DNA from: Octopus vulgaris
Taxonomy: Eukaryota
Assembly (NCBI GenBank): GCA_951406725.2
Contig: OX597822.1
Span: 66,588,001-66,652,000 of the forward strand
DNA: 64,000 nt
Direction: 5' to 3'
In this document: positions 1-64,000 of the stretch, one piece after another
How positions within the stretch are numbered: the stretch's first letter is position 1
Layout: each line of letters opens with the position of its first letter
Made by a program: the position numbers and the translations under genes
Notes under the pieces: generated by a model
Told to the model about the DNA's origin: nothing
Databases searched by the model: none
Seen by the model: only the letters and a program-made list of their open reading frames with translations

Positions 1-545
1 TTACTTAACAGGAATGATGTATGGCAAATAGCTCCATTTAGAATTAGCTATATCCGCAAATTTGTATAGGAATTTCTCCCCTCGAATACAAAGTTGGGAA
101 AATGGGAGATTTTGATAAACTTTTGTGCCCATAATACAAATGAAATCAAACAGTGAAAATTTCCTGATCTCATGCAAAATGGTACAAGTCGTGGATGGAG
201 ACAGAGTTAATTACATAAATGCATCACTTATGCAATTTGGCCTGCGTGAGAGGCGGTTGACTTAGCAACAAGAAGCATTAACAAAGTTCTGTTGTGTAGG
301 GTCATAAAGATTATGTTCTGAAAGTGGTGGAACATAGAAGCATGATCTACTACACGGAGCGGATCAGTCGGAATGTACAGCAGATCATCCATAATGGGAA
401 ACTATAAAGGAATTATGAAGAACAATGGTATGATGGCGGCTAGTGTACTCTGCTTGCAGTCATCAAAACAGGCAACTCTGATTGAACTCACTAAGCCTTA
501 TGAAAGCAAAATGGAAGAACCCCGTATTTTAAAGGTTAAAACGTA
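1..545 (+). mobile_element. Degenerate HERO-clade (RLE) non-LTR retrotransposon, C-terminal part
   Basis: Frame +1 from base 1 reads LLNRNDVWQIAPFRISYIRKFV*EFLPSNTKLGKW, resembling the HERO W.M.P.RISFLIRSVYD.LPS.NL..W block. A decayed zinc-knuckle-like segment follows (ENFLISCK), then KQATLIELTKPYESKMEE, resembling the RLE LIELTVP.E..MEE motif. Stops and frameshifts are present. Confidence 0.7.
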
Positions 546-563
546 TGCCAGTTTAATCTTCAA

Positions 564-600
<37 letters not shown>

Positions 601-984
601 TATATGCACGTGCATGTGTGTGTATGAGAGGAAACTGATACTATGTATATGACAGATAGATAGGTAGATAGATAGATGTAGATTACTAGATAAGAAGTTA
701 GAAAATGTAATGCGAAGTGACATTAGAAAATTCTGGCATGTATATAGTCTTATAGTGTTCTTCTCAAAAATATTCATGATTTCACAGTGCAATAGGTTAA
801 AATAAATAATTTTTCTTTAAGTTTTGGTCCAGAATTCTAACCGGAGTACATTCCTTATTTTCGCAAAGTGTGTATGTGAAAATATTCGACTCACACTACG
901 CAAGGTATATGAACGTGATCTTAAATATGGAAAAGTGTCTCGATTATGTATACAAAGACATTAAATCGCATATAAATCAACTTA

Positions 985-1420
985 TCTGACTAACTCAAAT
1001 TCGCTCACAAATATACTGCTATCACCAACTCACTGATGCATTGTTTTACACATTTTGGTTCTTCAGTTCTTGAGAGCCTCTTCTTTTAAAAACTTGTCAA
1101 CCGCACATCCTGTCTCCTCAGGTGCAGTCAAACATCCCGGTTTTATTAATCCTAGAATCAGTCTTTGGTTCTATATCATCCCTAATTGAAAGACTTATTA
1201 TAGGCCTGCACCCTTACATCTGTAACATTCAAGAATTCAACTCTCTCCAATGGTTTTTTTTTCGTCCCACATTGCAATACAAATATACAAAGAACATGAC
1301 GTATGCTATTCTCAACTTTCGGGTTGGATCCTGTACATACCAGAAATCAACCTTTCCTCTACTCATTAACATCTTAATGTTAATGAGTGGAAGTATAGCC
1401 AGCCGTCTTTTGCCATGCAT
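985..1420 (-). mobile_element. Highly decayed RTE-clade LINE, APE endonuclease fragment
   Basis: Minus-strand MLMSRGKVDFWYVQD...LYCNVGRKKN...APEETGC aligns by eye to the RTE endonuclease pattern MERRKVDILCVQET...LFYHGVDRKRNG...YAPQVGC. Confidence 0.45.
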
Positions 1421-2445
1421 ATTGTTTCATGTTTACGTAGTCGGAAGCAGACAGAAACACCCATTCGTCTGCTTCACAACTGAACCTACAAAACACATAA
1501 ATAAAATCAGGCACGAGGATAGTAGGCAGGTCCGTTATCTGAATCGTACTCATTATAACGTGAAATGAAAGCCTTGCTCAAAGCTACATATTGGCGACTG
1601 ATCAGTATATTGAACATCTTCCTGACAATCGCGAGTCAAACCCCACAACCACTAAGCTACGCACGTTTACAGAAAAAAAAAGTAATGATGTATAATAAAA
1701 AACTAACAAGATATAAAAGAATCGTATGAGATTTTTGCAACTTAGGGCTGAATGTTGTTTTATACGTTCATGACACAGCTCTCGTTAACGAAGCATCGAA
1801 ACATAAGCTGCAGTTTATTCCCTAATATGCCGCAGTGCCTTTGCAACACTAATTTCGACATATCCCTGGATGACGCTTGTGAATGTTGATACGAGTTTTA
1901 GAAAACTAATACGCAGTTATTCGTTAATAGACACGTTTAAATATTTCCACCTGCCGTGCACAATACATGTTAAACTATGCAACATAGACTTTAGTAATAT
2001 ACAAGCACACCTGAAAAGCCGATGCAATTATAAAAGAGACGCAAGAGATTGTTCTGTTATTCGATTCATACCATAAGGGAAATTGATATGTTAGTCAGTT
2101 ATTTTATGATGAAGAGCACCTGGTAAGTACTATAATTTAAAATATTGGTGTGGTAACTAGACCACACGCAATCAGAGATACATACATTTCTTGAACTACA
2201 CTTAGGAAATCCCGTTTGAAATTACAAAATGTATATATTATGTATATATTTAAAATTTGTTTATCAACTGGTTCTTGTTGATCTGAAATAGATACTTTTG
2301 AAAGTGTACCGTCAAACATAGAAAACATTAAAAAATGTTCCGTCACGCTTACAACGAATGTAAGATAAATAAAAAAAGAAAACGGCTTAAGTAAATACTG
2401 CAATACCTGTGTTATGCAAAAGACACATAAAATATCATATCCCAA

Positions 2446-3056
2446 TGGCGGCGAGCCGGCAGAAACGTTAGCGCGCCGGGCGAAATGCTTAGTGGTATTT
2501 CGTCTGCCGCTACGTTCTGAGTTCAAATTCCGCCGAGGTCGACTTTGCCTTTCATCCTTTCGGGGTCGATTAAATAAGTACCAGTTACGCACTGGGGTCG
2601 ATATAATCAACTTAACCCGTTTGTCTGTCCTTGTTTGTCCTCTCTACGTTTAGCCCCTTGTGGGTAGTAAAGAAATCGGTATTTCGTCTGCCGTTACGTT
2701 CTGAGTTCAAATTCCGCTGAGGTCGACTTTGCCTTTCATCCTTTCGGGGTCGAATAAATAAGTACCAGTTACGCACTGGGGTCGATATAATCGACTTACT
2801 CCGTTTGTCTGTCCTTGTTTGTCCTCTCTGTGTTAAGCCCCTTTTGGGTAGTAAAGAAATAGAAATAGGTACTTCGTCTGCCGTTACATTCTGAGTTCAA
2901 ATTTCGCCGACGTCGATTTCGCCTTGTATCATTTCGGGGTCGATAAATTAAGTACCAGTTATGCAGTGGAGTCGATGTAATCGAGTTAATCTCTTTGTCT
3001 GTCCTTGTTTGTCCCCTCTATGTTTAGGCTCGCGTGGGCAATAAAGAAATAAAGAA
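2446..3056 (+). mobile_element. Nin-domain-like SINE multimer (head plus three ~184-bp units)
   Basis: Head GGCGGCGAGCCGGCAGAAACGTTAGC, then units starting at 2494, 2678 and 2868. Each unit has GAGTTCAAAT (B box) and a GCCTTTCATCCTTTCGGGGTCGA..AAGTACCAG-type domain. Flanked by ATCATATCCCAA on both sides. Confidence 0.85.
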
Positions 3057-3069
3057 ATCATATCCCAAA

Positions 3070-3285
3070 TGTTGCCAGCTGCCAGAAACGTTAGCACGCC
3101 AGGTGAAATTGCTTAGCAGTAATTCGTCTGTCTTTATCTTCTGTGCTCGAATACTGTTGAGGTCGACTTTGCTTTTCTACTTTTCGAGATTGATAAATTA
3201 AGTATCAGTTATTTACAGGGGGTTGATCTAATCGACTGATACCCTCTCCAGAATATCGGGCGCTGTGCCGAGTGTAGAAAAGAAT
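3070..3285 (+). mobile_element. Older, diverged monomer of the same Nin-like SINE
   Basis: CAGAAACGTTAGCACGCC...GAGGTCGACTTTGC...GATAAATTAAGTATCAG...GTAGAAAAGAA. Confidence 0.75.
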
Positions 3286-3616
3286 ATATCATATTCCAAC
3301 AAATTAAAGCCGACACGGAATCATGTATTGCTAAAATTTTTTTTAAAATTTGAAGGCGATCGAAACAAGTATAGCTATAAATAATATAATATTTTCATGT
3401 ATAAATATTTGATGTGTAGTTTAAAAAACTATAAACTAATCTACTTGTGGAAAGAGTAAATTTCTATATTCATAAATCAAAATATGCTTGTGCAATAGTG
3501 ACTCTTCGTACGAATGTGTTTCCGTGTGTGTGGATGTGTGCCTGAGTGTATGTATGTGTGTGTATATTTGTATGTGTGTATATAAATGTATCTAAATGTG
3601 TATGTATGCATTCGCA

Positions 3617-3697
<81 letters not shown>

Positions 3698-3839
3698 ATA
3701 TATATATATATGTGTGTGTGTGTATGCATGCATGTGTCTGTGCGTGTAGAAGGTTGAAAAGGAAGACACGAGTTGATATATATAGAGAAAAAAGTAAAGG
3801 TAGAAAATTCTAAAATAATTCCATAAAAAAACATTTCAG

Positions 3840-3892
3840 AAAAATATGGAATGCTTCACGAATCTGCGTGTCATCCTAGCAAAGGGGCCATG
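3840..3892 (-). pseudogene. RNU6: U6 snRNA 3'-half retrocopy
   Basis: The reverse complement CATGGCCCCTTTGCTAGGATGACACGCAGATTCGTGAAGCATTCCATATTTTT matches the metazoan U6 3' half as I recall it at 48/53 and ends in five T. Confidence 0.92.
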
Positions 3893-3913
3893 AATTCGTG
3901 AAGCGTTCCATAT
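3893..3913 (+). pseudogene. RNU6: Second, inverted U6 snRNA 3'-terminal fragment
   Basis: AATTCGTGAAGCGTTCCATAT is identical to the U6 3' end over 21 nt and abuts the minus-strand copy. Confidence 0.85.
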
Positions 3914-4093
3914 ATCTTTCTGAAAAGTTTTTTTATAAAATTATTTTAGCATTTTCTACCTTGATTTTTTTCCATATATACATATATGTATATATATATA
4001 TATATATAATTTTTTTTCGTAAAGAGATAAAAAACCAAAGCTGAGTAGATTTTAGAACATTTATAGATATGTGTGGTAGGATATATGTATATA

Positions 4094-4140
<47 letters not shown>

Positions 4141-4144
<4 letters not shown>

Positions 4145-5401
4145 TATGCCATAGGTAAATTGTCGCCATTTTATGTTCTTAATTTCGCACATGTGCATTA
4201 TTTGTATAATAGGGTCTGTTGGGCACCCACTGTGAGAAAGACAACACCATGACGCAATTCACTCAGTCAGAGACTTGGAAACAACATACTGTACTGCTTG
4301 CCATTCTCCCTGGAACATCCAATACGAACATTTCAGAGTATTTTGGTTTCAATCTTAGGACAGTGCAAGGTATACGGAAAGAGTTGGATGAGCCTAATGG
4401 TGATTACGAAGGTACAGTAGTTTGAAAAATTCACTATGAGTGTTCTAAACAGAAAATAACTCCTGAATTTATTGGTAAGATGTAGGCCATGATTGGCAAC
4501 AATCCCTCCAAGTCAAACACGTCCATCGCCAGGAACATGGGAGTTTCTGAGTTTCCTATGAAGCAGGGAGTGCATGAAGACATTCGCTACTCCTCAGAGA
4601 AAATTAGAGAGGGCCAATTTTTATCCCAAGCCATCAAGGACAAGAGGAAAGACTGCGCTACGAAGCTTATGAACAAACACAAGCATCCCCTCAAACCGAA
4701 CATGCTTTGGTTTTTCTCAGACAAGACAATTTTCTTCCAGGATCAGATGGTGAATACACAGAACAACCATTAACTTGCCGTGTCCCTAAAAAATTGTACC
4801 GAAAGTGATAAAAATCAAAAATCCAGTTAACATGGTATTTGGAGTGATCACTAGTGATGGCGACGTAATTCTTACGTTCATCTTCCCACACGGCCTCAAA
4901 TCCAACGCGGAGGCCTACATCAAATGCCTGGAGGAGGTAGTGCTGGCCTAAGTCAAGACGGTGGCTGCTGGAAGACTCTATGTCTGTCAAAAGGACTCTG
5001 CACCATGTCACACGGACACGAGAACCCAGTCATGGCTGTCAGACACTTTCTTTGACCAAATCATCCCTAACATCTGGCCACTTAACTCCCTAGATTGCAA
5101 TTCCTCTGGTTATTATGTGTGGGTGAATTTGAACGAGAGACCAACAAAACTCCTCGTAAAACCAAATATCAACTGAAGGCAAAGATTATAGCAGCATTTA
5201 CCAACTTAAGTAAGGAGACCGTCCAGAAGAGTTGCAGGAGATTCCGATTTGGACGCCGTGGACGAAGCCAATGACGAATTTATTGAATAAATTTACTCTT
5301 TAGTATTATGTGATTTGGGTAAATATATCTGTTAAAATGAGGTGTCAATGTTAATCTCATTTTTGCGTGATTTGGACGACAATTTATTCACCGCATCCTG
5401 T
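4141..5401 (+). mobile_element. Tc1/mariner superfamily DD37D (maT) transposon, full-length but inactivated
   Basis: Fragmented transposase: WFFSDK, MVFGVITSDG, QKDSAPCH, and WPLNSLDCNSSGYYVW. There are 37 residues between the second D and the position of the third D, now G. Imperfect TIRs share TAAATTGTCG (~4141-4170 and ~5373-5401). Confidence 0.88.
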
Positions 5402-6831
5402 TTGTGTGCCTGTGTATATGTGTATATATCTATGTGTATTTGACGTTTTGGCTGCTATACATCGCTAATCACATCTTGTGTAAAAGCAGTGTAAATTTTA
5501 TTTATCGTTGTAAGGGAGTGCAACAAAAACTTCCATTGTCCGATGTACTTATGAGTGCGAATATCAGGCTATCGAGAGGACACTGTTAGTGTACAATACT
5601 TTATATATGAATCTCGCCTTCTACAGAATTTTTAAGGAAGGAAATTTTAACATAAGTAAAATAATATCTCTAGTGTTTTATTGGCTTCTCCTCAGAAAAT
5701 ATATTCTTGAATAATAAATTGAGCTCATCCATATAAGTTATAAAGTCGATGTCAAACAGAATGTAAACGTCAAGCCAAATGGTGCTCCCTCGGTTTATAA
5801 GTGCCATACATGATATCAGAACTGTATTTAAATGTTCCATTATTCATAGCAAATTTCTCAAATGAGTCTATAACCAGACATGTATTTACGGAAGAAGAAA
5901 GCGGGAGCACCTGAAGGTTAGATAAAATGAACTTTAGTACACGTTGATGAGAGGAGAAAAGTCCGTGTTGAGAGTGGCTGAATATGTATGGTTTAAAGAA
6001 GACATCTTATACCATTTAAAAAGAAATTTCCATAATACATAGAGAAACAGAATGAAAATATAGAGTAATCAAGAAATTTGTTCTCATATCTGAAACAGCA
6101 TAGCAATGGCAATTGTTCATCATGGCTACTATAAAAATATAAATGTCCAAAGAAAGGCAGCAGTACTTGGAAAGGTATCAGTTTCTCCTCGTATTAATGC
6201 ATCAATGTTGGAAGTCTGATCGTAGAAAATAAGATATTTCGTTTGAATGCAGTCTTCACTAAAATACGTTGCTAAAAAGACTTAGAAAGCAAACTGATCG
6301 AAATATAACATTAATATATATAAAAGATATATGTAAAATATTCATGAGTAAAGAGATGTGATCGGTAGTGTGAAAACTTGGAAAATTATCTGCTAGTGCA
6401 GTGAGTAATTTTCTTTGTCTATAAATCAAAATATCTATGCTTGTGTAATGGTGACTCTTCATATGAATGTGTAAGCGCTCACGCGCGTGTATGTGTTCGT
6501 GCATGCGGGCGTAAGTCCTAAAATTTTTACGTGAAGAATGGCAGAAAAAATTCGTGCGCACATGCATACACTTTCTCTTTTATCTCTACAAAGTCGATAA
6601 AATATATTTAAAAATCTAGCTATGGAATCAATATTCCATTTTACCACCCGAGCAAGTATCCATTTTATTAATTTTTTTTTGGTGATCAGCAGAAAAAGAC
6701 AATGCGGAGTAGGTTCCTTCAAACGCTAGTAACACTTACGTTATCGACATGTGAATTATTTAAAATAAAATTAATAAGTGACACACGCACTACCAGAGTA
6801 CTAACACTGGTATTCAGTCGGAACCCGAATA

Positions 6832-7391
6832 ATATTGGCTTGTCCGGAAAGTTCGAGCTGATTTTTAAAGGAAATAAAAAGGTCAATTAATACATGCCAT
6901 TACATTTTTAATCAACCAAATATGAACCATTTTGTTGCACAATGCGTCTCCTTCTTTCCTTCAACTTGAAAATACCCTCTTCCCAGAATTCAGGTGGTTT
7001 CATGGCAAAGAATTTATCAAGGAATCTTTTTACGTCATCCAAGGAATTGAAATTTTTACCATTAAGACTATTCTTCAGAGACCTGAATAAGTGCAAATCT
7101 GAAGGAGCAATATCTGGTAAATATGGAGGGTGGGGTAACAGATCCCAGCCCAGCTGCAGCAATTTTGGTCTTGTTCCCAAAGCATCATGTGCGGAAAAGG
7201 AACTTTCTTATCTTCCATTTTAAAGGGTTACAGAATTAACACAGGATATACGAACATGAACCTTCTTCCATGGAAAGATAGCTTAAACTGTGCTCTAAAT
7301 GGAGGTGTAGTCAAATCCTATTTTATGGACTCAACCATGTTCTACAATGTAAGCTACTATAAATCGTCACTAACTTTCTGGACAACCCTAT
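6832..7391 (-). mobile_element. Internally deleted mariner element
   Basis: ORF 6908-7180 reads LGWDLLPHPPYLPDIAPSDLHLFRSLKNSLNGK...GSY, the mariner HPPYSPDLAPSD motif. TIRs: TTGTCCGGAAAGTT at ~6840 and AACTTTCTGGACAA at ~7372. Confidence 0.88.
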
Positions 7392-8009
7392 TTAAAAAAA
7401 AAATTCGTGTATAGTTTCACTCTGTTGGGAATAAGAAAAAATATAACATCAATAACATTGTGAGCTCAATAATTGATACTAACATAAGATCAGCTTTGTG
7501 CACATATAAGAAACTGTTGCTCCAAATATGGCTGGTAATACTGGGATTATATACAAGTAACATATAAAATTGTATAAAGGTCTACATTACACTGTTACTA
7601 CAACCAGATGTTATTTTCCTTTTAGTATAATACAGAAATATTATGATCTCTCATTTTTCATTACTATTCACATATTAATGATTTTGTCGTTCTATTCAGA
7701 GACAATGCCTACTAAAATATTAGTTATTTATGATAGTCTTTGACGTCAGTCATTTCATCCGTGCATGAATACCATGTCAGAATAGACTAATGAGATTATT
7801 TTCTATCAAGAAAGTCATAAAAACGCTTGCTACGCTTCTCTATATTACGCGCAGATTATAATATATCGCATTTTATGCGTGCTATATCAGCGACCATAAA
7901 AGTCTACCGAAGTAATAATGATATGAAGGAATTCTCTTCGCTTACCTGCATCAATATGTATATTCAATATATGATAGTATACATATATATATTCACAAGC
8001 TCATGCACA

Positions 8010-8091
<82 letters not shown>

Positions 8092-8118
8092 AATCCATAT
8101 ATACATATATACATATAT

Positions 8119-8165
<47 letters not shown>

Positions 8166-8188
8166 CATATATACATATATACATATAT

Positions 8189-8246
<58 letters not shown>

Positions 8247-8406
8247 TTGTATCTAGAGTTTGTGAACCTATGTGTGTAAAGAATGCTCAGAAAACCAAGT
8301 ACGTACCAAGTATGTACCATGGTTATATATAAGTATCTCTCCGGTTAGTGGTGGTTATCGTTGACTGGAAGAAGAAAGCATGTAGATTTAATTATGAAAA
8401 GATTCA

Positions 8407-8453
<47 letters not shown>

Positions 8454-8514
8454 TATAATATAAATAATATATAAATATATGCATATTTACATACATATAT
8501 GTACATACCTACAT

Positions 8515-8815
8515 CTATATGAACAAAAGTTGAACACAATGAGAAACGAAAATATAAAAGCAAAAACATGGAAACGAACTTTTTTTCAAACAACGTAAAA
8601 ACAGAGTACAAGACATACAACACAAGGAATATTTCCCTTCTTCAGTTGTCCCTGCTTCGTCTACTCCGCGTTTGGAAGGTAAGGACAAGACGCTACTTCG
8701 TTGAAACAGTCCTTCCCGCAAAGCAAATTAAATAAAATTTGGGATTTTTTGCGGCGGGGTAAAAGTGGTAAAAAGAATAGGACAGTAAGAACAAAACAAG
8801 ATAGTAAAAGCAATA
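8515..8815 (-). mobile_element. Putative Penelope-like terminal repeat fragment next to (TA)n
   Basis: Same layout as 37527 and 45037: a minus-strand (C/G)AAA...CTGAAGA motif and a pyrimidine-rich 3' part running into (TA)n. Confidence 0.35.
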
Positions 8816-8987
8816 AATATATAAATTCAAATTACCATGAACGTAAACAAACAAGCGATGTTTGATTTAGAAGCGATGAGATCTCTTAGATAGTTAAAGA
8901 AATGTTTGTAAATTCTCAAACGCAGGATAATGCTAATAATATAGCGTGAACAGGATAATCTACTCCTATTTTGCAGAAAAAATGTGT

Positions 8988-9039
8988 TGGCGGCCGGCTA
9001 TGAGACCCGAACTCACACCTCCGTGATTACAAGTCGCGG
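8988..9039 (-). pseudogene. tRNA-Thr(TGT)-like 3' half (retrocopy or SINE head)
   Basis: The reverse complement CCGCGA-CTTGTAA-TCACGG AGGT GTGAG-TTCGGGT-CTCAT AGCCGGC CGCCA gives an anticodon arm, a T arm and an acceptor 3' strand. No matching acceptor 5' strand or D arm. Confidence 0.5.
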
Positions 9040-9599
9040 GAAATAATGGCTATGAAGCATTGTATAGGATCATGGTTAAGACCAAAATAATGCAAGGTAA
9101 ATCACATCGAAGTTGGTTTCTACCTCCAGTTTGTTATGTTAGAATAAAATATTTGGGTCTGTAGCTTAGCGGTTACTTCTTTGCTTGTGTGAGAGAATCA
9201 GTAAGGTCTGTAACCACGCTATCGTTAGCAGCAGCAGCAGCCGTCGTAGGTATGGATGTATTAGCTGGTGATGGTGGGGCCGTGTGGGTAGTGGTAGTAA
9301 ACCCTTCTCCTGCCGCATCATCTTCATGTTCATAGTCATCGCTGCCAATATCCTCACTATCGACATCATCACCGATATTACCCCCACCATCATCTACATC
9401 TTCTCCATCGTCATCTTTACCGTCTTCATCACCGTCATCGGCGTCATCTACCCATTTTACCTCCTATCTCCTCCTCCCTCTCCATCGCCCCTACGTCTTC
9501 CCCATCGTCATATTCGCTCTCTTTGTCATATCATCATCGCCATCTCTTTTTTCTTCTACTTCTTCCTCTCCCTCCTCCCCTGCAAAACTTAGATTTCCC

Positions 9600-11242
9600 G
9601 TCTACAACCTCAATAACCCACTCCACCTTCTCCCTCTCAACCCTGAACTCAACAGCAAATTATCTGCACTCAAACAATTCATACTTAACATTATATAAAC
9701 TTCCTTCCCCATCATGCAAACTTACTAAATCCCAATTCCTGACCTTGCAAGACTTAAGAAACAAAAACCTCATCTACATACCTTCAGACAAAGAGAAATA
9801 ATTCTGCATTATAAACAAACCCACCTAAAGCAAACTAGCTATGGAGTACCTCAGTGGCACCACACTATACAAAAAGGTTCACAACATCATACCTCAGCAA
9901 CTGGAGACCAACATCAACATCTGTCATCAAAGGAATCTCTCTAAGATGACTAGACTAAAAAACATAAAAACAACATCCTTCCATTCTACCATGTAATAAA
10001 AACAACTCACAAACCCGGACCTAAGCTTCAAATTAGGCCCATAGTATCAGGTATTTACGGTCCTTTCTATAAGATTTGTTGGCTCGTCTCTAAACTCCTC
10101 AAACCCTTTCACGCATTGCCCGAACACGTCAGTAGCTCCCATGAAATCTTCACAAGACTCAAAAATGACGAGCTCTCCATACTTAAAACTAACAAATACC
10201 CGTTTAATTTAGGTGTAGTATCCCTCTACACCTCTGTACCTTCTCTCAGAGCCGTTGATATCCTCATAGACCACACCACGTCCTAATCTCCTCCCCCACA
10301 TATCCTTGCTCCACCTTCCTCCCCTGCAACCTCCTCCTTTTCGTTCATCTTCTCTCACCTCCCCATCAACCAACCTTCAACTCTTCGGCCTCACACCCCC
10401 AGACATACGAGAGTTATTGACCATTATAATCAGTAACAACTATTTCCAATATAACGGCTGTGATTTTCAAATTTCCGGCCCACCTATTGGATTTAGCCTT
10501 TCAGGCCTGCTGGTCATCAGGTAGGTGGATAAGCTAGAACGCACAGCACTCAATACCTGCCGTTCATGCATCTTTGTCTCCAAGTACGTTGATGATATTC
10601 TTATCCTGACGTCCTCCAGAGATGAGACCTTTAACATACACCGGACCTTCAATAACTCCAACATAAACAACAAATTCGAGATTGAACACCCAGGCGAATC
10701 TGGAATCCTGTCTCTACTCGACTTTCTATTCAAGATCATAGTGGAAGACTCAATATTTACCAAATTCTACAAAAAAAAGCCGCTAATAGAAAACTGTTCG
10801 TCCATTACCTATCAACCTTACCCACCAGAACTAAAGCCGCACACATGAGAAACGAGATTGCAGGTATTAACAACAATTGCAGCAACGTGACCGACAAAGC
10901 CGTTAATACCAAGTATTTCCTGAGCTACCTAAAGAACATCCAGGTCACTAAATCCCGAGAGAACCATCATAATCTGAAGTCCGGCACGTGCTTCCTAAAG
11001 ACACCACGCTTTAATGACAGAACTACTGCAGCGATACAACACGCAGTCTGGGGGGAAGGACTCGCCATACAGATATTGCACACTGGACCTTCCCTGAGAA
11101 AAGCTGTGTCCAGAAACAACATACCTCACTACTCTGAAGAGTGCACATTATCGAACTGCCTCATCATTGACCCTGAATTGTGCGAGAGTACCTATGGTGT
11201 ATATGAGATCATCTGTGGCAAATGTGGCGCATCCTACAACTG
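9600..11242 (+). mobile_element. Degenerate Penelope-like element (RT plus start of GIY-YIG endonuclease)
   Basis: Motifs in order: LIYIPSDK, IRPIVSG, GVVSLYTSVP, NNYFQYNG..QISG.PIG..LSGLL, KYVDDIL, FEIEHP, LSLLDF, FYKK, then [14 protein letters not shown] (GIY-YIG start). Many stops and frameshifts; cut off by a SINE fragment at 11243. Confidence 0.9.
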
Positions 11243-11375
11243 ATGTCGGTGTCTTTATGCCCTCGTATTCTACCATCTCGGTAAAAGACACCGATAGAAT
11301 AAGTACTATGCTTACAAAGAATAAGTCCTGGGGTCATATGACTGAAAGAAGGAAAAAGAATATATATATAAAAGA

Positions 11376-11445
<70 letters not shown>

Positions 11446-11536
11446 ATATATATATATATATATACATACATACAGACATACATACATACATACATACATA
11501 CATACATACATACATACATACATACATACATAATAC

Positions 11537-11595
<59 letters not shown>

Positions 11596-11990
11596 TCACC
11601 TGTCATCTTTTCCATAATTTTTCTAATAGATAAAGCAAGTAATGCTGCGGCAGCAAAAGAATCAGATATAGAATATTGCGTATTAAAACATATGAGACTA
11701 ATAAATCGTAAATATCTACAAGATTCTTTTTTAAATTTTAAGATTTTCTTGTATTACTTCACAGATATAAAAGCAAGATAGTTTCTGCATCATCATCTTT
11801 ATGTACAATGCTCTTTGAATTTTTTTGCTTGCCGTTGTTCACTAGAGGCAACATTATTCACCAAAATTAACAGCTAAGAGTTTTACATTTACATTTCAGC
11901 ATAAGCTGTGTGTTATTCTAAATGTTACTTCCTTGATATTGAATGTGCTATATATATAACGTTATTCTTTTACTTTAAACATACTTTTCA

Positions 11991-12886
<896 letters not shown>

Positions 12887-12889
12887 AAG

Positions 12890-13505
12890 ACAGCAACCAA
12901 AAATCCCAACATTGTCGTCATAATACAGCACCATATGTTGCAACAGTTTGGGCTTCAAGGTACTACAGCTCTTCAATATCCGCCCACAACGCTTGAGAAG
13001 CCAACATGGGATGGATATTGTTGTTGTTGTTGTTTGTTCCTTCTCGAGCCACGCTTGGCTCATAGGCCCGGTTTCTCAGTTTCCTTGGCGCATAGGCTCC
13101 CCACCTGGACGGGACGCCGGTCCGTCGCAGGTGAGCTGCAAGATGCAGGAGTGCGAGAAATTTGTGGCGAAAGAGTCAACAGAAGTTCGCTATTACATTC
13201 TGCCGGAGCCGTGTGGAGCATGGGTGTTTCGTTCATAAACACACACATCGCCCGGTCTGAGATTCGAACCCGTGATCCCTCGACCTCGAGTCCGCTGCTT
13301 AACCACTAGGTCATGTGCCTCCACACATGGGATGGATATAGGCGTCTTCAAAACAAAATTGGCTCTATAGAGTCAAGAGTTCCGGATGAACCTACCTCGA
13401 GGCAAATGTCATACATCAGAGGAATCTTAGTGAAAGGCAAACGGCAGTACTCCAACATGGTCGCAGCCCTCGGCTGGAAACTAGAAAAATCAAAGACATA
13501 AGAGA
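12890..13505 (+). mobile_element. CR1-clade LINE 3' end, split by a SINE
   Basis: CNSLGFKVLQLFNIRPQRLRSQHGMDI [SINE] GVFKTKL..SRVPDEP resembles the CR1 RT C-terminus LFN.LP..LR....FK..LD.....PDEP. The 3' UTR reads GGCAGTACTCCAACATGGTCGCAG. Confidence 0.75.
13019..13324 (-). mobile_element. tRNA-derived SINE with (CAA)n tail and 15-bp TSD
   Basis: The minus-strand head GGAGGCACATGACCTAGTGGTTAAG...GGTTCGAATCTC carries A and B boxes. TSD ACATGGGATGGATAT at 13004-13018 and 13325-13339. Confidence 0.9.
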
Positions 13506-14304
13506 AGAATCATTGGGCCTAAGAATTGAATTTTTGGGGTTGGTGGGTTGGGCTGTTACTAAAAGTTGTGAGCATGCATTTAGTAACTATGTACGCACAT
13601 TCGTTTCATATGCAAACATTAGAAACTGCGACAAAGTGGTCGCTCAACGCACGTGTTAAATCGGTAGAACTCGTTGAAGTAATTGTAATTTTTGTTATGG
13701 AGTTGTTAATACAATCATAAGATCGTATGGCTTCAATGTAATAAAAAAATAAAATATACTTGATAACGTATGGTCGCCATAATAGTCTAAGATATTGTAA
13801 AATAGTTGACATGAACATTCGTAATATGTTTTCTAAATACGACGTGTGTGGCTAAGAGAAATTAAATAAATTAGAGTGTCACTTTGATTATCCATTACAT
13901 TAAAACGTTGTCAGAATCTTTAACAGTTCCATTTAATGACAGAAGACATTTGTAGCACTTCTTTTCTGTCGATCAATGTTTAGTTTTCTTCAAGAAGATA
14001 TACTCAGCTGAAGTTCATCCTGTCTAATCACACTTAAGAAATACATCGTAGTGTTTCTCTGTCAGAAACAAGATATTGAACTTGTGGTTACAGATGACGA
14101 AAATTAACGAACTCAAAGATAGACATGTGATATAATATAAACGACGTTTTCAGCGATAAAAATAAAAAATATCTAAATAGATGGGTTGTTTCTTCAATAT
14201 ATGAAAGAAGATCATATAATAAGCTTATGTTCGCTTAAAATTTTTCCCTTTTATCAGTGGAGACAGACAGAATCAAGAAAAATTCCCCTTGGATTTGAAT
14301 ACTA

Positions 14305-14548
14305 TATTCTTTACTCTTTTACTTGTTTCAGTCATGTGACTGTGGCCATGCTGGAGCACCGCCTTTTAGTCGATCAAATCGACCCCAGGATTTATTCTCT
14401 GTAAGCCTAGTACTTATTTTATCGGTCTCTTTTTTGGCAAACCGCTAAGTTACGGGGACGTAAACACACCAGCATCGGTTGTCAAGCGATGTTGGGGGGA
14501 CAAACACAGACACACAAACACGCACATACATATATATACATATATACA
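14305..14548 (-). mobile_element. CORE-like SINE 3' half
   Basis: TTTACTCTTTTACTTGTTTCAGTCATGTGACTGTGGCCATGCTGGAGCACC... is the reverse complement of the family 3' half. Confidence 0.85.
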
Positions 14549-15330
14549 CTATGGAAATTTTTTTTTTTAAATCTTTCCACATGCGCAAACATGTCCTGAG
14601 CCTAGGTCTTCCCGAGCTATTCCTGGACAGAAAATGTCACCGTTTATTAGGTGGATTGGATAGTTCCTTAAGAGTTCGCCACTAGGAAAATGACGGGGTC
14701 CTGGGCAAGCAAAACTGAAATACTCTACTTCGCATCTGGAATGTTGTCAAACGCTCACAATCGGGCACTCTTGAAGATTGTTGGCGAGCGAAAGTGACAA
14801 CGTTCCGGGGAAACTCTGGGCGTCCATGTAAATCAATTGGCTGTTCTGCTCTGGATACTTTCTCGGTGGGGTTTAGGGATACATTTCTGAAATTCCAGTC
14901 TTATCAATGCTGACTCGAGATAAACTCTAGGGGTACAGAAGCGCTATCGACCGGACATGACCGAGATGTGTGCATGTCTACGAAACTGTTCTACATGCAT
15001 ATAAGCAACAAACGAGCATTCCTGATCGGTCTGTTCTAGAATAGTCCTACTATCCTCCTCTTGTTAGAAAGAAGCATTAATTTGTTTACAAGCTTCTGCA
15101 AAAGAGATGGTGTTGCAGACGATGTTGAACCTGAAGAAGATAGACATCTTTATTTCGACTAACCAACGTTTACAATATTCACTTGAAGAAGAAACCGTGA
15201 GTGGATACATGAGAATTGTATGCATAACCCAGTGAATGGGCCTAAACTGAAAGTACGTATATAGATTGGTGGAGGACAAGGACAGGAGAGGACATTTGTA
15301 TTTATGATCAGATTGACGTTCAGTTTACGG

Positions 15331-15769
15331 TGTTATCCTCCCTTTGATTAATCAAATATTGTTTGAATTTGTGTTTCTCTATATCTGTTCTTCGGTGAAA
15401 ACGGGAATCATGATCGTATCAGTGGACTATATGCAACATGGCGACGGCAGATGATGTGATACGTCGAAGAGATAAGAACCGATTGGGACTCTGTTCGACG
15501 GGTCACTCGGTAGGACCTGGGTATTTACCTATAAATGATAAATGTATTAACACGCTGCAACTGCTCTGCTCTCTCTCACCTTATAAGATTCATTTCTGTT
15601 ATGTCACATGTTGCACGTTTGCATTTAATACAACACTTTGTTGTATTGGACCGCCTGCAGTGGTTTTGTAAACCCTTAAATATCATCATCATCATCTGAA
15701 GCAATCATTATATTTATCGTCACTTGATTATATAGATTAGCTTGTGTCGCACTATTATTTGCTGTAACA
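15331..15769 (+). mobile_element. Possible solo LTR
   Basis: TGTTA...TAACA termini, internal CTATAAAT followed by CTCTCTC and AATACA. The TSD is not clean (TACGG/TATGT). Confidence 0.3.
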
Positions 15770-16298
15770 TATGTTAATACCCTTCCTGAGAATATTTCGT
15801 TTCACTACAGATAAATCCGTATAGCAGGAACAGCGATGTTTTTTAATGACTGATTATGAAGAAAGCATTTTAAAGTTTGACATATCAACCATCACAAACT
15901 CACTATCTAAGCCTAAATTATCAAACGATAAGAAATCTGTGTTAATAGCATTAACTACGGGCTTTCTAGCAGTGAATTTTATGTTTCCCTGTATCTTGGA
16001 AATATATTTATCCTTGCTTGTATTAAGTACCTCCAGGGTGGAGATAATTCTTCTGCTTAACTTATTAATTGAAACCAGTTTTATCACCAAGTAGATACAT
16101 TCCATTTTGAAGTTTTATTACGACCCATATAACTCTGTTCAATCGAAGGCTTTCCATTTGAAATTTGATTTGCTTCATAAACATCTCAAGATTTTATATC
16201 ACTCGTGTTATGCTGAGTAAAGCAACTAGACCGTGTTCATTAACTTCTCATGTATATGCGAGTGTGTATGTGTGTGTATAAAATTGTGCGTGCGAGCA

Positions 16299-16329
<31 letters not shown>

Positions 16330-16601
16330 TCATACTCACAGGAACATATATATGTACATATGAGCATGCATACACACAAATATACGCACGGAAATACATA
16401 TACACATGAACACAAGCACACACACACACACACACACACATACATGTATAGGTATATATAAATGTGTATATATATATATATATAACTATTAATCTTTCAA
16501 ATTGAATGTACTACGAATGCAGGAAATGCCACATACCCATGATAAATGGATATGTGGATATTGATATAAGCATAGATAGATAGACAGACAGACAGATAGA
16601 G

Positions 16602-16676
<75 letters not shown>

Positions 16677-17083
16677 CAGCTACATACATATATACATACA
16701 TACATACATACATGGATAGACAGACAGACAGATAAATAGACAGACAGATAGATAGATAGAGAGAGAGAGATGAATGGTGAGAGAGACAGAGATGCAGAGA
16801 GGCATGAACGTGGATGTGTCCATGTCTGTATATATGCGTGTTTGTCTGAATTGGAATACGGAAAATGACAGAAGAGCAATTTTGGCTGCACCGTGAGAAA
16901 GGATTCAAATCCTTCTATAATGGTAATTACTAAGAATTCTATGAGAAGCAATCGAATGGGAAATAATTATTCTAACATAAATAGAAATTTAATAGCGTTG
17001 GTCTTAATATAGATAATGAAATTAATGGATAAATCTTTCCCACTCTCACAAAGTGTCAACCTACATATACACATATACATGTA

Positions 17084-17171
<88 letters not shown>

Positions 17172-17203
17172 TGTATGTATGTATGCATGGATATACACGT
17201 ACA

Positions 17204-17259
<56 letters not shown>

Positions 17260-18049
17260 ATCTACGCATATGTGCTTGTGTATGTGCTCGGGTGCGAGTG
17301 TGAAATAATTGAATTTGCAAGGTAGGCTTAGTATATGTAATATACGGTTTTGAGCTGTCATATTACAGAGAGGTTGTACAACCCTTTCTGTTGAATTGTT
17401 TCTGCATGAATGATTAACGACAGTTCGGAATGAATGAGTTTGGTATATAATCATCGTCATTATTCATGAAGTAATTGTTACTGAAGCCAATAGGTTAAAT
17501 GTTACAGGACATGATGCTTAATGGTGTCAAAAGAGCATAGCACTTTAGTCCTTTAGCCACACATACATACAGACACAGTCTTTCCCCACTTTCGTCTTTT
17601 GCGCTTTCACTCAGTTTCTCACTGAGTATATACTTGCCGATACATACATACATATATGTTTATGGATATATATATACATATATATATATATATAGAGAGA
17701 GAGAGGGAGAGGTGGGAGAGGCACGTATATATATCTTTGTGTGTGCACATGTATGTATTTGTAAGTATATATATGTTTATATATATATATATGTGCATAC
17801 GTATGTGTCTAAGTATATATGCATACATACGTATATTTGTATACATACATACAAATATATAAATGTATATATATATATACAGAGAGAGAGAGGAATAGAT
17901 AGATAGAGAACCAGAGAGAGATAAGCATATTTAGACATGTAGAGAGACATATATATGCTATATATATGTATATTCCTGTGTCTGTAGATATATTTATATA
18001 TATACATAAATAAGGCATACACAGCGGTACACACATACATACGCATATA

Positions 18050-18117
<68 letters not shown>

Positions 18118-18693
18118 TGTGTGCGTGTGTATGTGTGTGTGTGTGTGTGTTTATGGATGGATGGATGGATGGATGGGTGGATGTATGTACTAACGTGTGA
18201 GAGTGTATATTTTCAATATATTCTTTTGAAATAACTTCCTATAGTTTTAGTTCATTAAGTATTCCACAACTTTGGCGCATTAAAATGTAATACGTGTCTG
18301 CCGAATGATATAACAAATCTTTCATAACGAATTAAAATCGATAACAAACGCCCTTTCGTTGTGAAAGGCCTCATATAATCCAGGTTACCAAATCTTTATG
18401 AATGCACATATGTTTTATATGGACCTCATGTAATACCGAAAGCACTGTCGAATTTTATGTGAATAATTTTTTTTAACTGTTTTGTAACTAGAACAGTTAA
18501 AATATAATGTAGGTAATTTCATATGTGACAATGTCAGCAACAGCATATAATTAAATATTAAAATTATCCTGTGTAACAACTTGCTCGTATAATTTGATTA
18601 CAATATGTACAAGAAATGTATATGCATATGTATATATATTTATGCAGTCATCAACATTGTTATAATGTCTTGTTGTTGAGATAGTTTCTCTTT

Positions 18694-18779
18694 CTTTCCC
18701 GATGAGAAGATTACATTATTTTACCCCGTTTATTCCTCTGGAATAAAACCAATGTTGTCTTCGAAACATATGTCGAAAG
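18694..18779 (+). ncRNA. Type I minimal hammerhead ribozyme motif in a putative Penelope-like terminal repeat (~18640-18980)
   Basis: CTTTC | CCGATGA | GAAGA..long loop..TCTTC | GAAA | CATATG | TC | GAAAG. Stems I and II and the palindromic minimal stem III all pair. The core has one change (CTGATGA to CCGATGA). Confidence 0.75.
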
Positions 18780-18974
18780 TAAAAGAATTTGAATAACACC
18801 TGCGTTCACCTCCATTTATTTACTTATACGATACAAATTACTGCATATTAACCCGGAGTTTCTACCTTTGAATAGGTCGCTACATCCTTGTTACTTGCGT
18901 GAATTTTGCTACCCTGGTAACGGGCTTATTGAATTTTCCGTGTAAACTGTAAACAAAGGATAATCCATTCATCC

Positions 18975-19041
<67 letters not shown>

Positions 19042-19094
19042 AGTGTGTGTGTGTGTGTATGTATGTATGTATAGATAGATAGATAGATAGATAT

Positions 19095-19161
<67 letters not shown>

Positions 19162-19642
19162 TATAGATAGATAGAAACATAATTTTCTACATGCATGTCG
19201 TGACACTTGTAAATGTTGTAGTTTCTAGGTTTCTGAAAGCTTGAATCAACCCTCAGCTTCTTTGATTAATGTGGGAGAATGTGTAGGAATTTCGTTTCTT
19301 GGTACTCTTAAATGCGACCAACCAATGGCAGCCCTTCTTGGTGGCAGGTATTTGCTTACGCTGCACGTTTGTTGCGTTTCATTTTGTATCTCCCTAAATT
19401 AGATAAAGTACTATAGTAATACCAATAGCATTCCTGTATCGAAGGGCAGAATTTGAAATGAGAAGACAAAGTCCTGGAACAGATACAGCAGGATCACATG
19501 AAAACCTCTTGCAACTCCGCTAAATTAAGGTACTGCACATCGAATAGGTTCAAACCAAAATTTCCTTGCCGTATTTTGAATCAGTTTAGGCATATTAGAA
19601 ACAAATATTTAAATTACTTCTATTCATGGTATTATGAGGAAT

Positions 19643-19675
<33 letters not shown>

Positions 19676-19744
19676 CACACGCACACACACACACACAGAC
19701 ACACAATCATCCAAATATGCGAACAGAAAATATATACACATGTA

Positions 19745-20258
19745 TTGTGACCCCCTTCGGTTATAAAGGACCATGGGATTGCACCTAGAAAGTTACCCTC
19801 CGAGGCACAAGTCTGGGCAAGATTCTTTATGGAAGAGCAGTAGTCGCCCGTGCATACCAGCCTCCCCTCACTACACCACCGATGTTATCCAAGGGAAAGG
19901 CAAAGGGGCCGATACAGCTTGGCCCCAGTGACGTCGCAGCTCATTTATTAACGTGCAAGTGGATGAGCACCCCACAGACACGTGTACCATTAACGTAGTT
20001 CTCGGGGAAATTCAGCGTGACACAGAGTGTGACAAGGCTGGCCCTTTGAAATACAGGTACAACAGAAACAGGAAGAAAGAGTGAGAGAAAGTTGTGGTGA
20101 AAGAGTACAGCAGGGCTCACCACCACCCCCTGCCTGAGTCTCGCGGAGCTTTAGGTGTTTTCGCTCAATAAACACTCACAATGCCCGGTCTAGGTATCGA
20201 AACTGCGATCCTACGAGCGCGAGTCCTCTGCCCTAACCACTTGGCAATTGCGCCTCCA
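19745..20258 (-). mobile_element. tRNA-headed SINE composite with an RTE-like 3' region
   Basis: Head GGAGGCGCAATTGCCAAGTGGTTAGG...GTTTCGATACC. The body shares TGTACCTGTATTTCAAAGGGCCAGCCTTGTCACACTC with the copy at 49348. The distal part (TGTATCGGCCCCTTTGCCTTTCCCTTGGATAAC...) resembles RTE 5' UTR-type tails. Confidence 0.7.
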
Positions 20259-20559
20259 CACACATCTTTTAACAGTGCAGCTATTGACACAGGCAAGTGT
20301 TATTTCAGTAATTTCAACAAAAGTTGCGAATATAGCGTACATATGTAAAATGGCTACAATTTTTGTGAAATTTTTAAATTGTATACATTTTGAAATATAC
20401 TGACTTATATATAATGTATTAAGATAAGGTAGGAACTTCTAAGTCACACGAGTTAAATTTATAACAATCGGCCATAATATGCGTTGAAGAAAAGGAAAAC
20501 GAAACAGAATTGCATCTCATGCTTAAAGTGTTATGGTTCAGAATCTTGTGATGTATACT

Positions 20560-20931
20560 CCCCACGTATTATTACGAAGGAGCACGACCACGTATTATAA
20601 CGACGTATTATAATGAAGGACCACATATTATAACGACGAGGGTCCGAAATGATACGGTCAACGGAACAGCTTGCTCGGGAAATTAACGTGCAAGTGGCTG
20701 AGCAATCCACAGACACATGAAACTCTAACGTAGTTCCGAGAAAGATTCAGTGTGACACTGAGTGCGATAAGGCTGTACCTCAGAAATACAGGTACAACTC
20801 ATTTTTGCCAGCTGAGTGGATTGGAGCAACCTGAAATAAAGTGTCTTGCTGAAGGACACAATGCGTCGCTGGGAATCGAACCCGCAACCTTATATTTGTG
20901 AGTGGAATGCCCGAACCACTAAGCCACGCGC
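20560..20931 (-). mobile_element. tRNA-derived SINE (family of 49348)
   Basis: Reverse complement of GCGCGTGGCTTAGTGGTT...TTCGATTCCC...CAAGACACTTTATTTCA...CCACTCAGCTGGCAAAAATGAGTTG, with a short tandem tail at 20560-20640. Confidence 0.8.
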
Positions 20932-21058
20932 ACACACACATGCACACACGCACAAACACATGCACGCACACACACACACATGCACGAACACGCACATATA
21001 CACGCAGACACACATGCACGCACACGCGCATGCACACACACACGCATGCACGCACATA

Positions 21059-21117
<59 letters not shown>

Positions 21118-21118
<1 letters not shown>

Positions 21119-21285
21119 CGACAGGCGTCTTTCAATTTCCGTCTACCAAATCCACTCACAAAGATTTGGTCGGCCCGAAGCAATAGCAGAAGACACTTGC
21201 CCTAGGTGCCACGTTATGGGACTGAACTCAGAACCATGAATGGTAGGCAAACTACTTACATTACAGACACTCCTTCACACAGCCA
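21118..21285 (-). mobile_element. CORE-like SINE 5' half
   Basis: TTTCCGTCTACCAAATCCACTCACAAAG...GAAGACACTTGCCCTAGGTGCCAC. Confidence 0.8.
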
Positions 21286-22269
21286 TACACAACTTAGATA
21301 TATACGACAGTGACATCTCGATGAATTTAAATAAATTAAAATGAAATATTGGAATATGACCCACGTTGATATTTATATGGCAATTAGGATTAAATTATTA
21401 AATGATTGAATTAGGAGTGAATTACACGTCTCGTAGTAGAAATGAATGTAAGAAAAGTAGATTCACTCATGTTTCTTGGCTGCTTCTGGTAGTTAATTAT
21501 CTAAGAAAACTGATATACATACAAAATTGTCCTGTTTTTTTTTTTAAAAGATGAATTTGATTTCGGCCTCATTAATAGATGTGTAGGATGAGTAACACAT
21601 TAAATGGCACGTTCTGAATAATTGAAGCTTCATAAAGTGTTTTAGGTTTTAAGGAGATAATGTGTTTTAATGTAAATCAAATTAAAAGACACTATAAAGA
21701 GATGAGTAAGGGAAACGATATCAAACGTATGCATAATGTTAGTAATTGAAGATAGATAATTCAATCTTGTGAAATAAAATAGGTAAGAAATAGTTAACTA
21801 GAATAAGATTTCGTGAGTTAGTGAATTCGATATTGCTGTATGGATATTATTGGTTCAACATCAAGTTAAGTAAATAATATCACTAAGTATACTTCGTTAA
21901 TATATCGCGTAATATAGAGGAAATAACTTAAAAGGATAAGAAAAACATAATTTTGTGCAACAGGGTTGATATTATGATAAATAACGTACATAAAAATATA
22001 ACTATTGAGTTAACGGATTGTAGTAACAAGGTATTTTAAGAAAAATATTGATTTACTGTTAAAAGGAAATATATGTTTCTGGGTTTGGGAAATTGGACTC
22101 TAATTGTAACAGTGTTGTTTTTGATAGAAGTGTATCACATGGTGCAATCATTTTAGAGTTGTGTGTTCTTTATATAAGTAGTTATGCAGGGAAAAAGCTT
22201 TTATTTAAAAGCTGGACTTGTTATTTGAGTGAAACGATATGTATAATGTTAGTAATATGATTTGCAAAA

Positions 22270-22490
22270 ATGGCATTGAGTTGGTAGAATCGTTAGCACG
22301 CTGGCCAATTACGTTGCGGCATTTCGTCCGTCCTTATGTTCTGAGTTCAAATTCCACCGTGTTCGACTTTGTCTTTCACCCTTTAGGGATTGATAAAATA
22401 AGTACTAGTTGAGTACTGGAATCGATCTTATAGACTTATCCCGTCCTTCCCAGTTGCATGCCTTGTGCCAAAATTTGCAAGCAGTATTAA
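22270..22490 (+). mobile_element. Nin-like SINE monomer
   Basis: AGAATCGTTAGCACGC...TTCTGAGTTCAAATTCC...GATAAAATAAGTACTAG. Confidence 0.75.
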
Positions 22491-22669
22491 TAGCAAAAAT
22501 TGTGTAGCTATACGTGTATGCTGCCAATGTATAATAAAGAGCAATTAGGAACAGTAGCTGGGTTTAAATTACGCTTGGTATATCAAAGCAATTGGGTTTC
22601 ATATGAAGTAAATATCAGTAAATATATAAGTAACCTCAATAGTAACTACTAGTAACTGAATCGAAATGT

Positions 22670-22880
22670 TCGTTTCAAATGTTAGTACAAAGCCAACATG
22701 TTGGGGATCGTGTAAGCCGATCACCCCAGCGCTTCATTGGTACTTATTTTATCGACCCGTAAAGGATGAAAGGTAAAGTTGACTTCGGCCGAAACGGAAC
22801 TCAGAACGTAAAAACGGACGAAATGCCGCTAAGCATTTTACCCGCTGTGTTAACGATTCTGTCAGCTCACAGCATTATTG
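22670..22880 (-). mobile_element. Nin-like SINE monomer
   Basis: TGGTACTTATTTTATCGACCCGTAAAGGATGAAAGG...AACTCAGAACGTA...TAACGATTCTG. Confidence 0.75.
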
Positions 22881-23853
22881 AATCGAAATAGTATTGTTAG
22901 CATTATTCTGATTTGATATACTTTCCAAGCGTGAAAGACAAATATTGAGGACTTGTTGTAAACGTGTATATGAAGCAAATATTCTTATATTGACAGGCTC
23001 ATCTGGAATAATGCATCAGTGTTCCATAATACGCTGACAGAATTTCCTACTCGTTCATTAACCGTAAAAGTAACTAAGTATCTCGAAGACTCTCTTGCCA
23101 TACGTCTCACGTGAGATCCACTGTCACTGAGCTGGTTCTTTGAATTACGGGTACACACTACTTAACGGAATTCTACAGATATCGCCCAACCTGTTTCGCT
23201 CACAGGACTTGAACTATCTCGAGGCTATGGTAAATAATATCTACTAGTCAAATTTATCAAACAGTAGTTACGAATAACGAAACATGATTGTCAGGCGAAT
23301 TGCTTAGCCAATCAACCACGTTTCTGATTGCATACTGTTATAGCAATATAAACAATTATACGAAATAAATGCTATGACCGGTTGCATGTCGGGTATTAAA
23401 CAACCGAGACAGTAGGAAATGTCCGTTATTTAGTTACGTCAGTTACGTTCAGATTTCAAACTTTGCTGTTATCAGCATTATCTTTCATCTCACTTCATTT
23501 ACTTAGAAGCACAAATAACGTTCAGAAGCCAATTTAATCTACTGGAATACACGATAAAAAAAAAGGTCTCAAATAAACGACAAAGCTACTGATGATCGCT
23601 AGAACATGGGTTCGATTCCCGGACTGGGCGATGCACTGTTTTCTTGAGCAAAACGTTTGATTTCACGTTGGTAAACGGTTATTTCGACATATGAAGTGGG
23701 GGTACACTTGCGCACATGTACAGACAATATCAATTTGATGGAAAGTGACCATATGTAAACTATTTCATCGCTATTAACACATCATCTGTGTGGTTGTTAA
23801 AAAAAACGTCGAAAAATTATCCATCGACTAACGAACGGAGGGTCCATAGCATA

Positions 23854-23914
<61 letters not shown>

Positions 23915-23915
23915 C

Positions 23916-23947
<32 letters not shown>

Positions 23948-23949
<2 letters not shown>

Positions 23950-24170
23950 GAGGCGCGTGGCTTAGTGGTTAGCGTGTCAGCATCACGTCCTGGACCGGGC
24001 GACGCGTTGTGCTCTTGAGCAAAACACTTCATTTCACGTTGCTCCAATCCACTCAGCTGGCAAAAATGACTAACGCTGCGATGGACTGGCGTCCCATCCA
24101 GCTGGAAAACACATGCGCCAATGAAACGGGGAAACCGGGCCCATGAGCCTGGCTATGGTTGAAAAGGGAG
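23948..24170 (+). mobile_element. tRNA-derived SINE
   Basis: GGAGGCGCGTGGCTTAGTGGTTAG...CTTGAGCAAAACACTTCATTTCACGTTGCTCCAATCCACTCAGCTGGCAAAAATGA. The tail is shared with 13019 and 39435. Confidence 0.8.
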
Positions 24171-24434
24171 AAGTTTATCGTTTCATATATATATATATAT
24201 AGTAACTTACTGAAGATTAAAAGTTTTCACAAAGTGCTATTCAGAGACGGTGCGTGTGTATGTATTTGTATATATTTGTGCACATATGTATGCATGCATA
24301 TTTGATACACATACACCTATCTTTTATCGTTAGTAGTTTCAGTTATGAGACAACGACCAAGCTGCTGTACCACCTTATAGAAGTCTCAGTTGAATGAATC
24401 GATCCCAGAAATTATATATATATATATACATGTC

Positions 24435-24471
<37 letters not shown>

Positions 24472-24498
24472 ATATGTGTGTGTGTGTATACATGCATT

Positions 24499-24624
<126 letters not shown>

Positions 24625-24691
24625 ATGAAGGCGTATGGATTCGTGGTTAGGGTGTTTCACTCACGATTGCGAGATCGTGGGTTCGATTCCC

Positions 24692-25010
24692 AGTTGCGCA
24701 CTTTGGCTTGGTTGATAGAGCAGAAGCATCAACCCCTAATATGGCAACCATGTCAGTATGAATGTCCTTGGGGCTCTCCCTTTCTTCTGCATATATTTGA
24801 TAACACGACGGTGCAAAATTTTATCCATTTTCAGGAAATGTTTCTAGTACCATTTTTACAAGTCCTCAATTCTGTATCCAATGTGGGTTTATCTGGAAGG
24901 ACCAAAATGCAGATAGCATCGGTAAAGTTTGAATTTAGTGCATGCAAACTTTAATTAATATATGATAACTCCTTCTTAGTGATTCTATGAACTTCTCAAC
25001 CCACCCTCGC
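24692..25010 (-). mobile_element. Mariner 5' end (TIR plus transposase N-terminus)
   Basis: Minus-strand TIR-like CGAGGGTGGGTTGAGAAGTTCATA, then [40 protein letters not shown] with one frameshift, matching the mariner HTH N-terminus. Confidence 0.75.
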
Positions 25011-25432
25011 ATGTGTGTGTTTGTGTGTATGCGTGCGTGTATGTGTGCGTGCGTGTGTCCGAAATCTCACTTCGCAATCACGAACACTCGGTTTCGATTC
25101 CACCACGTGCATTTTGTATGTTATTTTTTAATAGTCTTGTATTGACGCATAACTTAGGAATGAAATTGGCTCGTCACAATCTATGTAAAAACACTTTCAA
25201 TAGAATGTGCCCGTATTTCGCAAATCTAACCTTTGCAAACTGCTTCAGCATGAGAATCATATTAAGAGTACACGTTCCTGCAGAACATTCATTCAAGTAC
25301 ATATTAATTTAATAAATTCGGTAGCATATTGGATCGAACAAGTGAAAATTCATCATCAGCGATTCTAAGCGAAATGCAATAGCTAGCTCGCCAGATAGAC
25401 AGCCAGCCAGCTAGATAGATAGATAAATAGAC

Positions 25433-25492
<60 letters not shown>

Positions 25493-25531
25493 TGATTGAT
25501 AGCTAAATAGGTTGATAGATAGATAGATAGG

Positions 25532-25575
<44 letters not shown>

Positions 25576-26802
25576 GAAAGAGCGACAGACAGAGATACTT
25601 AGATATAAATGCATACATATATACATATATATATATACACACACACATATTTAAAAAGAGAGAGAGGGGGGAAAGAGAGATGAAAGACATCATCTGCAAT
25701 ACGTTAAATATGTTGCGTAAATATTTTTAAAAAATGTTACAATATTAGTATTTGAATGTTATATCTCTTATCACGATATGGATCCGTATCTCTACTACTT
25801 GTTCACTAAAGTTGATTAAAGAAAGGAATGCCATGCTCCGATAACCGATGAGTCAAAATTTGGCAATAAAATATATTAGGAATGGAATTTACGGAAGATA
25901 TTGCTTTAAAAGCAGAAATATTGAGAATTTACTAAGAGAAAAGAAAAGCGGTTGAAAGCTTACCGGAATCCTTACTTTTAATATTGAAACGAAAATGTAA
26001 TTGGCTTGATATCAATAAATGTGTTTTAAGTAATTGCTTGCGCACCGGGGTTGGTTCGGGTATGGAAATACAAAGGAAATTAAGTTCCATGAGTAAGACC
26101 AGAATAAACGGATTTTGTAGGAGTTAGAGATTAAAGAGATCGCTCTATTAGAAATGAATATATTGTAAAGAGGATGTTTGTTCTGTGTGTTTAAATGTTG
26201 TCTTTTTTTTTTCTCGACAAATCAAAGTGTGAATGTGTGTTATTAAACAAAGTTAGAATGAACGGCAGAAGGTGAAATAGAGTGAAGCAATTGGAATGTT
26301 GACACAACTACCGGCTACGTAAAGTTGAGCTGAGTCACATGCAAAAAAAGTGATGATTTCGAATAGCAAATTTAATAACAATTTATAGAGTTCAACCGAC
26401 GATGGAAATATAGGTTGAATTTAATCTCTAGCACTGGTTTCACCAGGTAATCTAAACAGCGTTGAAATAGAAATCTATGTTCCATATTGCTAGATAGTTA
26501 TTTGGGTAAATATGTGAATATACATATCTATACTCCATTTACTCTTGGCGTTAACATAATTTATCAGAGTTGTACATTATTCCACTTTCTATCAAATTCT
26601 CTTTTACCGGTTCTAAATGTATAAAATTTTCCGAAACGGAGAGAAGTAGAACGCAATACGCAATTGAAAGAGCAGACACATTAAACATTCATTGTTTAGT
26701 ACCAAATCTAACAAAAGAATCACCGAAAGTTTTCTGCGCCGCACTTATCACTCAGGTTTTATATGTGTACTATATTGACAAACATGCGTACATACACCTT
26801 GA

Positions 26803-26857
<55 letters not shown>

Positions 26858-26991
26858 ATATATGTGCACACATGCGGGTGTACACGCATATATATATACA
26901 CATATGTATATATACATATAAGCATGGATTATGTATAAATATGTATATACGTGTATGTGCATTTCTATGTGTGTGCGTGTGTGTGTTTGTG

Positions 26992-27033
<42 letters not shown>

Positions 27034-27464
27034 CCTGTCTGTTTGTGTGTATGAGAGTCTGCGTAAATACAATTTTCGTGGTTCTATTTCCCTTCCTTAT
27101 ATGAATATTCCTTATACTTGCATAACAACAAATACACACATCATACACTTTCTGGTACAATACATAATTTCAGCTAAAATTTTAAAGTTATTGTTATACC
27201 CTACAAAAGAAAATAAAGAAGAAAGTATCTAAAAAAAAACAACGTTATTAAAATCTGAATATTCCAATTTCGTTTGACATTTAATAAAAAGAAGTGTTCA
27301 TATTTACTACAAGTCATTTACGCTTATATTCGGTTACGTCAAAATTAGGGATTTAATACTTTTGCAATGGGTCATGTAGAAGGTTTTTGCTTCAAAGTTA
27401 GACGTACCTCATTCAATGCTTCCAATCGATTGTGACCTTTCTTCTTGAGTAAGTCATTTAATAG

Positions 27465-27546
<82 letters not shown>

Positions 27547-27557
27547 AATAATAATAA

Positions 27558-28466
27558 ACGGCAAATATGTGACCCGCAGCAAACAAGCTGATGTTGACCA
27601 GAAGCAAACCCATCAGTGGCTACGGAGCTCAGGGCTAAAAGCAGAGAGCGAAGGTTTCATCCTGGGTGCTCAAGATCAAAGCCTATTAACCCGGAACTAC
27701 CAGGCCAATGTGATGAAAAATGGAGCAGACCCAAAATGCCGATTCTGCAACGACATGATTGAAACAGTGGACCACCTAATCTCTGGATGTAAAGTCTTAG
27801 CACCAGTGGAGTATAAATTAAGACATGACAGAGTTGGCCAATATCTCCACTGGCTAATAAGTCGGCATTACAATATCAAAACTGCCGACAAGTGGTATAA
27901 TCACCACCCTGAGGCTGTAACTAAAGGAGAAAATGTAACCATTCTGTGGGACGTTCCAGTACATACAGACCGAACCATCAAGGCCAATAAACCAGATATT
28001 GTTGTGAAAGACCAAAACAATAAAGTTTGCTTATTGATCGACATGAGCATCCCCTGTGATCATAATATCTCAGCGAAAGAGTTTGACAAGCTCAGAAAAT
28101 ATAAAGACCTACTCATTGAAATTGAGAAAATGTGGCATCTCAAGGCGGTTACAATACCAGTGATCGTAGGAGCACTAGGAATGATCAAGAAGGGAACCGA
28201 AAATTATATGAGAATGATCCCTGGCTTACCATCCCTGCAAGAAGTGCAAAAGATTGTCTTAACTGGTACATCACACGTATTGAGAAGAGCATTGTCGATG
28301 TGAGAACTGTTGCTGCTCATGAGTATTTTAATAAAAAAAAAAAAAAAAAGAGAACGACTGAGTTTGGTTTAATGGCCTACCAATGTATGCTATGAGTTTC
28401 TTTGCCCTAGGAGTCGGGAAGACAGTCGGCAAGAAATGGAAGCAAATTTGAAAGAAGAAAAAAAAA

Positions 28467-28467
<1 letters not shown>
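27558..28467 (+). mobile_element. Dong/R4-clade RLE LINE, 5'-truncated young copy in (TAA)n
   Basis: Uninterrupted ORF to 28303: GKY..WL..GLK.ESEGF..AQDQ, CRFC-x7-H-x4-C zinc knuckle, RHD, ILWD, NKPDIV, IDMSIP, K..KY..L (RLE). A short 3' UTR follows, and (TAA)n lies on both sides. Confidence 0.93.
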
Positions 28468-28559
<92 letters not shown>

Positions 28560-28584
28560 TTATATTATTATTATTATTATTATT

Positions 28585-29220
28585 GCCTTTGCACAGCTTC
28601 TGACGCTGGATATATACTACGGTGTCAGTTGTTCACCACCAGTGAACTAAGGTAGCACCCCTTATTTTTCGGGCACCATCCAGAATATTCGAGCGGTTCC
28701 AAGTAACGCTGTTTTCTGCAAGAGCTCCGCTCTTACAGCAGTCCCAATTCGTTTTATGTACTTCTCGAGATTTTGACTCATTGTTCCCAGGACCCCGACG
28801 ATTATTGGTACTACTTTCACTTTTGTCAGTGACCACATCTGCTTAACCTCCCAAGCTAACCTGTCATATCTATCGACTTTTCTTTCTTCCTTATCACATA
28901 CTTTGTTGTAGCTGGACATGCTATATCTATGATCCAGCACAGTTGGCTTTCTCAATATCTATCTCATCGTCGCACTGAATCATAAAATCCCGTAGGGACT
29001 TTGCATTATCATTTTCGATGATGCTTCAGGTTTATGCTCGTACCACTTTTTTGCTCTGTCAAGTCCATACTTGTTGCAAAGTGTCCAATGGTCAATCCTT
29101 GCTATGTTGTCATGACGTTTCTTATCTTCCTTCAGGGCTAGTGGCGACAACTGGCTGGTAATATACCATAATGTTTCACCATTTTGTCCATAGATTCTGA
29201 TCTTATCACTTCCTGCATGG
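28585..29220 (-). mobile_element. Second, diverged Dong/R4-like LINE 3' end
   Basis: KRHDNIARI.HW.LC.KYGL...KWYEHKP, KEERKVDRYDRLAWEVKQMW, VVPIIVGVLG, LQKTALLGTARI. Ends in (TAA)n on the minus strand; frameshifted. Confidence 0.85.
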
Positions 29221-29309
29221 ATGGTAAACCAAGGATCATTCTTAAATAATTTTCAGTTCCGTAAAAATTTGGTGCAGATGTACTCTGTTTACTTGCGGTG
29301 ACAAATGGT

Positions 29310-29445
29310 TAATAGCAGAAACGTTAGCACGCCGGGTGAAATACTTAGTAGTATTTCATCTGTCTTTATGTTTTGAGTTCAAATTCCGCCGATGTCGAGT
29401 TTTCCATTCATCTTTTCGGTGTCGATAAATTAAGTACAAGATGTG
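29310..29445 (+). mobile_element. Nin-like SINE, truncated
   Basis: GCAGAAACGTTAGCACGCCGGG...GAGTTCAAATTCCGCC...GTCGATAAATTAAGTAC. Confidence 0.75.
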
Positions 29446-30399
29446 GAAATTGAAAACTTAAAATTTAACTGATTGAGAATTGAGAATTAAATAATAATAA
29501 TACAAAGTAAGGTGGAGAAAAGAAACGATAACTACAATGGAGAATTAAATACAAGAGATGAGATAATCGGGAAAAATAATTTTTAAAATTCGTTGAAGAT
29601 GAAACACTTTACAATATTAGAAATTACATGGTAAAATAATTGAATTATTGAAAAACGAAGAAAAAAAAAGAAAACAATTAAGGAATGCATATTAAAACAA
29701 CATTGAAGAACTAGCTCTGAGAAGTATTAAGAACATTTTATAATTCCAAGTTTAAATATTGAAGGCTTTGTGTACACATTAAATTTAGAATCTAAACTTA
29801 ACAGTTTGGTAAAGACTCTTATTAAAACGTTTAGAGGGTTGTCAAAATTATAACATCTTAATATAACTTGTAAAGCAGATGCTTATAGATTAAATTCCTC
29901 CGAAGTCATATGTTATTCGCTGGGGATGCTAGAGTAACATAGATTAAAGGGAATTGCTGGACGGGCTACGGAACATAAATATTTCCGATTATAGCCGAAA
30001 GACTAATATCAAATCGCGGGAGAAGGAATTGATCTGAGAATAGTAACTTAACAATTCATTATTTCAACGTGTATTGAATTCGTGCAATTAACTGAAATAC
30101 AAATAAATTATTGTATAAGTATGATTTTTGAATAAACATTCATGGTAGTTGTATCCGAAATTCTGAATGGCTAATGTTTATAATGGTGTTATACCATAAT
30201 ACAAAACACTGACTATACATGAGGTATGCTGATGAGATTATAACTTTAAGTCAAAATAAACTCGAAACATTTCTAATTTGATATACGTCTTAGGCAGTCG
30301 ACCAACAAATAGCATACTTAGATGTAAGTCTATAATCAATAAATACATTCATTACATCAGGAAACACAATCTCTCTCTTACTATCTCTCTCCCTTCTCC

Positions 30400-30433
<34 letters not shown>

Positions 30434-30469
30434 GTATATATAGATACAAACATATATATATATATATAT

Positions 30470-30588
30470 AGGCGTAAGAGGGGCTATGTAGTAAGTAGCT
30501 TTCGTTCGAACCACATGGTTCCGGGTACAGTCCCACTGCGTGACACCTTGGGCAAGTGTCTTCTACTATAATCTCGGGCCAACCAAAG
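30470..30588 (+). mobile_element. Duplicated head of the SINE at 31549
   Basis: Shares private variants (GGCGTAAGAGGGGCTATGTAG, TTTCGTTCGAACC, GGGTACAG) with the 31549 copy. Confidence 0.85.
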
Positions 30589-30619
30589 AAAGGGGTAGAT
30601 TGGAGTATATATATATGTA

Positions 30620-30695
<76 letters not shown>

Positions 30696-31548
30696 TACAT
30701 ATATATATACACCAATCTACCCCTTTCTTCGAAGCCTAGTCCCTCGTGGTCTCAGTCCCTCACCTGTTTTCATATAAACCCACCTCCACAAACATTTACA
30801 TGCACCACACCCATTCACTTCCTCTTTTCCTGTCCCCCCCCACACTACCTCTGCATAGTTTAATTTATTACCGTCACCACACACACACACACACACACAC
30901 ACCATAATACCCCTTACAGCATACATTCATACACGTACACACACGCACACAGTAACACACCCACACCTCGTGTCACAGACACCAGCACCCATTCCCCCAT
31001 GTTTTCTCCCTCCAAGTATATTGTTACGCACCCGCACCTACCAACAACTACCTCTTTTGTCACCCCTATTCCACCTGGCACATCCGGGTCGACCCCACAT
31101 ACATCCCCTGCAACGCACATACATCTGATAGCATTACACACATAGGCACTTACAAACATATACGAGCGCACAAACGCGAAATATATGTACACATTTGAGT
31201 CTCATATGTCCGCACGCACACACATACATGCATAAGCACACGCAATATACCCGCATAATCACACATAATATCCACACACACAGTAGTGACACACACACTC
31301 ACTTTATGAACACAATCACACAAGCACGCAACTGTTCGGCTGCCTCATACACATGCATCTAAAGGCGAGACAAAAACACACGCTACTCGCACACAGTATA
31401 CACGCACACATTAGCTGCTACACATGTGCAACTGCACACACGCACGCACACACACAGACATCTAATAACCTCGCACACATACATGCGTTATGCAGCATCA
31501 TCGACTCACAGAAATACACAAATGTACAAATATACGAATATAAATGTA

Positions 31549-31721
31549 CAGGCGTAAGAGGGGCTATGTAGTAAGTAGCTTTCGTTCGAACCACATGGTT
31601 CCGGGTACAGTCCCACTGCGTGGCACCTTGGGCAAGTGTCTTCTACTATAACCTCGGGCCGACCAAAGCCTTGTGAGTGGATTTGGTAGACGGAAACTGA
31701 AAGAAGCCCGTCGTATATATG

Positions 31722-31812
<91 letters not shown>

Positions 31813-32016
31813 ATGTGTGCATGTGTTTGTGTGTCTGTGTTTGTCGCCCAATATCGCTTGACAACCGCTGCTGGTGTGTTTACGTCCCCGTAACTTAGCG
31901 GTTCGGCAAAAGAGACTGATCGAATAAGTACTAGGCTTACAAAGATTTGCTAGATTGGCAGTGCTCCAGCATCGCCACAGTCAAATGGCTGAAGCGAGTA
32001 AAAGAGTAAAAGAGTA
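31549..32016 (+). mobile_element. Full-length tRNA/CORE-like SINE
   Basis: tRNA-like head, GGCACCTTGGGCAAGTG CORE-like block, internal (TA)n(TG)n, 3' half and (TAAAAGAG)n tail. Confidence 0.9.
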
Positions 32017-32857
32017 TAAATACTCACAGAACAAACACGCTATGCTTTTTAGATAATATATTCGCCATAATAATTTACCACGTAATGAATCTAGACTCTT
32101 TTCCACCCAAGTAGCAAATGTAATGAACCCAGAAATCCATATGGAAATATCAAAGCTATTAAATTCATTAGTAATTATTTCAATTCACAAGGGCTCTAGA
32201 TGTAAAACATTTTAATCTTGAATGATCATTTGTATACGTCTCGTGATATATACACAATTTTTCTCCTATATTAATAACGGAATCTGAACGTTGTCTTCTT
32301 TTTCAGGAACGCTACTTTTGCAATCATTCGGCGGTCTCACGGTAATTTTCCTTCTACCACTACCATCAGTCACAGAAGTTCAGACCAAAGCGTAGGAATT
32401 CTGAGCTTTTTTTTCTTCTGTTTTATTAATCTGTAAAAGCAATACCGGAATCATTAAATACTAAAAATTAATATAGGATATTTGAAATTTCTAAGATATT
32501 AAACGATACGTGAAATATAGCATAGAGAATTCAGCCCAAGTGAATCAATTTTCGTGTGATACTTTTTCACCAATCGGTGCGCAGTTTGTTTGTCTCTCTG
32601 CCAAAAATAAGTCCAAAACAAAAAAAAAAAACGTGGTGTTTCGTACTGTTATTCATCATAAGAAAGATTGCTTCCCATTACTCATAACCCTCTCAGCCCT
32701 CTATTGCCTCTTTGCAATCGAATGCAATCTGGGTTCCAAACGGGCTGTCTTAACTCCGGCCAAGACAATCATATATTAAATCGGTTCCCTCATGGCTGCC
32801 TTGCAAATCTACCAAAAGATGAACTTTCAGGTTGATAGGTAGACATATAGATAGATA

Positions 32858-32897
<40 letters not shown>

Positions 32898-32902
<5 letters not shown>

Positions 32903-33146
32903 GTAGAGAGGTTAAGTAAAGCACAAAAGAGAGAGAGTTACTGAGACGAAGAATGAGAAAGAGAGAGGGAAAGACGAAATAAACAAGAAGACGTAACCAG
33001 GAGAAAGAATTAGAAAGGGAAAATGAAAAGAAAAGAAATGAATGGAGTAAGAATGAAATAAGAGGTTGGAAGGTCTTTGAACATTCATTGTTTATAAAAG
33101 AAGGAAGTGAAACTGTCAGTAAAAATGTGTGTATGCATGTTTTTAA

Positions 33147-33178
<32 letters not shown>

Positions 33179-33432
33179 TGTAGAGAGGATGAGTAAAGCA
33201 CACACAAGAGAGAGTTACTGAGACCAAGAATGAGAGAAAGAGAGGGAAAGACGAAATAAACAAGAAGACGTAACCAGCAGAAAGAATTAGAAAGTGAAAA
33301 TGAAAAGAACAGAAATGAATGGAGTAAGAATGAAATAAGAGGTTGAAAGGTCTTTGAACATTCATTGTTTATAAAAGAAGGAAGTGAAACTGTCAGTAAA
33401 AATGTGTGTATGCATGTTTTTAAGTGAGAGAG
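32898..33432. repeat. Tandem duplication of a ~277-bp purine-rich unit bounded by (GA)n
   Basis: GAGGTGTAGAGAGG...GTTTTTAAGTGAGAG occurs at ~32898 and ~33175 with scattered differences. Confidence 0.9.
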
Positions 33433-34384
33433 AGAGAAAGAGAGGGAGAGAGATATTGAGAGCGAGAATGATGAAGCAATTATCTAAGAGGAGGACAGGG
33501 TTGCTACATTTGGAACGTGCCAGAATGTCCAGAAACAACGAGAAGATTGAAACAGGGAGGAGGAGTCGGACTTGTGGCCAGTAAGTAGCTCGTCAATACG
33601 TGTTATATTTGGTTAGTTATTTTCAGTACAAAATTCCTGACCGTTAATTCTCAGAAGGATTAATGGAAATGAGGCCAAAACAGAATTGCAGGTTTGGGGA
33701 TGGGGATGCACAACAAGCGAAGAGAATAGACGGTAATAGATTGGACAAAAACGAAATAGATTATTTATAGATAGTAATATATACAACAACGCGCGTGAGA
33801 GAGATACAGAGACAGACAGAGAGAGAAGTATGGGCGATACAAGTCTAAGAAAACTGAAAGAAGCTAGTTGTTGATGTTATTCCTGCTATCGTTATTTAGT
33901 ACCATGGCCACCATATATTTGAAGTAATCTATGTTAAAAAAACATTCCAGTTGTAATAACTGTTGTCATGTTTTAAAGATGGTTTGCTGTGATTTCTTAA
34001 GTCTAGTAAGTTTAGCAAACATGTAGGACTCATTCACTGGGTCGAAATTTGATGAAAAATGAATTTAGGCTATAAACTACGAAAGTAAATCAAAAATACA
34101 ATTCAGTTACGAAACGAAAGATGAAGGTGAAATATTGATTGGTGTTTTCATTGTAGTCAGGTATGTTAGGCACATGATCTTCCTGATTCTAAGTAAAATA
34201 CACACACACACACACACACACACATACATATAGATGCGTACATATACATACATACATACATACATACATACATACATACATACATACATACATACATACA
34301 TACGTGTATATATATATATATATATACAGTGAGAAAAGAAGAGACATACATACATACATATACGTATGTACAAATATTTAAGGA

Positions 34385-34505
<121 letters not shown>

Positions 34506-34709
34506 AAAGAAAATCTGAAAAAATTCAGAAGATGAAAACTCGTGTATAAGTATATAGATATTTATATATATCTGCAGAACAGATTTACAAGGAGTACAAA
34601 ACATACAGATATCTAGAAGTAATGGTATTTGATATCCGACATCTTTTTTTAGTGATTCGCTATAACGTAATTTTGCAAAAATTTAAGAATATGCAACTTG
34701 AAGTCATAT

Positions 34710-35100
34710 ACTCTTTACTCTCTTATTTATTTCAATCATTTTACTGCGGTCATGCTAGAGCACCTTCTTTCGTCGAAAACATTGGTCCCAGGACTTATTC
34801 TTTATAAGGCTAGTACTTATTCTATCTCTCTTTGTTGCTGGACCGTTAAGTTACGGGGGACGTAAACACACTAGCATCGGTTGTCAAGCGATAGCGGGAA
34901 GACATACACACACACGCACACATACACACACACACACACACTCACATATAAACTACGGGCTTCTTTAAGTTTCTGTCTGCCAAATCCACTCATAAGGCTT
35001 TGGTCGGTCCGAGGCTATAGTAGGAGACACACAGTGGTACTGAGCCCGAAATCATGTGGTTGGTAAGCATACTACTTACCGCACAGCCACTCCTGCACCT
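34710..35100 (-). mobile_element. Full-length CORE-like SINE, diverged
   Basis: Both halves are present around a short (CA)n. Confidence 0.8.
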
Positions 35101-35554
35101 ATTAAAGCAATCGTAAAACTAGCCTCTGTTATCAGAGTGGAAAGACCGGCTACTATCTCTTTGAAATTTTTGATGGAGCAGATTTGGGTTACTTTGCTCG
35201 TTCTAAGAATACTTAGCGTTGGACGTTATAGTAGAAGCATGATTGTATCAAACAATGAATGTCTTTTGTTTTGTTATTTTTTGTTTACTGTTGAGAAATT
35301 TGGTATCATTCCAACCAGTACACACACGATAAAAGCTATCGGTTGTTCACTTTTAAGTAGAAGCACCTTTAACAAAAGATATTTACACATTTTTCCGATT
35401 GTTTATGATCGCATACATTGAAATTACTTTCGGATTACTTTCAATCTGATAAGAAGAAGAACACTAAAATTACACGGATTACTTTCAATCTTATAAGAAG
35501 AGAAACACGCAAGTGTATAAAAATGATCTGGTTTATATCAATGCACATAAATAT

Positions 35555-35762
35555 CAACAGTTTCAGATTTTGACTGAAGGTCAGCAAATTCGAAGAAGTG
35601 GGAAAGTCGATTTCATTGACCCTAGGGTTCAGTTGGCACTTATTTTATTGACCCCTAAAGGAAGAAAGGGTATGTTGACCTCGGAGGAATTTCAAATCAA
35701 AGCGTAACGACAGACGAAATACTGCTGAACACGCTGTGCTAATGATTCTGCCTGTTCACTTC
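35555..35762 (-). mobile_element. Nin-like SINE, diverged
   Basis: TTGGCACTTATTTTATTGACCCCTAAAGGAAGAAAGG...GACAGACGAAATAC. Confidence 0.65.
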
Positions 35763-36802
35763 CTGAAGCAAAATAATAAACCTAAGTGTTATGATAATTG
35801 ATAACTCTAGCTATGACACATAATCACAAAAGCTACTCGATGAGACTCTTAAATAAAAGGCATTTTTTAAATTAAGGATCGAGTAATTACAATTTAACTA
35901 ACTGCTTGGTGATAGACACTGGAATTAGACCATAAGATTATTTGGCATAGGATCTGAGATGCTCTGTATTAAAAACTGTAAATTTATTGGTCAACAGTTT
36001 CGTAATATCTAAAGAATATTTTCTGCCTCATGCAAGTTTTCATTGAGCAAATAGCATTCAAACTGTTGTAAGCATTCTTGTCAGGTAGCGTATCATATGT
36101 GACTTACCATTTTTTCCATGGTCCATAGTATATCATTTATGATATACACGCGTGTTACTTCTATGAAGTAGATATACCATGCAAAGGTTACTCTCATTCG
36201 TTCCGTATATAAATATTTGTGTTCAGAAGTGATCCAAATTTATCAAAGAGCATAAACTGAGCCAACATTTCCCCATCAACATTGATAATGTATGTGTAAC
36301 AGCCCTATCAACAGCCCTATCAATATTGATAATGTACGTGTAAGGCAAAATACGTAGGGACGGGAATCGAGGACAACATTAAAACGTAAAATAAGTAGTA
36401 AAAATCTATTTGGAGATTAATAGAGCGGAATCTACTTTTAAGATAAAACGTTTTCCGTTTGCTAATCACTTCCTTAATCTTAAATACTGTGGATTGGTTT
36501 ATCTCCTTGCAATGCTTCCATTTTGCAGCGAAACATTTTAACAGTTTTCGAAACTTCATGAACTGCATGATATATCCAATGAATGAAATGTATAAGGATT
36601 CTTCAGGGATTATAATTTCAAATGTAATGCATCATATACAATTGTGTACATACATACATACATACATACATACATACATACATACATGTACGTATACGTA
36701 TCTTTCATATAGATCTCATAAACATTTATATGATGAATATTTATATATATACATATATATGCATACATATAGTCACATATATGCATATACACATACACAC
36801 AC

Positions 36803-36836
<34 letters not shown>

Positions 36837-37370
36837 GCCTATATATCTATCTATATATATATATATATATATAAACGACACATTTGGGTGTAGCGTGTGT
36901 CTGTGCCTGAATTTGCCTGAATGTGTTTCTACTTAAGCGTTTACGTGTGCTCGTGTGTGTCACTGTGTGAATCTATAGTTATATGAGCTTCGCCATCTTA
37001 CAGGAACCATAGCGAATTCACCAGCAAACTTCCATTTAATCTTCTTAACATTTATCCTAAACGGCAACCACTTTCATAAAATGTCTTCTTTTATATTGTT
37101 TATATAATATTTTATATTATATTTATTTTCAATCAATACCTGTTAATACATGAAGTATTTATCGATGAGACATTCTACCATTATCGATTTATTGACCAAG
37201 CAATCTAATACATTTTTCTGTCATCGGAAAACATTTACCCGATGAATGCTTGTTATACAATCGTCCCGACTATACTAAGACATTTACTCACACATCCAAG
37301 TATACACTTATAGGTATAGAAATTTATATATAGCTACATATATATAATAGAACAAAGTGTACGTACGCCG

Positions 37371-37447
<77 letters not shown>

Positions 37448-37526
37448 CATACATAAATATATATATATATAAATATATATATATATACATACATACAAGC
37501 ATATATATATATATATATATATATAT

Positions 37527-38132
37527 ACAAAATGGGACAAGAACACAAAACATCCAAAAGACGATAGAAAATACACGGACGGGTCATTCGCAGCCTTTAC
37601 TCTTCAGTGAAGAACCGGATCATCCTCGCAATTTCGGCTGATTAATCTTGAGATTGCTCCCATCTGGCCAGCCCCGAGGAAAAACTAAGCTAAGAGCATT
37701 AGAATTCTTGGAAAAAAAGCTTCGAGTGTATAGGAATCATGGACGAAAGAACGGACGCTGTTACACGAATATACATGCAATAATAATAATAATAACAGGA
37801 CATCACAACAGGCGTCTTTCGAGTGGAGACAAATTGAATCAGCTTCCTTTGTTCTTCTCTCTCTTCTCCCCATCCTTAATTCCTTTGTTCTTCTTTTTCT
37901 CGCGCTTCTCTTCTCACATGACCGCTGGCTACTACTGGCCATTTTGGATTTGGCAGCGGCCGTTGCCACATCAAGTTTTTTCCTCTGCTGTAAGGCTTAA
38001 TTCCTAACAAGCCAGCTGAACTCAATTCGTCTCCAGAGATAACCGAAGAGATGGTGTTGTGGATTTCCACCTCGGCATCCGAAACTCAGAGTTTTATCTT
38101 GGCTACTGAATAATTGTCACGTATTATTTTAC
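37527..38132. mobile_element. (TA)n-flanked putative Penelope-like terminal-repeat composite
   Basis: 37527-37830 is homologous to the 45037 element (TCATTCG.AGCCTT..TCTTCAGT...TTTCGGCTG...GGCCAGCCCC...AAACTAAGCT...AGCATTAGA). 37840-38130 appears to be an oppositely oriented segment with GAAA...CTGAATA. Confidence 0.55.
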
Positions 38133-38169
<37 letters not shown>

Positions 38170-38276
38170 ATGTATGCATGTATGTATGTATATATGTATA
38201 CATGACATCTATATACCATGTATTCTCAATATCTGTCTCGACCATAATGCTTAGTGACACCTTGTGTACATACATA

Positions 38277-38277
<1 letters not shown>

Positions 38278-38309
<32 letters not shown>

Positions 38310-38505
38310 CTTTGTCCCTCCACCATCGCTTGACAATCGATGTTGGTGTGATCATATCCTTGTAGCTCAGCAGTTCGGCAATAGAGACCAATAGACTAAG
38401 TACTCGGCTTACAAAGAATAAGTCACGGGCTCGCTTTGTTCGTCTAAAGGCGGTGCTCCAGCATGGTCGTAGTCAAATAACTGAAACAAATAAAAGTATA
38501 AAAGG
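38278..38505 (+). mobile_element. CORE-like SINE 3' half
   Basis: CATCGCTTGACAATCGATGTTGG...AAGGCGGTGCTCCAGCATGG. Confidence 0.8.
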
Positions 38506-38912
38506 ATACACACTCTTACACACACACACACATATATGTATATATATATATATATATATTAAAATTATAAATTTGTGTATCTACAAGACACCACCATGCT
38601 GAAAATAGCAGCCATGATCTAATTGTAGAACCTCCTTAATTGTCCATATCGCAAACACGGAGAGATGACGAAGAGACAAGATGAAGCTGGTAAAAAATTA
38701 CTGGATAATTCTAGATCTCGGATTTCTGGTTTTGCATTTAAGAATGCTTTGCCTCGTTTGTAGAATACGCACAGGAAAGAAACATAAATACATATATACA
38801 TGAATACAACATGCGAATACTTACATATACGAACGTATACATATATATATATATGCACGTAGGCATCATGGCCAGTTCAAAATTCCCGTATATATATATA
38901 TATACGGGCATT

Positions 38913-38970
<58 letters not shown>

Positions 38971-38974
<4 letters not shown>

Positions 38975-39420
38975 GAAAAGGTTTCAAAAGTCCATACAAA
39001 TCAAATTATGGTCAAAAAATTAAATAAAGTAGTAGAAGGCAGGGAATTTAATATTTTTGTTACAGTGAGTGATTTAAAATATAACCGGTTTCGATGTACC
39101 AAATATTTAAAAGAAATTTCTGAGAAACCAATGAGGAAAAAAATGGTGTTTAATTGTTTGTACCCATGTTTCAGTTCTTAGAGAAGAAGAATTCAAGGAT
39201 ATACATGGATCCTTGTAGTTCCGTTGCAATGTGTTGTTCATAATTGAGCGTATATCGTTGTCATGGAATACGAAAGAGAAACACAACCAGGTGATGTATT
39301 AAAGGTATGCAGACATTGAGAAGGGTTTCTGTTTCAGGAGGGAAGTCTGTTGCAAATTAACGTTTTTGCCCAGACGTTATGTGATCAATAATTCTGCCGT
39401 TGGAAATATATTTATTTTCT
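38971..39420 (-). mobile_element. Putative Penelope-like 3' end with a decayed hammerhead
   Basis: Minus strand CTGAAACATGGGTAC...GTACATC-GAAA-CCGG-TTA at ~39080-39180, running into (TA)n. Confidence 0.4.
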
Positions 39421-39434
39421 TTTAAGTATTATTG

Positions 39435-39800
39435 TGGTTGTTGTTCGTTTCTTCTCGAGCCATGCTTGGCTCATAAGGGCCGGTTTCCCGATTTCATTGG
39501 CATATAGGTTCTCCACCTAGACAGGTCGCTGGTCTGTCGCAAAAAATAAATGTTTCCTTCTCGACCAATGCTAGGTTCATAAGGGCCAGTTTCTCGGTTT
39601 CAGGGGCATATAAATTCCCCCAACTTAGGAAGACTCCGATCCGTCGCAGGATTACTCATTTTTGACAGCTGAGGGTAACTGGAGCAACGTGAAATGAAGT
39701 GCATTGCTCAAGAACACAACGCATCACCCGGTTCTGGAATCGAAAACACAATCTTACGATCATGAGTCTAATACCCATACCACTAAGCCGGACACCTTCA
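39435..39800 (-). mobile_element. tRNA-derived SINE with a duplicated 3' tail
   Basis: Head at 39720-39800. The tail block CCTTCTCGA.C.ATGCT.GG.TCATAAGGGCC.GTTTC occurs twice (~39450 and ~39556). Confidence 0.75.
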
Positions 39801-40539
39801 GACCCTTTTGAGTATACCATTGTATAAAATCTTACATGTAAATTGCATGTTATATAGTTTCTAGTATTTTCTATAACACTGGTTATATGTTGTCCACTAC
39901 ATGTTGTCCGCTAAAAATCTCTTATAGAAAGACTAGCCTAGCTTTTCTCCCATAACTTTGATTTTCCAAGAAGAGTCTCTTGGTTATCATAATTAAAGTT
40001 ATATGACATATTTTCATAACACTAGAATTCTTCTCTTGGAAAGTCACGTCATTTCAAATTTAGCCAGATTACATTAATTTATGTTAAATATAGTAATACC
40101 GGTTAAATATATACGAGAGCAATATCTTTAAGTGTAAGCTCCTACAATGGAGAAGCCATAATGGCCTTTGTTGGCCTCTGGTTTTGTTTGATTATATATC
40201 AGATCTACATTAAGATTAGCAGAGAGGCAGAACCAGGCTTACAGGGAATACGTCCAGGGATCAATTTCTTCAACTAAAATATGGTGCTCCAGCATGGCAG
40301 CCCTCAAATACCTGAAACAAGTGAAAGAATAAAAGAATAGCAGAAAAAAACAAAACGTTCCGTACCACTTAACGAAGAAGGTTCTTTGAATATGTACGAT
40401 GTATTTTAAGGTTAAATAGTAATTCCGTTTAAGTTTGTGTAACTGAGATATTTTGGTTGGATTATATAGTGATTGGTGTTACATTACTTTCTATATTCTG
40501 TAACTGTCACAAATGTTTGTGACTCAAACGTTTGTGGAG

Positions 40540-40670
40540 ATGGGGCCAGTTGATTAGGTTGACCCCAATACACAACTGGTACTTAATTTAGCGACCCCCC
40601 AAAGGATGAATGGTAAAGCCGACCTTGGCAGAATTTAAACTCAGAACGTAAAGACAGGCGGTCGTAATAT
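40540..40670 (-). mobile_element. Nin-like SINE fragment
   Basis: AACTGGTACTTAATTTAGCGACCCCCCAAAGGATGAA...AACTCAGAACGTAAAGAC. Confidence 0.7.
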
Positions 40671-40754
40671 GCAAGCAATTCTGATGACACCAGTACACTG
40701 TTTAAAGATGCTTACATTTTCTATTTTCCGTGAATTTTTTACACTAGTTATTAT

Positions 40755-40755
40755 T

Positions 40756-40800
<45 letters not shown>

Positions 40801-40811
40801 TATTATTATTA

Positions 40812-40862
<51 letters not shown>

Positions 40863-41013
40863 GTTGTTGTTGTTGTTATTATTATTATCATTCTATGTTT
40901 GACTTTTGCTTCATGTCTGTATAAGTTGGCTCCAAGTCTCACCCAGAGACCTCAAGAGACAACAGGTTGGAAGTTCACGTTCTTGTTATGTTGTTATCAC
41001 GTTGTTGTTGTTG

Positions 41014-41099
<86 letters not shown>

Positions 41100-41111
41100 A
41101 TTATTATTATT

Positions 41112-41149
<38 letters not shown>

Positions 41150-41242
41150 CATTATTATTATTTTATGTTTGACTTTTGCTTTACATTTGTACAAGTTGGC
41201 TCCAAGTATCACCCAGAGACCTCAAGAGACAACAATTTGGAA

Positions 41243-41317
<75 letters not shown>

Positions 41318-41346
41318 GCTGTTGTGTTGCTGTATTGTTGTTGTTG

Positions 41347-41442
<96 letters not shown>

Positions 41443-41445
41443 AGC
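40755..41445. repeat. Compound trinucleotide array (TAA/TTA/TTG/TAG) containing two copies of a putative Dong-like 3' UTR
   Basis: TATGTTTGACTTTTGCTT...AAGTTGGCTCCAAGT.TCACCCAGAGACCTCAAGAGACAACA at ~40892 and ~41162. The reverse complement of this block occurs at ~53960, downstream of an R4-like coding fragment. Confidence 0.75.
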
Positions 41446-42375
41446 AGTAGTGGTTTAGTAATTGCATTACTATTGATGCTTTTTTTTCTTTTTTCCATTG
41501 AGACGTGGTGACAGTGGGTTGTACTGTTTTGCTATGCAGCTGAAGACAGTGGTGGTGACGAATGCGGCGGTAGATTCACAGAAGTCTGAGCATGAAACGC
41601 TACCTTTAATCATTTTAGGAGAGAAAAAAAAAAGCCGAGAAGATTTTGTCTACGATGATGACGACGTCGATGTTAATGATGATGATGAGGATGATGATTA
41701 TGATGACGAGGACGCTCAAAGTTGATTAATTGCTATTTATAGAAATTTGAAGGGCATTGACAAAGCATCATTTTCTATTGCATGGCATTTGTTCTGACGA
41801 TGTAGAGGTAGCAATACCGCTAGTAACACTATTGGTAATCGCAGCTGATGCAACATCATCGAAAAACAACAACATGCTCAGCAATAACAACAGCGGCTCC
41901 AGTAATATCGTCAACAAAAGCAACAGCAATATCCAAAGCGGTTGCATTAGTGCTGTTAGTTCTTTAAGTAATGGTGTTATTGACACTGTGTAGACGCCAT
42001 GTAATATTACACTGTACCAGGCACGCAATTCTCAAAGATTGTTTACTGGTAAGATTTGTTAATAGTAAGTTTGGAGATATTAATTTATTGAGTTTCGGAT
42101 GTAAGCTTGGAACTACCCAGTGAGAACATAATATCGTCGCCTCTCTTCTTATATAAACATAGTATGAAACAAAATATTATATTTCTACATCTTCAATATT
42201 CTGCAATGAATAAAACAAAGAAAAATATTTGGTACTTCTAATATCATTTAGTGTGTGTGTGTGTGTGTGCATGTGCTCGCGCAAACTGTAAAAACTTGCA
42301 ATTATATTACTGGGAGTTTCGAATGCCGGAGCGAAGAGCTATGTGTGTGTGCCTGTGTCTCTGTGTGTAGGCATG

Positions 42376-42452
<77 letters not shown>

Positions 42453-42591
42453 ATATTGGCAGGGTATATTATACACTGCCAATATACACATATATTTGAA
42501 TTTTCTCTGACTCCTCAGATTTTTTGAATGCTGGACTACTGGTTTAAATTGATATTAAAATTAATATTAATTTATCTCCCTCAATTTTTAA

Positions 42592-42705
<114 letters not shown>

Positions 42706-42988
42706 CTAATTCTTATGCAGAGCCAGATATCCGGGATCTGGAATTTTACAGTGATTTTTTTTTTTGCTAGTTTATTTTGTCTCTTTGCCTTCTCACCTGG
42801 TGCTGTATGAACATTTAATGCAGTTTTAGAGTCAAGTTTTGACTGTTATTTCTAGCATGGTTGTATCCCTTCGATACCCTGAATTATAATTCTAATAATC
42901 ATTATTACCTTTGAGGTTTTTATTCCCATGCTGCTGGCCACCTGATAGATCGGTATTTTAAATAACGATGTTATACTTATTTATATAA

Positions 42989-43032
<44 letters not shown>

Positions 43033-43486
43033 TTATATATATATAAATTATCGTGCACATCTACCCGGAATCAGATAGCAAATGACAGAGAGCACATTGG
43101 TGTGGCCAGACACGTAACTGGGTTTTTCTTTCACATCATGTCTCATTTAGAAGTAGTCAAACTAATTTCCCCTACTCATGCTTAAAACTACACCTCTTAG
43201 CCCGGACAGATACACTTTCGAGCTTCAAGGAAAAGAAATAGGACACTAGGAGTAACATATAGGTAGTATGTCCTTTTCCAACTGCAACGACCGTTCCAAA
43301 TGAAGATAAAAAAATATGATGAGAGTTTTTGTTTGAAGAATGTGTTTCCTATATTTCTTACATTAGTGTCAACTAGACATCAGCTTTCACTATAGTTGCA
43401 ATGCAGTTAAAAGCTGCCTACACTTTCCAGTTAAGGAAAGATCATCCGACAACGTTGTTATAAAACTCGGTTGTAAATCTGATTCG

Positions 43487-43524
<38 letters not shown>

Positions 43525-43536
43525 TATGCATATATA

Positions 43537-43900
43537 TCTATCATATAAAATGCCTTCTGTGTGTCTACTAGGATCTCGGGCATCCTCCATCCAATTGCGC
43601 TGAAATTTGATATGTAGATATGTAGATAACGATGGTATCAGAGCGTGTATAAGTCTTGAAAATTTACAAAAATTGATTCCAGGTGAGAATGCGATCGATA
43701 AGTTGAATAAAATCGGTTTTCTTTGAATAAAAAAAAAAGGCTATCTTTATTTCTTCTTTATCTGGTGTCTCAAATTTAGGTTAAATCGGGGTTTCTCAAA
43801 GGGGAGGCTTGCAGGGCGGTCGGACAAGTTGTTTTGAAAAAATTTGGTTGAAATGTTTTTACAACTCAGCACCGTCCATAGGACGGGGGTTATTTTACTC

Positions 43901-43901
<1 letters not shown>
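43537..43901 (+). mobile_element. Non-autonomous Helitron-like element
   Basis: 5' TCTATCATATAAAA after an A, internal CCAATTGCGCTGAAATTTG, subterminal hairpin CCGTCC-ATA-GGACGG (43872-43886), and 3' CTCG|T 11 bp later (canonical end is CTRR). Confidence 0.6.
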
Positions 43902-43943
<42 letters not shown>

Positions 43944-43999
43944 TACACTCACATACACACACGTAATGAGTTTTAAGAGTTTCAACTTCTATTTTTTCA

Positions 44000-44685
44000 C
44001 ACAAAGCTACAAATTCGCGAGTAAAATCGTTTGGGTTGGAGGTGACACCACTCTTCCTACACATGTATGGAAATCTTCGCGCGAGAAGGCTGGGTCAGTG
44101 CCCGGCTAATACACCTAAGTGAGGTGTTCACTCGACGGACTTACTTTCTCGCAAGATGAACAATTATTTTGAGCAGAACCATAAATCCATGCTTCAGCAC
44201 AAGTGATGATGGTCTTCATAAAGTCTGGGTCATGCGTTGTGTAATTCCGGACTGTCCTGAGCGATTTGTATGCGGGGTGGCTTTTGCTGCTGCACCGGAA
44301 TCCTTGAAGCCAAATTTTGCAGACACTCTCCGCATGAATGCATCTGTCTAAATAGAATCTATTGATCTTGTACTATAGTCCACCTCGAGAGAACTTGGAT
44401 TGCTACGCAACGGTCTTCCGTGACTATTCATCGACCTTTCTCAATCAGGTCATCGTTTCGGCTTCGGATTGGCATGTTTGATTGCGTCTCAATTTCCACT
44501 GAGATACAGACATGTTTTAAGCGTTTGTAGCACTTCTTGATTTGAGCTTTGGCCAAGGAATCATCGCCAATGTCCAGCTGAATCTTCTGTATAGTTTGAG
44601 CTTGACTTACGCCAAACTTTTCGTAAAATTTGATGCAAAATACTGAATAAGTTCGGTGCAAACGAAATTCTGAGCAACGCGCACT
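44000..44685 (-). mobile_element. Decayed mariner transposase, N-terminal half
   Basis: FCIKFYEKFGVSQAQTIQKIQ..GDDSL...QIKKCYKRLK....SVE, then MRRVSAKF, then DPDFMKTIITCAEAWIYG (cf. IITGDETWVYGY). Confidence 0.8.
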
Positions 44686-44687
44686 AC

Positions 44688-44742
<55 letters not shown>

Positions 44743-45036
44743 TAATGTAGGATTAAATTATTTTCGAAAAAAATTATTTTCCCAAAAAAATCTTATCAAT
44801 GGCCAGCATATTAAAAAATACCTTTAAAGGTGAAATTTATAAACAATTCATAAATAAGGGCAAACGAAAAAACTCCTAATGCCAAATATGCCGAAAAATT
44901 GGATATATTATCCATTAACCATTTTTTCGTTTGCTCTTATTTATGAATTGTATAGATATATATGTATAAACGTATGAGTATGTATGTATATATATGGATG
45001 GATATATATGGATATATATATATATATATATATATA

Positions 45037-45878
45037 AATGAATGTTTTTATATATAATGAACGTGAAATACAGGAAGGGACGAACACGGAACACAGACAA
45101 ATCATTCGAAGCCTTCAATCTTCAGTCAGACACCGATCATCATAGCAAATTTGCTGTTCAATTCTGATATTTGCTCCAACTCGGCCAGCCCCAAGAAAAA
45201 AAACTAAGCTGTAAGCATTAGATTTCTTGGTAGAAGACAGGAATGTGAACGCACAAGACGGATGTGAATACAAGAGACGAAAACGAAATTGAAAACAGTA
45301 ATGAATAAACAAAATATATAGAACGGTGGTTGTCATACGACTTTAGACCAAATGAGACAAAAACACAACAACAACATAGCTGGCGTAGAAATAATTACCG
45401 TTTCGGTAGCGGGGACACATGTTGGTCGAGATACGAAGGCCAACAGAATGGTTTAAGAAGCAGCAGGTCGCAGGAGAGAGAGAAAGAGAGACAGAGAGAG
45501 AGGGAATCAAAGAGGGTGGAAGGCAGGGGACAGAATCAGTGACCAAGAGAGAAGGAGAAAGAAGGGATTAAGGAGGATGGGAGGAAGAGGGGAGGAGGAT
45601 GGGAGGAAGAATCGGAGGGCGCCAAAAAGTTTGGTGAAGAAGCAATGGCGGGTAGTAAAAGACAGTGTGTATAGAAGTCGTGCAGGGTTTAAAATTGGAC
45701 AAACAAACGGGGGGGGGGGGTGCACGTAACGCCGCAATAATATAAGAATGAATGTTTTTATATATAATGAACGTGAAATACAGGAAGGGACGAACACGGA
45801 ACACAGACAAATCATTCGAAGCCTTCAATCTTCAGTCAGACACCGAATCATCATAGCAAATTTCGGCTGTTCAATTCT
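45037..45878 (-). mobile_element. Non-coding (TA)n-flanked element with ~130-bp terminal direct repeats (pLTR/retrozyme-like)
   Basis: AATGAATGTTTTTATATATAATGAACGTG...GCTGTTCAATTCT occurs at 45037-45166 and 45747-45878 (period ~710). No recognisable ORF inside; (TA)n on both sides. Confidence 0.7.
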
Positions 45879-45892
45879 ATATATATATATAT

Positions 45893-45968
<76 letters not shown>

Positions 45969-46854
45969 GCACACAGACATACTGACATACATGATCCATT
46001 GAAAGAGAAATACACCCTTGCGAATATGCTTATAATGCTAAAATTATAAATAGCATTGCATGAATTGAATCAAATTCTCTTTATGTGCAATGTGAATAAG
46101 TTCTACTCACAGAAATATAAAACTGAATTTTCAAAACGTTCCCTCTATGAATTTGTGGAGTCTATTTTGATATAACACAAATTTTGAAAAGTGGTGTTTT
46201 AATGATTATTTCTGAACACCTAGTAAATATGAACGAAGGAGTAAACGACAGGATTGGAATATTTTTAGCAGGTAATGGAATCATAGTTCAGCTGGTTACA
46301 TAAGGCTAGACGATTGTAATAAAATGGTTGATAATACTAATGCTGTTGAAAAGAAATGCTACAGAAGTTGAAAAATAGTTTTTAAATTTAAGCTATAGGA
46401 TTGAAAATGTGAACCAAGATATTAGTACATAGCCATATTTCTTTTGATGTATAGTGAAATAATTCTAAAGAAATGAAAAAATAAAACTATGGCATATACA
46501 CACATACTGAAAATGTATGAAGATATCTTGTGTATTATATAATGAAACTGATGATAATGTGATTTCTATGATTGTGGAAAAGGAAAGACGCAGAATAATT
46601 AATTGTACATCAAGAGCAAAGAAATGTAACATAGCTGCTGCGAAGTATCTTAAACGAAGTCAAAAGATATGACTATAACATAAAGACAGTAAAAACAGAA
46701 TTCAAGCGACATTCAAACGTCTAGAAAGATATCAAAATAGAAAGAAATGTTTAGATATAACAGTGATTTTGCCATCATTTCCACCAACACCAACACCTTG
46801 TAAAGAATGTTTTAAACAGTGTAATCTATTGCGTGTATATTAAATATTAATAAC

Positions 46855-46924
<70 letters not shown>

Positions 46925-46925
<1 letters not shown>

Positions 46926-47542
46926 GTCGGCATTACAATATCAAAACTGCCGACAAGTGGTATAATCACCACCCTGAGGCTGTAACTAAAGGAGAAAATG
47001 TAACCATTCTGTGGGACGTTCCAGTACATACAGACCGAACCATCAAGGCCAATAAACCAGATATTGTTGTGAAAGACCAAAACAATAAAGTTTGCTTATT
47101 GATCGACATGAGCATCCCCTGTGATCATAATATCTCAGCGAAAGAGTTTGACAAGCTCAGAAAATATAAAGACCTACTCATTGAAATTGAGAAAATGTGG
47201 CATCTCAAGGCGGTTACAATACCAGTGATCGTAGGAGCACTAAGAATGATCAAGAAGGGAACCGAAAATTATATGAGAATGATCCCTGGCTTACCATCCC
47301 TGCAAGAAGTGCAAAAGATTGTCTTAACTGGTACATCACACGTATTGAGAAGAGCATTGTCGATGTGAGAACTGTTGCTGCTCATGTATTTTAATTTAAC
47401 TTTAAAAAAAAAATTTTTTAAATGAACGAACTACTGAGTTTGGTTTAATGGCCTACCAATGTATACTATGAGTTTCTTTGCCCTAGGAGTCGGGAAGACA
47501 CTCGGCAAGAAATGGAAGCAAATTTGAAAGAAGAAAAAAAAA

Positions 47543-47543
<1 letters not shown>
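46925..47543 (+). mobile_element. Dong/R4-clade LINE 3' end, near-identical to the 27558 copy, in (TAA)n
   Basis: The ORF 47069-47368 peptide equals the corresponding C-terminal part of the 27569 ORF except VGALG to VGALR (the listed first M is GTG). (TAA)n lies on both sides. Confidence 0.93.
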
Positions 47544-47580
<37 letters not shown>

Positions 47581-47581
<1 letters not shown>

Positions 47582-47914
47582 GGGAGCATCATAGCCATGT
47601 GTTGAGAAGGATTTTTTGGGGTTTGAATAATTCACCTCTGAAAACATGGGTGTTTCGTTCGATATCCTTAAACAACCCTTATTCAGGGACCTTTTGACCG
47701 GGATGGGTTACTCGACCTGAAGAAAATTCTAACTGGGCCCCACCTGCAAGGTCATGTGCTGTTTATTTTGATATGAGATCACCATGTCGCGCACATATGG
47801 TTGTGATGCATGTGCCTGGTGTACCCTTATCAGACGGGTAGTCATGATGGGTATACTGGGCTTCGTATATCTTACCCCAGTGTAACTTTGATGGCATGCA
47901 CTGCTCTCTCACTC
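47581..47914 (+). mobile_element. Non-coding 3' end of another (TAA)n-associated retroelement, copy 1
   Basis: Flanked by (TAA)n on both sides and homologous to 48157-48455. Confidence 0.65.
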
Positions 47915-47935
47915 AATAATAATAATAATAATAAT

Positions 47936-48455
47936 GCTCTGTGAAGTATCAGGTAGTAGTTCTCATGTCTTCTCATCTTAACTGATTGGAAGTGTTGCCA
48001 TGTACATCGTGTTGTCTTGCTATAAAATACGGCCTACAGCATATATTCGACTCAATGCCACAGATTTGCTTGTCAGTTGCTAGACCTTAACCAGTTGAGC
48101 TTGTCCCTTAGTGGCTGACGATAAATGCATCTCTGATCATGAGCAGGAGTAGTGTGGGAGCGTCATAGCCGTGTGTTGAAAGGAATTCTTTGAGGTTTGG
48201 ATAATTCAGCTTTGGAAACATGGGTAGCTCGTTCAACATCCTTAAACAGCCCTTCTTCAGGAACCTTTGAACGGGATGGGTTACTCGACCTGAAGAAAAT
48301 TCTAACTGGGCCCCACCTGCAAGGTCATGCGCTGTTAATGTTGGTATGAGATCGCCATGTCGTGCACATATGGTTGTGATGCATGTGCCTGGTGTACCCT
48401 TATCAGACGGGTAATCATGATGGATATACTGGGCTTCGTATACTTTACCCCACTG
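47936..48455 (+). mobile_element. Same element, copy 2 (longer 5', older, 3' end replaced by a SINE)
   Basis: Repeats GGGAGC.TCATAGCC...CCTGAAGAAAATTCTAACTGGGCCCCACCTGCAAGG...TTACCCCA.TGT.AACTT. Confidence 0.65.
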
Positions 48456-48568
48456 TCAACTTGGGCAAGTGTCTTCTACTATAGCCTCGGGCCGACCAAA
48501 GCCTTTTGAGTGGATTTGGTAGACGGAAACTGAAAGTAGCCCGTCGTATGTATGGGTATACATATATG

Positions 48569-48640
<72 letters not shown>

Positions 48641-48735
48641 GTTATGTGTTTATGTTTGTCCCCCCACCATCGCTTCACAAACGATGCTCCAGCATGGTCA
48701 CAGTCAAATTACTGAAACAAATAAAAGAGGAAAAG
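48456..48735 (+). mobile_element. CORE-like SINE, 5'-truncated and internally deleted
   Basis: CTTGGGCAAGTGTCTTCTACTATAGCCTCGGG...(TA/TG)n...GCTCCAGCATGGTCACAGTC. Confidence 0.85.
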
Positions 48736-49347
48736 AATCTTATATATTTACGTAATAAAGTCTCCTATATGAAAACAAATATAATCACTGGTGGTTTTTC
48801 TGTCGACCACAATTTGTTTTTATCCGTCTATGAATATATGTACGTATGTCAGTGTGTGTTTTTATAAATACATTTTTTTCTCTTAATATTAGACTTTTAG
48901 AAAATAGAAGGAAATAAAATTTCAAAATGATTCATTGTTTACATTGACTTGAAAAAAATTACTTTTTTTAAATATTATATTAAAAATTTTTAAACTTTGT
49001 TATTCAACCAATATTATGTGGGTTGTATACACCTCATTATACTAGTCACGTACGTATATTTTGTAACCATTGAATATCGCTGAAAAAAGAAAGAAAGGAT
49101 AGTGCATATCCTTCGTTCATTCAAGAAGTAGGTTACAGATTTCATTAAACGTTACATACGGAAATATAATAGATGGAAGCAAACAGAAATTCGATGTTAT
49201 TAAGGAAGAGGAGGAGGACAACGGTGAGGAGGAGGAAGAGGAAAGGGAGGAATGGGAAATTGTCCGTAATTTCATGGATAATGTTTATCCAGATTATTAA
49301 ATGTAAATTGTAAACATTACGATATTAAATCCAGGTGTATTTTTAGC

Positions 49348-49662
49348 CGTGGCTTAGTGGTTAGGGCATTCGGCTCACTATCGTAATGTCGTGAGTTCAA
49401 TTCCCGGCGACGCGTTGTATCCTTGAACAAGACACTTTATTTCACGTCGCTCCAGTCCACTCAGCTGACAAAAATGAGTTGTACCTGTATTTCAAAGGGC
49501 CGGCCTTGTTACACTCTGTGTCACGCTGTATCTCCCTGAGAACCACGTTACGGGGACGCGTGTCTGTGGATTGCTCAGTCACTTGCACGTTAATTTCACG
49601 AGCAGGTTGTTCCGTTGATCGTATCAGCCGGGACCCTCGTCGTCGTAACCGACGGAGTGCTC
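49348..49662 (+). mobile_element. Full-length tRNA-derived SINE
   Basis: A box GTGGCTTAGTGG, B box GAGTTCAATTCC, and a central CCTTGAACAAGACACTTTA...CCAGTCCACTCAGCTG domain. Confidence 0.88.
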
Positions 49663-51409
49663 CTATTTTAGCCATCGTTATGAATATGTAATGTTTACAC
49701 TTGGCGAGTGATTTATTTCAAACACTAAGAAGACTTCTCTCCATAGTTGCAATACAGATTTCGCCAGACATTATATATTTTCTCCAGACTTTGTACGCCG
49801 CACCTTTGTTTTATTTGTGTTTGTTCCTTGGTTCTTCGGTACTTTCATACAGGTGTTTTAATGTTACTCTTGAAACTAATTTAATGAAATGAGACCAAAG
49901 TAATCCAAAACAAATTCGATAGTTACATTGTTTTTAAACCGAACGAGAAAACAAAATAAAAAGCATAATGGATATCTTTAACAATAAACAATGTTATAAA
50001 CTGCTATAAATTTATGAAACAAAATAGAATTTAAAAAATCAAAATCTACTCTTTTTGTTTATCACTGTATCAATTAAAAAAAATCTAGCATTCAGTGTAA
50101 ATATTTTGCAGAGCCGTACACACATTGATTCATAATCTCATAACACAAACAATTCTCTCTACTTCTCTCTCTCCTTCTTGACCTATCTTTCGGCTTCTCA
50201 CTCAGCTTATCGCTCTCCCGTTCTCTCTCTCTCTATCTCTCTCTCTCTCTCTCTCAGCCTTTCTGTCTCTCTCTCAGTCTCTCTCTCAGCCTTTCTGTCT
50301 CTCTCTCGGTCTCTCTCTCAGCCTTTCTGTCTCTCTCGGCCTCTCTCTCCTGACCTCTCTCTCTCTCTCTCTCTCTCGGTAATCGAAGTGGTTAGAACGT
50401 ACTATAGATATGCAATTTTCAGTCGAAGTACACACATGCTTCTATAAATTAATTTGTTTCCTTTCTTTTAACAAGCGAGTATGTGAAGGAGGTTTTATGC
50501 AGAGACTCCGGCAGCTAGTCATTATAGGAAACTAGAGTTTCTCTAGTTCATTGCTAAGTTACGATAAAAGCTGCAATGCTAAGCTTTTTTCATTTTGCTC
50601 TCTAACATTCCCGAAAAAGAATTAAATGACAAAATCTTTGTTTCTATTCTCGTTTTGACTACAATTTACTGTGTTGTTATGGCATACTAGACATGACCCT
50701 GTAACATAGGTTTCGTAATCTTAATTCTACTGAAGTACATTTTGACATTTATTCTATATCCGCAAGAGTAGCTTAACTATCACAGCACAGCAGACACGTT
50801 TCGCTCACATCACATCCTACTGTCTTCAGTAAATGAACGACTTATTAGATAAGGATACACTTTGTCTAAATCATTGCAGAATATAAGCGAATTGATTATA
50901 CTTTATAGCGACAACTGTAAAATAATACCTTCTTATAAGCGTCAACCACTTATAAGGTTGGGGTGAGATGTCGTCCAGTTTTATAATTTTGTCGCCCTAA
51001 GTTGGAGAATAACTCACTACGGAGATGATTCCTTCTCCTATTTAACTTTCCTAATGAGGTGGACAAGCTTTAAAATCGTTTGATTTGAGCAACCGCTCAA
51101 ACATTAGTGTTGATACAATCTGCATATTTGAATTCTCGATGATGAGAATGATACCAGATGACATCAGATTGTGCATGTTCACTTCTTTTCAACTTATAAA
51201 GGGGTTTCATATTAAAATATGTTTAAGATATACGTACAGACTTCATCAATTACCTTTGATGATGCTGTTGTCAATTCCAAGGAAAATATCGAACAAGATA
51301 ACCACAGAACAAAAGAACAAAAGATCTTTAAGAGTGCACATCCCAACGCTTGCTCAGATAGAGGACACCTAAAATTACACCAGCCAGTACAATTTTACGT
51401 CAAAATGCG

Positions 51410-51590
51410 TCGAGATGCAACGGGAAAAATTCTTCGCGATATTTCGTTCGTCTTTACGTTCAGAGTTCCAATTTCGACAAGGATGTCTGTTTTTCATCCC
51501 TTCTGGATCGATAGAATAGATACCAGTTGATTGTAGATTCGATGTAATTGACTCCACCAAAATTTCTGGTCTTTTGCCAAAAATTGATAG
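51410..51590 (+). mobile_element. Nin-like SINE, diverged
   Basis: ATTTCGTTCGTCTTTACGTTCAGAGTTC...TTTCATCCCTTCTGGATCGATAG...CAAAATTTCTGGTCTTTTGCC. Confidence 0.6.
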
Positions 51591-52306
51591 CAAAATGATT
51601 CCACATCATTACAATAAGGGAAGACTTCTAGTAGCAGACCGAGCCCAAAACTCAGAGTGCATGCTCTTTATTGACATGTAGCTTTCTACCATGTATTCCG
51701 ATCTATTGTTACATTAAGGGACCCGTCATTGTTATCACCATTATTTCTTTAATCTCTAATTTTTCATTATCTCTTCAATAAGGTCATCAACATGAGAGGC
51801 AAACAATGAATATTACGTTGTAAACTATAAACTTTGTATAGACGCAGACATTTGATTACAGGGTGAATTGCATTTAGCCTCGTAACCTTCTTATATAGAA
51901 ATTAGTATCATAACATCAGTGATACAGCATTAAAATACCATCAATAGTAATTACGTTTTGATCACTATTAATGGAAGATTAAAAACTATAAATAAATTGG
52001 AATAAAGTATACATAGAAATTTAATTACAGAAGCAATGAAAATATATAGAGCAATATGTTGGGTTTTTTTTTTTTTTTGTAAGAGAGACAGATGCAGAGA
52101 CATAGATATACATGGAAGGGGAATAAGAGAAAGTGAAAATTCAGAGAAAGCGAGCGAGAGAAAGATAGAGAGAGAGAGGAAAAGGAGTTACAAAATGAAA
52201 GAAAGAATGAATTATAGTGAGAAAAAGAAAAAGAGGAGGGAGTATAAGAAGTAGGGAAGAAAGGAGAAAGGAGGTATATTGAATATGTTGATGTCGATGA
52301 CACATA

Positions 52307-52337
<31 letters not shown>

Positions 52338-52567
52338 CCTTAACCAATATACTGATATTCATTATAAGGAATGCTGGTGATGATAAGGAAGAGGAGGGGG
52401 AGATCGAAGCAGAGGAAGTGGTAGCGACAATGTGAGAAAGAAAAGTGATTTGGATAGAGAATAGAGTTCGTGATTCAGAATTTTTGTGAGAAAACACACT
52501 TGTGGGCGTTCAACAGTTGTTATTTGATAAGACTATCAGATATCATTAGTGATTATATATATATATA

Positions 52568-53308
52568 TAAAACAATAATAAATCTCTGAACGAGATATAA
52601 ACAGTAACTGCTCGACAACGTAAGGGGGATCAGCCATCTGAATGTGGCTAGGGACAGGGCGGGGTGGTGGGGGTGTTACTGATGCTTTTAGCCCCAGGCG
52701 ATCATCAACGTCACCAGAAGGACTGACACCATATCAGTGTCCTTGTTTGCCTGTAAACGGAGGTCATCCTCCCTCGAAGATACGGATACTACATACGGAC
52801 CGGTTTCGAGGTCATTAAACAAGGACACTGATATGGTGTCAGTCCTTCTGGTGACGTTGATGATCGCCTGGGGCTAAAAGCATCAGTAACACCCCCACCA
52901 CTCCGCCCTGTCCCTAGCCACATTCAGATGGCTGATCCCCCTTACGTTGTCGAGCAGTTACTGTTTATATCTCGTTCAGAGATTTATTATTGTTTTCAGA
53001 CAGTGTTTCTACATCAGTGACAGTAGTTACTGTGAAAAACCTTATATATGTTGCTTGTGGAGGGAATCCTTCATCGAAGAACGGTACTTACCATACGTTG
53101 ATAAGAGGCAATGACCTCGAAACCGGTCCGTATGTAGTATCCGTATCTTCGAGGGAGGATGACCTCCCTTTACAGGCAAACAAGGACACTGATATGGTGT
53201 CAGTCCTTCTGGTAACATTGATGATCGCCTGGGGCTAAAAGCATCAGTAACACCCCCTCACCCCGCCCTGTCCCTAGCCACATTCAGATGGCTGATCCCC
53301 CTTACGTT
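52568..53308 (+). mobile_element. Penelope-type pLTR insertion: one inverted copy plus a tandem direct partial pair, (TA)n-flanked
   Basis: 52568-52748 is the reverse complement of 52817-52996. 52749-52816 is the reverse complement of ~53110-53177. 53178-53308 repeats 52817-52948. A hammerhead motif lies inside. Confidence 0.85.
53092..53134 (+). ncRNA. Type I minimal hammerhead ribozyme with a mutated core
   Basis: CATACG | TTGATAA | GAGG-CAATGA-CCTC | GAAA | CCGG | TC | CGTATG: perfect stems I and II and a palindromic stem III. The core differs from CTGATGA at two positions. Confidence 0.85.
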
Positions 53309-53337
53309 ATATATATATATATATATATATATGTGAA

Positions 53338-53415
<78 letters not shown>

Positions 53416-53434
53416 GATATATACATACAAATAG

Positions 53435-53693
53435 TTTTATTCTTTTACTTGTTTCATTCATTTGACTGCGGCCATGCTGGAGCACTGCCTTAGTCGAGCA
53501 AATTGACCCCCGGACTTATTCTTTGTAAGCCTACCGGTCTCTTTTGCCGAACCGCTATGTTATGGGGACATAAACACAGCAGCATCGGTTGTCAAGCGAT
53601 GTTGGGGGACAAACACAGACACACAAGCATATACATACGCATACATATTTATATACATACATATGACGGGCTTCTTCCAGTTTCCGTCTACCT
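53435..53693 (-). mobile_element. CORE-like SINE, truncated
   Basis: TTTTACTTGTTTCATTCATTTGACTGCGGCCATGCTGGAGCAC...GACGGGCTTC..CAGTTTCCGTCTACC. Confidence 0.85.
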
Positions 53694-53699
53694 TCTTCA

Positions 53700-53995
53700 A
53701 TCATTGGGTAGGATGAAAGATTGCAAAGGTAAAGCACTGTACAAGCAATTGAAAACGAATGAAACTAAAAATAGGTGGGTAAAGAAAAGAATGCATGGAC
53801 AATTTCATAGTGATGTTGAACATAAGACAGGCAGAGAAAATAGATGACTAAAAGTTTTAATTTTCTTAAATATTCTCTAGCACAATACTATGTGCAAAAT
53901 ATATACAAATATATGACACCCTAGACATAATGCCAACTTCAACTTCTAATTTGTTTCTTTTGATGTCTCTGAGTGAGACTTGGAGTCAACTTGAG
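53700..53995 (+). mobile_element. Dong/R4-like LINE fragments
   Basis: NRWVKKRMHGQF matches the W..K.MHGQ motif preceding the zinc knuckle of R4-clade ORFs. A decayed copy of the 3' UTR seen at 40892/41162 follows. Confidence 0.55.
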
Positions 53996-54603
53996 ACTTC
54001 AGGTGAGCGGAGTTTAGCGTTGTGTTGATATGGGTCTGTGTCCATTTCAACAAGAGAATCATGGTCGTTAACAATCTAAAAACGGGCAAGTGCGCGAGCA
54101 TAACAGGACTCTGTGGTACGCCTTAATTTGATGGTTTCCAAAAGTTTCATTGTCTCGAAGCCTAGTCTCGGTAAATTTCTAACTCAATAGACGCAGTTAT
54201 ACTGTGTGTGATATCAACGTGAAGAAAATTTAGTAAAACACTTTCGCTATTTCATATCAAAGAACCACTTCATTTCGCCCAAGTTTTCATGGGTAACACA
54301 AAACTGCATCAGTGCAGCACTATAGAAATATAATGACGGTAGCTGTATGTAGAATATGATTCAATCATTTTAGTGGGTAATGAAATACTATTTTTTATTG
54401 CCGCGACATCCACGATTTATATTATCGAATTTTCGGGAATAGTAGCTGTTAACTTTTAACTCAATTATACGTCAACATATTGCAATATATCAAAATAATT
54501 GTGCTTTTCATTTTATCTCAGACTTGAAAATGTAAATAACAAGGTTAAGAATCTAATTCTGATCTAAATCATTGATTTCTATATATATATATATATATAT
54601 ATT

Positions 54604-54834
54604 TCTCTTTACTCTTTACTCTTTTACTTTTTTCAGTCATTTGACTGTGGCCATGCTGGAGCACCACCACCTTTAGTCGAGAAAATCGTCCCCAGGTCTT
54701 ATTCTTTGTAAACCTAGTACTTATTCTATCGGTCACTTTTGCCGAAACGCTAAGTTATGGGGACATAAACGCACCAGTATCTATCGTCAAGCGATGTTGG
54801 GGAGACAAACACAGGCACAAACATGCACACACAT

Positions 54835-54894
<60 letters not shown>

Positions 54895-55103
54895 GGAACC
54901 CGAAAGAAGCCCGTCGTATATATATATATACATATATACGACGGGCTTCTTTCGGGTTCCGTCTACCAAATCTACTCACAAGGGTTTATTCGGCCCGAGG
55001 CTATAGTAGAAGACACTTGCCGATGGTGCCATGCTGTGGGACTGAACCCGGAACCATGTGGTTGGTAAGCAAGCTAGTTACCACTCAGCCACTCCTACGT
55101 CTA
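54604..55103 (-). mobile_element. Full-length CORE-like SINE with an internal inverted duplication
   Basis: (CTCTTTTA)n tail, both halves and head present. Perfect 27-bp inverted repeat at 54890-54916 and 54939-54965. Confidence 0.9.
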
Positions 55104-55144
55104 TATACATACATACATAAATACATACATACATATGTATATGT

Positions 55145-55192
<48 letters not shown>

Positions 55193-55669
55193 GTACAGTT
55201 ATAGCCTCATCAGTTAAATTACCGAAAGTTTACGTGGATTGTTGTCTTCATAAATATACCAACCTAGTCACGCATATTGGCTAATACTTATACTAAATAA
55301 ACTTGCTTTGAAAAGTTAGCCGAAATGTTTGCAGTTATGTGCTGGATCTTTCAGGGTGACCTTGAGTTAGATAACCACATTGTTACAATGATGTTAATGT
55401 TAATGATACGAATGACGAGACGACGACGACAGCAGAAATTGTGTATATGATAATGATATAAATAATAATATAAATAATAAGAATAATAATAATAACAACA
55501 CTGATTATTATAATAATGATAATTATAACAGCAACAACAACAGCAGCAGCAGTGTCAATGGCAGCAAGAACAACACATTATTATATTACTCATAATATTA
55601 ATCAAAATTAATTTATAGTAACAATTAGTTATAAAATAATTTCTAAACGGCATTTCAAACGACAGTTTT

Positions 55670-55686
55670 ATTTATTATTGTCGCCG

Positions 55687-55754
<68 letters not shown>

Positions 55755-55815
55755 GTTATTATTATTATTGTTGTTGTTATTGTTGTTGTTGTTGTTGTTT
55801 TTGTTGTTGTTGTTT
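55670..55815. repeat. (TCA)n/(TTA)n/(TTG)n compound microsatellite
   Basis: Direct inspection; accounts for the poly-D/poly-N ORF. Confidence 0.95.
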
Positions 55816-58800
55816 ATGAACATCAAAGGAATGAAATTCTGATAGCTTGTAATTAAACGACATGAACCTACACTGACTATCAGCACAGATACTAAGACGA
55901 CAAGCATTTCTAACCTTGTGGCAACCATTACTAATGCTAAACAATTGACTGCGTTGTCAGCAAAGCCAAAAAAAAAAAAAAATCAAGGAAAAAAAAAGTA
56001 CTTCGTGTCAATTCCGCCAGAGTTCATTGATTAAGAAATAACTACATATAAATTGCAGGACGCCTTTACAAGCAAAAACCAAAGAAAAAAAAAAAGAAAG
56101 AGAAAATCAAAACAATACAGAATAAAATAAAGAAAACGAAAAAGAAATCAAATGATTTAATGAAACATAAAAAAGACATGGAGTTGCACATAATGGTTAT
56201 TCACGAGACGATAGTTTTACAAATCATAACAGAGAAGTACTCATCTGAGGTTAATTATAAATGCTCGTTATGAGAGTTTAAGTGCGGTTATATTGCGTGA
56301 ATAATTACCGATTTAGGTGCTGCTTTATTAGGCGTAGGTCAGTTGGTAGTATTTGTTGTTTTAGTAGCAGTGCGTGGCTGTTGGTTATTATCAGACCAAA
56401 TATCTCGAAGTTTTGTTTAATCAATATTATTTGGGTTTGGTGTTATGGCAGAGGTTAGCCGAAAGCGTTTTATTTCAAGTCAAAACCTGCAATGGTTTTT
56501 GTTATTTGTAAATAATATGATCGCATATTATTTTTCATTCAGGAAGGCAGTAGGACAGTGGAGAAAATCTATTAGACAAATATTTTAAAGTTCCTTTGTT
56601 CAAATCTGTAGCCATTATTACATGGCAAATGCGAGAAATACTCCTAAGGAGTGCTATATGCATCACTTCACCTAACTCTACGGAAGAAGAATTTACGCTT
56701 TCCTGGAATCCCTATGAACGCCTCCCGGTCACTGTTATATATCTCTTATCACCAATCATGAAGGATTGGTTCTCGTTATCACTTATAAACATTCGAAAAT
56801 ACCTTTTTTTTCTGTATAGGTTTATCAACAATACACATTGTAACTGAAGCTGATAGCTTACCATTCAATAATTCAAGTTTGTGTGGTTAAATATGAGATA
56901 AACACTCTTTGCCTAACGTCACAGCAATCTACCAAATGTGGCATAATCCAATAGATCTTTATTGTATGACAGATTGAACAATGCTACAGGCGAAAGCAAA
57001 TACACTCCTCACAAAGCGTACAGACTACGAGGCAAAGTATGCAGGATTGTGGCCCTGAAATATACAGGTATCTTTACAACATTGTAAAATCTTTGTCACC
57101 AACAGAAGTGCCTGCAGTATCATTAAGTAGCGCCTGCAATCTCGATGTAGGGAAAAGAATCACTGTTGTTTATTCCATCTGTACATAGTGCAAAGCGTGT
57201 TTATTTAATATTTTTCGTTGCTTAGGTCAACATATTGTAGTGATGGTCAGGTTGAAGCGACACCACAGTTTTATCGTGATAAGAAAATAGTGATTCTAAA
57301 TATCACTCTCACGGAAAGATAGCAAATTTGTTTTGACAATGATTTGTGTTATTTACGAATGAATGCAACCTTCTATGATTTAGCATGGTACAGCTTTACC
57401 TGCCTGGCTGTAAGTTAATTTATTGCAATGATATCAAAATCCACTTTCCTCGTCCAATATTTTATTTACATTAATCTATTTAACGCCATTTTCTAGTTTT
57501 GTTTACGTGTCTAACATCTTAGAGAAAATGCGCTGCTTGAAAATTCAGTTTTAAATGAATTAATTTGAAAATTTCAGTAAATTATTTCAGCCAATTTATC
57601 TTTTCTTTTATAGGGGAATCATGAAGAATAAGCAAACAAATAAATAGGAATACTGGCTCGTGATGGTAGCCATGCCCCTCTAACATCCCTCATCTATAAT
57701 TTGTATACCACGAAGTTTGATTTATTTCCTTCGATTTCAATTCGATTTTTGTAAACTGTCGTAGAAGAGTTGCCTCACCTACTGACCTTGTTAAAATAAT
57801 AAAGAAACGATTAATTAAACGCATGATTGACTTTCGTGTAGGGCATGTTTCGCATCAAACAGGACGTAGGGGTGTTGTGGAACTATTAAATAGAAGTAAT
57901 TAGGATATTTATTAAATGAAATAATACATAAATACATTGATCGTTTCCCCCTCACCCTCTTACACGCTCACATAGGCACACACAGATATACAATCACACA
58001 TACAGATACACACGTCGCTTACTCGCTTTTCTCAGTACTTCAACAATTATTCTTCTGTTTATGTTAAAGTTACCCATACGATACAAGTGATCGATAAAAG
58101 CGATGCGGCTGTTGACCTACATAGCTGGTTGTTACGTCCACTGGCGTGTAGATGCCATACCTAAAGAATATGACTTTAGGTTAGATTTTCGAGTAGGGCG
58201 TATATTTCAACTATAAAATGAGTCGGAGATTTCATTCATAGAATTAGTTTTGGCGTTCAGGTTCCGTTGAGATGTGCCAAATTCAGATGCAGGAAAGAAA
58301 TGTATTGGCACACTGCCCAGGGCAAACATTCAGCTTCTACTTCAAACTTTCTAGTTGTGTTTTTATTATGTTCGCTATTGAATTATATCATTGGAAGTCA
58401 TATGTGTGTGTTATGTCTGTGTATGTGTGCGTGTGTTTGCGTGTGTGCATGTGTGCATATGATAGTATTTGTAGTTATGTGCTTATTTGATTTCGTGTAT
58501 GCGTTTTACTGGGGATTGGCTTTCTCTGTGCTGGTCTTCCAATATATAGCTGCATTTTATTGCGGTTAGTACTATATTATAATGTTAAGCTACAGCTATA
58601 TTATGGAGCACAATGTAGTTTTCTTTTGACTTGGCAGAGAAACAAACTTTTTAGGGCTTAGAGAAAATTTGATTTAAATGATCCACATTAATACATATTC
58701 TTAGAGTGGGGCGTAGTAGCATTAAATCCGGTGATATTTGACCTCGGAGAAGTAGAGATTTCAACACTGTAATTAATTTAAATCAACTAAATTCTTACGT

Positions 58801-59374
58801 CTTGACACAAAAGCTCCATTTACATAGTTAACTCAAGACATTGCCTGCGATGGATATTATATCGCTGTGATATATTATCATCATACAGTAGTGAGTTAAA
58901 ATGATGGAGTAAAGAACAACGATCCGTTCGGGAGAAAGGGAAAAGTAGAACTTGATGTAATGACAGTCCTTTTACACCACTAGGAAAATTACTCATATTT
59001 CATGAGAAAATAGACTTGTGCAATATCTAATATTATGGTTTTCACGTAAAGTTATATGGAAGACAGAAATCACTTTTTTTGGAAAATTTGAAGCTTAAAT
59101 ATTCAGAACATGTTGAAAATTACCAGGTATTGTTTCAAGAGTTTAACAAGCAAAATACTTGGCGTTGGAAGTGTACAAGGAAAATACTTGGCGTTGGAAG
59201 TGTACCTATAATATAGGAACTGTACCTATAATTTTGTTCTTAATAAAGAATTGTAAATTATGATAGTAATTCGTTTCCATAAATCATTGCTGGATTTCGT
59301 TTATAATGCTATATAATCAGGATTTTATATCGTTATCAAAAATGTTGACAAATGTTGAATGTCTAACTTTCTAC

Positions 59375-59632
59375 TCTTACTATTTTACACCGTTACTTGT
59401 TTCAGTCATGTGACAGTGGTCATGCTGGAGCACTGCTTTTAGTCGAGCAGATCGACCCCCAGAACTTATTCTTTCTTAGCCTAGTACTTATTCTATCGGT
59501 CTCTCTGGCCGGGCCGCTAAGTTAGGGGGACATAAACACACCAGCATCAGTTGTCGAGCGATGTTGGGGGGAAAAGCACAGACACACAAACATACACACA
59601 AACACACACACACACACACATGCACACACACG

Positions 59633-59689
<57 letters not shown>

Positions 59690-59853
59690 GACGGGCTTCT
59701 TTCAGTTTCCGTTTACCAAATCCACTCACAAGGCTTTGGTCGGCCTGAGGCTATAGTAGAAGACACTTGCACAAGATGCCACGCAGTGGGACTGAGCCCG
59801 GAACCATGCTGTTCGTAAGCAAGCTACTTACCACACAGCCACTCCTACGCCTA
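59375..59853 (-). mobile_element. Full-length CORE-like SINE
   Basis: 3' half, (CA)n(TA)n, 5' half and head (ACCACACAGCCACTCCTACGCC). Confidence 0.9.
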
Positions 59854-61265
59854 TTTTGTGTTAAAGATTTTCACTTTTTATCAGCAGTATATTTAATAAG
59901 ATTATTAAATTAATGACTTATATAGAACTGAAGCTAATTGAACAAGCCTACCTTTGAAACGATTATTGGACTAATTATTGAAGCGGTTAATTTTTGAAGT
60001 CGAACCCGAATGGTTGTGAATAAAACACATAGATATAAATATAATTCTATGTTCTTTTGCAATGATACCCCTGGGTTCTCCGGATGATCGGCGATAAATG
60101 TTTGAACCCGGTGTATCAATTACATACTTTCTACAGTGTTTGAAAATTTAGAATGAACCCATTAAAGAAATACAACATATATAAGCTACTTTCAAGCGTC
60201 CTTAAATACTATTTGCGAGTTGTTTATGTACGGAAGCTGTATTGTAATCATAGACAACACGCACCAAGTAATCTCAAGGTCACTACTAATATGAGGACTC
60301 ACAAACGACATCGGAATTCTCTGTATTTAGTGCCTTAAAATACTTTAACCTTCAGCAGCTGATAATGCATCACAGTTGGTAAACCTGTACATGTCTGAGG
60401 TGAAAACTGCAGTGGCGTATCAACTTTCACATCTGGAACGAGGTTGATACTGCATTGTTGCATGCTAGAATAGATCAACTACTGATTGGCCTGGTTAGCC
60501 TGAAATTACTTGCTAAGACTCAAGACATACACCCGGAAATAATGTTCACACTTGCTGTATTTTATACCCCTAAAGCTTCTCAAAACGGCTAAACTTGTGC
60601 CGCAGCATCTTGTAGTTTCCACCTCCCATGTAATACATACAGTCCGCATCTCATAACCGCCTACTCAAACCAATTTTCCCCCAAACCGAAATAATGTAAA
60701 GCAAAATATTTTGCCGATATATAAAACAACAGTATATAAAACAAGTGAATTTCGCAGTTTAAGAGAAAAATAACTATTTTATTACAATATAATCTGATCT
60801 GTCAACACAAACTTGTTCAGGTATATTTCAAGTATGTCGTGCCAGATATGAAACTTCTTTCTAAAGAAATCGTTTGTTTTACTCAAACGAGATATAACTA
60901 CATTTCTTAATATGATTGACACGTACGCTACTTCAATTCCTAGTAAGTACCTTTGTTGTAGTGGATATTCTTTGTGTCTGTGGTCTTGATATTCCATTGT
61001 TACTATTGACTTTCTTACATTCTACATTGTGTTTTTTTTTTCTAACTTCATGGCAGCTGCTACTGTTCGCTACTATGACCAATAAAACTACTAACACTAC
61101 GACTCCCAAAACCACCACTGTTATGAAATACCATTAGTATTATTATTACCAATAATAATATAAATACATACATACATACATACATACATAGAGAGAGAGA
61201 GACATATACATATACATTTATATATATATATATGCATATATATATATACATACATATATATATAT

Positions 61266-61375
<110 letters not shown>

Positions 61376-61822
61376 GCATTCATATATATACATGTCCGTC
61401 TTGATATATGTCATCTATCAGTACGTCTTACACGTTTATAAGTAAGTCTCCAATAAAGCCCTACTTGAGATTTACTTAGTTTCCCTATGTATCAGATTTA
61501 ATCTTTCAATGTATTGACTACGTATACTTAGAGGAAACATAACCAGACAGTAACATATCATTATAACATATCTGACGAAGTTATGCATTATAATACTTTT
61601 TTTCTTTTTTTTTATTCATTTTTTATTTGCTTTTTTTTATTTTTAGCCTTTGTATATTTTTTTATATTATTACAGAAAATGTGTTGGAAATCTTATGCAA
61701 TCACGATCAAGAAAGTTATACAATATCTGTATAAAGATAATGATACAATAATCCAATAATCTCTGCATAAGTATTATATGAGAAGCAAGAAACAAATATG
61801 ATAGCCTCGAAACATATACACT

Positions 61823-61950
<128 letters not shown>

Positions 61951-62172
61951 TGTGTACACATATATATATGTATCAATATAAATACAAACACACACATACA
62001 CATATGTACGCAACTGGCTGAGCGAAAGAGAAGTAAAGAGCACGCAACATACTTTAGTTGGAATTGTATGGATTTGAATACAGGTCGGTAGCTGAGTCAA
62101 CATTTCTCAATATTTCGCTCTGCCTCCATCTCTCAGTTTCTGTTTATACATATATGATATATATCTTATTAT

Positions 62173-62760
62173 AAGGCGGCGAGCTGGGAGAAACGTTAGC
62201 AAGAAAGGCGAAATGCTTGGCAGTATTTCGTCTGCCGCTACGTTCTGAGTTCACATTTCGCCGTGGTCGACTATGCCTTTCATCATTTCGTGGTCGATAA
62301 ATTAAGTACCAGTTACGCACTGAGGTCGATATAATCGACTTAATCCGTTTGTCTGTCCTTGTTTGTCCTCTCTGCGTTTAGCTCCTTGTGGGTAGTAAAG
62401 AAATAGGTATTTCGTCTGCCGCTACGTTCTTAGTTCAAATTCCGCCGAGATGGACTTTGCCATTCATCTTTTCGGGGTCGAATAAATAAGTACCAGTCGC
62501 GCACTGGGGTCGATATAATCGACTTAATCCGTTTGTCTGTCCTTGTTTGTCCTCTCTGTGTTTAGCTCCTTGTGGGTAGTAAAGAAATAGGTATTTCGTC
62601 TGTCTTTGCGTTCTGAGTTCAATTTCCGCCGAGGTCGACTTTGCCTTTCATCCTCTCGGGGTCGATAAATTAAGTACCAATTGTGTACTGTCATCGATCT
62701 AATCAAACGACTCTCCCTCTCCCCCAAAATTTCGTGCGTTGTGCCTAGAGGAGAAAAGAA
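62173..62760 (+). mobile_element. Nin-like SINE multimer with TSD
   Basis: Head AAGGCGGCGAGCTGG, units at ~62222, 62406 and 62590 (184-bp period). TSD ATATATCTTATTAT at 62159-62172 and 62762-62775. Confidence 0.9.
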
Positions 62761-63169
62761 TATATATCTTATTATGATGTGTCTGGACTCTTAACACATC
62801 TGTAACACGTAAGAAACAGAATACATCAGAGAATAGTGGACATTGTATGTGTTGGGTACATCAGACTTTGAGTTATTGATCACCCAAATTCTTAGAATTG
62901 TATTGAAATGCCAACAAAATGCTTGATTTCTGCGAAAGTTCAAATCTTGCTGTCTATAAACGGGTAATGTTGCATAGGAGCGATTACTTCCCAAGAGCTA
63001 TTTAAGGCTCTACATGATAGCTTAAGCAATCTTTTATGGAAGACATTCATATTAGGAAATTTGGACAACTTCCAACAATCCTTCGGCGGCGTCTTTTCTT
63101 ACATATGATTTTGTGTTGGTGTTGATGTGGTTGTGGTGTAGGCAATGGGTGGGGAATAATTTGATTATC

Positions 63170-63760
63170 TAAGATTAGGAATCCTTTTGATATTTGGTAA
63201 TCCAACAGACTTAAAATTTTGCCTATCTGGCCACTACGCTACTCCTCGTATGGTTTCCATGTCCTCCATATAAATGTGGACTGCAATTGTAGATTCTTTG
63301 CTTTGAGCAGCATTTCCACCTCCACCTTGATGCGTATCTCCCCATATTTCACCTCCACCATGATACATATCTCCCCATATTCCCGAATCATCTCGAAATA
63401 GTGTATATTCAGTTCAGGAGGCACATTTGAAAATATTACTCTATTCATCTATTTCTCCATATAAGAGGGAATTGAAATATGCTCTTCTGAGGAACACATC
63501 TGGATCGTATATGATTTTGCTTTTTCCGTTGTCGGGTATAACTGTGACAAGAGAGCCAATCTCTTATGATTTCGTTAAATTACATATTAAATCCAGCAGT
63601 CTATCATGCATTTCTCAGCCTGTACTGCTTCTAAGTAAGCGGGGTTTTTTTTTCCTCCAGAAATCTATCTCCCAAGTTGGAATTGCCGAAATGCAATCTA
63701 AAATCCCTCTCAATGGCGTGATCTATTCATCGACAGATGCCGCCTCATTAGCTTTCAAAA
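63170..63760 (-). mobile_element. Possible decayed LINE ORF1 (RRM-like) fragment
   Basis: PSYMEK*MNRVIFSNVPPELN...YGEI resembles LINE ORF1 RRM starts, but stop-ridden. Weak. Confidence 0.25.
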
Positions 63761-64000
63761 TGTTATTGCTGCTATTGTTTTTATTGTTTGTAGTCATAGC
63801 CGAGATGGAGTTATTGTTATTGGTGTTAGTGATAACGAAGCTTTTGATTTTTGTGCTGGTTTTTGTGCATTTGCTAATCCTTTCCTTGTTTTGTATCTAC
63901 TTTACATTGTTGTCAGTGTTGTTGCCGATGGTGGAGGTAGTATGGTAGTGAAAGTGGTATGGTAGTGAAGGTGGTGATAGTGGTAGTGATGGTGGTGGTA

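What the first reader, a model, noticed from the sequence alone, without database searches (positions are those of the whole stretch)
3781..3980. U6 snRNA 3' end fused to a putative Penelope-type tail, inserted as an inverted pair: possible U6 to ribozyme-product ligation
Seen: two U6 3' ends point away from each other (53 nt on minus, 21 nt on plus). Each is joined to the same ~65-nt tail (CTGAAAAGTTTTTT..ATAAAATTATTTTAGCATTTTCTACCTTGATTTTTTTCC) that runs into TA dinucleotides, giving ~85-bp imperfect inverted arms. The minus copy ends CCATA-TTTTT|CTGAAA, which is exactly the five-U mature U6 end. Established: mature metazoan U6 ends in a 2',3'-cyclic phosphate; hammerhead cleavage leaves a 5'-OH; RtcB joins such ends and has been implicated in mammalian U6/L1 chimeras; inverted 5'-truncated duplication is a Penelope insertion signature (also seen at 52568 here). 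Inference: U6 was ligated to the 5'-OH product of a hammerhead-cleaved Penelope RNA and the chimera was retrotransposed by the Penelope machinery. I know of no description of this route. The tail's parent element is not in this window, so its Penelope identity is unproven.
Basis: partly seen in the sequence, partly recalled or inferred. Interest (0 to 1): 0.85.

Follow-up and report, generated by a model that had tools for sequence, protein, structure and literature searches.

The report
U6 RNA joined to ribozyme cuts
Across this animal genome, copies of the U6 splicing RNA are joined to Penelope-type retrotransposon sequence exactly at the predicted cut site of the element's hammerhead ribozyme, which likely records that these ribozymes cut in the germline and that a host RNA ligase likely joined the cut ends to U6 before the fused RNA was copied back into DNA.

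Summary
Confirmed and extended. The window holds an inverted pair of U6 3' ends, each joined to the same tail. The tail is the 5' leader of a Penelope-like element (RT + GIY-YIG, pLTRs). In ordinary copies a minimal type I hammerhead precedes it, and its predicted cut (GUA|CUG) is the U6 joint. Nine loci of this family share the joint. Ten more loci join U6 to six other tail families, each at that family's predicted hammerhead cut, with five U-positions and no extra bases in 30 of 32 arms. Two U6 gene types are used, so the events are independent. 18S rRNA and U2 fragments also occur at such sites. Cleavage in vivo is therefore very likely (about 0.93); the literature I read lacks such evidence. 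RtcB-type ligation of U6's cyclic phosphate to the ribozyme's 5'-OH is the best mechanism (about 0.65). End-to-end template jumping remains a real rival (about 0.28), because U6-SINE chimeras abound here. No RNA data or ribozyme activity was shown. The boldest reading: these are mis-ligations of a step that normally circularises Penelope RNA.

The parts
3840..3892 (-). U6 snRNA 3' half (nt 55-107), ending in the five-U 3' end; 5'-truncated retrocopy
   Evidence: Rfam RF00026 E 6e-7; blastn to gene-like U6 L022
3839..3840 (-). Joint between U6's last T and the first base after the predicted hammerhead cleavage site (N17) of the Penelope pLTR
   Evidence: Non-U6 copies carry the hammerhead ending GTA immediately before this base
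3746..3839 (-). Long tail: predicted 3' cleavage product (5' leader of the element's mRNA) including the ~40-nt PLE 'tail' extension
   Evidence: 91% identical to pLTR copy L047; the homologous stretch runs on into the ORF in full-length L107
3893..3919 (+). Second, shorter U6 3' end (nt 83-103) with a degenerate U-run; inverted arm
3920..3973 (+). Short tail, same start base, without the extension
   Evidence: 95% identical to pLTR copy L047
3614..3745 (.). Simple-repeat flank, (TATC)n/(TA)n/(TG)n; left insertion flank
   Evidence: Sequence
3974..4009 (.). (TA)n microsatellite; right insertion flank
   Evidence: Sequence

Best explanation
This is a U6 retrocopy joined to the 5' leader of a Penelope-like element exactly at the predicted cut site of the element's hammerhead ribozyme; the ribozyme likely cut the element's RNA in the germline, a host ligase (likely RtcB) likely joined U6's 2',3'-cyclic phosphate end to the resulting 5'-OH, and the element's reverse transcriptase likely started inside the leader and copied across the joint into U6. 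Shown: the parent is an EN+ PLE; the joint equals the predicted N17 site in 7 tail families; the events recur independently. Inferred: cleavage in vivo (about 0.93). Inferred from PAc (PMC11167929): internal RT initiation about 52 and 92 nt downstream of the cut, giving the short and long tails. Inferred from human U6/L1 (PMC6789731): RtcB chemistry. Inferred: the inverted arm arises from a second priming or from fold-back.
For: Hammerhead before the tail in 28 of 31 non-U6 copies examined; 869 exact tail matches have A at -1 against 38 without. A relaxed descriptor ends exactly at the joint with >=2 bp of stem I in 46 of 69 selected native copies, in 0 of 69 at shifts of -2, -1, +1, +2, +3, and in 6 of 69 at -3. 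Rfam alignments put N17 at the joint (HH9 E 0.16; Hammerhead_1 E 0.001; both below gathering score). U6 chimeras occur at 19 loci in 7 families, 32 arms; 30 have five U-positions and no extra base (one search lists 30 of the 32 arms; the other two were read by eye). Two families were searched after the prediction was formed, and both fit. U6-SINE joints have variable 1-9 nt spacers in 32 of 32 measured. Two U6 gene types are used. In 13 of 13 inverted pairs both arms carry U6; in 3 pairs neither arm is contained in the other, so both appear to have been copied from a U6-tail RNA. Internal 18S and U2 fragments join the same site without microhomology, as expected of break ends with cyclic phosphates. 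RtcB circularises hammerhead-cut retrozyme RNA in vitro (PMC7229834, passages).
Against: No RNA-level evidence and no cleavage assay. Of 188 exact U6 ends surveyed, most partners are SINE/LINE sequence, many at apparent SINE 5' starts, which as Pol III transcripts should not carry 5'-OH (recalled); one U6-U6 head-to-tail join also occurs. So U6 capture without a ribozyme is common in this genome. Two joints at the cut site show a 3-nt CTG microhomology (28S fragment L152; SINE L053), which points to switching or DNA-level annealing. Arms often share private variants (L123, L183, L300, L332, and one non-nested pair, L276), so many inverted arms are not independent copies. In families 5 and 7 a TT overlap makes the joint ambiguous by 2 nt. 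Families 2 and 6 have GCAA and family 5 has GTAA in place of GAAA, and might be inactive. Minimal PLE hammerheads cleave poorly in vitro (PMC4209133). Monomer folds are no more stable than shuffles (z -0.35 to -0.81). The descriptor was written after seeing the sequences.
Confidence: 0.65

Rival explanations
1. The ribozyme cuts, the PLE reverse transcriptase runs off the cleaved 5' end and jumps end-to-end onto the 3' end of U6 (or another RNA) without any RNA ligation.
For: Gives the same joint position. Template switching is the classical model for U6-LINE/SINE chimeras (PMC4476161, passages). U6-SINE chimeras and a U6-U6 join are present here. CTG microhomology at 2 joints. A few copies stop at the site and join microsatellite directly (L120, L127).
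Against: No extra bases and a fixed five-U register in 30 of 32 arms, against 1-9 nt spacers at SINE joints. Three non-nested inverted pairs would each need two separate jumps. No intact 3'-OH RNA end (tRNA, 5S, 5.8S) was seen as a partner among the 10 foreign joints or the 3 hits, though this sample is small.
Confidence: 0.28
2. One U6 gene or pseudogene acquired a downstream PLE fragment and spread as a single U6-headed SINE or read-through transcript; the match to the cut site was inherited once.
For: Nine loci of family 1 share one junction.
Against: Seven different tail families and two U6 gene types. No chimeric locus I viewed has a U6 gene's upstream flank (compared by eye). Five T would end Pol III transcription before the tail (established knowledge).
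Confidence: 0.02
3. The joints form at DNA level, or RT stalls at the folded but uncut hammerhead and is rescued by U6; no cleavage occurs.
For: Over 95% of tail matches keep an A at -1. PAc inserts from uncut RNA in vitro, and no reads ended at its site (PMC11167929).
Against: A stall should fall at the 3' edge of stem I, several bases downstream, and vary with stem length (2-7 bp across families). The joint instead tracks N17 to the base.
Confidence: 0.05

Closest known systems
Mammalian U6/LINE-1 chimeras formed by RtcB ligation (Moldovan et al. 2019, PMC6789731; passages read)
   Same: Intact U6 3' end with 4-6 T joined in sense to a retroelement RNA, then retrotransposed
   Different: There the L1 5'-OH ends are variable, with no specific L1 sequence. 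Here the acceptor end is fixed at a ribozyme cut and the carrier is a Penelope-like element, not a LINE.
U6 chimeras with L1, L2, RTE and SINEs in vertebrates (Doucet et al. 2015, PMC4476161; passages read)
   Same: U6 fused 5' of a retroelement in non-mammalian genomes; the same class is abundant in this genome
   Different: Attributed to template switching; the word Penelope has 0 occurrences in the main text; no ribozyme-defined joint in the passages read.
[quoted passage not shown]
   Same: Short stem I, palindromic stem III, U3-A8 core variant, location in pLTRs
   Different: That paper states there is no in vivo evidence of cleavage and proposes circularisation only tentatively. Here genomic joints mark the cut.
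PAc (Poseidon) internal RT initiation (Frangieh et al. 2024, PMC11167929; parts 1-2 of 4 read)
   Same: Two 3' ends downstream of the hammerhead defining the tail; AT-rich targets
   Different: The parent here has a CX4CxxC linker (Neptune/Nematis type). That study found the ribozyme dispensable in vitro and no RNA ends at its site.
Metazoan non-LTR retrozymes (PMC7229834, passages; bioRxiv 10.64898/2026.07.22.740005, abstract and term search)
   Same: Hammerhead-cut RNA is an RtcB substrate in vitro; retrozymes are proposed PLE derivatives
   Different: Non-coding tandem repeats that self-circularise; no capture of host snRNA in what I read (snRNA 0, RtcB 0 occurrences in the preprint).

Membership tests
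Functional U6 gene | Full-length U6 with its upstream promoter flank | tested here: not met
   Only nt 55-107 and 83-103 present
EN+ Penelope-like element (parent) | RT followed by C-terminal GIY-YIG endonuclease | tested here: met
   L107 and L110: RVT_1 E 3e-8; GIY-YIG E 0.0047 and 0.00015, both under Pfam's cut-off. Their pLTRs are ~80% identical to the tail's subfamily; that subfamily lies downstream of the same endonuclease remnants in L054, L064, L113.
EN+ Penelope-like element (parent) | pLTRs flanking the ORF, with a hammerhead in the pLTR | tested here: met
   L107 has two pLTRs, each with the motif
EN+ Penelope-like element (parent) | Inverted 5'-truncated copy and a 30-40 nt tail at one end | tested here: met
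   Window and other loci; feature defined in PMC8557442
Neptune clade | CX2-5CxxC linker before GIY-YIG | tested here: met
   CX4CxxC read in L106/L109 translations; also shared by Nematis
Neptune clade | RT phylogeny groups with Neptune references | not tested
   No reference sequences were on hand from a tool
Minimal type I hammerhead | Core (C3-G8 or U3-A8), GAAA, UH, stems I and II, palindromic stem III | tested here: met
   Families 1, 3, 4, 7, 8. Stem II differs by a compensatory pair between subfamilies. Families 2, 5, 6 deviate in GAAA.
Minimal type I hammerhead | Reaches an Rfam gathering score | tested here: not met
   15.2 bits against 52; 22.6 against 34
Minimal type I hammerhead | Self-cleavage activity | not testable with these tools
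   Needs an assay
RtcB-type U6 ligation chimera | Intact U6 3' end with 4-6 U joined without extra bases | tested here: met
   30 of 32 arms
RtcB-type U6 ligation chimera | Chimeric RNA exists independently of reverse transcription | tested here: inconclusive
   No RNA holder listed; only contigs could be laid
RtcB-type U6 ligation chimera | Dependence on RtcB, cyclic phosphate and 5'-OH | not testable with these tools
   RtcB and Usb1 genes were not searched in this genome either
snRNA-headed SINE spreading from one master | One head-tail combination amplified from a master copy | tested here: not met
   Seven tail families, two U6 types

The most novel reading that the evidence does not exclude
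Penelope-like elements normally cut their RNA at the pLTR hammerheads and rely on host RtcB to close the unit-length RNA into a circle. Because RT starts only 50-90 nt downstream of the cut, a linear cut RNA could yield only that short piece, whereas a circle restores the site seamlessly and lets RT read on into the element's 3' end. The U6, U2 and rRNA chimeras are mis-ligations in which a host cyclic-phosphate end beat the element's own end, so they are a genome-wide fossil record of ribozyme activity and usable to map active cut sites in any PLE-rich genome.
Probability: 0.35. Interest if true: 0.95.

Novelty: new variant of a known kind. Interest (0 to 1): 0.86.

Why it matters
What hammerheads do in Penelope-like elements is an open question. 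The papers I read report no in vivo cleavage evidence (PMC4209133), a role 'still unclear' (PMC8557442), and no RNA ends at the site in an anole element (PMC11167929). Joints that fall on the predicted scissile bond in seven families, including unusual core variants, argue that these ribozymes cut in the germline and that cut RNA is still reverse transcribed. It also identifies a defined natural source of 5'-OH ends for U6 chimeras. The question becomes directly testable: the junction sequence, the ligase and the expected circle are all specified.

Tried and rejected
Expression: no RNA holder listed; four runs guessed to be RNA gave contigs only, with no informative end at the cut site; not used as evidence. 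Rfam on 15 whole loci gave only microsatellite-driven miRNA hits; narrowed scans found 18S and a weak U2 hit (E 4.8), the latter confirmed by 38/38 identity to a U2 gene. Pfam did not recognise the short broken ORF pieces of L064. Of the 13 loci viewed, seven (L155, L159, L160, L161, L163, L167, L169) were chance matches without the tail and were dropped. The 25-nt spacer of L128/L129 matched neither the rDNA unit nor U2. Parents of the U6 partners in L336 and L339 were not searched genome-wide; a related native copy in L054 suggests a family-5-like site; both loci are left out of the 19. L271 and L272 are assigned to family 3 by tail similarity only. Folding energies were not significant. Earlier findings of this scan: none. 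Literature searches for prior description: (0 papers); none listed a U6-Penelope or ribozyme-site chimera, but the library lacks most subscription papers, and no supplements were read.

Full report
OBSERVATION. The window lies at G000:C9:66588001-66652000 in a 2.8 Gb animal assembly. No tool named the organism; from recalled repeat features it looks like an octopus. The region holds a U6 3' half on the minus strand (3840-3892; Rfam E 6e-7) and a shorter U6 3' end on the plus strand (3893-3913). Each is joined to the same tail, in an inverted pair between simple repeats. The minus tail is about 94 nt and the plus tail 54 nt. The plus arm's U-run is degenerate.

THE TAIL IS A PENELOPE LEADER. 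The tail is a repeat with at least 907 exact pattern matches (869 + 38). Copies of the same subfamily lie downstream of GIY-YIG-type ORF remnants (L054, L064, L113). A related subfamily, about 80% identical in the pLTR, has a full pLTR-ORF-pLTR copy (L107) with RVT_1 (E 3e-8), a weak GIY-YIG hit under Pfam's cut-off and a CX4CxxC linker. In L107 the tail after the 5' pLTR runs on into the ORF, so it is the element's 5' leader. One long and one short 3' end, inverted 5'-truncated arms and microsatellite targets match published PLE anatomy (PMC8557442, passages). In the anole element PAc the two ends are internal RT start sites downstream of the hammerhead (PMC11167929, parts 1-2).

THE JOINT IS THE PREDICTED CUT. 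In 28 of 31 non-U6 copies the tail is preceded by a minimal type I hammerhead: 3-bp stem I, U3-A8 core, 4-bp stem II, GAAA, palindromic stem III, GUA then the tail. The U3-A8 variant and this architecture are described for PLEs (PMC4209133, parts 1-2). Rfam's HH9 model aligns weakly (E 0.16) with N17 at the joint. All 11 U6 junctions found by pattern, at 9 loci, start the tail at that base.

IT GENERALISES. I listed 188 exact U6 3' ends with 17 nt of flank (the pattern skips ends whose last listed letter is C). Twenty were joined to tails assigned to a family with a located hammerhead-like motif and two more were unresolved. With this gives 19 loci in 7 families: family 1 (9 loci), 3 (3), 4 (2), 5 (1), 6 (2), 7 (1), 8 (1). 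In each family native copies carry a hammerhead-like motif that ends at the U6 joint; for two family-3 loci the assignment rests on tail similarity. Family 4 is canonical (Hammerhead_1, E 0.001, below gathering score). Families 7 and 8 were searched after the prediction was formed and both fit. A relaxed descriptor ended at the joint in 54 of 69 native copies, and with at least 2 bp of stem I in 46 of 69; shifted by -2, -1, +1, +2 or +3 it fit 0 of 69, and at -3 it fit 6 of 69. The 69 were selected: 27 of 31 (family 1), 7 of 13 (family 2, the 18S partner), 9 of 13, 7 of 9, 5 of 8, 7 of 9 and 7 of 7; I dropped copies that were truncated, rearranged or off-register at the motif. Family 8 was read by eye in 4 of 7 copies. 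The descriptor was written after seeing the data. Endonuclease remnants were seen beside families 1 and 3 only; the other families are called PLE-like from tail, inversion and hammerhead anatomy.

INDEPENDENT EVENTS. Two U6 sequence types exist as gene-like copies (L022; cluster L029-L033). Chimeras use both: C6:121083k and C4:141885k score better with the second type. With seven partner families this excludes one master copy.

OTHER PARTNERS. Of 38 family-1 matches without A at -1, 28 look like point variants by the 7 letters listed (3 viewed in full) and 10 are foreign joints or rearrangements at the site. These are 2 U6 arms, an 18S rRNA fragment, a U2 fragment, nt 56-93 (38/38 to a U2 gene), 2 microsatellite joins, a SINE, a 25-nt spacer between two arms, and a deletion. 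The 18S and U2 joints have no microhomology. A 28S fragment in the younger subfamily and the SINE joint each share CTG with the tail. An eighth family has an 18S fragment joined at its own hammerhead-like site in both arms.

LIGATION OR JUMP. For ligation: 30 of 32 U6 arms have five U-positions and no extra base (30 arms listed, two read by eye; the exceptions are the window's plus arm and a deleted arm at C6:121083k). Five U is the mature human U6 end, and RtcB needs its cyclic phosphate and a 5'-OH (PMC6789731, passages). All 32 U6-SINE joints measurable among 101 U6 ends had 1-9 nt spacers, although these may be natural SINE leaders. Both arms carry U6 in 13 of 13 inverted pairs. In three pairs (C1:192047k, C3:85068k, C25:22215k) the short-tail arm has more U6 and the long-tail arm has more tail, which simple fold-back cannot make. 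Against: most U6 chimeras here have SINE or LINE partners, many at apparent SINE 5' starts, and one is U6-U6, so capture without a ribozyme is common; two joints show microhomology; and arms often share private variants, so they are not always independent copies. I put ligation at 0.65, jumping at 0.28, and cleavage in vivo, needed by both, at about 0.93.

WHAT WAS NOT SHOWN. No RNA carrying the junction, no cleavage assay, and no search for RtcB or Usb1 genes in this genome. Run data were uninformative. Monomer folds of three hammerheads were not more stable than shuffles; published minimal hammerheads are thought to work as dimers and cleave weakly.

NOVELTY. U6 chimeras with LINEs and SINEs, RtcB ligation of U6 to L1 RNA, and hammerheads in PLEs are each known. 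I found no description of U6 or other host RNAs joined at a retroelement ribozyme's cut site, or of U6-Penelope chimeras, in eight searches (listings) or in term searches of PMC4476161, PMC11838501 and the 2026 retrozyme preprint. The library misses most subscription papers and I read no supplements, where such cases could be listed. Verdict: a new variant of a known kind, with high interest because it bears directly on whether and why PLE hammerheads cut.

Noticed in passing
window 52568-53308: Another inverted PLE-like insertion in (TA)n; it carries a clean U3-A8 hammerhead with a 6-bp stem I at 53092-53134 (+), predicted cut after 53128.
   Followed up: partly
L123, L183/L209, L175: Three independent 18S rRNA retrocopies end within about 6 nt of each other, just before a GC-rich stretch of this 18S; possibly a natural break site.
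   Followed up: no
matches: Most U6 retrocopies in this genome are fused just upstream of the apparent 5' start of three SINE families, with 1-9 nt spacers; an unusually large U6-SINE chimera set.
   Followed up: partly
L248 (G000:C2:23366674-23366902): Head-to-tail U6-U6 dimer.
   Followed up: no
L341 (G000:C20:43471600-43472400): Two full-length U6 copies with 3' ends facing across a (TA)n tract and no tail.
   Followed up: no
L029-L033 (G000:C1:139.42 Mb): Tandem cluster of at least seven U6 gene-like copies; the five viewed are of a second sequence type with compensated 5' stem changes.
   Followed up: partly
families 2, 5, 6 (L210-L221, L319-L325, L347-L355): Hammerhead-like cores with GCAA or GTAA in place of GAAA, and A3-U8 in family 5; joints still fall at their predicted N17, hinting that these variants cleave.
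   Followed up: partly
L107 (G000:C1:225576500-225582500, minus): Full-length PLE whose coding region lies in two overlapping frames (437 and 762 aa); the same arrangement is seen in L108.
   Followed up: no
L128/L129 (G000:C3:24230932-24231007): Two family-1 arms both start exactly at the cut site and are bridged by 25 nt of unknown origin.
   Followed up: partly
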